Virus record (IMG/VR): IMGVR_UViG_3300027265_000053
Location: 1 to 46,399 of that record
Origin: a virus
Taxonomy: Duplodnaviria; Caudoviricetes
DNA length: 46,399 nt
Strand: one strand, 5' to 3'
Shown: piece by piece, positions 1 through 46,399 of the stretch
Layout: each line of letters opens with the position of its first letter
Numbering within the stretch: the first letter of the stretch is position 1
The notes under the pieces: generated by a model
What the model was told of the DNA's origin: nothing
Database searches by the model: none
The model's input: the letters and a program-made list of their open reading frames with translations, nothing else
Translations under genes and position numbers: made by a program

Positions 1-285
1 TTATACGCACTGGGTCACATCGATGGCGTATACGCTAACGGGCTTGTCGCCAAAATGAGGATGCGTGATCCGCTTCTGTTGTGGGTATCCCGTCCACTTC
101 CTGCGTATTGTCTTCGACTCATCATTTTGCTTCGGATATCCGAGCTTCAAGTGGATTTCGTCGTATTCCGGGCCACGTAAGCGGCGCTCCCAGTAGTCGT
201 TTGCTTGGCGATATTCCTCGGTCTTATCTCCTTTGGCTATTGCATGCCAATATTCGGCCTTTATGTGCAATGTCAAAATACGCAT
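1..285 (-). CDS. ASCH/PUA-like domain protein filling an attC-bounded cassette
   Basis: LTLHIKAEYWHAIAKGDKTEEYR motif (GxKxxEYR); ATG lies inside GTTATGC (282-288) and TAA at 1-3 lies inside an apparent core site. Confidence 0.8.
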   Translation of the reverse strand: MRILTLHIKAEYWHAIAKGDKTEEYRQANDYWERRLRGPEYDEIHLKLGYPKQNDESKTIRRKWTGYPQQKRITHPHFGDKPVSVYAIDVTQCV

Positions 286-371
286 AACTTATAGCTCCAG
301 GCGACGCCATACCGCGTCATAGTTTTGTGGTAAATAATGGGTATGCGTAAAATCGTGTTGAAAAGCCACTT

Positions 372-1649
372 TTACAAATTTTCGGGCTCGTGTTGAAACT
401 CAACACCATAGTTAACAAAAAGATCATCCGGCAAAGCATATTCAATCGTTTTTTCTGCCACGCCATGCTTAAATGGTTTTGGCCTGATTTTGTGCTTTGC
501 ACCGATAAAAAGCACCCTGGCCCTTAATACATCAAAACTGTAACCTCTGCCTTGTCTAGCTATTGATTTAATGTGATTATTGGCCGATTCCGTGTAAGCG
601 TTGGTTACTCGATGATCGAAATAATTGAATACCTCAAAACGCCAGTTATCTACAGCTCGTGTCAGATCAGAAAAATAGCCGCGTATTCCAGAAGGCACGG
701 AGTCTTTCCATCCATTATATACGGCCTCAGCCTCAACCCTGGTTACGCCACTATCCCAAATATCGAAAAATCGCTCTTTAGCGTGATGCAGATCGGCGAG
801 TTCCGGAAAGTTTTCGGTCCAGCCAGATAACAAGAATTCCTGGGTTGCATCCAGATCGCGGCGGCGTCTTAACATCAAATACCGATCTTTCTTAAGCCGC
901 TTGACTTGCTCCTTATCCATTTTGCTACGCAAGTCCTTACGGCCTTTCTCGACCGCCTCGTTCGCCATTTTTACCACATGGAACTTGTCGATCACGACAA
1001 TTGCATGAGGCAGCGCAGCGGCCACAGCATCACGATACGGACGCCACATATCCATCGTTACGATTTTTATTTTTTTTGGTTGTTTGAAGCGATAAAGCGC
1101 GTTAATGACGGCTTTTTTAGTGCGATTGTCAATCATATCAACAATAGTCCGCTCGCTGATGTTGGTCAGCACTAGCCGCATTTCCCGGTTCAAATGCACC
1201 TCATCAATCCCCAGTATTTCCGGCGTTTCAAAAGTGTATTGTTGATTCAGTTTTTCGGTGTAATTCTTAAGGATTCCCCGGATTGATCCTTCGGAAAGTC
1301 CGACATCATGCGCCACACTCACACACGTTTTGATGATCGCCGTTTTTTCAATGTACCTGACTAGGCGCTTTGTAGCGCGATGGCTATCGTCAATATCATC
1401 ACACACCTGGAAAAACGTCTTTTGGCACTGGCGGCACCGGTAGCGCTTACGCTCCAAGAATATTCCGACACGTCGCCCATGAATGGGCGTATCCATGAAT
1501 AACTGAACTTTTTTGCCGTGGCCGTAAATAGCATCATTAGCACAATCAGGGCAGCCCGACGGTTCCGAATTGGCGACCGCATGAATATGATAGTCATGGT
1601 CGCCATTCTCCTCGGTTTTAATCTCGGTTATCGATTCCAGATTGAGCAT
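372..1649 (-). CDS. ISL3-family DDE transposase
   Basis: Zn finger CPDC...RYRCRQC; LGIDE, VTMDMWRPY, VIDKFHVVK, TNAYTESANNHIK motifs. Confidence 0.95.
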   Translation of the reverse strand: MLNLESITEIKTEENGDHDYHIHAVANSEPSGCPDCANDAIYGHGKKVQLFMDTPIHGRRVGIFLERKRYRCRQCQKTFFQVCDDIDDSHRATKRLVRYIEKTAIIKTCVSVAHDVGLSEGSIRGILKNYTEKLNQQYTFETPEILGIDEVHLNREMRLVLTNISERTIVDMIDNRTKKAVINALYRFKQPKKIKIVTMDMWRPYRDAVAAALPHAIVVIDKFHVVKMANEAVEKGRKDLRSKMDKEQVKRLKKDRYLMLRRRRDLDATQEFLLSGWTENFPELADLHHAKERFFDIWDSGVTRVEAEAVYNGWKDSVPSGIRGYFSDLTRAVDNWRFEVFNYFDHRVTNAYTESANNHIKSIARQGRGYSFDVLRARVLFIGAKHKIRPKPFKHGVAEKTIEYALPDDLFVNYGVEFQHEPENL

Positions 1650-1917
1650 TATCGATCTTTAAAATTTGTTCAAAAATATTCGGTAGCGCTGTCATTTTTT
1701 TAGAAAGCACCATTTTGAGTTGTCCGAGAGCTATACAGGTTGCGTCATAATCATCGTGAGATACAGCTTGTTCAAGATCCGCTATCAACTGATTTTGTTC
1801 GCGCACCCACTTATTGAGCCAGCCTTTAATCGTTGCTGCTTTCGATTCTGCCGATTTAGCTCGCTTAAGCCGGTCGTTGATAGGTCGGGTTTGTTTTTTC
1901 ATTACCCGCGCCTTCAT
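1618..1917 (-). CDS. Hypothetical helical protein, ISL3 passenger
   Basis: 99-aa ORF overlapping both neighbours, inside the IRs. Confidence 0.6.
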   Translation of the reverse strand: MKARVMKKQTRPINDRLKRAKSAESKAATIKGWLNKWVREQNQLIADLEQAVSHDDYDATCIALGQLKMVLSKKMTALPNIFEQILKIDNAQSGIDNRD

Positions 1918-2183
1918 TCAATTTTTATCAATTTAAGGCTAACAACATCGCCATCATCATCAATAAACGACACCCCTTTAAACCGGTTCATTTTTGTTAT
2001 TTGCGTGTAGATAACCCCATCACGCTTCAAAACAACTCCACAATCCGACTCTACTAATTCATCAGTGTCCCTTAACACCACCTCGTATTCGGCTAAGTTA
2101 GCGCTGTCAGGATCGACAATATGTATTTCGTGACCGTAATAGTCATACGCATTAAATCCAGTAAATCTAACTAAATTTTTCAT
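1914..2183 (-). CDS. Hypothetical acidic protein, ISL3 passenger
   Basis: 89 aa, GAGG RBS, ATGA overlap with next ORF. Confidence 0.65.
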   Translation of the reverse strand: MKNLVRFTGFNAYDYYGHEIHIVDPDSANLAEYEVVLRDTDELVESDCGVVLKRDGVIYTQITKMNRFKGVSFIDDDGDVVSLKLIKIE

Positions 2184-2245
2184 AATTCCTCACTCCAGTT
2201 AATGGGGTGTAAGGCCGATGCGTTAAGCATCGGCTTGGCTATGTA

Positions 2246-2554
2246 TTAAACCCAAGATTCAATTTCGGCAACGAAATTTCTGTTTTTTTCTATTTGTTCA
2301 GTAGTTGGCAGGTATGGGTTGTTAGCCATATTGGTATCGACAACGATAGATACGTATGCTTTGATCCAAGGTCTATATACCTGTCCTGTTTTGTCGGCTG
2401 GCTCAGTAATATCGCCGGCTACGTTTCTATTCATTGCTAAATATTGTTTTTGCGCGTCGCTGAGTTCGTAAAAATAAATATCGTAATAAATGCAGCCCAT
2501 TTCTTTGTTTTTGCCGAAACGGTTGTCTTTTTTATATATTTCTATTGCTTTCAT
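2246..2554 (-). CDS. Hypothetical protein, ISL3 passenger
   Basis: 102 aa, GAGG RBS, followed by a hairpin at about 2211-2236. Confidence 0.65.
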   Translation of the reverse strand: MKAIEIYKKDNRFGKNKEMGCIYYDIYFYELSDAQKQYLAMNRNVAGDITEPADKTGQVYRPWIKAYVSIVVDTNMANNPYLPTTEQIEKNRNFVAEIESWV

Positions 2555-2737
2555 GATGTCCTCAATCCCGTATAGGGTTTGTGATTAATTTTTACCGGGA
2601 TTCGCCCCGGCGGCTGTGTGGATGTCTTCCACGTTTTTTATTATACAGACATGAAATTGAAAATCAACATGATTTTACGATTTCAACACGATATATTCAA
2701 TTTATTTTCAACACGGTTTTACGTAGACCCTAAATAA

Positions 2738-2965
2738 TTAGCTCTTGAGGCGCGGTACGGCGCTCCTGAGCATGGCGTTGTGCACCTGTTTCGTTTTGAT
2801 TAAAAAAAGCTCCCAATATGCGGCATCCATTTTTCTATCTCCGGCCTCGTATTGTTGCCAGGCCCGGCATCCCTTGTGTATCACCTCTGCGGCTTCCGTT
2901 TGGGTTAAACCCGCGTCCATGCGGGCTTGTTTAATTTGTTCTGTTGTTGGTTTATCCACGGACAT
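2738..2965 (-). CDS. XRE-family HTH regulator
   Basis: IKQARMDAGLTQTEAAEVIHKGCRAWQQYEAGDRKM; C-terminal tail is encoded by the attC arm. Confidence 0.88.
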   Translation of the reverse strand: MSVDKPTTEQIKQARMDAGLTQTEAAEVIHKGCRAWQQYEAGDRKMDAAYWELFLIKTKQVHNAMLRSAVPRLKS

Positions 2966-3152
2966 CGATCACTTCAAAATCGCCATCTGTTACTAACCCA
3001 TCATTTGATCAAAATGCGGGGCTGTAAGTTAATCCGTATTCATCGGTGTCATAACCAATTTCATTAAATTTTGCTTCAATTGATTTGTTGTCATCGCCCT
3101 TTATTTGTGCAACAACTTCTTTTGTATCAACATTATAAATATATGCGTCCAT
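2952..3152 (-). pseudogene. Small acidic ORF with an internal TGA (47 aa, stop, 18 aa)
   Basis: GGAGAG RBS; MDAYIYNVDTKEVVAQ...GLTYSPAF*SNDGLVTDGDFEVIDVRG*; frame continues to overlap the HTH start. Confidence 0.55.
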
Positions 3153-3199
3153 TTTACTCTCCAGTTTATGAGCGGGGAATCCGCTTCACTTGCTAAAAG

Positions 3200-3227
3200 A
3201 TTATACGCGCATTGTTCGTGTTGTCAA
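3200..3227 (-). promoter_or_regulatory. Sigma70 promoter inside a cassette
   Basis: TTGACA-16 nt-TATAAT on the minus strand, both boxes perfect. Confidence 0.75.
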
Positions 3228-3261
3228 ATTTATTTTAATGTAAATTGTGCGTCACTTAAGC

Positions 3262-3351
3262 GCACAACCCATCAATCAACCAGACGCCGTTAATAATCTG
3301 CGTTTCGTTTTTGATGTCGTGGGCGGCGCTGGTTATTTCAGCGCGTTATAC
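3262..3351 (+). repeat. attC-like site B (90 bp)
   Basis: GCACAAC-CCATC-AATCAACC-AGACGCCG...CGGCGCT-GGTTATT-TCAGCGC-GTTATAC; its R'' is the exact complement of the upstream R' GTTGTGC (2777); right spacer is long (7 nt). Confidence 0.8.
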
Positions 3352-3355
3352 GCCA

Positions 3356-3580
3356 TCATGGATATGGGTTTCTTAAGCATCCGTGGGCTACGCATTGCTC
3401 AGGAGATGCGGCCGCACATGGCTCCGAACTAAACCATGTGTGCCCGCACCGGTAACATGCTTCATCTTCTCGCACGGTCGATGCTCCGCATTGCCTGCAT
3501 TTATTGCAATGCACGCATAACTGTACATTCAACTCAGACCCGCCGTTCTCGGCGGTGTCCGTAATCTGCTCAGTATTCAT
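3356..3580 (-). CDS. Small Cys-rich (Zn-ribbon-like) protein starting inside an attC loop
   Basis: CRQCG...CYRCG; GAGG RBS and ATG are within site C. Confidence 0.6.
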   Translation of the reverse strand: MNTEQITDTAENGGSELNVQLCVHCNKCRQCGASTVREDEACYRCGHTWFSSEPCAAASPEQCVAHGCLRNPYP

Positions 3581-3637
3581 AATTCCTCACTTCGTTTAGG
3601 GTTAGTTCCCAGCGGGCTGGTTAATGCGGCGTTATAC
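3515..3637 (+). repeat. attC-like site C (123 bp)
   Basis: GCATAAC-TGTAC-ATTCAACT-CAGACCCGC...GCGGGCTG-GTTAAT-GCGGC-GTTATAC. Confidence 0.8.
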
Positions 3638-3768
3638 GCAGCATCTGATTTTGGCAGCATTCGATTTCTTTCCGATTTTAATTGGTCCTGCCATCTGGCC
3701 ACATTAGCGCTTAGCTTGCTATCAATGTGCGGGAGTTGGTCCAACATTTCGGCGACGGTATCTAGCAA
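3577..3768 (-). CDS. Hypothetical protein, possibly 5'-truncated
   Basis: 63 aa with TTG start; reads into site C and overlaps next start (ATGA). Confidence 0.4.
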   Translation of the reverse strand: MLDTVAEMLDQLPHIDSKLSANVARWQDQLKSERNRMLPKSDAAYNAALTSPLGTNPKRSEEL

Positions 3769-3770
3769 AA

Positions 3771-3789
3771 CCTGATCTAAGCGTTAGAC
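3771..3789 (+). repeat. Half attC-like site D (L'-spacer-R' only)
   Basis: CCTGATC-TAAGC-GTTAGAC; no partner left arm found. Confidence 0.5.
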
Positions 3790-3981
3790 ATAATCGCCAG
3801 GCTGCGGGATGTTCGGATCACCATGAGCAAATCGATAACCCTTCATGAACATTTCGTAGTCACGCCTGTGCTGAATGCTCTTATCAGTTTCAACTTCTCC
3901 GCCAAAAAATCTTAATCTAAATTCACGCGGTGGTGGTGGCGGTGGTTTGTTATGTGATTTCTGTTCCATATATTTCTCCAT
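3784..3981 (-). CDS. Small Pro-rich protein bounded by inverted core sites
   Basis: On the minus strand GTTAGAC-ATG ... ATGTC-TAA-C; 9-bp inverted match GTTAGACAT (3783) / ATGTCTAAC (3980). Confidence 0.65.
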   Translation of the reverse strand: MEKYMEQKSHNKPPPPPPREFRLRFFGGEVETDKSIQHRRDYEMFMKGYRFAHGDPNIPQPGDYV

Positions 3982-3989
3982 GTCTAACT

Positions 3990-5021
3990 CTACTCTTTTC
4001 CAGCCGGCTTAACTTCCGCAAGTTTCCGGTCATACACTTGCATCATCGCATCTGTCTTATGCCCTGATGCTGCCTTTTTATCGCCTTCGGTATCGCTGAC
4101 GCCCTTGGCTTTCAGCTGATGAAATTTAAATCTTGATATATCCATACCCTGGGCTTTGATCATTAATCGCTGCCACGCTGTAGAAAATCCTTCTTCGGTC
4201 AGCGCTGTGCCGTTTACGCCGCGGATCAATGTCGGATTCAGCGGGCGCACTTGCGGGTAGGGTAGGGATCGGCTAAGGGCAATGGCGGCATTAAGCCGGT
4301 CGCTAAAGGTGGTAATGTTGTCTCTGGACCCTTTCCGTCGACGTATATGCAGACCGTTTTCTTTGATGTCGGATTCGCGCAAGGCCATGACCTCACATAC
4401 TCGCATCCGGCATAGGTAGGCAAATTCCATGGCGCATTTAATATAGTCGGGGGCTATGTGGTACACAGCGATGTATTCGGCGTCGGTTACGTAGCGCTTG
4501 TCTGGGGTTTCGGTGTTGCGTCTGACATCTTTGCAGGGGTTTGTTTTTAGCAAATCGCGCTCTATGCAATATTGATAGCAGACCGATAAAAAGGCTTTTT
4601 CTCGGTTCGCGGATACTGCGGCCTCGCGGGCGTCCATATATTTCCTTATGACGCCGGGCGTGATCCGGTCGGCTTCGATGTTGCCGAGCAGTTCGCCTGA
4701 TTTTGTTTGGGTGTTTATGATCTGCTGGGCGCAGCGTTCGTATTGTTTTTTGGTGTGGATCGATTTTGCTGCGTGTTGAGGAGAGGATAAATATTGTTCG
4801 GTCATCCAGGCGACTGTTCTTTTTGGTTTTCCGACTGAGGTTATTTCTTCGTAACGCTTCCAGACTTCGGACAACGGCGCATCGGCAGGGCAGAGTTTGA
4901 TGTATTTGCCAAATTTTCCGGCGCCCAGATGTGCGCGATAAACAAGCATACCACGGCGCACGTAAACGTATTCGGGGAATTGGTGGTTGGTTTTTCTTTT
5001 TCTGCCCACTTTAAAACTCAA
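3990..5021 (-). CDS. int: Phage tyrosine recombinase (integrase)
   Basis: SANREKAFLS core-binding region; catalytic R (CRMRVCEV), K (RRKG), HQLK, SGH, Y (QVYDR). Confidence 0.92.
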   Translation of the reverse strand: MSFKVGRKRKTNHQFPEYVYVRRGMLVYRAHLGAGKFGKYIKLCPADAPLSEVWKRYEEITSVGKPKRTVAWMTEQYLSSPQHAAKSIHTKKQYERCAQQIINTQTKSGELLGNIEADRITPGVIRKYMDAREAAVSANREKAFLSVCYQYCIERDLLKTNPCKDVRRNTETPDKRYVTDAEYIAVYHIAPDYIKCAMEFAYLCRMRVCEVMALRESDIKENGLHIRRRKGSRDNITTFSDRLNAAIALSRSLPYPQVRPLNPTLIRGVNGTALTEEGFSTAWQRLMIKAQGMDISRFKFHQLKAKGVSDTEGDKKAASGHKTDAMMQVYDRKLAEVKPAGKE

Positions 5022-5223
5022 TTTGGTTGGCGTCAGGTTGATGATCGATTTTCAGCAACGCCAGGTTAACGGCCTCGGCGGTGACGCATATTATGCCTTT
5101 ATTGCCAAGCCAGTACGGGACATTGTGCGATCTGAGCCAATTAATCAAGGCATCTCGGTGCCGGTAGCCGGTCCAGGTTTGCAGGTCCTGCTCGGTTATC
5201 AGGGATGCGCTTTTGGTGGTCAT
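5011..5223 (-). CDS. Excisionase-like DUF4224-type protein
   Basis: LITEQDLQTWTGY...INWLRSHNVPY; overlaps int start. Confidence 0.75.
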   Translation of the reverse strand: MTTKSASLITEQDLQTWTGYRHRDALINWLRSHNVPYWLGNKGIICVTAEAVNLALLKIDHQPDANQIEF

Positions 5224-5855
5224 TTTCTCAGCTCCATTATTAACCCCGCCGCGTCTTTTATTCTAAAATAAAGCGCATTTGCTCGTTCACCGCTTTCTTT
5301 TACAAAGGTGGCGCATACCTCAATGTCGGGCTCGCCTATAATTAGCGCTAATAGATTGGCATCAAGATCTATTCCGAGTAGTTTAATTTGGTTGCGATTA
5401 GGGTAAACGCTGCCGCTGCCGTTGCAGTTTTTGCAGCAATCTAAGCCGCCCTTGATGGTAATATCGCCAGCTCCGTTGCAAGTTTTACACTCACATGAGT
5501 ATTGGTTATATTCGGTTGTAAGTTCAATTTCGCCATCGCCATCGCATTCAGGGCATTGGTCTGTGGTGGCTTTGCCTAGTCCGCCGCAAGTATTGCACTC
5601 GGTTTTGTCGGGGTGCTTTACGTCCGCCGGAAGCGGCGAAAATTGTTCGTGCGTATTGACGTAATTTATGCGCTCTAAAACAGACCTGGCAGTGCTCTTG
5701 AATTTATCATGACAGTCTGGGTAGTCGCCGTGCTGAGGCAGGATTAGCAGCGCTTTCCCGCTCGTAGCGATGGTCTTTCCATCTAGCTGAAAAGGTTGAC
5801 GAATATAATCTCTAGGGTCGTTTTTATTATAGAAATTTTCGATATTGAGTGTCAT
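5220..5855 (-). CDS. Phage protein with DnaJ-like Zn finger
   Basis: Four CxxCxGxG repeats. Confidence 0.75.
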   Translation of the reverse strand: MTLNIENFYNKNDPRDYIRQPFQLDGKTIATSGKALLILPQHGDYPDCHDKFKSTARSVLERINYVNTHEQFSPLPADVKHPDKTECNTCGGLGKATTDQCPECDGDGEIELTTEYNQYSCECKTCNGAGDITIKGGLDCCKNCNGSGSVYPNRNQIKLLGIDLDANLLALIIGEPDIEVCATFVKESGERANALYFRIKDAAGLIMELRK

Positions 5856-5893
5856 ATTAAAAGCTCGCTGCTGCTATATCGGATTTGCTCATG

Positions 5894-6088
5894 TCAGGCT
5901 CCGTTATTTTTGTTATTTAAGTGCATAGCCAGTTCTTCGATTTGTTCAAAGCCTTCGGGGGTTAGCAATATCTTAGCGGCAGCGCGAAAGGCTTGATTGT
6001 GATGTATCTTTGGCTTTTCTCCGGGCAAGTTTACTTGGCGGTTTTTTGCTAAGTTTAGATTTGCAATGGCGTGAGCGTGATTCTTCAT
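5894..6088 (-). CDS. Hypothetical protein
   Basis: 64-aa ORF in the early-left operon. Confidence 0.5.
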   Translation of the reverse strand: MKNHAHAIANLNLAKNRQVNLPGEKPKIHHNQAFRAAAKILLTPEGFEQIEELAMHLNNKNNGA

Positions 6089-6096
6089 AGCTGCTT

Positions 6097-6522
6097 CTAA
6101 TCCGGAAGTTTTGATAGCTGAAAGTGCATGCCGTCTTTCAGTGTCCAGTTACCGCCCCAGTCGAATCCTGCGTCGGTAAAGCAGGCGACCAGTTGCGGGG
6201 TCATGTTCGGCTTTTTTCCGTATCCGTTCCATGCGGCATTGATGTCGATGGCTACGCCCCAGCTGTGCAATGATGGTGTTGTGCCCTGCACTTTTCGGCG
6301 GATGTTAAAGCAGCCGTCAAAGGTTCGTAGCTGATTGATCAGGCCGCGGTCGATAATGTTGGAAAAAGCGATTTGCAATGGTGCCACTATATCGCGGTTG
6401 CAATACAGGCGCTTGGGTATTACGCCAAGCTCTAAATGCGCAGGAATGTCCCATAAGACCATGTGTTTTTGATCTTCCGGATTGCCGTATTTTGCTTGGC
6501 AGGCTTTATGCGAAACTGTCAT
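6097..6522 (-). CDS. M15-family Zn peptidase (L-Ala-D-Glu-type endolysin candidate)
   Basis: GCFNIR...SLHSWGVAIDIN...FDWGGNW...DGMHFQ. Confidence 0.9.
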   Translation of the reverse strand: MTVSHKACQAKYGNPEDQKHMVLWDIPAHLELGVIPKRLYCNRDIVAPLQIAFSNIIDRGLINQLRTFDGCFNIRRKVQGTTPSLHSWGVAIDINAAWNGYGKKPNMTPQLVACFTDAGFDWGGNWTLKDGMHFQLSKLPD

Positions 6523-6537
6523 TTGTTATTTCTCCGG

Positions 6538-6846
6538 TTATTGCATATCGTCTTCGGTATAAGTGCCTGGGTTTTTGGCAATGTATTCAGCCATTTCATC
6601 GGTCATTAAGTTATCGTAAACCGCACCTGTTACTGATGAGGCTTTGGCGTCGCTTAAGCTGGCAACGGTAAAAACGGTGGCCAGGGCTGCAAAGATTAAA
6701 AAAGCGGTGAGCAATTTAATTAATATAGCTTCGGTTTCTTTTTTGCTATCGTTTAATCGGGCTATTGGTGCTTGATCTGTCATGAGTAGTTTTTTTATTT
6801 TCATGGCGTTGCCTATTTTTTTTTGCATTTTTGCGCCACCAGTCAT
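6538..6846 (-). CDS. Hypothetical single-TM protein (start may be 6804)
   Basis: Hydrophobic stretch LLTAFLIFAALATVFTVASL. Confidence 0.55.
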   Translation of the reverse strand: MTGGAKMQKKIGNAMKIKKLLMTDQAPIARLNDSKKETEAILIKLLTAFLIFAALATVFTVASLSDAKASSVTGAVYDNLMTDEMAEYIAKNPGTYTEDDMQ

Positions 6847-6885
6847 GTGATGTCCGCTGCCATGACTGGCGGCGCAAAGATAGGG

Positions 6886-7707
6886 TTAGTAAGCTTTACC
6901 GTAATAAATTCGGCCTGACGACATGGAGCTTGCGATCAGATCGGTTGTATCGGCAATATTTGCGTCGATGGTTTTGTGTGGTCTGATCAGTTCGTACCAC
7001 AGGATCAAGTTACCGTCTTTGATGCGGTATCGTAGGCGCGATTCAATGCGATAAGGTGTGCCGCCTTCGAATAGTTTTAATCCGATTTCAAAGGTTTGGG
7101 GTATTTTTAGTTGGCCGTTTGCGCCGGCCGTCCCGTCGATTACTTCATGGTATGATAGTTGGACTTGTCCATTATCCAAGCGCTGTGCGGATGAAAATTT
7201 GCTGTCGGTTTTCGCTTGGATACTGAGGGCGATTTCCAGCATTTCGGCGCCGGTTGGGGTAATGATTTCTTCAAGGTTGTCTTCGATAAATCGGCCAAAA
7301 TCTTCTTGGGTCATTGACTTTTTGTTGTTGCTTAGCCAGTTATCCCATTCTTTGGTTTTTTTCAGGGCAAAGTCTGCGGTATGGCTGTTGTTATCAGCCT
7401 CGGTTATGCCGTGATAGTCAATAATGCCTTTAAATTCGGCAGTTTCTGTGTTGATAAAGATAACCGAGTTATCGTTGGCAAAGCGGTTAAAGTAATCGAT
7501 AAAGCTTTCAGCCGTTGAGTGGGTGGTTTTTTGTTCGGTTTTAAGCGGGTGATTTCTTAGGTTATCAAGGATTTTTAAATCTGAATCATTGGGTACGATT
7601 AGCATCGGTGTGCCGTTAATATCAAACGGTTTTGAGGCTAAATCTTTACCGGCTTCGATGGCTGCTTGGATGCCGTTAGGGATTTGGGTTAATGTTGCTG
7701 ATTCCAT
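6886..7707 (-). CDS. DUF2303/YfdQ-family phage protein
   Basis: SFIDYFNRF, IIDYH, MTQEDFGRFIEDN, RLDNGQVQLSY, RLRYR motifs. Confidence 0.88.
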   Translation of the reverse strand: MESATLTQIPNGIQAAIEAGKDLASKPFDINGTPMLIVPNDSDLKILDNLRNHPLKTEQKTTHSTAESFIDYFNRFANDNSVIFINTETAEFKGIIDYHGITEADNNSHTADFALKKTKEWDNWLSNNKKSMTQEDFGRFIEDNLEEIITPTGAEMLEIALSIQAKTDSKFSSAQRLDNGQVQLSYHEVIDGTAGANGQLKIPQTFEIGLKLFEGGTPYRIESRLRYRIKDGNLILWYELIRPHKTIDANIADTTDLIASSMSSGRIYYGKAY

Positions 7708-7736
7708 TTTTATTCTCGATTTTTTTGTTAAAAAAA

Positions 7737-8096
7737 TTAAGCGTTAGCTTGTTTAAATTCGGCCGGACGGTCTTCGGTGACCTGTCTCAAGCCGGGCAAT
7801 GAGGTTTGCCGTGGGTCTTCGCGCTGCAAGTTGCCTTGCGGCGTTGGAAAGAGGATGGTCGCTTCGCGTGGGAACGATGGCAGCTTGACTTTGGTTTCGT
7901 CGCTGATAAAAATCTGGGCGCCGTTGGCTTCGGGCTTAAATTTTAGCGTGATGGTCATCGTTGCCATTTTGTTAGTGTCGCGCGCGGCATTGACGCAGGC
8001 GGCAACTTGGTTGCTGAGCTCTTCGGCGGTTTGGCCGTAGCGCAGTTGGTTAATGGTGTGGTTAAATAGATCGGGTCTGTTTTTAGGTTCCGGCAT
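7737..8096 (-). CDS. Conserved partner of DUF2303
   Basis: MTITLKFKP...FPTPQGNLQREDPRQ; typical synteny. Confidence 0.75.
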   Translation of the reverse strand: MPEPKNRPDLFNHTINQLRYGQTAEELSNQVAACVNAARDTNKMATMTITLKFKPEANGAQIFISDETKVKLPSFPREATILFPTPQGNLQREDPRQTSLPGLRQVTEDRPAEFKQANA

Positions 8097-8200
8097 GATT
8101 GCACCTGTTGTTAATCGCTAAGTTTCCCGCGTCCTTGCGGGTTTGTGTTGGCATTGCTGCATTGTTTCCGGCTTGAGACGTGTCGGGTCACGTTTGTTGT

Positions 8201-8313
8201 TGGTGCGTTGGTGGCCGGAGTTGAACCGGCGCTAAGTCTACTCACAGGTACTGTCATCTAAATTGACTGATGAATGCATCCGTCCCGGCTCTAACCGTCT
8301 GAGCTACACCAAC
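8201..8313 (-). ncRNA. tRNA-like RNA with expanded, branched anticodon region
   Basis: Acceptor GTTGGTG/CACCAAC, D arm GCTC-AGACGGTTA-GAGC, T arm GCCGG-TTCAACT-CCGGC, 3' GCACCA; 57 nt between D and T arms. Confidence 0.8.
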
Positions 8314-8639
8314 AAAAATAGCGGCTAAGGCACTACAGTTTCGCTCTGCCTAACGTGGCTGATATAACCGCTATTTTTGTTGCCTATCCTTACTGCCCAG
8401 GGATAGGCTTCTGGTTACACCCGGTAAGCACACCGGTTTGCCATTTGACGCATGGCTGCAAAATGCAGGGTTTAATTTCTTGTCATGATGATCTGGTAAA
8501 AAAACCATGGCAATTGACTGACTCGCGCCTTTTTTGGGACTGCGAGGACTCCAACTCTGCATTTTTTAAAAACCACTGTGAGCAAGGGCTTTTAAAAAAG
8601 TGCCCGCTAAAAAGCCGGGCGGAAAGGTAGGCTGCTGGG

Positions 8640-8960
8640 CTAATAGTCGACTGAATATCCTGCTTTGATTTTTAAAAAATCATCGGTTCTTATCAGGTTT
8701 AGGGTTTTGTTAAGGCTGGTTATCATTTCTTCGGTGGTCTTGAGGTCGGTGTCGAAAAAATGAAAGGTCAGGTTGTCTGTATTCTCAGAGTCAAAAACGG
8801 TGATGTTGAAATCTGTTTGGTTGTTTTGAAATCTAACTGCGGCGTTAACGGATACATTTACGTTGTTAGATAGTTCGATGCTGGTCAGGGCTTTTGTGTA
8901 AAGCATCAGCATTTCTACTCTGCTGTGTTTTTGGGTTTGTTGTTCTGTTTTTGTTTCCAT
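8640..8960 (-). CDS. Hypothetical protein, first gene after pL
   Basis: AGGTG RBS, 106 aa. Confidence 0.6.
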   Translation of the reverse strand: METKTEQQTQKHSRVEMLMLYTKALTSIELSNNVNVSVNAAVRFQNNQTDFNITVFDSENTDNLTFHFFDTDLKTTEEMITSLNKTLNLIRTDDFLKIKAGYSVDY

Positions 8961-9023
8961 GTATCACCTGTTTTGTTTGTGGTACGCGGTGCGTACCCTA
9001 CTTGGCTTTGTTGCGTTTTGGTA

Positions 9024-9065
9024 AGTATAGCTATTAGCTAATTAATGTCAATAGCCAATAGCGAA
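9024..9065 (-). promoter_or_regulatory. pL promoter with OL operators
   Basis: TTGACA-16-TATACT; ATAGCCAATAGCGAA (9051-9065) is the exact reverse complement of TTCGCTATTGGCTAT at OR (12527-12541); second copy at 9027-9041. Confidence 0.85.
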
Positions 9066-9106
9066 TATTTATTCGTAAGCGAGTTTACCTATGAAATTCA
9101 GGCAAT

Positions 9107-9130
9107 AAAAAACCCGCCGGAGCGGGTTTT
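9107..9130 (-). terminator. Rho-independent terminator ending the immunity-region transcript
   Basis: AAAAAACCCGC-CGGA-GCGGGTTTT. Confidence 0.85.
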
Positions 9131-9152
9131 GTGTGGATATTTGTGCTATCTT

Positions 9153-9620
9153 CTATGCAAGATGTTCAAATATTTTTTCAGAGCACTTGAGCGGGATGAG
9201 CTGGTCATCTCTATTGAATTCGTGCATAACGTCATTGTAGGCAATGCTTCTTAGTAGTTCGATTTCTTGCGTATCGCTTTGCCTAGCCTCCTCAATAGCA
9301 ACCTCAAGCTCGGCTTCATTAAGCGCGTTTGACTTGACCATCAGTGCTTGATAGCGTCTTACATCCGATTCATTTAGTGCTGCTTTGTCACCCGGTCTGG
9401 CGGCAATAAACATTGCGCCTGAGCAGGCTAATAATCCTGCTCCTGCAAACGAGAGCCAGTCAGGTAAGGCAGTTAAGTAAATTGAAAACGTAGCGCTACC
9501 GCCGACAATGGATAAAAATACACCTGTCGCCTGAAGACGCCTATAAAGCCTTGCTTGCCGCTGGCATAACCGGATGGCATAGCGGATTTCGCCCTTTAGC
9601 TGGTCTTTTGTTTTGTTCAT
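9153..9620 (-). CDS. 2TM SLATT-like membrane protein (module B)
   Basis: N-terminal helix, two TM segments (FLSIVGGSATF; FAGAGLLACSGAMFI), C-terminal helices. Confidence 0.7.
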   Translation of the reverse strand: MNKTKDQLKGEIRYAIRLCQRQARLYRRLQATGVFLSIVGGSATFSIYLTALPDWLSFAGAGLLACSGAMFIAARPGDKAALNESDVRRYQALMVKSNALNEAELEVAIEEARQSDTQEIELLRSIAYNDVMHEFNRDDQLIPLKCSEKIFEHLA

Positions 9621-9637
9621 GGATTGCCTCGCTATAG

Positions 9638-9715
9638 TCAGTTTTTTGGTTCCGGAGGGGGCTTAGGGTTTGGGATGGGTTTTTGTGGAACATGCCCTTT
9701 AATATGAATTGTCAT
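9638..9715 (-). CDS. Pro-rich micropeptide B, 25 aa (not in ORF track)
   Basis: MTIHIKGHVPQKPIPNPKPPPEPKN*. Confidence 0.65.
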   Translation of the reverse strand: MTIHIKGHVPQKPIPNPKPPPEPKN

Positions 9716-9757
9716 TATTCTACCCTGGTTGTTGTTTTGCAATGTAAATGTGGTGTT

Positions 9758-9784
9758 GGGTTACGCTACGCTAACCCGGCCTAC
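9758..9784 (-). repeat. GTAG-family REP-like element
   Basis: GTAGGCC-GGGTTAGC-GTA-GCGTAACCC; another at 8981-9001 (GTAGGGTACGC-ACC-GCGTACC). Confidence 0.6.
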
Positions 9785-9820
9785 GGCTTATTGGCAAAGT
9801 TGGACAGTCTGAATAACTTT

Positions 9821-10324
9821 TTACGGTACTAATAGCGGCGGGGAATGACGGCTAAAAATATTGAGTTTGATTTCTGCTGTTCCTCCCAATGCTTCTACTG
9901 CGCGTTCATAGCAGCGTTCGAATAGGATGCGGTGGGCGGCAGGCTCGCCCGCTTCAATGTCATTGGCTCGGGCAAACCATTGGTTGATAAGGTCTTCGGT
10001 AAATCCTCGTTCGCCGACTTGTTCGATGTCGCGCTCCAGTTGCGCCCATTCGGCGCTACGCTTTACGCTGTCTCTGGCTTTGTTGCCGTAGCCAAATACT
10101 AAGGATGCGGTGCTGGCTGCGGTAATAAAGGCGGCGCACCATTGGATGATTTCCGGGCTTGAGATTTTGGCGAAGGCTATGGAGCCTGCCAGTATTGATG
10201 CGGCCTTAATAAAGCTTTCCCGTCGTTCGAATATGCTTTGGCGTTCCTGGTAATAAATGCGGTTGGTCAGGGCGCGGACTTTAATATCGTAGCGACGTTG
10301 CCAAAGGTATTCGGTGTCGGTCAT
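9821..10324 (-). CDS. 2TM SLATT-like membrane protein (module A)
   Basis: YYQERQSIFERR-TM(AASILAGSIAF)-TM(AAFITAASTASLVFGY)-KARD...WAQLE. Confidence 0.75.
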   Translation of the reverse strand: MTDTEYLWQRRYDIKVRALTNRIYYQERQSIFERRESFIKAASILAGSIAFAKISSPEIIQWCAAFITAASTASLVFGYGNKARDSVKRSAEWAQLERDIEQVGERGFTEDLINQWFARANDIEAGEPAAHRILFERCYERAVEALGGTAEIKLNIFSRHSPPLLVP

Positions 10325-10328
10325 GGTG

Positions 10329-10400
10329 TTATTCCTTTTTGGGAGGCGTGGGAGGTGCTTTAGATGGCCGTGGAGTATGTGATTTGCTTTCGTAGTACAT
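10329..10400 (-). CDS. Pro-rich micropeptide A, 23 aa (not in ORF track)
   Basis: MYYESKSHTPRPSKAPPTPPKKE*; its 3' end carries the AAGGA RBS of the next gene. Confidence 0.65.
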   Translation of the reverse strand: MYYESKSHTPRPSKAPPTPPKKE

Positions 10401-10452
10401 TATTTTATCTTCTAATTGTTTTTTGCAATATAAATTATTGATTTGGTCTGAT

Positions 10453-10860
10453 TTAGTTTGAGCAAAGCGAATGGTCTACATAGCGCTTATTACCGCCTGC
10501 CGTTAATGTGTAGCAGCCGCCGCGCGGGCCGGTATGGTAGCCGGTTGTGCTGCTGGCGGTGATCCAGTCGTCTGTATTTTCTTCGGTTTTGCAGTTTTTA
10601 CGTTCGGTTTTGTCTTTGGTTTTGCTGTCGGCTACGGTTTGCCATTGCATATTGTCCGGTGCGTCAGCTCCGCCACAGGCCAGCGCGACAATATGATCGA
10701 TTACGTAGCCTGGGCAGCTGCCTTTGTTGTTGCCATTGGCCGGGCATGGGTGCTCGTGCTTAAAGGCGGATTTAGCGGCTTGGCTGCGCTGTCTGGCTTC
10801 GGATTGGCTCGGAATTACAAGCGATAATAATATTGCGATAGCGACAATTTGTTTTTTCAT
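10453..10860 (-). CDS. Exported HNH-like protein with C-terminal TGPRGG basic motif
   Basis: Signal peptide ending SEA; CPGYVIDHIVALACGGAD..NMQWQ; YHTGPRGGCY..GNKRYV. Confidence 0.75.
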   Translation of the reverse strand: MKKQIVAIAILLSLVIPSQSEARQRSQAAKSAFKHEHPCPANGNNKGSCPGYVIDHIVALACGGADAPDNMQWQTVADSKTKDKTERKNCKTEENTDDWITASSTTGYHTGPRGGCYTLTAGGNKRYVDHSLCSN

Positions 10861-10926
10861 TTTGGTTATGATTCTTTTCTGTTTTTGTTATATATCTTGT
10901 TTTTTAGATCGCGTTACGCTGCAAAT

Positions 10927-11676
10927 TCACTCAGCCAAGTTTGATGGGATTTTTATAATCTCACCATCATCAAACGCAATCGAAACAGGTGTAAACGAAT
11001 AAGTGAACCCGCCTGTTGGGAGTGCATATATTTTTCTTGCCGAATCATCTGTAAATGAATCGGCGTTCCATAGAAAGCTATTGTTTTCTTTTATTATTTC
11101 ATTTGGCCTTATTATTTGATTCATATCTATGCTTAGACGACCAATGAAGTCGTTTGATGGGTCAAAAAAATCAAAATACCCTTTTATTTGCTTAATAGAC
11201 TTTTGTTGTTTATTTTCAAAAGCTATCTTTAATTCCAGTAAATCATTGGCTCTACTTTTCATGAAGTCGCGTTTTAATGATGTTTTTTCGGTAATTGCCA
11301 CGCTTATCATTGCCGCTATCTTTTCTGAAATTTCTTTTTGTTCGGCTGCAACTTTTTGGGCTAAATCATCAGCTTCTTTTTGGCGTTTTAGTGTTTCGGC
11401 GGCATTGTCCTGTATTCTTTGCTGCCATGCTTTTGCGTCGGTTAAAACATCTGAAACTGATAGTCCTGCAATCTGCTTTTTTGAGCCAAAAGCGCCGCTT
11501 AATTCATTTGCTGCTAAGTATCCTGCTAATAATCTTCTCTCGTCTTCCGGCAGTTTTTTAAATATATCAGGGTTGTCTGAAATTTGTTTCAAGGGTTCAT
11601 TGCTAAATATAAAGTCTTTTGGGTCAGAGCAGGATATTGTCAAAAACGCTAATATAATTAAAAAATATTTATGCAT
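10927..11676 (-). CDS. Lipoprotein of unknown function
   Basis: MHKYFLIILAFLTIS-C lipobox; central coiled coil. Confidence 0.75.
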   Translation of the reverse strand: MHKYFLIILAFLTISCSDPKDFIFSNEPLKQISDNPDIFKKLPEDERRLLAGYLAANELSGAFGSKKQIAGLSVSDVLTDAKAWQQRIQDNAAETLKRQKEADDLAQKVAAEQKEISEKIAAMISVAITEKTSLKRDFMKSRANDLLELKIAFENKQQKSIKQIKGYFDFFDPSNDFIGRLSIDMNQIIRPNEIIKENNSFLWNADSFTDDSARKIYALPTGGFTYSFTPVSIAFDDGEIIKIPSNLAE

Positions 11677-11773
11677 CTGTATTCCTGGTGATGTATTGGT
11701 TTTATTATTAGGTAATGACTTAAGGCGTAGCTAATGCAATAAGCCCAAAAGCTACGCTTTTTTAGTTTTAATT

Positions 11774-12478
11774 TTATAAAAGCCTTCGGCCTTTTTGTTG
11801 TTCAAAAACTGCAACGCCAAGTAAAATGTAATCTTTATTTTCAAGCGAAATTGAGTTCGGATAACCCGATTCCAGTGGCTCTACTTGCAATTCACCAAAT
11901 CCAGGATTCCATCTAACTAGAGTTGGAATTTTGTCGCCTATCGATAAAACAGTAATGCTATTTTTTATTGGCTGCACTTCTGGGTCAATTAATAGTTGTG
12001 TGCCAACCGCAAATCCTTTAAAAATATCCCTATCTATTTCAATAATATATGATTTATCAGATGGCTTTAGGTCTTTATCTATAATCATACTGTCCAACTC
12101 CTCTATTGCTGTTGTGAAGTCGGAGTTATGGCAAAAATCAGACCATTTTATGAGTTTTGTTTTTATTGCATGTTCCTTCTTGGTTATTAGTGTCCATCTT
12201 CCTTGTGTTTCGTTTATTTCGTTTATTGGCTGGTTTTTTGCGCTAACGCCTGGGTATTTTTCGCCTTTACCAGTAATTAGGTATTCAACGCAGCAGCCAA
12301 ACTTTGCAGCAATTTTTATAGCTGTTTCCATTGATGGTAATTTTTCGCCGTTAAGCCAGTCGCTGATTGTTGGCTGGGCATAACCTAGCCATTTAGCCAG
12401 TTCCTTTTGGGTTTTTGGCGCTTCTTCGGTCTCTTTCCATAAGTCTCTAAACCGTTTTGCATATTCTGGATGTTTCAT
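11774..12478 (-). CDS. cI: CI-like repressor (XRE HTH plus divergent S24-like domain)
   Basis: TQKELAKWLGYAQPTISDWLNGEKLPS...VEYLITGKG; divergent from cro; start taken at MKHPEY. Confidence 0.88.
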   Translation of the reverse strand: MKHPEYAKRFRDLWKETEEAPKTQKELAKWLGYAQPTISDWLNGEKLPSMETAIKIAAKFGCCVEYLITGKGEKYPGVSAKNQPINEINETQGRWTLITKKEHAIKTKLIKWSDFCHNSDFTTAIEELDSMIIDKDLKPSDKSYIIEIDRDIFKGFAVGTQLLIDPEVQPIKNSITVLSIGDKIPTLVRWNPGFGELQVEPLESGYPNSISLENKDYILLGVAVFEQQKGRRLL

Positions 12479-12502
12479 TTTGTTATTGTGCGCCAAAATT
12501 AA

Positions 12503-12544
12503 ATCGCTATTAACTATTGCGTACTGTTCGCTATTGGCTATAAT
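12503..12544 (+). promoter_or_regulatory. pR promoter with OR operators
   Basis: TTGCGT-16-TATAAT ending 7 nt before the cro ATG; repeats ATCGCTATTAACTAT and TTCGCTATTGGCTAT. Confidence 0.8.
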
Positions 12545-12551
12545 GCAGCTC

Positions 12552-12752
12552 ATGAAAATACTCCATCAAATTAAAAAAAGGTATGGGACGCAAAAAAAGA
12601 TGGCTGCCGATCTCGGTTTGTCTCAGGCGACCGTGTCGGATTGGTTAAATGGAAATAAGCCTCTGTCGCCGGACAGTATCAATCTTGTTGCAAAAAAATG
12701 TGATGTAAAGCCGGGTGATCTTTTCGAAGAGGTTTATCCGTCAAATGATTAA
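12552..12752 (+). CDS. cro: Cro-like repressor
   Basis: GTQKKMAADLGLSQATVSDWLNG. Confidence 0.88.
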   Translation: MKILHQIKKRYGTQKKMAADLGLSQATVSDWLNGNKPLSPDSINLVAKKCDVKPGDLFEEVYPSND

Positions 12753-12917
12753 TCACGCCCCAGCCAATCCTTTAACACCTTCCTCACTCGCTGGTAATGG
12801 CTGGCAGGGGCGTGGCCCAATCTTGAGGTTAATTTTAACAACTCTCAATCCGTCTAGTAATCGGGTTGATTACCTAGGTAGGTTTACTGATGATAAAACA
12901 AACAAGCGCCTGGGTTG

Positions 12918-13175
12918 TTAGTGCTGATGTCCGGTTGGTGTTGGTTGAGAGCCGGCGTTTTCAAGCGCATGAAGTGCCCTTTGTAGGGTTTGCGAAAGAT
13001 ACAGTGCCTGCTCCTGAGTCAAAACGTAATTTCTACCAGCGTCGGCGTTTTCAAGTGACTGCAAGGGACTCGTTAAAAAGTCTAGGCAAAGCATGATGTA
13101 TCCCTCATTCGGCATTGTTTCTATTTTGATGTCTGCTACTGGGAACAGGTGGTCGTTGGGTGTGTTTTTTTCCAT
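12918..13175 (-). CDS. BssS (YceP)-like protein
   Basis: FPVADIKI...IMLCLDF...GRNYVLTQEQA..L...L..LE pattern recalled from the BssS family. Confidence 0.65.
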   Translation of the reverse strand: MEKNTPNDHLFPVADIKIETMPNEGYIMLCLDFLTSPLQSLENADAGRNYVLTQEQALYLSQTLQRALHALENAGSQPTPTGHQH

Positions 13176-13404
13176 GGTTTTTGGGGCTTTTGGTTTTTAA
13201 ATGTTTAAGCATAGCAGCGGTATAAATTTATGAGTAATGGAAAACAAAACAAACACCCGAAAACCCTTGAGCAAGCTGTGCTGACAAAAGGCGTTATCGG
13301 GGCAATTGCTTATGCGGTCAATCACCCTGGTACGGTGGCCGATTTAGGCAGCGATGAGTATCACCAGTTGATGGATATGTTTCAGGACTGGGTACCTTTT
13401 AAGC

Positions 13405-13617
13405 TTATCGATCATAACCAATGGTGGTCTTGCCATTACTTGTCCAGTGGCCGCAGGTGCAGTAAATGCTTTGAAATCGCTCGGTTGTCTCCGTGTGATG
13501 GACAAGATGAGGTTCGGCATTTGCAGGCCCGCGTCCGGAATATGATTTTAGGTCACGCTGACGATTGCAGTGTGCGCAATGGATGTACTTTTGAGGGTTT
13601 GATGGTTTGTTTGACAT
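13405..13617 (-). CDS. Small Cys/His protein (possible Zn ribbon)
   Basis: CAHC...CTCGH; competes with the overlapping + ORF 13230-13664. Confidence 0.4.
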   Translation of the reverse strand: MSNKPSNPQKYIHCAHCNRQRDLKSYSGRGPANAEPHLVHHTETTERFQSIYCTCGHWTSNGKTTIGYDR

Positions 13618-13667
13618 TGGAAGTTTGTTATCCGTTTAAATTTTTGAGTATAGCGCAAGGGTGATTT

Positions 13668-14051
13668 ATGACTATTAAAGCCGAGTTGATTAATCCGGGT
13701 CCGTTGACGCCACGCGAAAGCGAGGTGGCCCAGCTGATGGCTGAGGGTCACTCGGACAAGGTGATTGCGCGGGTTTTGGCGATCAGCATCAAGACGGTCA
13801 ATGTCCATATCGGCAATATTTACCTCAAGCTAATGGATCGGTCGGCGGCACTGGAAGATAACGCGGCCGGTCTGAATATGCGCTGCCGGGCGCTGGCGGT
13901 GATGATTGCCAGGGGCATGGTGTCGCTGTCGGTGCGGTCGGTGGTGTTGGTGTTGGTTTTTAATGCGGTGCTGCTGGACGATGAGGTGTTGCGGGCTCGG
14001 AGCGGTCGGGTTAGGGGTCATGTGGTGTCTCGGATTAAGCGGGATGCGTAG
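13668..14051 (+). CDS. LuxR/GerE-type HTH regulator
   Basis: LTPRESEVAQLMAEGHSDKVIARVLAISIKTVNVHIGNIYLKL. Confidence 0.9.
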   Translation: MTIKAELINPGPLTPRESEVAQLMAEGHSDKVIARVLAISIKTVNVHIGNIYLKLMDRSAALEDNAAGLNMRCRALAVMIARGMVSLSVRSVVLVLVFNAVLLDDEVLRARSGRVRGHVVSRIKRDA

Positions 14052-14186
14052 TTTTTTTTTCGGGCTGCTGTTGTTTTTGCTGGGGCTGGCGGTGCTGCTG
14101 GTTTTACTGGCGGCTTTTGGTGTGGTTTGGCTGTGCGATTGTTTTTGTATTTGGGTTAATCGTGAGTTTGACCGGTGTTTTGAGGG

Positions 14187-14402
14187 TTGGTGATGCCGGG
14201 TAAGGATAAGTCGCCGGAGCGGCGCGGGCAGTTGCGGATGTTGGCTTCGGTTGGCAAGCAGATTGCCCGGCTTGAGCGTGAGTTATCGGCGCTGCGGGAG
14301 ACGGAAAAGAAGTTGATTAAGCAGTATGAGCGGGCCAAGTATGTAGATGAGATTGAGCAGCTGCGGGCTTTGGTAGTCAATTATGAAAATGGGGTGGTGT
14401 GA
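14187..14402 (+). CDS. Hypothetical coiled-coil protein
   Basis: In operon, overlaps neighbours. Confidence 0.55.
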   Translation: MVMPGKDKSPERRGQLRMLASVGKQIARLERELSALRETEKKLIKQYERAKYVDEIEQLRALVVNYENGVV

Positions 14403-15013
14403 TGACGGTTTTGATAGGTATTACGGGGCGGGCCGGGGCGGGGAAGTCGTTGGTGGCGGCTAATATGGCCCGGTTGGCGGGTTATGAGATTGTTTCTTTT
14501 GCTGCGCCGCTTAAGCAAATGGCGTCACGGTTTTTGATGGATGCGTATGGCTATGATCAATCTGAGGTTGATTTATTTTTGGTAAATAAGACTGCAAAAA
14601 TTCCTGAGTTGGGTGTGTCGATGCGGCGATTGTTGCAAACATTGGGCACCGATTGGGGGCGTAACCTGATTAATCCACATATGTGGGTCAATATTGCGGC
14701 TGATCGGATTAGTGATCGGTTAGACGTTGATAGTGTGGTGATTGATGATGTTAGATTTGAGGGTGAGGCCTGCATGATTCGCAATTTTGGTGGTCTGATT
14801 ATCCATTTGTATCGTCCTGGTTGGGACGGTGGTGTGGGTGATCATGTTAGCGAGTCGGGTATTGCAGTGCTTCCTGGCGATGCGGTGATTGCAAATGACG
14901 GCAGTGAGCTGGATTTAATGGCGGCGGTGGGGCAGGCTGTTGACCGGTTTGTGTCGGGATCGGATGAGTTGCTGCGGTTGTGTTTGACGCCTTGCCGGGA
15001 GTATCGGTTATGA
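14399..15013 (+). CDS. Phage deoxynucleoside monophosphate kinase
   Basis: GITGRAGAGKS, SFAAPLK, RRLLQTLGTDWGR, IDDVRF, HVSE. Confidence 0.9.
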   Translation: MMTVLIGITGRAGAGKSLVAANMARLAGYEIVSFAAPLKQMASRFLMDAYGYDQSEVDLFLVNKTAKIPELGVSMRRLLQTLGTDWGRNLINPHMWVNIAADRISDRLDVDSVVIDDVRFEGEACMIRNFGGLIIHLYRPGWDGGVGDHVSESGIAVLPGDAVIANDGSELDLMAAVGQAVDRFVSGSDELLRLCLTPCREYRL

Positions 15014-15591
15014 GTGTGAGGGATGAGATTTTAGCGGCGCTTGGAAATAATGCGTCAGGATACCGGCGGAGAGAGTTGTTTGCTTTGTGTGATTCGGCGG
15101 TTGATGCTGTTGAGGTAAGCAATGCGCTACGTGAGCTTAAGGATGATGGTCTTATCCATGTTATCGAGGAGCGGGTGGGTAATAAGGGGCCGGTTTATGC
15201 GCTGGGGCCGGCGTTGCCTGCTGAGTCCAATACTGATGATCATGCTGACTTTGGATTGTCGGCAAATGGCGGCCTTGAAACGGCTGTCAGGGTTTTTGAA
15301 GGTTTTGCTAATGACGTACAACCAAGTATTGAAAAAATGCTTGGTGCTGTCTCTGAGGGTTTAGATAGCCATTGTAATGGTGTTGCTGAGTCCGATGTTG
15401 AGGGCGATATCGATCATTTTGACGCGATAATTAAGAGTTTGGTAGCGATTAAAACTCAGGTTAAACCGCCTCGTGTTGTTGATAATCTTGAGCTTAAGCT
15501 GCAATGTCTTAATAAGTTGCAGCAGATTCTTAATCCTGAGGTTGCTGAGCTTTTAAGCGAGATTGCAGTCGATCTTGAGGCGGCGGGCTGA
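15010..15591 (+). CDS. Protein with N-terminal winged-helix-like domain
   Basis: VRDEILAAL...VSNALRELKDDGLI. Confidence 0.65.
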   Translation: MSVRDEILAALGNNASGYRRRELFALCDSAVDAVEVSNALRELKDDGLIHVIEERVGNKGPVYALGPALPAESNTDDHADFGLSANGGLETAVRVFEGFANDVQPSIEKMLGAVSEGLDSHCNGVAESDVEGDIDHFDAIIKSLVAIKTQVKPPRVVDNLELKLQCLNKLQQILNPEVAELLSEIAVDLEAAG

Positions 15592-15794
15592 TGATCGAGC
15601 AAGGCAATTACCGGGTTGATTATTATGATCAGGATGGGCAGTTAATAGGAGCGTCTCGTGACGATATAAGGTCATTGGGCGCTGCTGTCGATGTTGCTCG
15701 TCAGGGACTGGTTGTTATTGCCGAGGAGCACTTATGTGCTCCGTCTTATCAGATTTTGCGCTGTGTGTTTAGTTCGCTCGACGAGACGTCATAA
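15591..15794 (+). CDS. Hypothetical protein
   Basis: TGATG coupling, GAGG RBS. Confidence 0.55.
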   Translation: MIEQGNYRVDYYDQDGQLIGASRDDIRSLGAAVDVARQGLVVIAEEHLCAPSYQILRCVFSSLDETS

Positions 15795-15823
15795 ATAATT
15801 TAGCACGGATTTTAACAATAAAA

Positions 15824-17215
15824 ATGAATGCGATGGATTATCAGTTGATGGGCGCGGCGGTTCCGCCGCAATCTATAGCTGCTGAGCAAGGTGTGATTGG
15901 TGGATTGATTATTGATCCTGGCGCTTGGGTTAAGGTTCAGGGCGTGTTGTCGGCTGGTGATTTTTACCGGCAGGATCATCAGATTATTTTTAAGGCGATT
16001 GCTAAGCTGCACGGCGCTGGTGATCCGGTCGATATTATTACGTTGTATGAGTTGTTAAAAAGCCGGGGCCACGAAGAAAAGGTGGGCGGCTTAAGTTATT
16101 TGGGGATGATGGCAAAGGATACGCCCAGCTCGGCGAATATTTCGGCTTATGCCCAGATTGTGAGGGATAAGTCGATTTTGCGGCAGTTGATTGCGGTGGC
16201 GGGATCGATTAGGGAGATGGCGTTTGCACCGGATGCGGATGCTAAGACGGTGATTGCCAAGGCGGAGACGGCGGTGTTTGAGGTGGCGCAAGTCGGTCTG
16301 CGTGGCAAAAAGGGTTTTAGCAAGCTTAAGGATGTGATACGCGAGGTGGTGGACAGGATTGAATCCAATTTAGAGCGGCCGGCTGATGGTGTGCTGGGTG
16401 TGTCGAGCGGGTTTAAGCCGTTAGATGATTTGACCAGCGGTTTTAATGGCGGTGATTTGATTGTGGTGGCGGCGCGGCCGTCGATGGGTAAGACGGCTTT
16501 TGCTATGAATATGGCGGAGTCTGTGGCGCTGTCGGGCGGTAGTGTGGCGGTATTTAGCATGGAGATGCAGACGGAGCAGTTGGGGCAGCGGTTGTTGTCG
16601 AGTGCTTCGGGTTTGGGGCTTAAGTTGATCCGGGAAAGTTGGCGGATTTTTGATAGTCATTGGCCGCTGTTGTCGATGGGGGTTGCTAAGATCGGCGATT
16701 TACCGATGTATATCGATGATTCGCCTGGGTTGTCGATTGGCGATATTCGAGCGCGCTGTATGCGGCTTAATGCTGAGATTAAGGATGATGTGCCGGCTGG
16801 AATTGGTTTGGTTGTGATCGATTATTTACAGTTGATGGGGTCGGATCATGATCGGCAAGGCAACCGAAATAATGAGATTGAGGATATTACGCGTGGGCTT
16901 AAGCGGATGGCTAAGGAGTTTGATATTCCTGTGGTGGTTTTGTCACAGCTTAATCGGGGTTTGGAGAGCAGGCCAAATAAGCGGCCTATTCCGTCTGATT
17001 TGCGTGATTCCGGCGGTATTGAGCAGGATGCTGACATGATTTTGTTTTTGTACCGGGATGAGGTTTATAGCCCGGATACGGTTGATAAGGGGGTTGCTGA
17101 GGTGATTATCGGCAAGCAGCGTAACGGGCCGTTGGGTACGGTACGGTTGTTGTTTGATGGGGCTATTACGCGGTTCCGTGCTTTTGAGGAGTGTGATGAT
17201 GGAAGTTACCGTTGA
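15824..17215 (+). CDS. dnaB: Replicative DNA helicase
   Basis: PPQSIAAEQ, AARPSMGKTAF, FSMEM, VIDYLQLM, LSQLNR, DLRDSGGIEQDAD, KQRNGPLG. Confidence 0.97.
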   Translation: MNAMDYQLMGAAVPPQSIAAEQGVIGGLIIDPGAWVKVQGVLSAGDFYRQDHQIIFKAIAKLHGAGDPVDIITLYELLKSRGHEEKVGGLSYLGMMAKDTPSSANISAYAQIVRDKSILRQLIAVAGSIREMAFAPDADAKTVIAKAETAVFEVAQVGLRGKKGFSKLKDVIREVVDRIESNLERPADGVLGVSSGFKPLDDLTSGFNGGDLIVVAARPSMGKTAFAMNMAESVALSGGSVAVFSMEMQTEQLGQRLLSSASGLGLKLIRESWRIFDSHWPLLSMGVAKIGDLPMYIDDSPGLSIGDIRARCMRLNAEIKDDVPAGIGLVVIDYLQLMGSDHDRQGNRNNEIEDITRGLKRMAKEFDIPVVVLSQLNRGLESRPNKRPIPSDLRDSGGIEQDADMILFLYRDEVYSPDTVDKGVAEVIIGKQRNGPLGTVRLLFDGAITRFRAFEECDDGSYR

Positions 17216-18180
17216 TATTGTGGGCTTTGGGTATGTTGCTGGTATTTGATGATGAGCTTGACATTCTGCGCGATATGCAGCCGTTGGACCGGGATGTGTT
17301 CAATTATTTGGCGGCGCGTGTTGATTTTGTGACGGGCTTGATTGGTAATCCGATGCGTGTTTCTTACGGCGGTATGGCGTTGGATTTGTCTGAGCGTGAT
17401 CAGGCGAGACGGGTTAAGGGTGATTTGTTAAAGCTTACGCCGACGCAGGCCAGGAATTCAGTCAAGCGTCTGATTACGGCGGGTTTGTTGTGTAGTTTGA
17501 GCAAAAAAGGGGCTCATTGTGAGCTGGTTTTGCGCCGTGTTTTTTGGGTTAAGGCGCTTGAGCAGTCGAGTTCTGTTAAAAATCCAGATGACAGGCTTTT
17601 GACATTTGGGCTGACATTAGCGGCGAATGTTTTTGGTTTAATAAACAATAGTTTAGACGATAAAAATCAATCCAGTTACCATAACAAAATCAATCCAGAT
17701 GACATAACATTAAATAATCTACTACTACTAGGCGGTGATGACCGGTTTGCGATGTTTTTGGAGTGGCAGCCGTCTGAGGATGAGTTGTCGATGATCTTTC
17801 ATCGGGCCGGGGTTGATCGTAAAAAAATTAAGAAAGAGTGGGAGACTGAGTTTGTGTCGTACTGGTGGGCGGATCAGAAGCGCTGTTGTACGCAGCAAAA
17901 ATGGACGCAGATGTATGGCAAGCAGATGGTGGGGTTTTTGCGTAATCCTGAGCGGGCGGATGCGTTGTGCGGTGTTGGCGGCAGCAAGCCTAAGTTGGCT
18001 GGTCCTGAGCATTATCCGGATTATGCGCGTATTCCGCGCGATGATGCGCAGTTGGTGCCGTGGATGCGTCTGTACGGCTACGGTGATCCGTTGCCTGGAC
18101 ATGATTACCGGCAGGCCCGTGCGTATTTGCAGCGGGCTGTGGATAAGCGGTTGAGTGATGAGCGTGGGAGGTTGTCGTGA
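17212..18180 (+). CDS. Replication initiator with DnaT-like C-terminal region
   Basis: N-terminal HTH-like region, FAMFLEWQPS...EFVSYW...WTQ, internal direct repeats. Confidence 0.7.
   Translation: MILWALGMLLVFDDELDILRDMQPLDRDVFNYLAARVDFVTGLIGNPMRVSYGGMALDLSERDQARRVKGDLLKLTPTQARNSVKRLITAGLLCSLSKKGAHCELVLRRVFWVKALEQSSSVKNPDDRLLTFGLTLAANVFGLINNSLDDKNQSSYHNKINPDDITLNNLLLLGGDDRFAMFLEWQPSEDELSMIFHRAGVDRKKIKKEWETEFVSYWWADQKRCCTQQKWTQMYGKQMVGFLRNPERADALCGVGGSKPKLAGPEHYPDYARIPRDDAQLVPWMRLYGYGDPLPGHDYRQARAYLQRAVDKRLSDERGRLS
17578..17730 (+). repeat. Putative replication origin iterons
   Basis: AAAATCAATCCAG(TTAC/ATGA)CATAAC tandem at 17663-17708, AATCCAGATGACA at 17581, AT-rich context inside the initiator gene. 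Confidence 0.6.
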
Positions 18181-18566
18181 GTGCGTCGGCTATTTGTGAG
18201 ATTTCGCGGTCGAAGCGCCGCTACTATGATCAGGATGCGCTGCTGGGTGCGTTTGTTGGTCATGGAGGGTTTACGGCTAAGGAGGTGGCTGTGGAGGTGT
18301 TGGATTGGCGTTATGAGCAGTATGCCAATTCGCCTAAGCGGGCGTTTGATCTGCAAAAGTTGGGATATTTGGAGCAGTTGGAGGGGAGGGAGTGTCGGCA
18401 GACTGGCAAGGTTGCTCATACGTATCAGGTGACGGATAAGGGGCGTGAGCATTTGCGTAAGGCTGGGGTTGCTGTGCGGGCGGCTGTGCCGGTTGTTGAT
18501 GAGGTTGTTGTGAGCGCTGATGCTGCTAGGGCGTGCTTAGGCGGTATCAGGTCGTTGTTGGATTGA
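18177..18566 (+). CDS. Winged-helix-like protein
   Basis: FTAKEVA...KRAFDLQKLGYL...RECRQTGK..YQVT. Confidence 0.65.
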   Translation: MSASAICEISRSKRRYYDQDALLGAFVGHGGFTAKEVAVEVLDWRYEQYANSPKRAFDLQKLGYLEQLEGRECRQTGKVAHTYQVTDKGREHLRKAGVAVRAAVPVVDEVVVSADAARACLGGIRSLLD

Positions 18567-18588
18567 TGGGTTTTATTGAGGGGTTGGT

Positions 18589-19002
18589 ATGTGTAGGGTG
18601 ACTGAGACGGGCGATCAATGTTTACGTGCGTGGGGGCGCTGGGCTGGGTGCGATGGGACTGTGCGGAAATTGGGCTATCCTGGGTGTAGTGCTGAGCAAA
18701 TGGCTGGCCGGGTGGTAGGTGGGGATTATGCGGTATGTGATGTTGAGATGATGGTCGATAGGCTGATTGTGGGTGCATTGGAGGACCGGAAAAGATTGGT
18801 TGCTAAATTTTTTTATGTGGATCGATTGAGGGTTGCTGATGTTGTTGATAGTCTTAAATCTATTGCAAAAAGTAGTTGCGAATCAATGGATTTAGGTAGT
18901 ATTTCGGTCGATGTTGTTAAGCGGGATTTGGATGTTTTACGGGCAATGGTGGGCGGTGTTGCGTTGTACACTGATAAAAAAGTTGTTGACGTAGGGCCCT
19001 AG
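18589..19002 (+). CDS. Q-like late antiterminator
   Basis: LRAWGRW...LGYP motif; directly upstream of promoter, terminator and holin. Confidence 0.65.
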   Translation: MCRVTETGDQCLRAWGRWAGCDGTVRKLGYPGCSAEQMAGRVVGGDYAVCDVEMMVDRLIVGALEDRKRLVAKFFYVDRLRVADVVDSLKSIAKSSCESMDLGSISVDVVKRDLDVLRAMVGGVALYTDKKVVDVGP

Positions 19003-19015
19003 CAAGTTGTAAATT
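18986..19015 (+). promoter_or_regulatory. Late promoter pR'
   Basis: TTGACG-18-TAAATT at the end of the Q-like gene. Confidence 0.55.
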
Positions 19016-19030
19016 TAGTCACCATCTAGA

Positions 19031-19119
19031 AGCTCGCCTGGATTTATTCAGCGGGCTTTTTTTATGTCTATTACTTTCTTTGGCCTGCTCTGGCTTTCGT
19101 CCGGTGCGGGTTTTTTTGT
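19031..19119 (+). terminator. Tandem terminators tR'
   Basis: GCTCGC..GCGGGC-T7 (19032-19063) and CCTGC..GCGGG-T7 (19084-19117). Confidence 0.7.
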
Positions 19120-19141
19120 GCCCAATACACGGAGTTTGTTT

Positions 19142-19495
19142 ATGCCAGAGCAGTCGGTTGGGTATTTAAAATCGATCCTGGATAGCGGCACTTGTTATGT
19201 GTTGTTTGTGTTGATGTCTGTTTGGGGCGGCACTGCGGCTTATATCAGTCGGCTTAAACGGTCAGGGCGGATTTTTTCTTTGGTCGAGTTGATTGGCGAG
19301 TGGTCGATTAGTGGTTTCTCCGGCATTGTTACTGGGTTTATCTGTCATGCCTATGGCGTCGATTATTATATTACGTTGGCGGCGGTCGGCATTAGTGGGC
19401 ATATGGGTGGTCGGCTTATTTTTATAGTTGAGCGTTTTGGACAGCGGTATGTTGAGTCTAAGCTGGGTATTAAGCTAGGCTCGATTGATGAGTAG
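19142..19495 (+). CDS. Holin (LydA-like, 3 TM)
   Basis: VWGGTAAYISRLK...FSLVELIGEWSISGFSG...AAVGISGHMG. Confidence 0.85.
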   Translation: MPEQSVGYLKSILDSGTCYVLFVLMSVWGGTAAYISRLKRSGRIFSLVELIGEWSISGFSGIVTGFICHAYGVDYYITLAAVGISGHMGGRLIFIVERFGQRYVESKLGIKLGSIDE

Positions 19496-19826
19496 GTATG
19501 ATGATGAGCGTGGTACGTCGGCATGGCGTGGGTATGGGTACAAGTGGCAAAAGGCGCGCGAAGGGCATTTGAGAAATAATCCGTTGTGTGATGAGCACAA
19601 GCGGAGAGGGCAGGTTGTTGTTGCGTCGGTGGTTGATCATATCGTTCCGCATAAGGGTGATATGACGTTGTTTTGGGATAGAGATAACTGGCAGTCGCTG
19701 TGCAAGTCCTGCCATGATGGTTTTAAGCAGCGGCTGGAGAAGTCTGGTCGTGTCGCTGGCTGTGATGTTAATGGGGTGCCGGTTGATCCGCATCACCACT
19801 GGCGCCGTAAGGGGGTAGGGGGGTGA
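19488..19826 (+). CDS. Terminase-associated HNH endonuclease
   Basis: RGYGYKWQKAR, VVDHIVPHKGD..LFWD..NWQSLCKSCH. Confidence 0.93.
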   Translation: MSRYDDERGTSAWRGYGYKWQKAREGHLRNNPLCDEHKRRGQVVVASVVDHIVPHKGDMTLFWDRDNWQSLCKSCHDGFKQRLEKSGRVAGCDVNGVPVDPHHHWRRKGVGG

Positions 19827-19900
19827 AATCCTTCCCCCCCTCAACGCCTAGACCGATCACGATTAGATATTTGCAGCGCCGCGAGTTTTGGGAGGGGGGT
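19810..19900 (+). other. Putative cos region (cosN near CGCCGCGAG, 19877-19885)
   Basis: G-run-flanked gap between HNH and terS, as in HK97-like 3'-cos phages. Confidence 0.5.
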
Positions 19901-19931
19901 ATATATTACGCCGATTGAAATGGGGTGAAAA

Positions 19932-20435
19932 ATGGGTGAAAGAGGTCCAAGATCAATGCCGGATAATGTCCGGATATTAACGGGTAATCGCGGCAAGCGT
20001 GCAGTTAATAATAGGTCCGGAGTTTTGTCACCGGATATTGAAATCCCCGATTGCCCGTCGCATCTTTTGCCCGCCGCAAAAAAAGAATGGAAGCGCGTAT
20101 CGGTCGAGCTGCTTAAAATCCGAATCATCACCCAACTTGATCGGGCCGCATTGGCTGCATATTGCCAGGCCTATGCCAGATGGGTCGACGCCGAAACAAA
20201 ACTAAAACAACTCGGCACAGACGGACTAATCGAAGCCACTCCCAGTGGTTATAAGCAGATCGGCGTTTGGTTGCAAATCAGTAACCGCGCCGTCGAGCAA
20301 ATGCACAAATTTATGTCAGAATTCGGCATGACGCCTGCGACTCGCGCAAAAGCCGAAGCCGCTCAGGTGCCGGAACAACACGACTTATTTCCGGATGACA
20401 AGCCAAGCCCAAAACGATTCTTCGGCAGCAACTAA
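19932..20435 (+). CDS. terS: Terminase small subunit (P27 family)
   Basis: GNRGKR, AKKEWKRV, DRAALAAYCQAYARW, EFGMTPATR. Confidence 0.93.
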   Translation: MGERGPRSMPDNVRILTGNRGKRAVNNRSGVLSPDIEIPDCPSHLLPAAKKEWKRVSVELLKIRIITQLDRAALAAYCQAYARWVDAETKLKQLGTDGLIEATPSGYKQIGVWLQISNRAVEQMHKFMSEFGMTPATRAKAEAAQVPEQHDLFPDDKPSPKRFFGSN

Positions 20436-22173
20436 TGACCCGGTTACCCAGTACGCACTCGACGTAACCTCTGGCCTAATAATCGCCGGGCCTCACGTTC
20501 GAGCCGCCTGCCGCCGACACCTAAAAGACCTCGAAGAAGCCCCGCAAAGGGGCTTTTTTTTCGACCGTGAAAAAGTAGAATGGGTCCTCGCATTTTTCCG
20601 CGAAGTCCTTTGCCTCAACGGCGGCGAATTTGAAGGCGTCCCATACGAACCGTTGCCCTGGCAACAATTTATCATCGGTAGCCTATTTGGCTGGGTTAAC
20701 GAAAAAGGCTACCGCCGTTTTCGCGTTGCCTTCGTAGAAACCAGCAAAGGCAGCGGCAAAAGCCCATTGGCAGCAGGCATCGGCATGTACGGACTCGTCG
20801 CCGACGAAGAGCCGCGTGCAGAAATCTACGCCGCCGCCAGCAAAAAAGATCAAGCCATGATCTTATTCCGCGACGCCGTCGCCATGCGCGACCTGTCGCC
20901 GGAACTGTCCATGCGCTTGGAAAGAAGCGGTGTCGGTGAGCGTTGTTGGAACCTGGCCCACCTTGAAACAGGATCGTTTTTCCGCCCGATCAGCGCCGAC
21001 GACGGCCAATCGGGGCCGCGTCCACATATCGCGCTCCTGGATGAAATCCACGAGCACAAAGACAACAACGTCGTCGAAATGATGCGGGCCGGCACCAAAG
21101 GCCGCCGCCAAGCGCTGATATTTATGATCACCAACAGCGGCCACGACAGGCAAACCGTATGCTGGGAATACCACGACTACGCCATCAAAGTCGCCGAAGG
21201 TCAAATAGAGGACGACAGCTTCTTTAGTTACGTCTGCGCCCTGGACGAAGGCGACGACCCGCTAAACGACGAAACATGTTGGCCGAAAACAAACCCGAGC
21301 CTTGGCGTCACCATCCAAATGGAATACCTGCGCGAACAAGTCACGCAGGCCAAAGGCATGCCCAGCAAAGAAAGCATCGTTCTACGCTTAAACTTCTCCA
21401 AGTGGGTCGGTTCCGCCAACCCCTGGATCAGCGCCGATGTCTGGTTTGCCGCGCAAGATCAATACGATGCCGGCTACTTAGCTGGACGTAGATGCCATGG
21501 CGGACTTGATCTATCAAGCACGACCGACTTAACCAGCCTTGTGCTGCTGTTTGAGCCTACCCCTGATGATCCCTACTGGCGACTATTACCGTATTTTTGG
21601 CTCCCTGAAGAAGGATTGCGCAAAAAAGGCGAGCGCGACGGCGTGGATTACCTGCGCTGGGTAGAAGACGGCTGGCTCGAAACAACACCGGGCCGATCCG
21701 TTAAAAAGACCTTTATCGCCAAGCGATTGCAAGAAATCGTCGATCAGTTTGAATTAGTCAACTTGGCATATGACCGCTGGCGCATCAAAGACCTGGAAGC
21801 AATCCTTGAAGACGAAGGCATCGAACTGCCGCTTAAAGAATACGGGCAAGGTTTTAAAGACATGGGGCCCGCAGTAGAAAAATTAGAAGCAAGGCTGCTG
21901 GAAAACTCGCCCGACAAAGATGAATCGCCAAGTGAATTTGACAATTCGCTTGGCGAGGCCGACTACCCGATGAAACACAACGGCAGTCCACCGCTAACCT
22001 GGTGCGCCGCCAACGTCGTGATGCTGGCCGATCCGTCCGGAGCTCGCAAACCCGCCAAAAATAAATCGACCGGCCGCATCGACGGCGTCGTTGCCGCTGT
22101 CATGGCGGCCGGTGTATCGGGCGAAGTTGGCGAATTTGTCATAGATGAAGACTACGAACTACTGGTTGCATAA
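20395..22173 (+). CDS. terL: Terminase large subunit
   Basis: PWQQFIIG, KGSGKS, LLDEIHEH, GGLDLSSTTDLT, RIDGVVA. Confidence 0.96.
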   Translation: MTSQAQNDSSAATNDPVTQYALDVTSGLIIAGPHVRAACRRHLKDLEEAPQRGFFFDREKVEWVLAFFREVLCLNGGEFEGVPYEPLPWQQFIIGSLFGWVNEKGYRRFRVAFVETSKGSGKSPLAAGIGMYGLVADEEPRAEIYAAASKKDQAMILFRDAVAMRDLSPELSMRLERSGVGERCWNLAHLETGSFFRPISADDGQSGPRPHIALLDEIHEHKDNNVVEMMRAGTKGRRQALIFMITNSGHDRQTVCWEYHDYAIKVAEGQIEDDSFFSYVCALDEGDDPLNDETCWPKTNPSLGVTIQMEYLREQVTQAKGMPSKESIVLRLNFSKWVGSANPWISADVWFAAQDQYDAGYLAGRRCHGGLDLSSTTDLTSLVLLFEPTPDDPYWRLLPYFWLPEEGLRKKGERDGVDYLRWVEDGWLETTPGRSVKKTFIAKRLQEIVDQFELVNLAYDRWRIKDLEAILEDEGIELPLKEYGQGFKDMGPAVEKLEARLLENSPDKDESPSEFDNSLGEADYPMKHNGSPPLTWCAANVVMLADPSGARKPAKNKSTGRIDGVVAAVMAAGVSGEVGEFVIDEDYELLVA

Positions 22174-22174
22174 G

Positions 22175-22336
22175 ATGAGCAAAATAATATTCGACATCAC
22201 CAACCTGCTGGCACTGATCCTGATCAGCGTCGGCGTTGGTCACCGTTTCGGTTGGGACGCCGGCTTAATCGTCGGCGGCGGGTTGCTTATGGCAGTAAAT
22301 TTCCGGGTCGTCCACTTGATGACTAAGGGCCAATAA
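22175..22336 (+). CDS. Small 2TM protein between terL and portal
   Basis: 53 aa hydrophobic; position typical of SfV/P27-like phages. Confidence 0.7.
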   Translation: MSKIIFDITNLLALILISVGVGHRFGWDAGLIVGGGLLMAVNFRVVHLMTKGQ

Positions 22337-23580
22337 TGTTCGCAAGCCTCTTCAAGGCCGAAGACCGGAGCCCGTTTGGCAATTACTGGTTCGAACCGGT
22401 CGGTACGCGCAGCATGGCCGGAATGCAGGTCACGCCGGACAGCGCCATGCGCGTCTCGGCGGTTTATGCTTGCGTTCGCGAACTGTCGCAATCATTCGCC
22501 GTGCTGCCGGTCGAGTTTTACCGGCAACAAGGCCGCAAACGGGTCAAGGTCACCAATCACCCGCTGTACAAACTGCTGCGCAAGCGCCCAAACCGCTGGC
22601 AAAACGCCTACGAATGGCGGGAAATGCTGCAAGGCCACATCGCCCTGCGCGGCAACGCTTACAACTACGTCTCAGCCAACAGCCGAGGCGAAATCAAAGA
22701 GCTGATCCCGCTGCACCCTGATCGGGTGAAAATTGCCATCAAATCCGATGGTGATTACGGTTATGAGTACACAGAGCGGGGCGGACAGAAAACAACCTAC
22801 GCCCGCGAGGAAATTTGGCACATCAAAGGGCTTGCCCCTGATATTTATCGTGGTTATAACCCGATAGAACTGGCCCGCGACTCGGTGGGGACCGCGTTAG
22901 CCGCCCAAGAATACGGCGCCCGCTTCTTCGCCAACGACGCCAAGCCAACCGGCGGCTGGATCGAGCATCCGGGCAGCTTCAAAACGCCGGAAGCAAAAAA
23001 GCAATTCCGCGATTCTTGGCAGCAGATGCAGTCAGGATTCAATCGCGGCAAGACCGCCATCTTGGAAGGTGGCATGAAATACCACGACATCGGCATCAGT
23101 AACGTCGATGCCCAGTTTCTGGAAACCAAAAAATTCGGAATCGAGGATATTGCCCGTATGTTCGGCGTGCCACCGCACCGCATCGGCCACCTGGAGCGCT
23201 CGACCAACAACAACATCGAACATCAAGGACTGGAATACGTCACCTACACCATGATGCCCATCGCCGAGCGCTGGGAGGCCTCAATCGAGGCCGAGTTGTT
23301 GTTCGATGACGACGAAATTGAAATAGAATTCAATTTTTCCAGGCTGCTGCGAGGCGACAGCAAATCGCGTGGGTCTTATTACAAAGACGGCATCTTAACC
23401 GGTTGGATGACCCGCAACGAAGCCCGAGAAATGGAAAACCTTAACCCGATTGACGGCCTTGATGAGCCGTTGCGGCCGCTGAATATGATGCCGGAATCCG
23501 AAGCCGACGATGAGGACGGTGATGAGAAAAATGATGAAGGCGAAGAAACCAAAAAGGAAAGAGGTGAACAAGATGGGTAA
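22336..23580 (+). CDS. Portal protein, HK97 family
   Basis: SAVYACV, LRGNAY, LHPDRV, DAQFLET, IARMFGVPP, MTRNEAR. Confidence 0.96.
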   Translation: MFASLFKAEDRSPFGNYWFEPVGTRSMAGMQVTPDSAMRVSAVYACVRELSQSFAVLPVEFYRQQGRKRVKVTNHPLYKLLRKRPNRWQNAYEWREMLQGHIALRGNAYNYVSANSRGEIKELIPLHPDRVKIAIKSDGDYGYEYTERGGQKTTYAREEIWHIKGLAPDIYRGYNPIELARDSVGTALAAQEYGARFFANDAKPTGGWIEHPGSFKTPEAKKQFRDSWQQMQSGFNRGKTAILEGGMKYHDIGISNVDAQFLETKKFGIEDIARMFGVPPHRIGHLERSTNNNIEHQGLEYVTYTMMPIAERWEASIEAELLFDDDEIEIEFNFSRLLRGDSKSRGSYYKDGILTGWMTRNEAREMENLNPIDGLDEPLRPLNMMPESEADDEDGDEKNDEGEETKKERGEQDG

Positions 23581-23809
23581 TGGGATTTGTGGTGAATGCG
23601 GTGCAAAAGCAAGCGATGGTTTTACGTTGTATTGCGTGCCGTGCGCAGAACGATTTATAGGGCCATCGTCTATTTTACTTGATGCGTTGCAGCAAATTGC
23701 GACGGGGTGTATTACTGGCGGAGAAACAAATTATCAGGATACGGTTAGCGTTATGCGCAGTATTGCATCAAAAGCCATTATCCAATTTAACGAGTCCGAA
23801 AGACAATGA
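23573..23809 (+). CDS. Small CxxC...CxxC protein inserted in the head operon
   Basis: MGNGICGECG...YCVPC; overlaps portal stop and protease start; more AT-rich than flanks. Confidence 0.6.
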   Translation: MGNGICGECGAKASDGFTLYCVPCAERFIGPSSILLDALQQIATGCITGGETNYQDTVSVMRSIASKAIIQFNESERQ

Positions 23810-24768
23810 AAGGCCAACTCCTAATCTCCGAAATGCTCAGCGTCCCCTGGGCGATCCGTCGCGAAGTGCTGCAAAGCCATGCCCGAGTCGCAGCAAATTG
23901 GGTCAAACAAGGTCGGTCTAACCATGCCGAGCAAAACCTCGGTATGGTTGCTTGGGACAAAGATGACGCCACCGACGGCGAGCGTATCAGCGTCTTCGAA
24001 GCCCGCCGCCGCGAAGCCAATGCCGCCATATCCGGCAATTACGTCGCCATCATCCCGGTATTTGGTACCATCGTCCAACGTGCCGGCATGATGACCGAGT
24101 GGTGCGGCGGCACATCAACCCAGCAAATCAGCGGCGCACTCAACGACGCCATCAACGACCCGAATGTCTCCGAAGTCATCCTGGATATTGACTCGCCAGG
24201 CGGTTCGGTTTTCGGCGTGCAGGAGCTGGCCGACGAAATCTACGCGGCCCGCGAACAAATCAAGATTACCGCCATCGCCAACAGCCTGGCAGCGTCTGCC
24301 GCTTACTGGATCGGTGCGCAGGCCTCAGAATTTTACGTCACGCCCGGCGGCGAAGTCGGCTCCATCGGCGTGTGGATGGCGCATGAAGACTGGTCGGCCG
24401 CTATGGCCGAATCCGGCGTCGTCGTCACCACCATCAGCGCCGGCCAATACAAAACAGAGGGCAATCCTTATGAGCCGCTGCCTGATGATGCTAAGGCTTT
24501 TATGCAATCTCGCGTTGATGACTACTATCGAGCGTTTACCGGGGCAGTTGCACAAGGAAGGGGCGTATCCATCAACAAAGTCACCTCTGGAATGGGGCAG
24601 GGCCGGGTTTTGGGTGCGGAAGCGGCCAAAGCGGAAAATATGGTAGACGGCATTATGACCATGTCAGACCTGATCCGTCAGCGTCAAGTCGGATCCACCA
24701 GCAAGCCAGGCACCAGCCGCTCGCGTTCGCGTCAGGCTAGCCGCGAACTGAATCTTATCGCTTATTAA
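23806..24768 (+). CDS. S49 (SppA-type) prohead protease
   Basis: LDIDSPGG, AASAAYWI, GSIGV, AGQYK. Confidence 0.93.
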   Translation: MKGQLLISEMLSVPWAIRREVLQSHARVAANWVKQGRSNHAEQNLGMVAWDKDDATDGERISVFEARRREANAAISGNYVAIIPVFGTIVQRAGMMTEWCGGTSTQQISGALNDAINDPNVSEVILDIDSPGGSVFGVQELADEIYAAREQIKITAIANSLAASAAYWIGAQASEFYVTPGGEVGSIGVWMAHEDWSAAMAESGVVVTTISAGQYKTEGNPYEPLPDDAKAFMQSRVDDYYRAFTGAVAQGRGVSINKVTSGMGQGRVLGAEAAKAENMVDGIMTMSDLIRQRQVGSTSKPGTSRSRSRQASRELNLIAY

Positions 24769-24781
24769 CCAAGAGGCAAGT

Positions 24782-25069
24782 ATGAAAATCATCATCACAA
24801 ACGCATCCGACGTGCCGGCAATTGTCGAGCACGGCACCAAGGCCCCCATTCTTTTGCAGCCGCATAGCGACGAAGAGCTGACCATTGACCTGGTTAGTCC
24901 TGTCATTGTTCGTGCGCCTGAAAATATCGCGGAAATTAAAGCGCAAGTCAAAGCAGAAGCAGAAGCCGCAGCAGAAGCGCAAGCCGCAGCCGAAGCGCAA
25001 GCCGCAGCAGAAGCCGAAGAAAAAGCCGATACCAAAGACAAATCCGGAAAAAAACCGGCTAATGAGTAG
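24782..25069 (+). CDS. Small protein with AEAQAA repeats
   Basis: GAGG RBS; Ala/Glu-rich low-complexity C-terminus. Confidence 0.65.
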   Translation: MKIIITNASDVPAIVEHGTKAPILLQPHSDEELTIDLVSPVIVRAPENIAEIKAQVKAEAEAAAEAQAAAEAQAAAEAEEKADTKDKSGKKPANE

Positions 25070-25104
25070 TAACCTCCTATCGCCGCCAGTCGGCACCCAC
25101 AAAC

Positions 25105-25127
25105 GGCCCGCGAAAGCGGGTTTTTTT
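25105..25127 (+). terminator. Rho-independent terminator upstream of the capsid gene
   Basis: GGCCCGC-GAAA-GCGGG-T7. Confidence 0.75.
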
Positions 25128-25178
25128 ATGCCCGCCGCCGTGCGGATCAAACGCCAGTCGCCTGGCACGGAGTTAAAA

Positions 25179-26669
25179 ATGAAAATGTTGTCCACATGGC
25201 CGGCTCGCGGGTTGTTCCTGGCCGTCGCCGTAATTTTATCGATGTTGTGCGTACCGATCTCGATGGCGTCCCCCCTGCCGGCTTTACAGCTCGCCGGGCT
25301 GCACATCGATAAATTCAACCTCAAAGAGCAGCCCGATTTTTGGCTGGCGGGGTTAGGCACCATCGGTGCGGTGCGCAGCTCCAGGCGCCTGCGCGAATTG
25401 CAGGCTAAAAAGGCCGCTGCTATTGACAAGGCTACCGCCATCAACGCTCAAGCCGCCGCAGATAATGACCGCGACCTGACCGACGATGAAAACGCCTCTT
25501 TCAAGGCCGCCATGACCGAGGCCAACGGCCTACAGTCCAGCATCGACCGGGAAATAGACCTGTTGGCCCATAAGGCCGACGACGCCGCAAGAGCCGGCGC
25601 AACAGGCCATGTCTATGTCCATGACAATGCCGAGGACGACCCAGTGCGCGGATTCAGGAGCTTCGGCGACTTTGCCGCAGCAGTTAAGGCAGCCTCATTG
25701 CCGCATGGCGCTGTCGATGAGCGCTTGCGCATCGGCGCCGCTGCGCCGGGTACCTATTCCAGCGAAGGCGTTGGCGCTGACGGCGGTTTTGCCGTGCCGC
25801 CACAATTCTCGGCCGAAATTTGGCGCTTGTCGCTGGGCGAAGGCTCATTGCTGCCATTGACCCAGAATACCGAAGTGTCCGGCAACAGCATGGTATTTCC
25901 GAAAGACGAAACCACGCCGTGGGGGTCAAGCGGTGTCCAGGCTTACTGGCGCAATGAAGGGCCGGCTTTAACGGGTTCCAAGTTGCAACTTAGTACCGAT
26001 GCTTTGCGTCTCCATGAGTTAACCGTACTGGTCCCGGTTACTAACGAGTTATTGGAAGATGCCGCCGCATTAGCATCCTACATTCCGCCGCTGGCGTCCG
26101 AGCGTATCCAGTGGAAAACCAATGAATCTATTCTGTTCGGCACTGGTGTAGGCCAGCCGACAGGCGCTCTAAACAGCGCAGCGGCCATCGTTGTGGCCAA
26201 AGAATCAGGACAAGCCACTCTGACATTATCACAGCCCAACATCTCCAAGATGCGCTCAAGATTACTGACCGGCAACCTGCGCAACGCCATCTGGCTGGGT
26301 ACGCCTGACCTGCTCCCCGCGCTGGAAGGCTTGACCGTCGGCAACATCCCCATTTTTCTACCGCCCGGTACCGGTTTGCGCGACGCTTACGACGGCACAT
26401 TGAACGGACGTCCGCTAATCCTAAGCGAACACGCCGCCGCCTTCAGCTCGCAAGGCGATTTAAACCTGCTGGCGCTGAACGGTTACCGCACTATTACCAA
26501 AGCGGGCGGAATCGACACCGCGACATCAATGCATTTGTATTTTGACGCCAACGCCACCGCGTTCCGCTTCATTTTCCGCATCGACGGCAAGCCGATCCTG
26601 TCTGCGCCGGTCACGCCGCCGAAATCCAGCAATACCCGGTCGCACTTCGTGTCACTGGGCGCTCGTTAA
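25179..26669 (+). CDS. Major capsid protein, HK97 fold
   Basis: GGAG RBS before 25179; coiled-coil delta region, DGGFAVP, VTNELLED, GTGVGQPTG, TLNGRP, FIFRIDG. Confidence 0.92.
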   Translation: MKMLSTWPARGLFLAVAVILSMLCVPISMASPLPALQLAGLHIDKFNLKEQPDFWLAGLGTIGAVRSSRRLRELQAKKAAAIDKATAINAQAAADNDRDLTDDENASFKAAMTEANGLQSSIDREIDLLAHKADDAARAGATGHVYVHDNAEDDPVRGFRSFGDFAAAVKAASLPHGAVDERLRIGAAAPGTYSSEGVGADGGFAVPPQFSAEIWRLSLGEGSLLPLTQNTEVSGNSMVFPKDETTPWGSSGVQAYWRNEGPALTGSKLQLSTDALRLHELTVLVPVTNELLEDAAALASYIPPLASERIQWKTNESILFGTGVGQPTGALNSAAAIVVAKESGQATLTLSQPNISKMRSRLLTGNLRNAIWLGTPDLLPALEGLTVGNIPIFLPPGTGLRDAYDGTLNGRPLILSEHAAAFSSQGDLNLLALNGYRTITKAGGIDTATSMHLYFDANATAFRFIFRIDGKPILSAPVTPPKSSNTRSHFVSLGAR

Positions 26670-26727
26670 TAATTAACCTCCTGTCTCTTAGCGCAAGGAT
26701 GCGCACCTTTTTATTGAGGATTACCCA

Positions 26728-27177
26728 ATGTATCCAAATATATTGCCCACCGAACAAGTGGCGGGCCTGGGCGGTATCGCCCCAATTTCCCAAGCTGTCG
26801 GCTCGGCTGTTTCTGGCTGGATCTCAATGGCGAGTGTCGGCGCCATCATGGCCGAAATCAAAACCGGCGTGCTGGGTACGGCAGCCACCGTCGACGCCAA
26901 AATACAGCAAGCCACATCAAGCGCCGGTGCCAATGCCAAAGACATCACCGGAAAAGCCATTACGCAGATTGTCAAAGCGACCGGCGACAACAAAACCGCA
27001 TTTATCAATGTCAGCGGCGATGAGTTGGACGTTAACGGCGGCTTTACCTATGTGCAATTGAGCATCACCGTCGGCGCGGCGGAGAGCCTGATCGGCGGCA
27101 CGGTATTAGGCTGCAAGCCGAAAAACTTCCCGGCGTCCGCGCTCAACAACACTAATGTGGTACAGGTCGTTAACTAA
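26728..27177 (+). CDS. Putative head decoration/accessory protein
   Basis: Directly after MCP, GAGG RBS, beta-rich. Confidence 0.65.
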   Translation: MYPNILPTEQVAGLGGIAPISQAVGSAVSGWISMASVGAIMAEIKTGVLGTAATVDAKIQQATSSAGANAKDITGKAITQIVKATGDNKTAFINVSGDELDVNGGFTYVQLSITVGAAESLIGGTVLGCKPKNFPASALNNTNVVQVVN

Positions 27178-28055
27178 TGGGCCTGGCGCTTATCTCGCCG
27201 CCGTCCTGCGAGCCGCTGCACATCAACGACGTGCGGCAGCACGTCAAGCAGGACATCACCGACGATGACAACCTGATTGCACTTTATCTAGGCAGCGCTC
27301 GGGCATATGCCGAAGAAATCTGCCGCAAGCAGTTCGTCGCGGCGAGGTACGTCTACAAATTCGACGGCTTTCCAAGCCAATACCCGCCGCCGTTTGTCGG
27401 TGGCGGTGAGGTCGGCATGCCCGGCAACGCCATCCTGTTGCCGAAAGCGCCGTTGATCGAAGTCGAGTCAATCCAATACATCGACACTGGCGGCAATACT
27501 CAAACCATGCCCGCTACCGATTACGTAGTGGACGCAATCAGTGAACCGGCCAGGATTACGCCGGTATTTGGCAAAATCTGGCCGATCAACATCCCGCAAA
27601 TCGGCTCGGTATGGGTTAATTTTAAAGCGGGCTATGTCTGTCAAGCGGCCTTTGACACCACGGCTGATGCTGTGACGATAAAAAACTGGCGTGCCTTGGC
27701 AGTTGGCGATGTTATCCGTCTCAGTAATTCCGGCGGCGCATTGCCTGCGCCATTAGCCGAAAGAACCGATTATTACGTACAAACAGTAGTATCGCCCGGC
27801 GTTTACAAACTGTCTGCCAGTAACGGCGGCAGCACTATCGACATAACCACGGCCGGTACCGGCCTGAACTTTGCCAGCCAACCCGGCATTAATTTTTCGG
27901 CTGGTGAGCTGCCGGCCACTATCAAAGCCTGGATGCTGCTGCGTTGCGATACCCACTATTCGCACCGCGGCGAAACCATCAACACACGCGGCGGCGAAAT
28001 CACGCCGCTGCCGTATGTCGACAGGCTGCTCGATAACGACAGGTGCTGGGGATGA
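27177..28055 (+). CDS. Head-tail connector (gp6-like) with inserted domain
   Basis: EPLHINDVRQH..DDNLI..AR.YAE; LPATIKAWMLL...YSHR. Confidence 0.85.
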   Translation: MGLALISPPSCEPLHINDVRQHVKQDITDDDNLIALYLGSARAYAEEICRKQFVAARYVYKFDGFPSQYPPPFVGGGEVGMPGNAILLPKAPLIEVESIQYIDTGGNTQTMPATDYVVDAISEPARITPVFGKIWPINIPQIGSVWVNFKAGYVCQAAFDTTADAVTIKNWRALAVGDVIRLSNSGGALPAPLAERTDYYVQTVVSPGVYKLSASNGGSTIDITTAGTGLNFASQPGINFSAGELPATIKAWMLLRCDTHYSHRGETINTRGGEITPLPYVDRLLDNDRCWG

Positions 28056-28423
28056 CGGCGGTTGCAGTTACCTGGCCCGATAACGGCGAGTTGCAGCGGC
28101 GTATCACCGTCAGGCGTCGGACCAGCCAGCCCAACGTCGATATGGGGCTGACCGAAACGTTTGATGCTGGATTTTCCAGATGGGCAAAAATCGATCCGGT
28201 ATCGGGTGCAGCCTATTGGGGCAGCATGCAGACCGGCGAGGCCATGACGCATCGAATCTGGTTGCGCTACGGCACCGGCACCAAGCCGGAAGACATCACC
28301 CAGCAACACGTTATCGACTACCCGAACGGTAACGCCCGCTACCGCGTCCTGCGCGCAACCAACGTCGGTGACGCGCAACGCTTTACTATGCTTGAGGTCA
28401 AACATTTAGGTCCGATTATTTAA
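28052..28423 (+). CDS. Head closure protein (SPP1 gp16-like)
   Basis: GELQRRITV, WAKIDPVSG, THRIWLRY. Confidence 0.85.
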   Translation: MTAVAVTWPDNGELQRRITVRRRTSQPNVDMGLTETFDAGFSRWAKIDPVSGAAYWGSMQTGEAMTHRIWLRYGTGTKPEDITQQHVIDYPNGNARYRVLRATNVGDAQRFTMLEVKHLGPII

Positions 28424-28441
28424 TTAATAGGTATTATCAAA

Positions 28442-28870
28442 ATGGCCGGAATAAGTAGTCAGCAACAAAACAATATCAGAATCAGAATCGAATTCGACTT
28501 TAATCGCATCCTATTTAATAAGCGCGAAATCAAAGCCGCCATCCGTAAAGGTGGCGGCGAAGTGCGCAAAGAAGCGCGGCGATTGATTGCCCGGCGAGCA
28601 ATCTCGGGCGATGGTGAATTTCCTGGTTACTTCACCGGCGCCATGAGTCGCTCGATAAAAGTCAAGATGGGTTCTGGCGGCGGCTACGCCAGAATAGCGC
28701 CGTATAAAACCGCCGAAATGAAAGAGTTTTACCCGGCTTACCTAGAATACGGCACTAGCCGAGGATTAAAACCGCGTAAAAACTTTATGCTGGCGGCCCT
28801 GGATAACAAAGAGGCAGCCATTAGAGCCGCTATATCGGCAGCATTGCAACGAGCCTTACAAGTCGCATGA
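28442..28870 (+). CDS. HK97 gp10-like tail completion protein
   Basis: TGAMSRSI, FYPAYLEYGT, PRKNFM. Confidence 0.85.
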   Translation: MAGISSQQQNNIRIRIEFDFNRILFNKREIKAAIRKGGGEVRKEARRLIARRAISGDGEFPGYFTGAMSRSIKVKMGSGGGYARIAPYKTAEMKEFYPAYLEYGTSRGLKPRKNFMLAALDNKEAAIRAAISAALQRALQVA

Positions 28871-29460
28871 ATCTAAATACCGTCATCGCGCATTTGCGCA
28901 CTTACTGCCCGTCGTTTTCCGGTCGGGTGGCCGGCGCGGCGCGCTTTAAATTGTTAGAAGAAACAGCCAGCCTGGCCGTGCCGCATGCGTTTGTTATCCC
29001 GTTGGACGACAACCCGGACGATCCAATGAGTCTCAACGACGTGCGCCAAAAACTGGTCGAATCGTTTTCCGTCGTCGTTGCGGTCAGCAACGTCCCGGAC
29101 GAGCGCGGGCAAAACGCCGTCAATAACGCGCACGACAGCATCCGCGCCGAATTATGGCGTGCATTGCTCGGCTGGCAGCCGGACTCAACCATTTATCGCG
29201 GCATCTATTATCAGGGCGGCAATCTGCTGGAGCTGGATAGAGCAAGGCTGTGGTATCAATTTGATTTCGGCGCCGAAATGCAAATCGGCCCTGAAGACGG
29301 TTGGCAAGATGTCGAGCTTGATGCTTTACCGCATTTCGACGGCATGACCATCAAAGTTGACGACATCGATCCAGCAGCGGATACAAACCTGTCATATCCC
29401 GGCCCGGATGGGCGCATAGAGCACATAATCACATCACCCAAAACCGGCAATTTGCCGTAA
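28867..29460 (+). CDS. Tail terminator protein
   Basis: CPSFSGRVAGAA, LWRALLGWQP, RLWYQFDF; synteny. Confidence 0.8.
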   Translation: MNLNTVIAHLRTYCPSFSGRVAGAARFKLLEETASLAVPHAFVIPLDDNPDDPMSLNDVRQKLVESFSVVVAVSNVPDERGQNAVNNAHDSIRAELWRALLGWQPDSTIYRGIYYQGGNLLELDRARLWYQFDFGAEMQIGPEDGWQDVELDALPHFDGMTIKVDDIDPAADTNLSYPGPDGRIEHIITSPKTGNLP

Positions 29461-29475
29461 TCGTAGGAGTTTCAC

Positions 29476-29658
29476 ATGTTTGTAAAACCCGTTGCCGGTC
29501 GGAAAGTTCCCGACCCGGTCCGCGGCGACCTATTGCCCGCAGAAGGGCGAGAAGTCGAGCCGCAACAGTATTGGGATCGCCGCATTGATGACGGCGACGT
29601 TATTGAAGTGGCGCCGGTGGTAGATACACCAACACGCACAGCAAAATCGGAGCAATAA
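29476..29658 (+). CDS. DUF2635 (Mu gp38-like) protein
   Basis: VKPVAGRKVPDP..LPAEG..YWDRRIDDGDV. Confidence 0.88.
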   Translation: MFVKPVAGRKVPDPVRGDLLPAEGREVEPQQYWDRRIDDGDVIEVAPVVDTPTRTAKSEQ

Positions 29659-29660
29659 TC

Positions 29661-31151
29661 ATGCCTGTATCATTCAATTACATTCCGGCCGGTAATGGCG
29701 TTAGGGTGCCGCTGTTTTATGCCGAAATGGATAACAGCCAAGCCAACATAGCCTCCATGCCGTTGCGCTCACTGCTGATCGGTCAAAAATTAGCCGCCGG
29801 CAGCGCTGTAGCGGATACGCCTTACATCGTCGGCACCGTCAGTCAGGCAATCGGCTTATTTGGTCGCGGCTCCATGTTGGCCCGCATGTATGCCATTTAC
29901 CGTCTTTCCGATCCAACCGGAGAAGTGTGGTGCTTGCCGGTTGCCGATGCAGGCGCAGGCGTCGCCGCTACCGGCACCATTACCGTGACCGGCCCGGCTA
30001 CCGGGGCGGGAACCATTAACTTATATATCGCCGGGCAAAACGTCCAGGTCGCCGTCGGCAGTACGGATACGGCTGACGCCATTGCCGCATCGATCAACAC
30101 CGCGATTAATGCGGCGACAGATTTGCCGGTCACGTCCGCCGTTGCCTCGGCCGTTGTAACGCTGACATGCCGCTGGAAAGGCGCAACCGGCAACGACATC
30201 ATGGTAACCGACTCTTACCGGGGCAATGCCGGCGGCGAGTCATTGCCGGCCGGTGTAGCGCTTGCTTACGTTGCTATGGCGTCGGGCGCAACTAACCCGA
30301 CATTAACCAGCACCATTACCGCGATGGGCGACGATCCTTACGACTTCGTGATCCAGCCCTATACCGACTCAACCAGCCTTGATGCCTTTGCTACAGAATA
30401 CGGCGACGCCTCCGGCCGCTGGTCCTGGTCGCGGCAAATTTACGGGCATTGCTACACCGCATTGCGCGGCACGCTGTCGGCCTTAACCACCGCCGGCGGC
30501 TTAAGAAACGACCCGCATCACACCATTGCCGGTATCGACGTCGATTGCCAACATCCGAACTGGGAATATGCGGCCGCTTACGGCGCAAGAAACGCCGTCT
30601 ATATTGCCGCCGACCCGGCCAGACCTACGCAAACCGGCCAGTTGACCGGCTTAATGGCTCCACGTGCCGGTAAAAAGTTCATCTGGACGGAGCGCAACTC
30701 CTTGCTGTCCTACGGCATCGCCACCAGCTTCGTAGTTTCCGGCGTCATCCAGATCGAGCGGGCAATCACCACTTACCAAAAAAACACCTTTGCCCAGCCA
30801 GACATCAGCTATCTGGATTCTGAGACCCTGCACACTGCGGCTTATGTATTGCGCTATTTATCCAGCGCTATCACCAGCAAATACGCGCGGCATAAACTCG
30901 CCAACGACGGCACCCGCTACGGTGCCGGCAATGCGGTGGTAACGCCGTCGGTTATCCGTAGTGAGTTGTTGGCGGCTTATGACGCGCTTGAATTTCTTGG
31001 CATCGTCGAGAACCAGGAGGCATTTAGGGCGCACTTGATCGTCGAGCGCGACATCACCAACCCCAACCGATTAAACGTGTTATTCCCGCCTGATTATGTC
31101 AATCAGTTGCGGGTATTCGCGGTGCTTAATCAATTCAGACTTCAATATTAA
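29661..31151 (+). CDS. Tail sheath protein (Mu-like)
   Basis: RVPLFYAEMDNS, FGRGSMLARM, RAITTYQKN, RHKLANDG, VNQLRVFA. Confidence 0.95.
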   Translation: MPVSFNYIPAGNGVRVPLFYAEMDNSQANIASMPLRSLLIGQKLAAGSAVADTPYIVGTVSQAIGLFGRGSMLARMYAIYRLSDPTGEVWCLPVADAGAGVAATGTITVTGPATGAGTINLYIAGQNVQVAVGSTDTADAIAASINTAINAATDLPVTSAVASAVVTLTCRWKGATGNDIMVTDSYRGNAGGESLPAGVALAYVAMASGATNPTLTSTITAMGDDPYDFVIQPYTDSTSLDAFATEYGDASGRWSWSRQIYGHCYTALRGTLSALTTAGGLRNDPHHTIAGIDVDCQHPNWEYAAAYGARNAVYIAADPARPTQTGQLTGLMAPRAGKKFIWTERNSLLSYGIATSFVVSGVIQIERAITTYQKNTFAQPDISYLDSETLHTAAYVLRYLSSAITSKYARHKLANDGTRYGAGNAVVTPSVIRSELLAAYDALEFLGIVENQEAFRAHLIVERDITNPNRLNVLFPPDYVNQLRVFAVLNQFRLQY

Positions 31152-31160
31152 GGAGGAGTC

Positions 31161-31520
31161 GTGGCAAGAAGAATTGCAGGTATTTGTTACGTCAAAGTTG
31201 ATGGTACTCAGCTTGAAGTAAAAGGCGGCGTTGAAGCGTCCTTGTCTCCCACTAATCGTGAGGCCGTTATGGCGCTCAGTGGTCTGGCAGGCTACAAAGA
31301 GACCGCACAGCGCCAGTTTGTAAAGGTTAGCGCGATCTTAACCACAGATTTTCCGATTAATCAGTTGGTTAATGGCACTAATATGACGATCACGACCGAG
31401 TTCGCCAACGGCAAGGTCCATACCTTGACCGGTGCGTATCTGGAGGGCGAGCCCACGGCCAACGGCGAAGAGGGTACGACAGAACTTGAATTTACTGGGG
31501 TAACGGGGATTTGGTCATGA
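31161..31520 (+). CDS. Tail tube protein
   Basis: RIAGICYVKVDG...EFANGK; follows sheath. Confidence 0.9.
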   Translation: MARRIAGICYVKVDGTQLEVKGGVEASLSPTNREAVMALSGLAGYKETAQRQFVKVSAILTTDFPINQLVNGTNMTITTEFANGKVHTLTGAYLEGEPTANGEEGTTELEFTGVTGIWS

Positions 31521-31810
31521 TTATTGAGTTATCAAAACCCATTACCGTGGCTGGATCGCCCGTATCAGAGTTGGGCTTAAGAGAGCCAACCGTTGATGAC
31601 GTCATCGAACTCGGTTATCCGTTTTTAGTCATGCAGGGCGATAACGGCACGGCGATACAGTTGCAGCCGAAAATTGTCATGAAGTATGTTTCAAGGCTGG
31701 CAGCAGTGCCGCCGAGCAGTTTGAAAACCATCTCGCTTGGCGATCTTTCCAAGCTACAAGAGGCGGTAATGGGTTTTTTCGGGGACGAGGCGGAAACGTC
31801 TCAGAGTTGA
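31517..31810 (+). CDS. Tail assembly chaperone; -1 frameshift product extends to 31947
   Basis: LSKPI..LREPT; slippery GGGTTTT at 31771-31777; -1 frame encodes ELTDRAFEVAYFFKLDP...QAGRI. Confidence 0.88.
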   Translation: MIIELSKPITVAGSPVSELGLREPTVDDVIELGYPFLVMQGDNGTAIQLQPKIVMKYVSRLAAVPPSSLKTISLGDLSKLQEAVMGFFGDEAETSQS

Positions 31811-31936
31811 CCGATCGGGCGTTTGAAGTCGCCTATTTTTTTAAATTAGATCCGGCGGTAGTCATGGCGCTATCGCTGGATCGTTTCGAGTTGTACGCAG
31901 ACCAAGCCGGTCGTATTTCTGAATTGGTGAATGGTG

Positions 31937-33862
31937 ATGGCGGGTAGTTTTAATCTTAGAGCAATCATTTCCGCTGTCGATCGGCTGTCTCCGGTTTTGC
32001 GGGCGCAAGCGCGCACGCTAAATACCTGGAAGCGGCAGTTTGCGGCCGCTGGAAAAGGCGCTATTCCAATGGCTGCTGGGCTTGGTGCGGGGCTGGCTAT
32101 TCCGGCTAAGGCTTTTATGGATGTTGAGAATGCGTCCATTGGCCTTAAAAATACGCTAATGAACAAAAACGGCATTTCCAGTGGCTTCGAGTCTATCAGC
32201 AAGATTGCTACCGGGCTTGGTAACCAGCTGCCCGGAACAACGGCCGATTTTATGAACATGGCCTCTCAGCTGAACGGCTTGGGCGTCAATGCCGACACCA
32301 TCGCTGGTGGTGCTTTAAAGGCTACGGCTTATCTGGCCGTAGTAGGAGAGCGCTTCGACGTTACCTATGAGTCGGCCGCCGATGCAGTAGGAAAGCTCGG
32401 CAAGGCTTTAGGTATTGCCGACAATGATTTGGTACCGTTTGCCGACACATTGCAGCGGGCGCTGCATATGGGTACCGATCTTACTCAGGTGCAATATGCC
32501 ATGACCAAGGTTGCGCCAAGGCTCAAAGGTTTAAATATCCAGGGCTTGGGCGTGGCCAATGATCTGGTGCCGTTGGCAGCGATGTTGACCAGCATGGGTA
32601 TTAGCGGAGAGGCGGCAGGGACGGGTATCGAAAAGATGATAGCTGGTGCGGTATCGGTTGGGAAGTTTAAGGGAGTCACGGCGCTGGTGCATGATTTGGA
32701 GAAAATGCACAAGCTAGCTCCCGCAAAAATGATGGACAAAATGAAAAAACTATTTGGCGATGAAGGCGAGCGGGTAGGTCAGGTAATCGCCGCAGGCGGT
32801 TATGACAAGATGGTTAGCGGGATGAAAAACCAGGCCGACTTGCAGCAGCGCATCAATAATTCGCTGGGTACGTTGACCAATCTCTGGGAGGGGGCCACTG
32901 GAACGTTTACTAATGCCTTGGCAGCGTTTGGCGAAGTCTATGCTCCGGAGTTAAAGCAACTCTCGCAATTGATAAACGATGTGTCCGGAAAGCTAATTGA
33001 CTGGGCAACCAATAACGGCCCGGCGATAAGGATAGCCCTCAAAATGGCCGGCGCTTTCATCGGTTTAAAGCTCGGTTTTCTTGCGGCGGCGGCGGTCCTG
33101 GGTGTGCTAACAAAGGTCATGCTGTCAAATCCCATTATGTTGTTGGTGCAGGCTATAGCCATAGCAGCGCCCTACATTTATGAGCATTGGGGCGAAATAA
33201 CCCAATTCATGAAAATATCATGGAATGATGCGCTGGTCTGGATCGATGCAAAGTTTCAAACTTTTGTCGATGGGCTGTTGTTGGCCGTTAATGCCGTTCG
33301 AAGCATATTTAACTTTAGCGATATATCGGTAACATTGCCTAAGCTAAGCGATTCATTTTCTATCGTCCCCAATGTGCCCAGCGTCCCGCAGTCACTAAAT
33401 GCACCCAGTGTTCCAAGCGTTCCGCAATCACTAAATACACCCAGTGTTCCAAGCGTCCCGCAGTCACTAAATGCACCCAGTGTTCCAAGCGTTCCGCAAT
33501 CACTAAATACACCCAGTGTTCCAAGCGTTCCGCAATCACTAAATACACCCAGTGTTCCAAGCGTCCCGAAACCACCAAGTGCCCCCGCATCTGGTTTTTT
33601 TGCTAATGCAGATCAGTCAGACGGTAGCATGGCGCTACCGGGCGCAAAAAGCCCAGCGCAACAGCAGCGCGAATACGACGCTGCTAAAGCTGCATCGCGC
33701 AAAAATATAGTCCAGGCATCCGCTCCGGCCGTAAAAGGCTCTATCGAGATCAACTTTAACAATGCGCCCGCCGCAATGCGGGTCGAGCCGGCAAAAACCA
33801 GCGGTCCGGTATCCGTGCGGCCAAACGTCGGTTATCGCTCGTTCGCGACAGGTACATCATGA
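31937..33862 (+). CDS. Tape measure protein
   Basis: LRAIISAVDRLS, LGNQLPGTTADF, QADLQQRI; synteny. Confidence 0.92.
   Translation: MAGSFNLRAIISAVDRLSPVLRAQARTLNTWKRQFAAAGKGAIPMAAGLGAGLAIPAKAFMDVENASIGLKNTLMNKNGISSGFESISKIATGLGNQLPGTTADFMNMASQLNGLGVNADTIAGGALKATAYLAVVGERFDVTYESAADAVGKLGKALGIADNDLVPFADTLQRALHMGTDLTQVQYAMTKVAPRLKGLNIQGLGVANDLVPLAAMLTSMGISGEAAGTGIEKMIAGAVSVGKFKGVTALVHDLEKMHKLAPAKMMDKMKKLFGDEGERVGQVIAAGGYDKMVSGMKNQADLQQRINNSLGTLTNLWEGATGTFTNALAAFGEVYAPELKQLSQLINDVSGKLIDWATNNGPAIRIALKMAGAFIGLKLGFLAAAAVLGVLTKVMLSNPIMLLVQAIAIAAPYIYEHWGEITQFMKISWNDALVWIDAKFQTFVDGLLLAVNAVRSIFNFSDISVTLPKLSDSFSIVPNVPSVPQSLNAPSVPSVPQSLNTPSVPSVPQSLNAPSVPSVPQSLNTPSVPSVPQSLNTPSVPSVPKPPSAPASGFFANADQSDGSMALPGAKSPAQQQREYDAAKAASRKNIVQASAPAVKGSIEINFNNAPAAMRVEPAKTSGPVSVRPNVGYRSFATGTS
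33377..33568 (+). repeat. In-frame 36-bp tandem repeat, 5.3 copies (PSVPQSLN[A/T]PSV)
   Basis: Two unit variants in order A-B-A-B-B, no spacers. Confidence 0.95.
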
Positions 33863-35094
33863 CCCAATATCAAGCCACGCCGCTGCTAAAAGAAAAACTG
33901 CGCCCGGCGTCGTTTCGCGGCGTGCCGTTCGAGGTCGATGGCACAGAGTTTACGGAGTTTGAGGTTGGGCGAAGAACTCAGGTTCACGAATACCCGCAGC
34001 GCGACAAGCCTTATGCTCAGGACATGGGCCGGGCGACTCGCCATATCGGTTTTCCCGGATTTGTAGTCGGTCCCGATTACGTCGATAAAGCCAACGCCCT
34101 GATCGGTGCGCTGGAAGAGTATGGCCCAGGCACGTTAGTGCATCCCTGGTTTGGATCGATAAAAGTTAGCGTTGAGCGTCCGGCCCGCGTGTCATTTAAT
34201 GGCGATTTGGGGCTGGCAAAATTGCAGCTTGCGTTTGTCGAGTCCGGCGAGCTGGCGTTTCCGTCGTCCGCTCAATCGACGGCGGCGCAATCGCGCAAAG
34301 CCGCAGAAAACATGGAGGCCGAAAGCGTAAGTTGGTTTGCCAGCGTCGTTGCCTTTGCCAATCAGGTGAGTGACGTGGCCGCTCAGGCGTTGACGCTATA
34401 CGGTCAAGTGCTGGCGTTTATCGCCAATCCCGCGTTTGCGTTGGCAAATATGTTGGGTTTCGGCAGCTTGCTGGGTAATCTTATCAGTTTGTCGGCGCTA
34501 TTTGGTATGCCCCTGTCGCTTGGCTGGAGTCTCGCCGGCCTGCTCAATCTGTCGTCAAAAGCCAAAGACGGCACGTTAACCGCCAGCGACAGCACGTTGA
34601 TTCCTGTCGTGCGCGGCTTGACCCGCATGGCCGTCGATCCCGTCCTGGCCGCGCCGCCGGTCCAGACCTATATCACCCCGACCACGGCACAATTGCATCA
34701 AAACCGTACCGCTATATTAGCCAATGTCCGGCAGTTGTTGTTGGTTCAGGCTGTCGGTCTGAGCAGCTATATAAAGTGCGCGATTTACGACGACGCCATT
34801 GCCGCGCGCAATGAATTGTCGTCGGCGCTGGAAGTCGAGGCCATGCAATGCACGGATGACACTCTGTATCAGGCCATAGTTGCGGCCAGGGCGGCAATTT
34901 GGCGTGACCTGACCGAGCGTTCGCGCGACAGTGCGCGCTTGACGATCATCACGCTGCCCGAGGTGTTGCCGATGTTGGCGATTGCTTACGATTATTACGA
35001 GGATGCCGGTAGGGATCGAGAAATTGTGGATAGAAACAAAATACGTCATTCCGGTTTTGTACCGGTGACGACGTTAAAGGTATTGAGCCGATGA
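33859..35094 (+). CDS. DNA circularization/tail protein (Mu gp43-like)
   Basis: LRPASFRGVPF, GRRTQVHEYP, GPGTLVHPWFG. Confidence 0.93.
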   Translation: MTQYQATPLLKEKLRPASFRGVPFEVDGTEFTEFEVGRRTQVHEYPQRDKPYAQDMGRATRHIGFPGFVVGPDYVDKANALIGALEEYGPGTLVHPWFGSIKVSVERPARVSFNGDLGLAKLQLAFVESGELAFPSSAQSTAAQSRKAAENMEAESVSWFASVVAFANQVSDVAAQALTLYGQVLAFIANPAFALANMLGFGSLLGNLISLSALFGMPLSLGWSLAGLLNLSSKAKDGTLTASDSTLIPVVRGLTRMAVDPVLAAPPVQTYITPTTAQLHQNRTAILANVRQLLLVQAVGLSSYIKCAIYDDAIAARNELSSALEVEAMQCTDDTLYQAIVAARAAIWRDLTERSRDSARLTIITLPEVLPMLAIAYDYYEDAGRDREIVDRNKIRHSGFVPVTTLKVLSR

Positions 35095-36173
35095 ACGATC
35101 TTGTTACCTTAACTGTCAATGGCCTGGATTATTCCGGATGGAAATCGGTCCGCATTGGAGCCGGGCTGGAGCGTATCGCTCGTAGCTTTGAGTTGTCCGT
35201 AACCGACCACTGGCCGGGCAGCGCCGATCAAGTACGGCGCATAGTGCCGGGCGATTTATGCGAGGTCCGCATCGGCAATGATCTGGTTTGCACCGGTTAC
35301 GTCGACGCCACTCCAATCGATTACGATGCAACCAGCATCACTATTATGATCCGTGGCCGTAGCCTTACCGCCGATTTGGTCGATTGCTCCGCCGAAAACT
35401 CGCCCGGCCAGTTTAAAGGCCTAAAAGTCGAGGCCATCGCGCAAAAACTGGCAGCGCCTTACGGCTTGGGCGTGTTGACCGAGACGGCCACCGGTCCGGC
35501 TATTACCGATCACCAAATCCAGCAAGGCGAGACGGCATTCGAATCGCTTGACCGCCTGGCTAAGCAGCGGCAAATACTAATCACCGACAACGCCAACGGC
35601 GACGTCGTGCTGGCGTCTCCAGGCAGCGGCGGCGTTGCGTTTAGCGCGCTGGAGTTGGGCGTCAATATCCTGTCCGGTTCTGCTGGTTTTGACTATTCCG
35701 AGGTTTACAGCAAGTACGTTGTCAAAGGCCAAAAAAGCGGCACCGATGACGATTTTGGCGCCGGTGCGGCTGCATCTCAAGGTGTTGCCGATGGCGGCTT
35801 GCGGCGTCATCGAGTCTTGATTGTCCGGCAATCAGGGCAGGCTGACGCCAATACCTGTAAACAACGGGCGCAATACGAGCAGCAAGTCAGGGCGGCTAAA
35901 GCTGAAGAAATCCGTTACCGCATCGTGGGGTGGCGGCAGGAAGACGGCTCGCTGTGGCGGCCTAATCAAATGGTTTCAATCGTCGACGGCATCATGAGGG
36001 CCAAGCCGTCGCTATTGATCTCGGAGTGCATCTGGACGCTGGATGATTCCGGCATGATAACCGAGTTAGTAGTAATACCGCCGGACGCGTTTTTGACTGA
36101 TCCGGAAAAACAAGAAAAAGCTGCGAAGCGCAAAAAGAGCAAATCCGGCGTCGATGCGTCGTGGGTGGATTGA
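35091..36173 (+). CDS. Baseplate hub (Mu gp44-like)
   Basis: YSGWKSVRI, TGYVD, GRSLTADLVDCS, GWRQEDGSLWRPN. Confidence 0.93.
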   Translation: MNDLVTLTVNGLDYSGWKSVRIGAGLERIARSFELSVTDHWPGSADQVRRIVPGDLCEVRIGNDLVCTGYVDATPIDYDATSITIMIRGRSLTADLVDCSAENSPGQFKGLKVEAIAQKLAAPYGLGVLTETATGPAITDHQIQQGETAFESLDRLAKQRQILITDNANGDVVLASPGSGGVAFSALELGVNILSGSAGFDYSEVYSKYVVKGQKSGTDDDFGAGAAASQGVADGGLRRHRVLIVRQSGQADANTCKQRAQYEQQVRAAKAEEIRYRIVGWRQEDGSLWRPNQMVSIVDGIMRAKPSLLISECIWTLDDSGMITELVVIPPDAFLTDPEKQEKAAKRKKSKSGVDASWVD

Positions 36174-36174
36174 T

Positions 36175-36672
36175 ATGCCGATAAAAAGAGCCATGGCGCC
36201 GATAGCGCGGCAAATCAGCAACATGCTGGCACGCGGTTCGGTCACGCTGGCCAATTCGGCCGGCAAGCTGCAAACGCTGCAAATATCGTTGCTTCATGAC
36301 GAGTCTAAAGACGCGGTCGAGCATTTCGAGCCGTTCGGTTTTTCCAGTTCTCCGTTGCCCGGCGCCGAGGTCCTGGCCGCGTTTATCGAGGGCGACCGCT
36401 CGCACGGCGTCGTCCTGTCGGCAACGGACCGGCGCTATCGTCCGCAAACGTTGCAAGGCGGCGAAGCGGCTGTTTTTAACGCCCACAACATGACAATCAT
36501 ATTAACGCAAAACGGCATTGTCATCGCTGGCGGCGGCAAGCCGGTCAGTATTTCTGGAGCGCCGACCGTGACCGTAACCGGCGGTGATGTGGTTGCCGAT
36601 GGTATCAGTTTAAAAAATCACAAGCACGGCGGCGTCCAATTTGGAACAGCTCAAACAGGGGTGCCGGTTTAA
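36175..36672 (+). CDS. Baseplate spike (Mu gp45-like)
   Basis: VEHFEPFGFSS, GDRSHGVV, DRRYR, ISLKNHKHGG. Confidence 0.93.
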   Translation: MPIKRAMAPIARQISNMLARGSVTLANSAGKLQTLQISLLHDESKDAVEHFEPFGFSSSPLPGAEVLAAFIEGDRSHGVVLSATDRRYRPQTLQGGEAAVFNAHNMTIILTQNGIVIAGGGKPVSISGAPTVTVTGGDVVADGISLKNHKHGGVQFGTAQTGVPV

Positions 36673-37103
36673 TGTTGCCATTATTGTTAACCGTTGACGG
36701 TCAGGCAGCCGATCCGGGTGCAGTCACGGAACCGCTAATCAGGTCGGTCATTATCTCGCTGTTTACCTGGCGGCGTGCTAATCCTGACGACGAGCTACCC
36801 GGATCCAACAAATACGGTTGGTGGGGCGATACCTACGCCACCATCGCTAACGACCGCATCGGCTCGCGCCTATGGCTGTTGTCTAGGTCAAAGTTGACTA
36901 TCGAAACGGCGCAAAAAGCCAAAGAATACGCCGAAGAGGCGTTGCAGTGGCTGATTGACGACGGTGTTGTCGCATCGGTGCGGGTGCAATCCGAGCGTCA
37001 GGACATCGACCGGCTCGCGCTGGGCATTGTGCTCGTGGGCGGCGACAAGTCGTTGCTCAATATCCGTTTTACTCATGTATGGGATTATCTCAATGCCATT
37101 TAA
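36672..37103 (+). CDS. Baseplate protein (Mu gp46-like)
   Basis: ISLFTWRRA, GWWGD, GSRLWLL, YAEEALQWLIDDG. Confidence 0.93.
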   Translation: MLPLLLTVDGQAADPGAVTEPLIRSVIISLFTWRRANPDDELPGSNKYGWWGDTYATIANDRIGSRLWLLSRSKLTIETAQKAKEYAEEALQWLIDDGVVASVRVQSERQDIDRLALGIVLVGGDKSLLNIRFTHVWDYLNAI

Positions 37104-38136
37104 CAGACCTGCTTTGTTGGACATCGTCAATCGCACGCGCGATGACGTGTTATCCAGGTTGCCTATCACCGATCAGTTAAGGCGGTCCGACGCCGAGGTT
37201 TACGCGCGGGCTCTGGCCGGAGCAGCGCACGCGTTGTACGGCTATCTGGATTGGCTATCGATGCAATTGATTTACGACACGGCGGATAGCGACTTGCTTG
37301 AGCGCTGGGCCGGTATCTGGGGTGTCCCTCGCAAGGCGTCCAGTTTTGCCGGCGGCACGGTGACGTTTAGCGGGTCCAATGGAGCGACACTGCTCGGTGG
37401 ATCGCAATGGGTCGCTTACGACGGCCAGTTATATACAACGGCGGCTGATGCGCTGATTGTCGGTGGCAGCGCGACGGCAACGGTAACTGCCGTTGCGGCT
37501 GGTATTGCCGGTAATCGGTTGGCTGGGCAAACATTTACGCTCGCTCAGCCTGTCGCCGGCATTAGCGCCAGTGCGGTAGCTGGCGCAATGACCGGCGGTG
37601 CGGAAATTGAGGATTACGATAGTCTGCGCTCTCGGCTGCTGGCCCGGATCAAACAGCCGCCGCAAGGCGGCGATAAAACCGATTACGTCGCGTGGGCGCT
37701 TGCCGTGCCGGGTGTGACTAGGGCGTGGTGCTATCCGCTTGAGTTGGGGGCCGGTACTGTCGTGTTGCGCTTTATGATGGACGGCACTTATGCTGACGGC
37801 ATCCCATTGTCAGGCGATGTTGCAGCGGTTGCTGCTTATGTTGATCCATTGCGGCCGGTGACGGCTAATGTCACCGTCGTTGCGCCGATTGCGATACCGC
37901 AAAACTTTACCATTACCGGTTTGACGCCGACATCATCCAGGTCGGTCGTTACGCAAAGCCTTGCCGATTTGATCGCGCGCAAAGCTACGCCGGGCGGAAC
38001 TATTTTATGGTCTGACCAAAACGAGGCAATAAAAACAGCGGCCGGCGTAGTTGATTTTACGTTGACATCGCCAAGCGCCAATATCGTTAGTGCGTCCGGC
38101 CATATCGCTACCATGGGTGCGGTAACATGGCTCTAA
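37093..38136 (+). CDS. Baseplate J (Mu gp47-like)
   Basis: GGAEIE...LRSRLL, PQGGDKTDYVAWA..VPGVTRAW. Confidence 0.93.
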   Translation: MPFNRPALLDIVNRTRDDVLSRLPITDQLRRSDAEVYARALAGAAHALYGYLDWLSMQLIYDTADSDLLERWAGIWGVPRKASSFAGGTVTFSGSNGATLLGGSQWVAYDGQLYTTAADALIVGGSATATVTAVAAGIAGNRLAGQTFTLAQPVAGISASAVAGAMTGGAEIEDYDSLRSRLLARIKQPPQGGDKTDYVAWALAVPGVTRAWCYPLELGAGTVVLRFMMDGTYADGIPLSGDVAAVAAYVDPLRPVTANVTVVAPIAIPQNFTITGLTPTSSRSVVTQSLADLIARKATPGGTILWSDQNEAIKTAAGVVDFTLTSPSANIVSASGHIATMGAVTWL

Positions 38137-38711
38137 CGGCAGATGATTATTACCGGCAACTGGTTGCATTGTTGCCGCATGGCCCCGCTTGGAGTGTTGA
38201 GGACTCAAATTTTGCCTCTCAGTTGCTCAACGGATTTGCGCAGGAGTTGGCACGCATCCAAGCTCGCGCCGATGCGCTGATAGATGAGGCAGATCCGCGC
38301 TCAAGCTACGAGTTATTGTCCGATTTAGAGCGCAATTTTGGCTTGCCTACCGATTGTATGGCTGGCATTGATCAGTCGTTGCAACAGCGACGCAATGCGC
38401 TGGTATCGCAAATGGTCAGTGTCGGCGGCCAGTCGCGAGCATATTTTATAGCGCTGGCCGCCGCCGCGGGATTTACGATCACCATCACCGAATTTAGGCC
38501 TTTTACCGTGGGCATGACCGTTGCCGATCCGCTGTACGGTGCTGAGTGGGCTTATGCTTGGCAGGTCAATGCTCAGGGGGCGGCCGTAACCCATTTTACC
38601 GTTGCCAGTGGAGTCAACGAGTCGTTATCCGCGTGGGGCAATGAGTTGTTGGAGTGTTTGCTAAAGCGCTATAAGCCAGCGCATACAGCATTAAATTTTT
38701 TATATTTTTAA
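38127..38711 (+). CDS. Baseplate protein (Mu gp48/DUF2313)
   Basis: LLPHGPAW, EADPR, GGQSRAYFI, KPAHT. Confidence 0.92.
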   Translation: MALTADDYYRQLVALLPHGPAWSVEDSNFASQLLNGFAQELARIQARADALIDEADPRSSYELLSDLERNFGLPTDCMAGIDQSLQQRRNALVSQMVSVGGQSRAYFIALAAAAGFTITITEFRPFTVGMTVADPLYGAEWAYAWQVNAQGAAVTHFTVASGVNESLSAWGNELLECLLKRYKPAHTALNFLYF

Positions 38712-38723
38712 GGGGGTTGCAAT

Positions 38724-40025
38724 TTGGAAACGCGCAATTATGAATCTGGGGCAGCGGCATCGCCGCCGACGGCTCCGGTCACGCCGAGTATTGGTTATCC
38801 TACAAATGGCGACCCATTAACGCCAACGCCAGCGACGATGCCGGGAGCGTTTTGGTTTTTTAAAATCGGCGAGGCGTTGAGGTCCATTATTACGGGTTGC
38901 GGGTTTACTCCGTCCGACGATGATTTGCTGCAACTGGCTAAATCGATCCAGTCAGGGGGGCTAAATATTGCGTTGGCGGCGGGAACAAGCGACGCTATTA
39001 TTGCTACGTTTGGTCAGCCTGTTTTGGCGCTTAAAAACGGCATGGCTTTATATGTCAAGGCTTCGGCGGCCAACGACACCACGACGCCGACATTTACGCC
39101 AAACGCCGGAGTCGTGGCGGCTAAAGTGATCGTAAAAGGTGCTGGGCAGGCGCTTGCTGTCGCCGATATTGCCGGTGCCGGGCACTGGATCGAGCTGCGA
39201 TACGATAGCGGCATTGATAAATGGGTGCTGATTAATCCGGCTACGGGTGTTACGCAAGTCGCGGTTGGTAATTCCAGTTTTAGGGGGTTGCTAGGTTATA
39301 TTGGCACAACCAATACTACATATGCCGTAACGGCGCCGGATGCGATAGTAGTTGACTCGGATGGGATTGGTCATCGATTAACTAGTTTAAATTTAAATTC
39401 GCTTGATCTTACGCTTGCTCAAGCCGGGTCGGTAATAAATGGCCGCGACCAGTCGTCCACATTTGGCGCCGGATTAATTTTTTGCTATGTGGTGTGGGGT
39501 AATGGTCACTCGGCAGGCCTGCTTTTTTCTGGGTCAGAAACTAATCCGGTGTTGCCGACTGGCTATACCCATAAGGCTATTGTTGGACCCTTGTACTGGA
39601 GTGGCACGAGTTTTTCTGTTGCCTATCGGTATTATAATAATGCTTGTTATATCGATACGGCCCCGTTAGTGTTGTCAAACGGCACGGGTACTGCTGAAAC
39701 GCAAGTTAATACATCTACTTATATCAGTGCGCTGGTAAGCTACGTCATATATAAAATCAGTGGCACGATGACGTCAGACAGTTTAAACCGAAAAGTAATA
39801 GATACGCAGCTGAGGCATATTAGTGGTGTTGATTTTATGCATTTATCAGCGCCTACCTATGATTATGCGACCAGCTCGGCTGGTATGCCGTCGGTAACCG
39901 GTGTCCAAATACTGATTCCTAACGCCGGTCAAAAGTTATTTTATTTACAAACCGTTACGTTGGGTAGTGCGCCGTTGCTAAGCATTGGCATAGCGGGGTT
40001 TGTTTATCCAAACGGAGCCAATTGA
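38724..40025 (+). CDS. Tail fibre / receptor-binding protein
   Basis: GYPTNGDP..PAT.PGAFWF N-terminal anchor; AT-richer C-terminus. Confidence 0.85.
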   Translation: METRNYESGAAASPPTAPVTPSIGYPTNGDPLTPTPATMPGAFWFFKIGEALRSIITGCGFTPSDDDLLQLAKSIQSGGLNIALAAGTSDAIIATFGQPVLALKNGMALYVKASAANDTTTPTFTPNAGVVAAKVIVKGAGQALAVADIAGAGHWIELRYDSGIDKWVLINPATGVTQVAVGNSSFRGLLGYIGTTNTTYAVTAPDAIVVDSDGIGHRLTSLNLNSLDLTLAQAGSVINGRDQSSTFGAGLIFCYVVWGNGHSAGLLFSGSETNPVLPTGYTHKAIVGPLYWSGTSFSVAYRYYNNACYIDTAPLVLSNGTGTAETQVNTSTYISALVSYVIYKISGTMTSDSLNRKVIDTQLRHISGVDFMHLSAPTYDYATSSAGMPSVTGVQILIPNAGQKLFYLQTVTLGSAPLLSIGIAGFVYPNGAN

Positions 40026-40390
40026 TGATCGTATATAGTGTAAGACAAGGCGAGGCATCCGACGTTAGATTCGAGGATGACGATTACATATTAAGCCAAG
40101 ATGAATTTGTTTTTGCTGGCGCTGTTATCCCTGATGTTTCTGAGTTGCATGATCAGCAGTTTGTTGATAAGCAAGCCCTGGATTCGTTTATCCGTGAAAT
40201 TATCGAGGCTCTTAATGAGTCTGAAATTAGTAATAGCCGAATCGTGAGTGCTTTGGTGCTAGGGGAAGTGTCTGCTGAATCTCCGGATGTTATTGCGTGG
40301 TTTGCTTGGCGCAAGAATCTTAGAGTGATGCTGCGTAATCAAGTGATTTCCGACTTGCCGCCAAAGCCGCCGTATCCAGACAACACTTAA
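40025..40390 (+). CDS. Tail fibre assembly-like protein
   Basis: W..WRKNLR...LPPKPPYP C-terminus. Confidence 0.65.
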   Translation: MIVYSVRQGEASDVRFEDDDYILSQDEFVFAGAVIPDVSELHDQQFVDKQALDSFIREIIEALNESEISNSRIVSALVLGEVSAESPDVIAWFAWRKNLRVMLRNQVISDLPPKPPYPDNT

Positions 40391-40588
40391 TCATGCTAAC
40401 CAAGTCGCTGCAATCTGAGTTTTTTTTTCAAGCGCCCGAAGCTCCGGCTCATCATCCGGATGCAGCCAAAAATCACGGCGCTTGAATAGACCGCCATGGC
40501 TCAGCCGGGCGCGGTGATCTGCTTGCAATTCGGCGTTTGACTTGGCTTTGGTTGTGGTTGTATCTTCGTTTTTGCTCATATTAGCCAT
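40391..40588 (-). CDS. Small putative DNA-binding protein
   Basis: AKSNAELQADHRARL...RRDFWLHPDD. Confidence 0.5.
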   Translation of the reverse strand: MANMSKNEDTTTTKAKSNAELQADHRARLSHGGLFKRRDFWLHPDDEPELRALEKKTQIAATWLA

Positions 40589-40930
40589 CTATCCACGCCC
40601 AAGCCAGGGAACTCTCAAATTTCGCCAGCCAATCTGTGCTATCTATGTAAACCAATATCGATACTAAAGGCACGTCGCTTTTTTTAGCAGGCTTGCCCTT
40701 AACATGCGGCCCGCCAGGTCCAAACACCGTTGCTACTAACGCCCCATTTTGCTGTACGGCTTGTCGGAGTAATGAGATAGATCGGGCACGGGCAACGGCA
40801 TAGGTTTACCGCTTTCCAACGCCGATTTAAGCCAGGGCGATAAGAGATCAATAAAGCTTTGATCGACCTCGCTACGCGGGCTTTTGCGCTGATCGCCCGT
40901 ACTCAACGTGATGTGATAAATATAATCCAT
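40581..40930 (-). pseudogene. Frameshifted remnant of a phage ORF
   Basis: MDYIYHITLSTG..SPRSEV frame stops at 40736; another frame continues VATVFGPGGP...WLAKFESSLAWAWIDG* to 40581. Confidence 0.4.
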
Positions 40931-41088
40931 GAGATTCTTTATAATATTGGCGGCATTTTGAAATAATCGCGCCAGTGCATTTTTTGGATAAAATAATAAA
41001 TCCATAATAAATAAATCAATAACTTATAGATGCTTGTGAATAAAATTATTTTAAATAATACATTGATTAGTTTGATATAACTCAATAT

Positions 41089-41133
41089 CTGTTAATCATT
41101 AGGTCGGCGGTTCGAGCCCGTCCGGGGGAGCCA
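41089..41133 (+). other. Prophage att core: 3' half of tRNA-Asn(GTT)
   Basis: CT-GTT-AA-TCATT-AGGTC-GGCGG-TTCGAGC-CCGTC-CGGGGGA-G-CCA with no 5' half; IHF-like AATCAATAACTTA at 41014-41026. Confidence 0.85.
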
Positions 41134-41141
41134 GATAAAAG

Positions 41142-41173
41142 AAAGCCTTACATGCAAATGTAGGGCTTTTTTT
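41142..41173 (+). terminator. Terminator following the tRNA fragment
   Basis: AAAGCCTTACAT-GCAA-ATGTAGGGCTTT-TTTT. Confidence 0.85.
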
Positions 41174-41399
41174 ATGCCTGTAGGAAAATCTCAAAACCAA
41201 ACAACCAACAATTCGCAACAGATTGAGGTTAAAAACGTGTCCACCCAGCGCTAGCTGAAACGGCACAATTCAAAAGAATCCTTATGGCTCGGTCGCTCCA
41301 ATGTGTGGCGGCGTACAGACACATGGCGGCGGCTCGTTTAGTATTTTAAGTTGCTGTATATACTCTGAGTGGTCAAGTTTTCAGTTTTTATAATTTACC

Positions 41400-41432
41400 G
41401 TAGGGTGGATGCGTTGCGCTTATCCACCCTAC
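41400..41432 (+). repeat. GTAG-family REP palindrome
   Basis: GTAGGGTGGAT...ATCCACCCTAC. Confidence 0.75.
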
Positions 41433-41730
41433 AAATTGGTAACTTTCACGGTAATAAGCCGAAAATCTGACCGTCTAAAGTATATATGAGTGAGGCCTAC
41501 TCTCGCGATACCGAGCAACACAGCACAACTCTGTATGTACTATCGTTGAATAGCGAAATCCGCCGTCCGGTTAAGCGGATTAACGTTGCGTTCTCCAGCC
41601 TTTACAATCCCGGAACCGTGCTGAATCTGCCCGTCGACCTGTCGCAAGCGCCTTCAGTCATCGCGGCCATTACACCAAAGCTAAAGGAATCGGCCTATGA
41701 ACTATCATCGTTTAAGCAAATTTGCCGACT

Positions 41731-43377
41731 ATGGCTACCCATCTCTCCAAGCTTGACCTTATCCTGAACACCATCACCGACGGCGTTTTGGTGGTAGATA
41801 GCCACGGCGTCGTACTCTATGCCAACCAAGCCGCCGAAATCCTGCTGGAACGCAGCCCGTTAGTCGGTCAGTCGCTGGCGATCCCCGTCAATCCGGGCAA
41901 CAACAGCCATCAGGATATTAACCTGATCCGTCCGAACGGATTCGCCTGGGCGGAAATGCGTTCCGCGCCGCTGGAATGGGATGGGCGGCCCGGCTACGTC
42001 ATTGCCCTGCGCGACATCACCGAACGCAAGTCGGCGGAAGAGGAGATCAAACAACTTGCCTTCTATGATTTACTGACCAAGCTTCCTAACCGGCGGCTGT
42101 TACAGGAGCGGTTGAAACACAGCATTGACGTGGAACGCCGCCAAAGCAAGCAACTGGCCTTGTTGATGCTGGACCTGGATCGATTTAAAGCAGTCAACGA
42201 CAGCCTGGGGCATCAGGCGGGCGACGAGCTATTGCAACAAGTCGCGGAAAGAATCACAAACCGATTGCGCGATATAGACATGGTTGCCCGTTTGGGCGGC
42301 GATGAATTTATCGTGTTACTGGAAGATATTGCTCACCCGGACGATGCCGCACGGGTCGCTAAAAAAATTATCGCCGATTTAAGCAAGCCTTTTAAATTGG
42401 CCCAAAGTGACGATGTGCGGATAGGCGCCAGCATTGGCATCAGCCTGTATCCGCAGCACGGAGACAGCTCTGAAATATTACTGGATCATGCCGATGCAGC
42501 GTTATATCACGCCAAAGATAGCGGCCGCGGCTGTTTTGCCTATTTTTCCGAAGACTTGACGATGGTAGTCCGTGAACGCATTGCCTTGGAAGCGCGCCTG
42601 CGCAAAGCGCTTGAACAGCATGAGCTATGCGTTTTTTTTCAACCGCAAGTGGACATCGCCAGTAGCCGTATTATCGGTGCGGAAGCATTAGTGCGTTGGC
42701 GAGATCCGATTGAAGGGCTGATTGGGCCTATCCACTTTATTCCTCTTGCCGAAGAAACCGGCCTGATTTTGGAGATTGGCGAATGGGTGCTGAGGGAAGC
42801 CTGCCGTCAAGGCCGGTTGTGGCTGGATATGGGCTTGCCGCCGTTGACCATAGCGGTTAACGTTTCCTCGCACCAGTTCCATCGCAGCGATATTAACGCC
42901 TTGGCGGCAAAGATACTGGCAGAAACCCGTTTTCCGGCACAACGGCTGGAACTGGAAATAACGGAAAGCGGCTTAATGGAAAATCAGGACAAAACCACCG
43001 TTATTCTCAACAGCCTGCATGTACAAGGCATTCATCTTGCCATTGACGATTTCGGTACCGGGTATTCGTCACTGGCTTATCTGAAAAGTTTCTCCCTGGA
43101 TGTGCTGAAAATCGACAAGAGTTTCATTGCCGAGATTCCCTATAATACCGACGACATGGAAATTGCCGCGACCATTGTGGCGATGGGGCATACCTTAGGC
43201 TTCAAAGTGCTGGCGGAAGGCGTGGAAACGCCGGAGCAGTTGGCTTTCTTACGCAAAGCCGGTTGCGATACTTATCAGGGATTTTTTAAAAGCCGCCCTG
43301 TACCGGCTGAAGAGTTTGCCGAGTTATTGGGCGAGCAAAAAAGGAGAGTAACCGGGTTTAAAATGCATGGCTTATAG
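41731..43377 (+). CDS. PAS-GGDEF-EAL c-di-GMP signalling protein
   Basis: DGVLVVD..YANQAA; RLGGDEF; AEALVRW; DDFGTGYSS; AEGVET. Confidence 0.95.
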   Translation: MATHLSKLDLILNTITDGVLVVDSHGVVLYANQAAEILLERSPLVGQSLAIPVNPGNNSHQDINLIRPNGFAWAEMRSAPLEWDGRPGYVIALRDITERKSAEEEIKQLAFYDLLTKLPNRRLLQERLKHSIDVERRQSKQLALLMLDLDRFKAVNDSLGHQAGDELLQQVAERITNRLRDIDMVARLGGDEFIVLLEDIAHPDDAARVAKKIIADLSKPFKLAQSDDVRIGASIGISLYPQHGDSSEILLDHADAALYHAKDSGRGCFAYFSEDLTMVVRERIALEARLRKALEQHELCVFFQPQVDIASSRIIGAEALVRWRDPIEGLIGPIHFIPLAEETGLILEIGEWVLREACRQGRLWLDMGLPPLTIAVNVSSHQFHRSDINALAAKILAETRFPAQRLELEITESGLMENQDKTTVILNSLHVQGIHLAIDDFGTGYSSLAYLKSFSLDVLKIDKSFIAEIPYNTDDMEIAATIVAMGHTLGFKVLAEGVETPEQLAFLRKAGCDTYQGFFKSRPVPAEEFAELLGEQKRRVTGFKMHGL

Positions 43378-43541
43378 CTGAGTATCAAAGTTAAACGATT
43401 GGGGTTCTGGCGCAAAATTTGTTAAACCGAATGGTATAGTCGATTGGTCGGATTTTGTCCGTCAACCGACAGGCAAAATTCGCCCCCTAGTTGACATTCG
43501 AAGCTTTGCGCTCAATGTCGGCAGGGATTCAATTAGCAGAC

Positions 43542-43631
43542 ATTCAACGTAGAGCTAACCGGCCGCGGCCCGGAAAGCTGAAAAAACAAAACCGCATTGT
43601 AACCGCGCTCCGGTTGAGCGCCATGTTAGAC
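43542..43631 (-). repeat. Host integron attC site 1
   Basis: Minus strand GTCTAAC-ATGGC-GCTCAACC-GGAGCGCGG...CCGCGGCC-GGTTAGC-TCTAC-GTTGAAT; upstream gene stop lies inside R''. Confidence 0.92.
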
Positions 43632-45110
43632 AGCCTCGCACAAAGTACGGCGATAGGTATAGCGTTCAGCCATGAAATACCCAAGAGCCGCTATACAAAC
43701 GAAAACACTCCCAATGGCGGTGAAATCTTGATGTTTCATAGTGGTAAAAAGCAGAGTCCCCCAAGAACCGAATACCAAGATTGCCATAACAACTTGAACA
43801 TTCTGGCTAGAAACGATACTTGCACCATGGCGTGCAGAATAATACGCACTTATTGCAAATATAGGCGCACTAATTGTTAATGGCCAAACCACCGTTAGAG
43901 CCAGTGGAATGAACGCGACATCTGCTTGGTAAAACAAGTATGTTAAGAAGAATATAAAGATACCAATTACTAATGTTCCAATCCTCGCTAGAAAAACATT
44001 TTGAGTGGATGTTGTTTCAATAAAAGTTATCCCTGGATTATACAGTTCCCAAAGTGCTTGCTGTACAACAACGATAGTGCCATCCAGTGTTGATAGTTGC
44101 AAAGCCACAAAACCTGCTACAACGAGAACAGAAAATACGACAAAGATTCCTCCTGCATTTGATAGACTATTTAAGATAGTAGATATTGTGTTACCCATGT
44201 TTGATTGGTAGTACGGTGCAGAAATTATACCTATAACAGCAAATAGAAGCAGACTTACAGCAATGAATCCACCGCTTTTCAGAAAAACTTTTACTTTTAC
44301 TGATGCATCGTAGTTTGTAGAAATCGATACGTTTAGTGCGCTGTAAAACTGAGTCATAACCGCATTGACTATTACCGAGAATGCTATCATCACGAGTTCG
44401 AAAAAAGTTAAACTGTTTTTTGCGGCATCAGGTGTTATTGCTTGTTGATGGAGTTCAACTGAAGACGGGAATAGAAGTAAAACAATAAGTAACGCAATTA
44501 TCGATAAGACTATAAATACTGCTTGTACTAAGTCTGTTCCAATCGCTGCCCGGATTCCACCAGACCAAGTGTAGAAGATTGCAACCGCCAATAAGGTAAA
44601 TGCCACTCCCAAAGGCGTAACCCATGTTTCGCCAGTTTCAGGAGTTGTCAGTGCTATATACAATTGCGATGATGCATAGAGTTCGAAAGCACACAATAAT
44701 AGATAAACAATTGCCTGCATTATTACGTAGGCATTAATCACACGTACAGTCGCTCGGTTATTGGTTTCGTTTGTAGTGTTGCGGATAAAGTCTAGGTATG
44801 AGTGGCAACGATTATTGGAATCAAAGTATTTTTTTAGAAGGTTCGTGTAGAGTGCCAAAATCCCATACCCGATAAAAACACTGAATGGTGCAAGTATGGC
44901 GAAAAATGGATTTTTGACTGCTAACTCAGAGATATACAAAAGTCCAGTTCCTAGCGTCAGACTACCAAGTACGAGGACAACTATTCCGTTCCTTTCGCGG
45001 CGAGTGTGGAAATAGTCGAATTGTGACTTAATGCCTGTATAAGTCATTGACGCAATGCCACCATAGACAGCGCATGAAATTATGAAAGCAGCAAAAGATG
45101 CACCAAACAT
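43626..45110 (-). CDS. Multi-pass membrane protein, Na+/solute symporter-like, cassette-borne
   Basis: About 13 TM segments; YTWSGGIRAAIGTDLVQ and LSTLDG motifs. Confidence 0.8.
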   Translation of the reverse strand: MFGASFAAFIISCAVYGGIASMTYTGIKSQFDYFHTRRERNGIVVLVLGSLTLGTGLLYISELAVKNPFFAILAPFSVFIGYGILALYTNLLKKYFDSNNRCHSYLDFIRNTTNETNNRATVRVINAYVIMQAIVYLLLCAFELYASSQLYIALTTPETGETWVTPLGVAFTLLAVAIFYTWSGGIRAAIGTDLVQAVFIVLSIIALLIVLLLFPSSVELHQQAITPDAAKNSLTFFELVMIAFSVIVNAVMTQFYSALNVSISTNYDASVKVKVFLKSGGFIAVSLLLFAVIGIISAPYYQSNMGNTISTILNSLSNAGGIFVVFSVLVVAGFVALQLSTLDGTIVVVQQALWELYNPGITFIETTSTQNVFLARIGTLVIGIFIFFLTYLFYQADVAFIPLALTVVWPLTISAPIFAISAYYSARHGASIVSSQNVQVVMAILVFGSWGTLLFTTMKHQDFTAIGSVFVCIAALGYFMAERYTYRRTLCEAV

Positions 45111-45308
45111 GATTATTACCTTAGGTATATGCTATGGCTAGGAGAACAACGTAATTTTCGCTCGGAGACGAAAAGCACCAAAATATGAGCATATCCCGTG
45201 GCAAATAAAATCCCAAAGCTCCAGCTTGTAAGGTGTGGTCAAGTACGAATGCATGGATGTGTGATTCGGAGGATAGGTGATCTAACATCTTTTTAACTCC
45301 TTATTTGA

Positions 45309-45941
45309 TTAGTATTCTGGTTGGCGGATATATGGCTTAATAATGTACAAAAACTCAATGACTGCACCAAGTGCGGTGAGGGCTGCGATCAGAATTAGTG
45401 CCGTTACTGCAAATGCAGCTGAGATCGGTTCAAGTAAGAGCAATGCAAAGGACAGAAATGGAAGTAACAGATACGTATATTTTTGCTGAGCGGTAAACGG
45501 TAGCGCCGCTGAGTTCAACACAATTATCCATATTGCAAACGCGCTTGTGAGTAAAAAGTAAAATGTAAATAGTGACTTGTAGTCGCTCCATTGTATTATT
45601 TTTAGAGTGATTATGGTCACGATTACTACACGCGAAAAATATTCAAATAACCGCCACGCCTTCCCTTTACGTTCTAGGTCAGGTATCTCGTTATTGTGTT
45701 CAAATAGTTCCAGCCTGAAATAAAGAATCAATACGAAAAATCCAACAGCGGTTGTGAAGATATTCAAACTCCACTTTGCATATATTTGATCTGCATGGTT
45801 TGGGAACGAAGTAATAAAATGAGATGGTAGATCATCTGCCCAAAATGCAAATACAGCTTTCGTAATGGCAAACAAGAAAGCGACACCATACACCAATGGG
45901 AATGCCGACCAAATATTGTTATTCGAATGCTTCGTAGTCAT
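45309..45941 (-). CDS. Hypothetical multi-TM protein, cassette-borne
   Basis: About 6 hydrophobic segments, AT-rich. Confidence 0.7.
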   Translation of the reverse strand: MTTKHSNNNIWSAFPLVYGVAFLFAITKAVFAFWADDLPSHFITSFPNHADQIYAKWSLNIFTTAVGFFVLILYFRLELFEHNNEIPDLERKGKAWRLFEYFSRVVIVTIITLKIIQWSDYKSLFTFYFLLTSAFAIWIIVLNSAALPFTAQQKYTYLLLPFLSFALLLLEPISAAFAVTALILIAALTALGAVIEFLYIIKPYIRQPEY

Positions 45942-45969
45942 CGGATACCTTGGCTCATACACTGAGGCT

Positions 45970-46052
45970 GTCTAACGTAGAGCTAACCGGGCGCGGCACG
46001 AAAGCTGAAAAGCAAAACCGGATTATAACCGCGCTCCGGTTGAGCACCATGT
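45970..46052 (-). repeat. Host integron attC site 2, interrupted by the intron
   Basis: Near-identical to site 1; similarity stops at CCATGT. Confidence 0.9.
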
Positions 46053-46399
46053 GTACGCCCGACATGGGCATTAACTAATGAGGTGAAAGTCCTCTGTAGG
46101 AGAATCACCGTCGAAAACCCTGTTGTTATTAGACGATAACTACTAGCGAATGGCAAGGGCTGATCCGTGAGGAGAGGTCCGGAGGAAGCCGGACGCAAAA
46201 CTGCGAGCTGATGAACAAAAACATCATACGAGGCATAGGCTGGAGGCGAGTTGGCACATGACGACGAAGCCAGGTGATTTAACGGCCACTGTAAATGATG
46301 CAGTTGTGCAGGGAAAGTTAATGTTCTTATTCGGGGAGATCTGCTTAACGAGCGATCGGAAGAATACCAGATCGGACGACTGGTTGAACAAAAGTCCAG
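46053..46399 (+). mobile_element. 5' part of a class C (IIC-attC) group II intron, cut by the window edge
   Basis: Starts GTACGCCCGACATGGGC...GAGGTGAAAGTCCTC; inserted after the attC stem at CATGT|, antisense to the cassette genes; RT ORF not in window. Confidence 0.85.

Follow-up and report, generated by a model that had tools for sequence, protein, structure and literature searches.

Clusters of attC sites without an integron integrase (CALINs), defined in the available text of PMC9892861 (2023) by at least two attC within about 3 kb and no adjacent integrase, are already known from phages, where 17 were published for 10,705 genomes. According to the same text, the bottom strands of phage attC sites, one from PH101 included, recombine with IntI1, and the cargo comprises small hypothetical genes and methyltransferases. 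In attG insertion, IntI places cassettes away from the integron (available part of bioRxiv 10.1101/2022.09.11.507474). Integrons are viewed as bacterial devices, recently as reservoirs of anti-phage genes (bioRxiv 2024.07.02.601686, in part), and the origin of their cassettes is given as largely unknown in the accessible section of PMC5371416.

The window analysed here is the whole stretch of 46,399 nucleotides of IMG/VR virus record IMGVR_UViG_3300027265_000053. It holds a prophage, whose host is probably a methane-oxidising bacterium, with an array of integron-type cassettes at its left edge. Leftward extension, proposed in the original prediction as a check that the array is phage DNA, located attL beyond the window edge, 155 bp to the left of position 1. 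The array sits between the integrase stop and attL, a position that confirms it as phage DNA and rules out host DNA lying outside attL. The features are the following, L082 being the locus that holds the left flank of the window.

L082 15022-15065, minus strand: attI-like sequence just left of the window, aligning gap-free to host and phage attI
1-6, plus: core G|TTATAC at the array entry, its G one base left of the window
1-285, minus: cassette 1 ORF, 94 aa, phrog_625 by family match, predicted ASCH-like fold; same cassette in L375
282-330, plus: attC 1 left arm (R'', L'' with extra C), from strict scan and L375 comparison
339-2730, minus: ISL3-family element in the attC 1 loop, 8-bp target duplication (331-338 / 2731-2738)
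2739-2783, plus: attC 1 right arm (L', R'; crossover G|TT at 2777/2778), from strict scan and L375 comparison
2738-2965, minus: cassette 2 HTH gene, 75 aa, weak MqsA-type HTH match; crosses the junction and stops in attC 1
2952-3152, minus: cassette 2 small ORF; 47 aa, in-frame TGA at 3009-3011, then 18 further codons
3200-3227, minus: predicted sigma-70-type promoter within cassette 2, 12 of 12 consensus matches
3262-3351, plus: attC 2, intact, atypical 7-nt L'-R' spacer, 36.3 bits
3356-3580, minus: cassette 3 ORF, 74 aa, cysteine-rich; start within the attC 3 loop, behind GAGGA
3515-3637, plus: attC 3, intact, 35.5 bits
3577-3768, minus: unit 4 open frame, family-less; unit length 115 nt
3739-3789, plus: attC 4, degenerate, only the L'-R' arm (3771-3789) well formed; 16 bits, E 0.09
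3784-3981, minus: unit 5 ORF, 65 aa, family-less, flanked by complementary 9-bp cores
3982-3988, plus: lone R'' core, remaining attC absent, one base behind the integrase stop; half sites likewise placed in L081 and L118
3990-5021, minus: phage tyrosine integrase, not an IntI
41089-41134, plus: att core, 46 bp, 3' part of tRNA-Asn; right end of the prophage
43542-43631, minus: host attC of classical polarity, closing sense ORF 43626-45110; 65 bits
45970-46058, minus: host attC interrupted by a group II intron reaching the window end; host-only model match

We read this locus, with a probability of roughly 0.8, as an integrase-less, integron-type cassette array in a prophage, all of its genes antisense to attC, that is likely rearranged by host IntI in trans. 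What makes host IntI the best reading is that the array belongs to the phage, that an attC model recognises its sites, that variation among related phages falls at core sites and that the phage integrase is no IntI. Like the phages of PMC9892861, the array is an attC cluster without intI: the sites at 3262-3351 and 3515-3637 lie within 3 kb, and the single tyrosine recombinase among 65 window ORFs is the phage integrase, which scores 22 bits against an IntI cut-off of 265. No IntI match was found in L082 and no intI in this assembly, whose contig ends inside the group II intron; single-protein scans with the phage integrase gave no matches. The array lacks the intI gene of a complete integron, and a Pc on the attI side, another mark of complete integrons, does not drive its genes.

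Three complete attC-like hairpins, a half site at 3771-3789 and lone cores at position 1 and 3982 had been predicted, and all are present, the hairpins beyond chance. The strict scan finds three matches in the 1,590-nt region without the IS and none in the other 37 kb of the prophage (an earlier, simpler scanner recovered one of the three sites); since 0 of 1,000 dinucleotide shuffles reach two matches, the clustering is not due to chance. The covariance-model check suggested at the outset was run with a model trained solely on host chromosomal attC sites: it finds both intact phage sites, attC 2 and attC 3, on the plus strand with E ~ 1e-6, and the host sites on the minus strand. attC 1 reads GCATAAC-5-GCTCCAGG...CCTGAGC-5-GTTGTGC over 282-2783, and is 102 nt long without the ISL3 element and one copy of its target duplication; phage locus L375, where the homologue measures 100 nt and is uninterrupted, confirms this reading. 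The element itself encodes a transposase (372-1649) and three family-less ORFs (1618-1917, 1914-2183 and 2246-2554). The R''-L''...L'-R' architecture is present, with extrahelical base and unpaired spacer; the layout of 5-nt spacing and extra C predicted for complete sites was seen, except that the L'-R' spacer of attC 2 has 7 nt. Cores flanking a unit are mutually complementary, as predicted, with two mismatches for unit 3631-3745. The probability of the recombinogenic bottom-strand fold is 0.26 for attC 1 (IS left out), 0.14 for attC 3 and a low 1.3e-4 for attC 2, against medians of 0.38 and 0.30, and the fold is not the minimum-energy structure of attC 2 or attC 3. Overall, the folding probabilities of 143 phage sites match those of 84 host sites.

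The cassette 1 ORF has its ATG within one core site and its stop within the other; as a query in 346 family genomes it gave no match. The stop of the cassette 2 HTH gene is supplied by its neighbour's attC, and a remnant of this gene with an identical end core occurs in L461, the only one of seven HTH relatives scanned with an attC nearby. The small ORF of cassette 2, judged from its reading frame, is probably a pseudogene, and unit 4 probably a deletion remnant. The cassette 3 ORF has a single homologue (53%), and a search for relatives of the unit 5 ORF found none. This copy of the array is decaying and probably partly frozen: an IS lies in attC 1, attC 2 folds weakly, two attC are truncated and one ORF has an internal stop.

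Strand choice in integrons is seen as a means of orienting genes behind Pc. Here every ORF lies on the strand opposite to that of ordinary integron cassettes: the extra C of attC is on the plus strand, all array ORFs are on the minus strand, and an ORF's own attC is upstream of it on the coding strand. No array ORF is on the top strand and ends at its own attC, as an ordinary cassette would, and the host cassettes of the same window are sense to attC. In a boundary-fit test, 89 phage-locus units gave 50 antisense, 5 sense and 34 without a single fitting ORF, as against 42 sense, 4 antisense and 20 with none for 66 host integron units. A cruder longest-ORF test (54 antisense, 20 sense, 27 ties) is superseded by this test and by PHROG families, which match 16 of 54 bottom-strand ORFs and 1 of 51 top-strand ORFs; in 7 related loci, 26 of 26 matches with E<1e-4 are opposite in strand to the matched gene. 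The five sense units count against the rule, as does TJE1 among the PMC9892861 phages checked here, which is sense, while the annotated genes of PH101 are on the bottom strand (antisense). ORFs antisense to attC are not described in the available text of PMC9892861, where 'antisense' and 'opposite' occur 0 times. On the coding strand, the mobile unit is C-[attC bottom strand]-core-ORF-stop-TAA; crossover therefore falls at the usual G|TT of R', with the travelling attC upstream of the gene.

The arrays start from an attI-like site on the side most distant from the phage early promoter. In six array ends picked by position, leave-one-out scoring always ranks the site first, and the genome of L234 has, next to its intI, an attI to which the L234 array end is near-identical. 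Three prophages at this tRNA have one entry position and motif in common. The entry site of the window is divergent: it ranks third among the 764 GTT sites of L082 and scores 1.4 bits on a host-only matrix. A longer spacer in it was ruled out. Because the genes point towards attI, a Pc on that side could not express them.

Related phages differ by whole units with breakpoints at core sites, as the proposed comparison was meant to establish, and these place the crossover at G|TT of R'. For cassette 1 in L375, identity at the 5' AA|C is 20/60 before and 26/30 after, and at the 3' AA|C 48/60 before and 18/60 after. The cassette order is C-B-A in L269 and C-x-A-B in L297, with units 98-99.7% identical and every breakpoint at TAA|C. 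In L081 and L118, which occupy the same tRNA-Asn site and have integrases 94% and 88% identical, the units differ apart from a shared one that parts at CCTAA|C. Arrays occur in 5 of 12 loci with integrase identity of at least 57%, many of them short contigs, and within 1.5 kb in 1 of 30 family-genome loci. The gene of cassette 1 lacks attC in 79 of 80 related phage loci; a plain phage gene therefore became a cassette, in either polarity. No excision joints were seen in two DNA runs, probably of the source sample.

The host's own cassette array, reported 2.4 kb right of the prophage, was confirmed at that distance from the att core, with its two attC sites. Phage sites were said to be unlike these, which holds pairwise only: they fit the host-only model, and the attC family of the two host sites also occurs in related prophages (L118 1545-1634, 70 bits). 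One gene of the host flank has 89% identity with its counterpart in the genome of L234, and IntI is present in 80 of 151 genomes of the family to which that genome belongs. Units common to phage and host were not found among those compared, a small sample. Sedentary chromosomal integrons of the Methylobacter-containing family (L319, L355-L374) have the same attC families, attI motif and crossover point; unlike the phage array, they possess intI, and 42 of their 46 callable cassettes are sense. The entry site of the phage array is promoter-distal.

Without IntI, the array might be a relic of integron pieces acquired once and now varying through homologous or illegitimate recombination between similar hairpins. 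The decay of this copy and the sequence that attC families have in common agree with this, and off-target recombination is raised in the available text of PMC9892861 as an entry route of such sites into phages. We nevertheless find a relic improbable: sequence sharing across the TAA|C breakpoints is limited to the core, near-identical cassettes are reordered, phage sites fold as host sites do, and a captured host fragment would be expected to carry sense ORFs. The nearby integrase, or another phage enzyme, could recombine the sites instead, as the array lies directly against the integrase stop in this prophage, L001, L081 and L118 and flanks the integrase in L084, L086 and L234. This is very unlikely, given an integrase only weakly similar to IntI, placements that differ among phages (downstream, upstream, or between xis and int), the absence of the array from most loci of this integrase family, and attC and an entry site of host type.

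IntI could also act without a true attI, cassettes accumulating at secondary GTT (attG-type) sites in a non-essential gap beside the integrase. attG insertion is efficient in the available part of bioRxiv 2022.09.11.507474, the window entry site is divergent, and a core lies one base after the integrase stop; against it stand the common entry position and motif of the three prophages, the full host-like attI in L234 and the fact that host cassettes at secondary sites would not yield antisense ORFs with phage-type cargo. We give it equally little credence. Finally, the units could be of the ordinary kind, ORF first and attC second, with a hairpin that is mirrored and recombines on the opposite strand. 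The stop of the HTH gene inside a downstream attC, frequent in sense cassettes, would fit; this reading is extremely improbable, as a gene moves together with its upstream attC in three independent comparisons, and ORF 3356-3580 starts inside its upstream attC.

In the preferred reading, host IntI would fold and cut the attC bottom strand as usual, units would be excised as circles and inserted at phage attI or attC sites, and array genes would be expressed from the phage leftward transcript or their own promoter, not Pc. The original prediction of a shufflable array in the early-left transcript holds for phage DNA, attC fit and core-site variation, less well for a decaying copy with one unit under its own promoter; it had missed the antisense ORFs, their upstream attC and the attI-like entry site. 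At somewhat better than even odds, such phages keep an integrase-less integron of their own, a host attI copy with a private, reverse-polarity pool of ordinary phage genes, reshuffled by the same host IntI that stocks anti-phage genes; host cassettes that insert at this attI would remain silent. Recurring host-like attI without intI and reordering between phages are not described in the available text of PMC9892861; unlike attG insertion, the present design ties arrays of several cassettes, with phage-type cargo, to a conserved attI-like site. This reversed, attI-anchored design was not found in the searched literature. If the opposite-polarity pool is real, the same enzyme serves the phage, offering a site-specific route to phage mosaicism and opening the question of cassette making. 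Some of the 'antisense' or 'empty' cassettes of environmental surveys may also derive from phages.

The phage replication origin was searched for and not located; the bottom strand may be the template for lagging-strand synthesis. attC as a general source of ribosome-binding sites or start codons was rejected, the words being no commoner in phage than in host sites: ribosome-binding-type words occur in 11 of 146 phage and 10 of 84 host attC, ATG cores in 21 of 146 and 10 of 84. For two ORFs of this array, attC does supply translation-start signals.

The window comprises a 41-kb prophage carrying contractile-tail genes and 5 kb of host DNA. Its contig of origin, L082 (integrase identity 100%), extends further left and holds the intact tRNA-Asn; of the two copies of a 46-bp att core, one terminates 155 bp to the left of position 1 and the other spans 41089-41134. 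The array at 1-3988 is therefore flanked by attL on one side and by the integrase stop on the other, within the prophage. It is prophage DNA, as originally claimed, and not host DNA set apart by an attL between array and integrase. Since a flanking host gene shares 89% identity with a gene of G001, the genome to which the Methylobacter record L234 belongs, the host is probably Methylobacter-like. Within the early leftward genes lies an M15 peptidase with an endolysin-type domain (6097-6522), distant from the holin at 19064-19495; the unknown family phrog_11791 occurs as two tandem ORFs in the early region (9153-9620 and 9821-10324).

A strict scan, with the ISL3 element left out, found three complete attC sites in the array and zero in the remaining 37 kb of the prophage; two sites were reached in 0 of 1,000 shuffles. 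We also trained a covariance model on 84 attC sites, all from host chromosomal integrons. Because these were chosen with our in-house scanner, the model's independence extends to sequence but not to concept.

Matches of the host-only covariance model in the window
3262-3351, + strand, attC 2, 36.3 bits
3515-3637, + strand, attC 3, 35.5 bits
3739-3789, + strand, half site (3771-3789), weak match (16.3 bits, E 0.09)
Two host attC sites, − strand, 65 and 48 bits

The IS-split attC 1 (282-2783) is confirmed by an uninterrupted homologue in locus L375. Scan and model together recover the complete sites of the original prediction and, weakly, its half site.

The window's host array is classically laid out, its extra C and ORFs sharing one strand. 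The phage array has its extra C on the + strand and every ORF on the − strand. When viral contigs were scanned with a 15-nt attC motif, 78 loci emerged, five of which were discarded as duplicates; their hosts are not necessarily all Methylococcales, and none has an IntI within reach. Between neighbouring sites, 89 phage units comprise 50 with an antisense ORF (one, in L312, duplicating L269), 5 with a sense ORF and 34 without a single fitting ORF; 24 of the 25 phage loci having a call are antisense. The 66 units of 20 host integron loci divide into 42 sense, 4 antisense and 20 uncalled. As an independent test, PHROG families (methyltransferases, Lar-like, DHH phosphoesterase) are matched by 16/54 bottom-strand ORFs versus 1/51 top-strand ORFs; the host sense ORFs give 9/42. 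At L084 893-1647, small genes and a promoter-like stretch seem to run opposite to the adjoining methyltransferase cassettes; the fit test calls this unit antisense, but on a doubtful frame. The viral contig L248 has two attI-like sites (493 and 1754) and a sense unit, possibly captured host integron DNA.

Units of related phages differ at the core sites, as had been predicted. Cassette 1 (ORF 1-285, − strand) recurs in L375 with 88% protein identity and different neighbours: across its upstream AA|C, identity climbs from 20/60 to 26/30, and across the downstream one it drops from 48/60 to 18/60. No attC was found at the other 79 loci of this gene (identity 52-56%). L081 and L118, prophages in the same tRNA-Asn as the window's with integrases 94% and 88% identical, differ in their units; one common unit opens with the same attC arm and diverges at CCTAA|C. 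Between L269 and L297, units 98-99.7% identical are ordered C-B-A versus C-x-A-B, with all breaks at TAA|C. It follows from these comparisons that each gene moves with the attC upstream on its coding strand, the crossover being the top-strand G|TT of R'. Judged from sequence, the geometry is that of an ordinary IntI with a reversed gene.

L461 (2488-2609) retains a 34-codon fragment of the window's HTH gene between two AAC junctions, its own attC missing: a deleted cassette. The L001 array (11050-15657), downstream of the integrase, has at least 10 model matches and continues past the contig end; several of its units are ORF-poor, and one has its own promoter and two genes. L084 bears an additional attC of the same polarity (4345-4467) past a tRNA-derived att fragment, perhaps a second tandem element.

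Host attI sites adjoining intI share a common motif. In the L234 prophage, the array end has almost the same sequence as the attI in the genome of its own host (27 bits, host-only matrix), and the position-picked ends of L081, L084, L086, L118, L234 and L461 each rank first among the GTT sites of their locus (leave-one-out); the ranks of eight further ends are partly circular, as these were chosen with the matrix. The window's entry site, the array end most distant from the phage early promoter, aligns to attI without gaps and ranks 3/764, at 1.4 bits with the host-only matrix; on these measures it is attI-like but divergent. At the integrase stop, the attC is lost in the window and half retained in L081 and L118. 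A short palindromic element occurs twice, in inverted arrangement, at the entry site (L082 15022-15085), and as a single copy in L081 and L118.

The phage integrase (3990-5021, − strand) scores 22 bits against IntI, the cut-off being 265. Arrays lie downstream of it in the window, L001, L081 and L118, upstream in L084 and L086, and between xis and int in L234; they are present at 5/12 loci with integrase identity of at least 57% and, within 1.5 kb, at 1/30 family-genome loci. IntI occurs in 80/151 genomes of the Methylobacter-containing family. Since the phage integrase is not an IntI, the array position varies and IntI is common in the family, we infer that a host IntI acts on the phage array in trans. 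To the proposed mechanism as a whole, a reverse-polarity cassette array moved by host IntI in trans, we assign a probability of roughly 0.8. No IntI falls within the assembly, whose end lies in a group II intron of the host array. The intron (46051-46399; Rfam RF02001 match at 46161-46325) interrupts a host attC at its core, and we take it to resemble group IIC-attC introns. Within 45110-45970, host ORFs 43626-45110 and 45309-45962 are separated by about 200 bp that lack a long ORF and contain core-like sequence but no complete attC match.

The window's array is probably partly frozen. An IS interrupts attC 1; bottom-strand folding probabilities are 0.26 for attC 1 (IS left out), 1.3e-4 for attC 2 and 0.14 for attC 3, with medians of 0.38 for phage sites (n=143) and 0.30 for host sites (n=84). 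Good recombination is reported above 0.1, and no excision for a pair at 3e-3 and 8e-6 (PMC5371416). One array ORF has an internal stop, the stop of the HTH gene (2738-2965, − strand) is supplied by the next attC, and unit 4 (ORF 3577-3768, − strand) looks like a deletion remnant. L001, L375, L269 and L297 would make better subjects for testing. The 2.4-kb ISL3 element (339-2730) lies in the attC loop with an 8-bp duplication and has three additional ORFs upstream of its transposase, none of a known family.

Host cassettes placed at a phage attI would point against the phage transcript; in a host integron, phage cassettes would point against Pc. Because many chromosomal integron cassettes are anti-phage (bioRxiv 2024.07.02.601686), reversed polarity would keep the two pools apart. 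Genes co-oriented with a fork would also make the bottom strand the lagging-strand template, an arrangement that promotes recombination (PMC5371416). IntI expression and prophage induction reportedly have the SOS trigger in common (PMC9892861). The idea of attC as a source of translation signals did not pass its control, such signals being no more frequent in phage than in host sites, and was rejected.

By definition the array is a CALIN, and it would work like an integron array; it is neither a complete integron nor built of classical cassettes. The original prediction holds for the sites it observed, and its interpretation in part, for an array within the prophage that varies at core sites. 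Phage CALINs and IntI1 activity on phage attC are already published (PMC9892861); antisense genes go unmentioned in its text. Full-text literature searches, with subscription journals thinly covered and most matches judged from their entries, returned no description of reversed, attI-anchored phage arrays. By our own check of two phages from PMC9892861, TJE1 has genes sense to attC, unlike the window's antisense array; the annotated genes of PH101 are bottom-strand, as in the window, and unannotated opposite-strand starts also exist. PH101 (L465 490-2558) has four attC matches with duplicated flanking stretches, and possibly unannotated top-strand genes.
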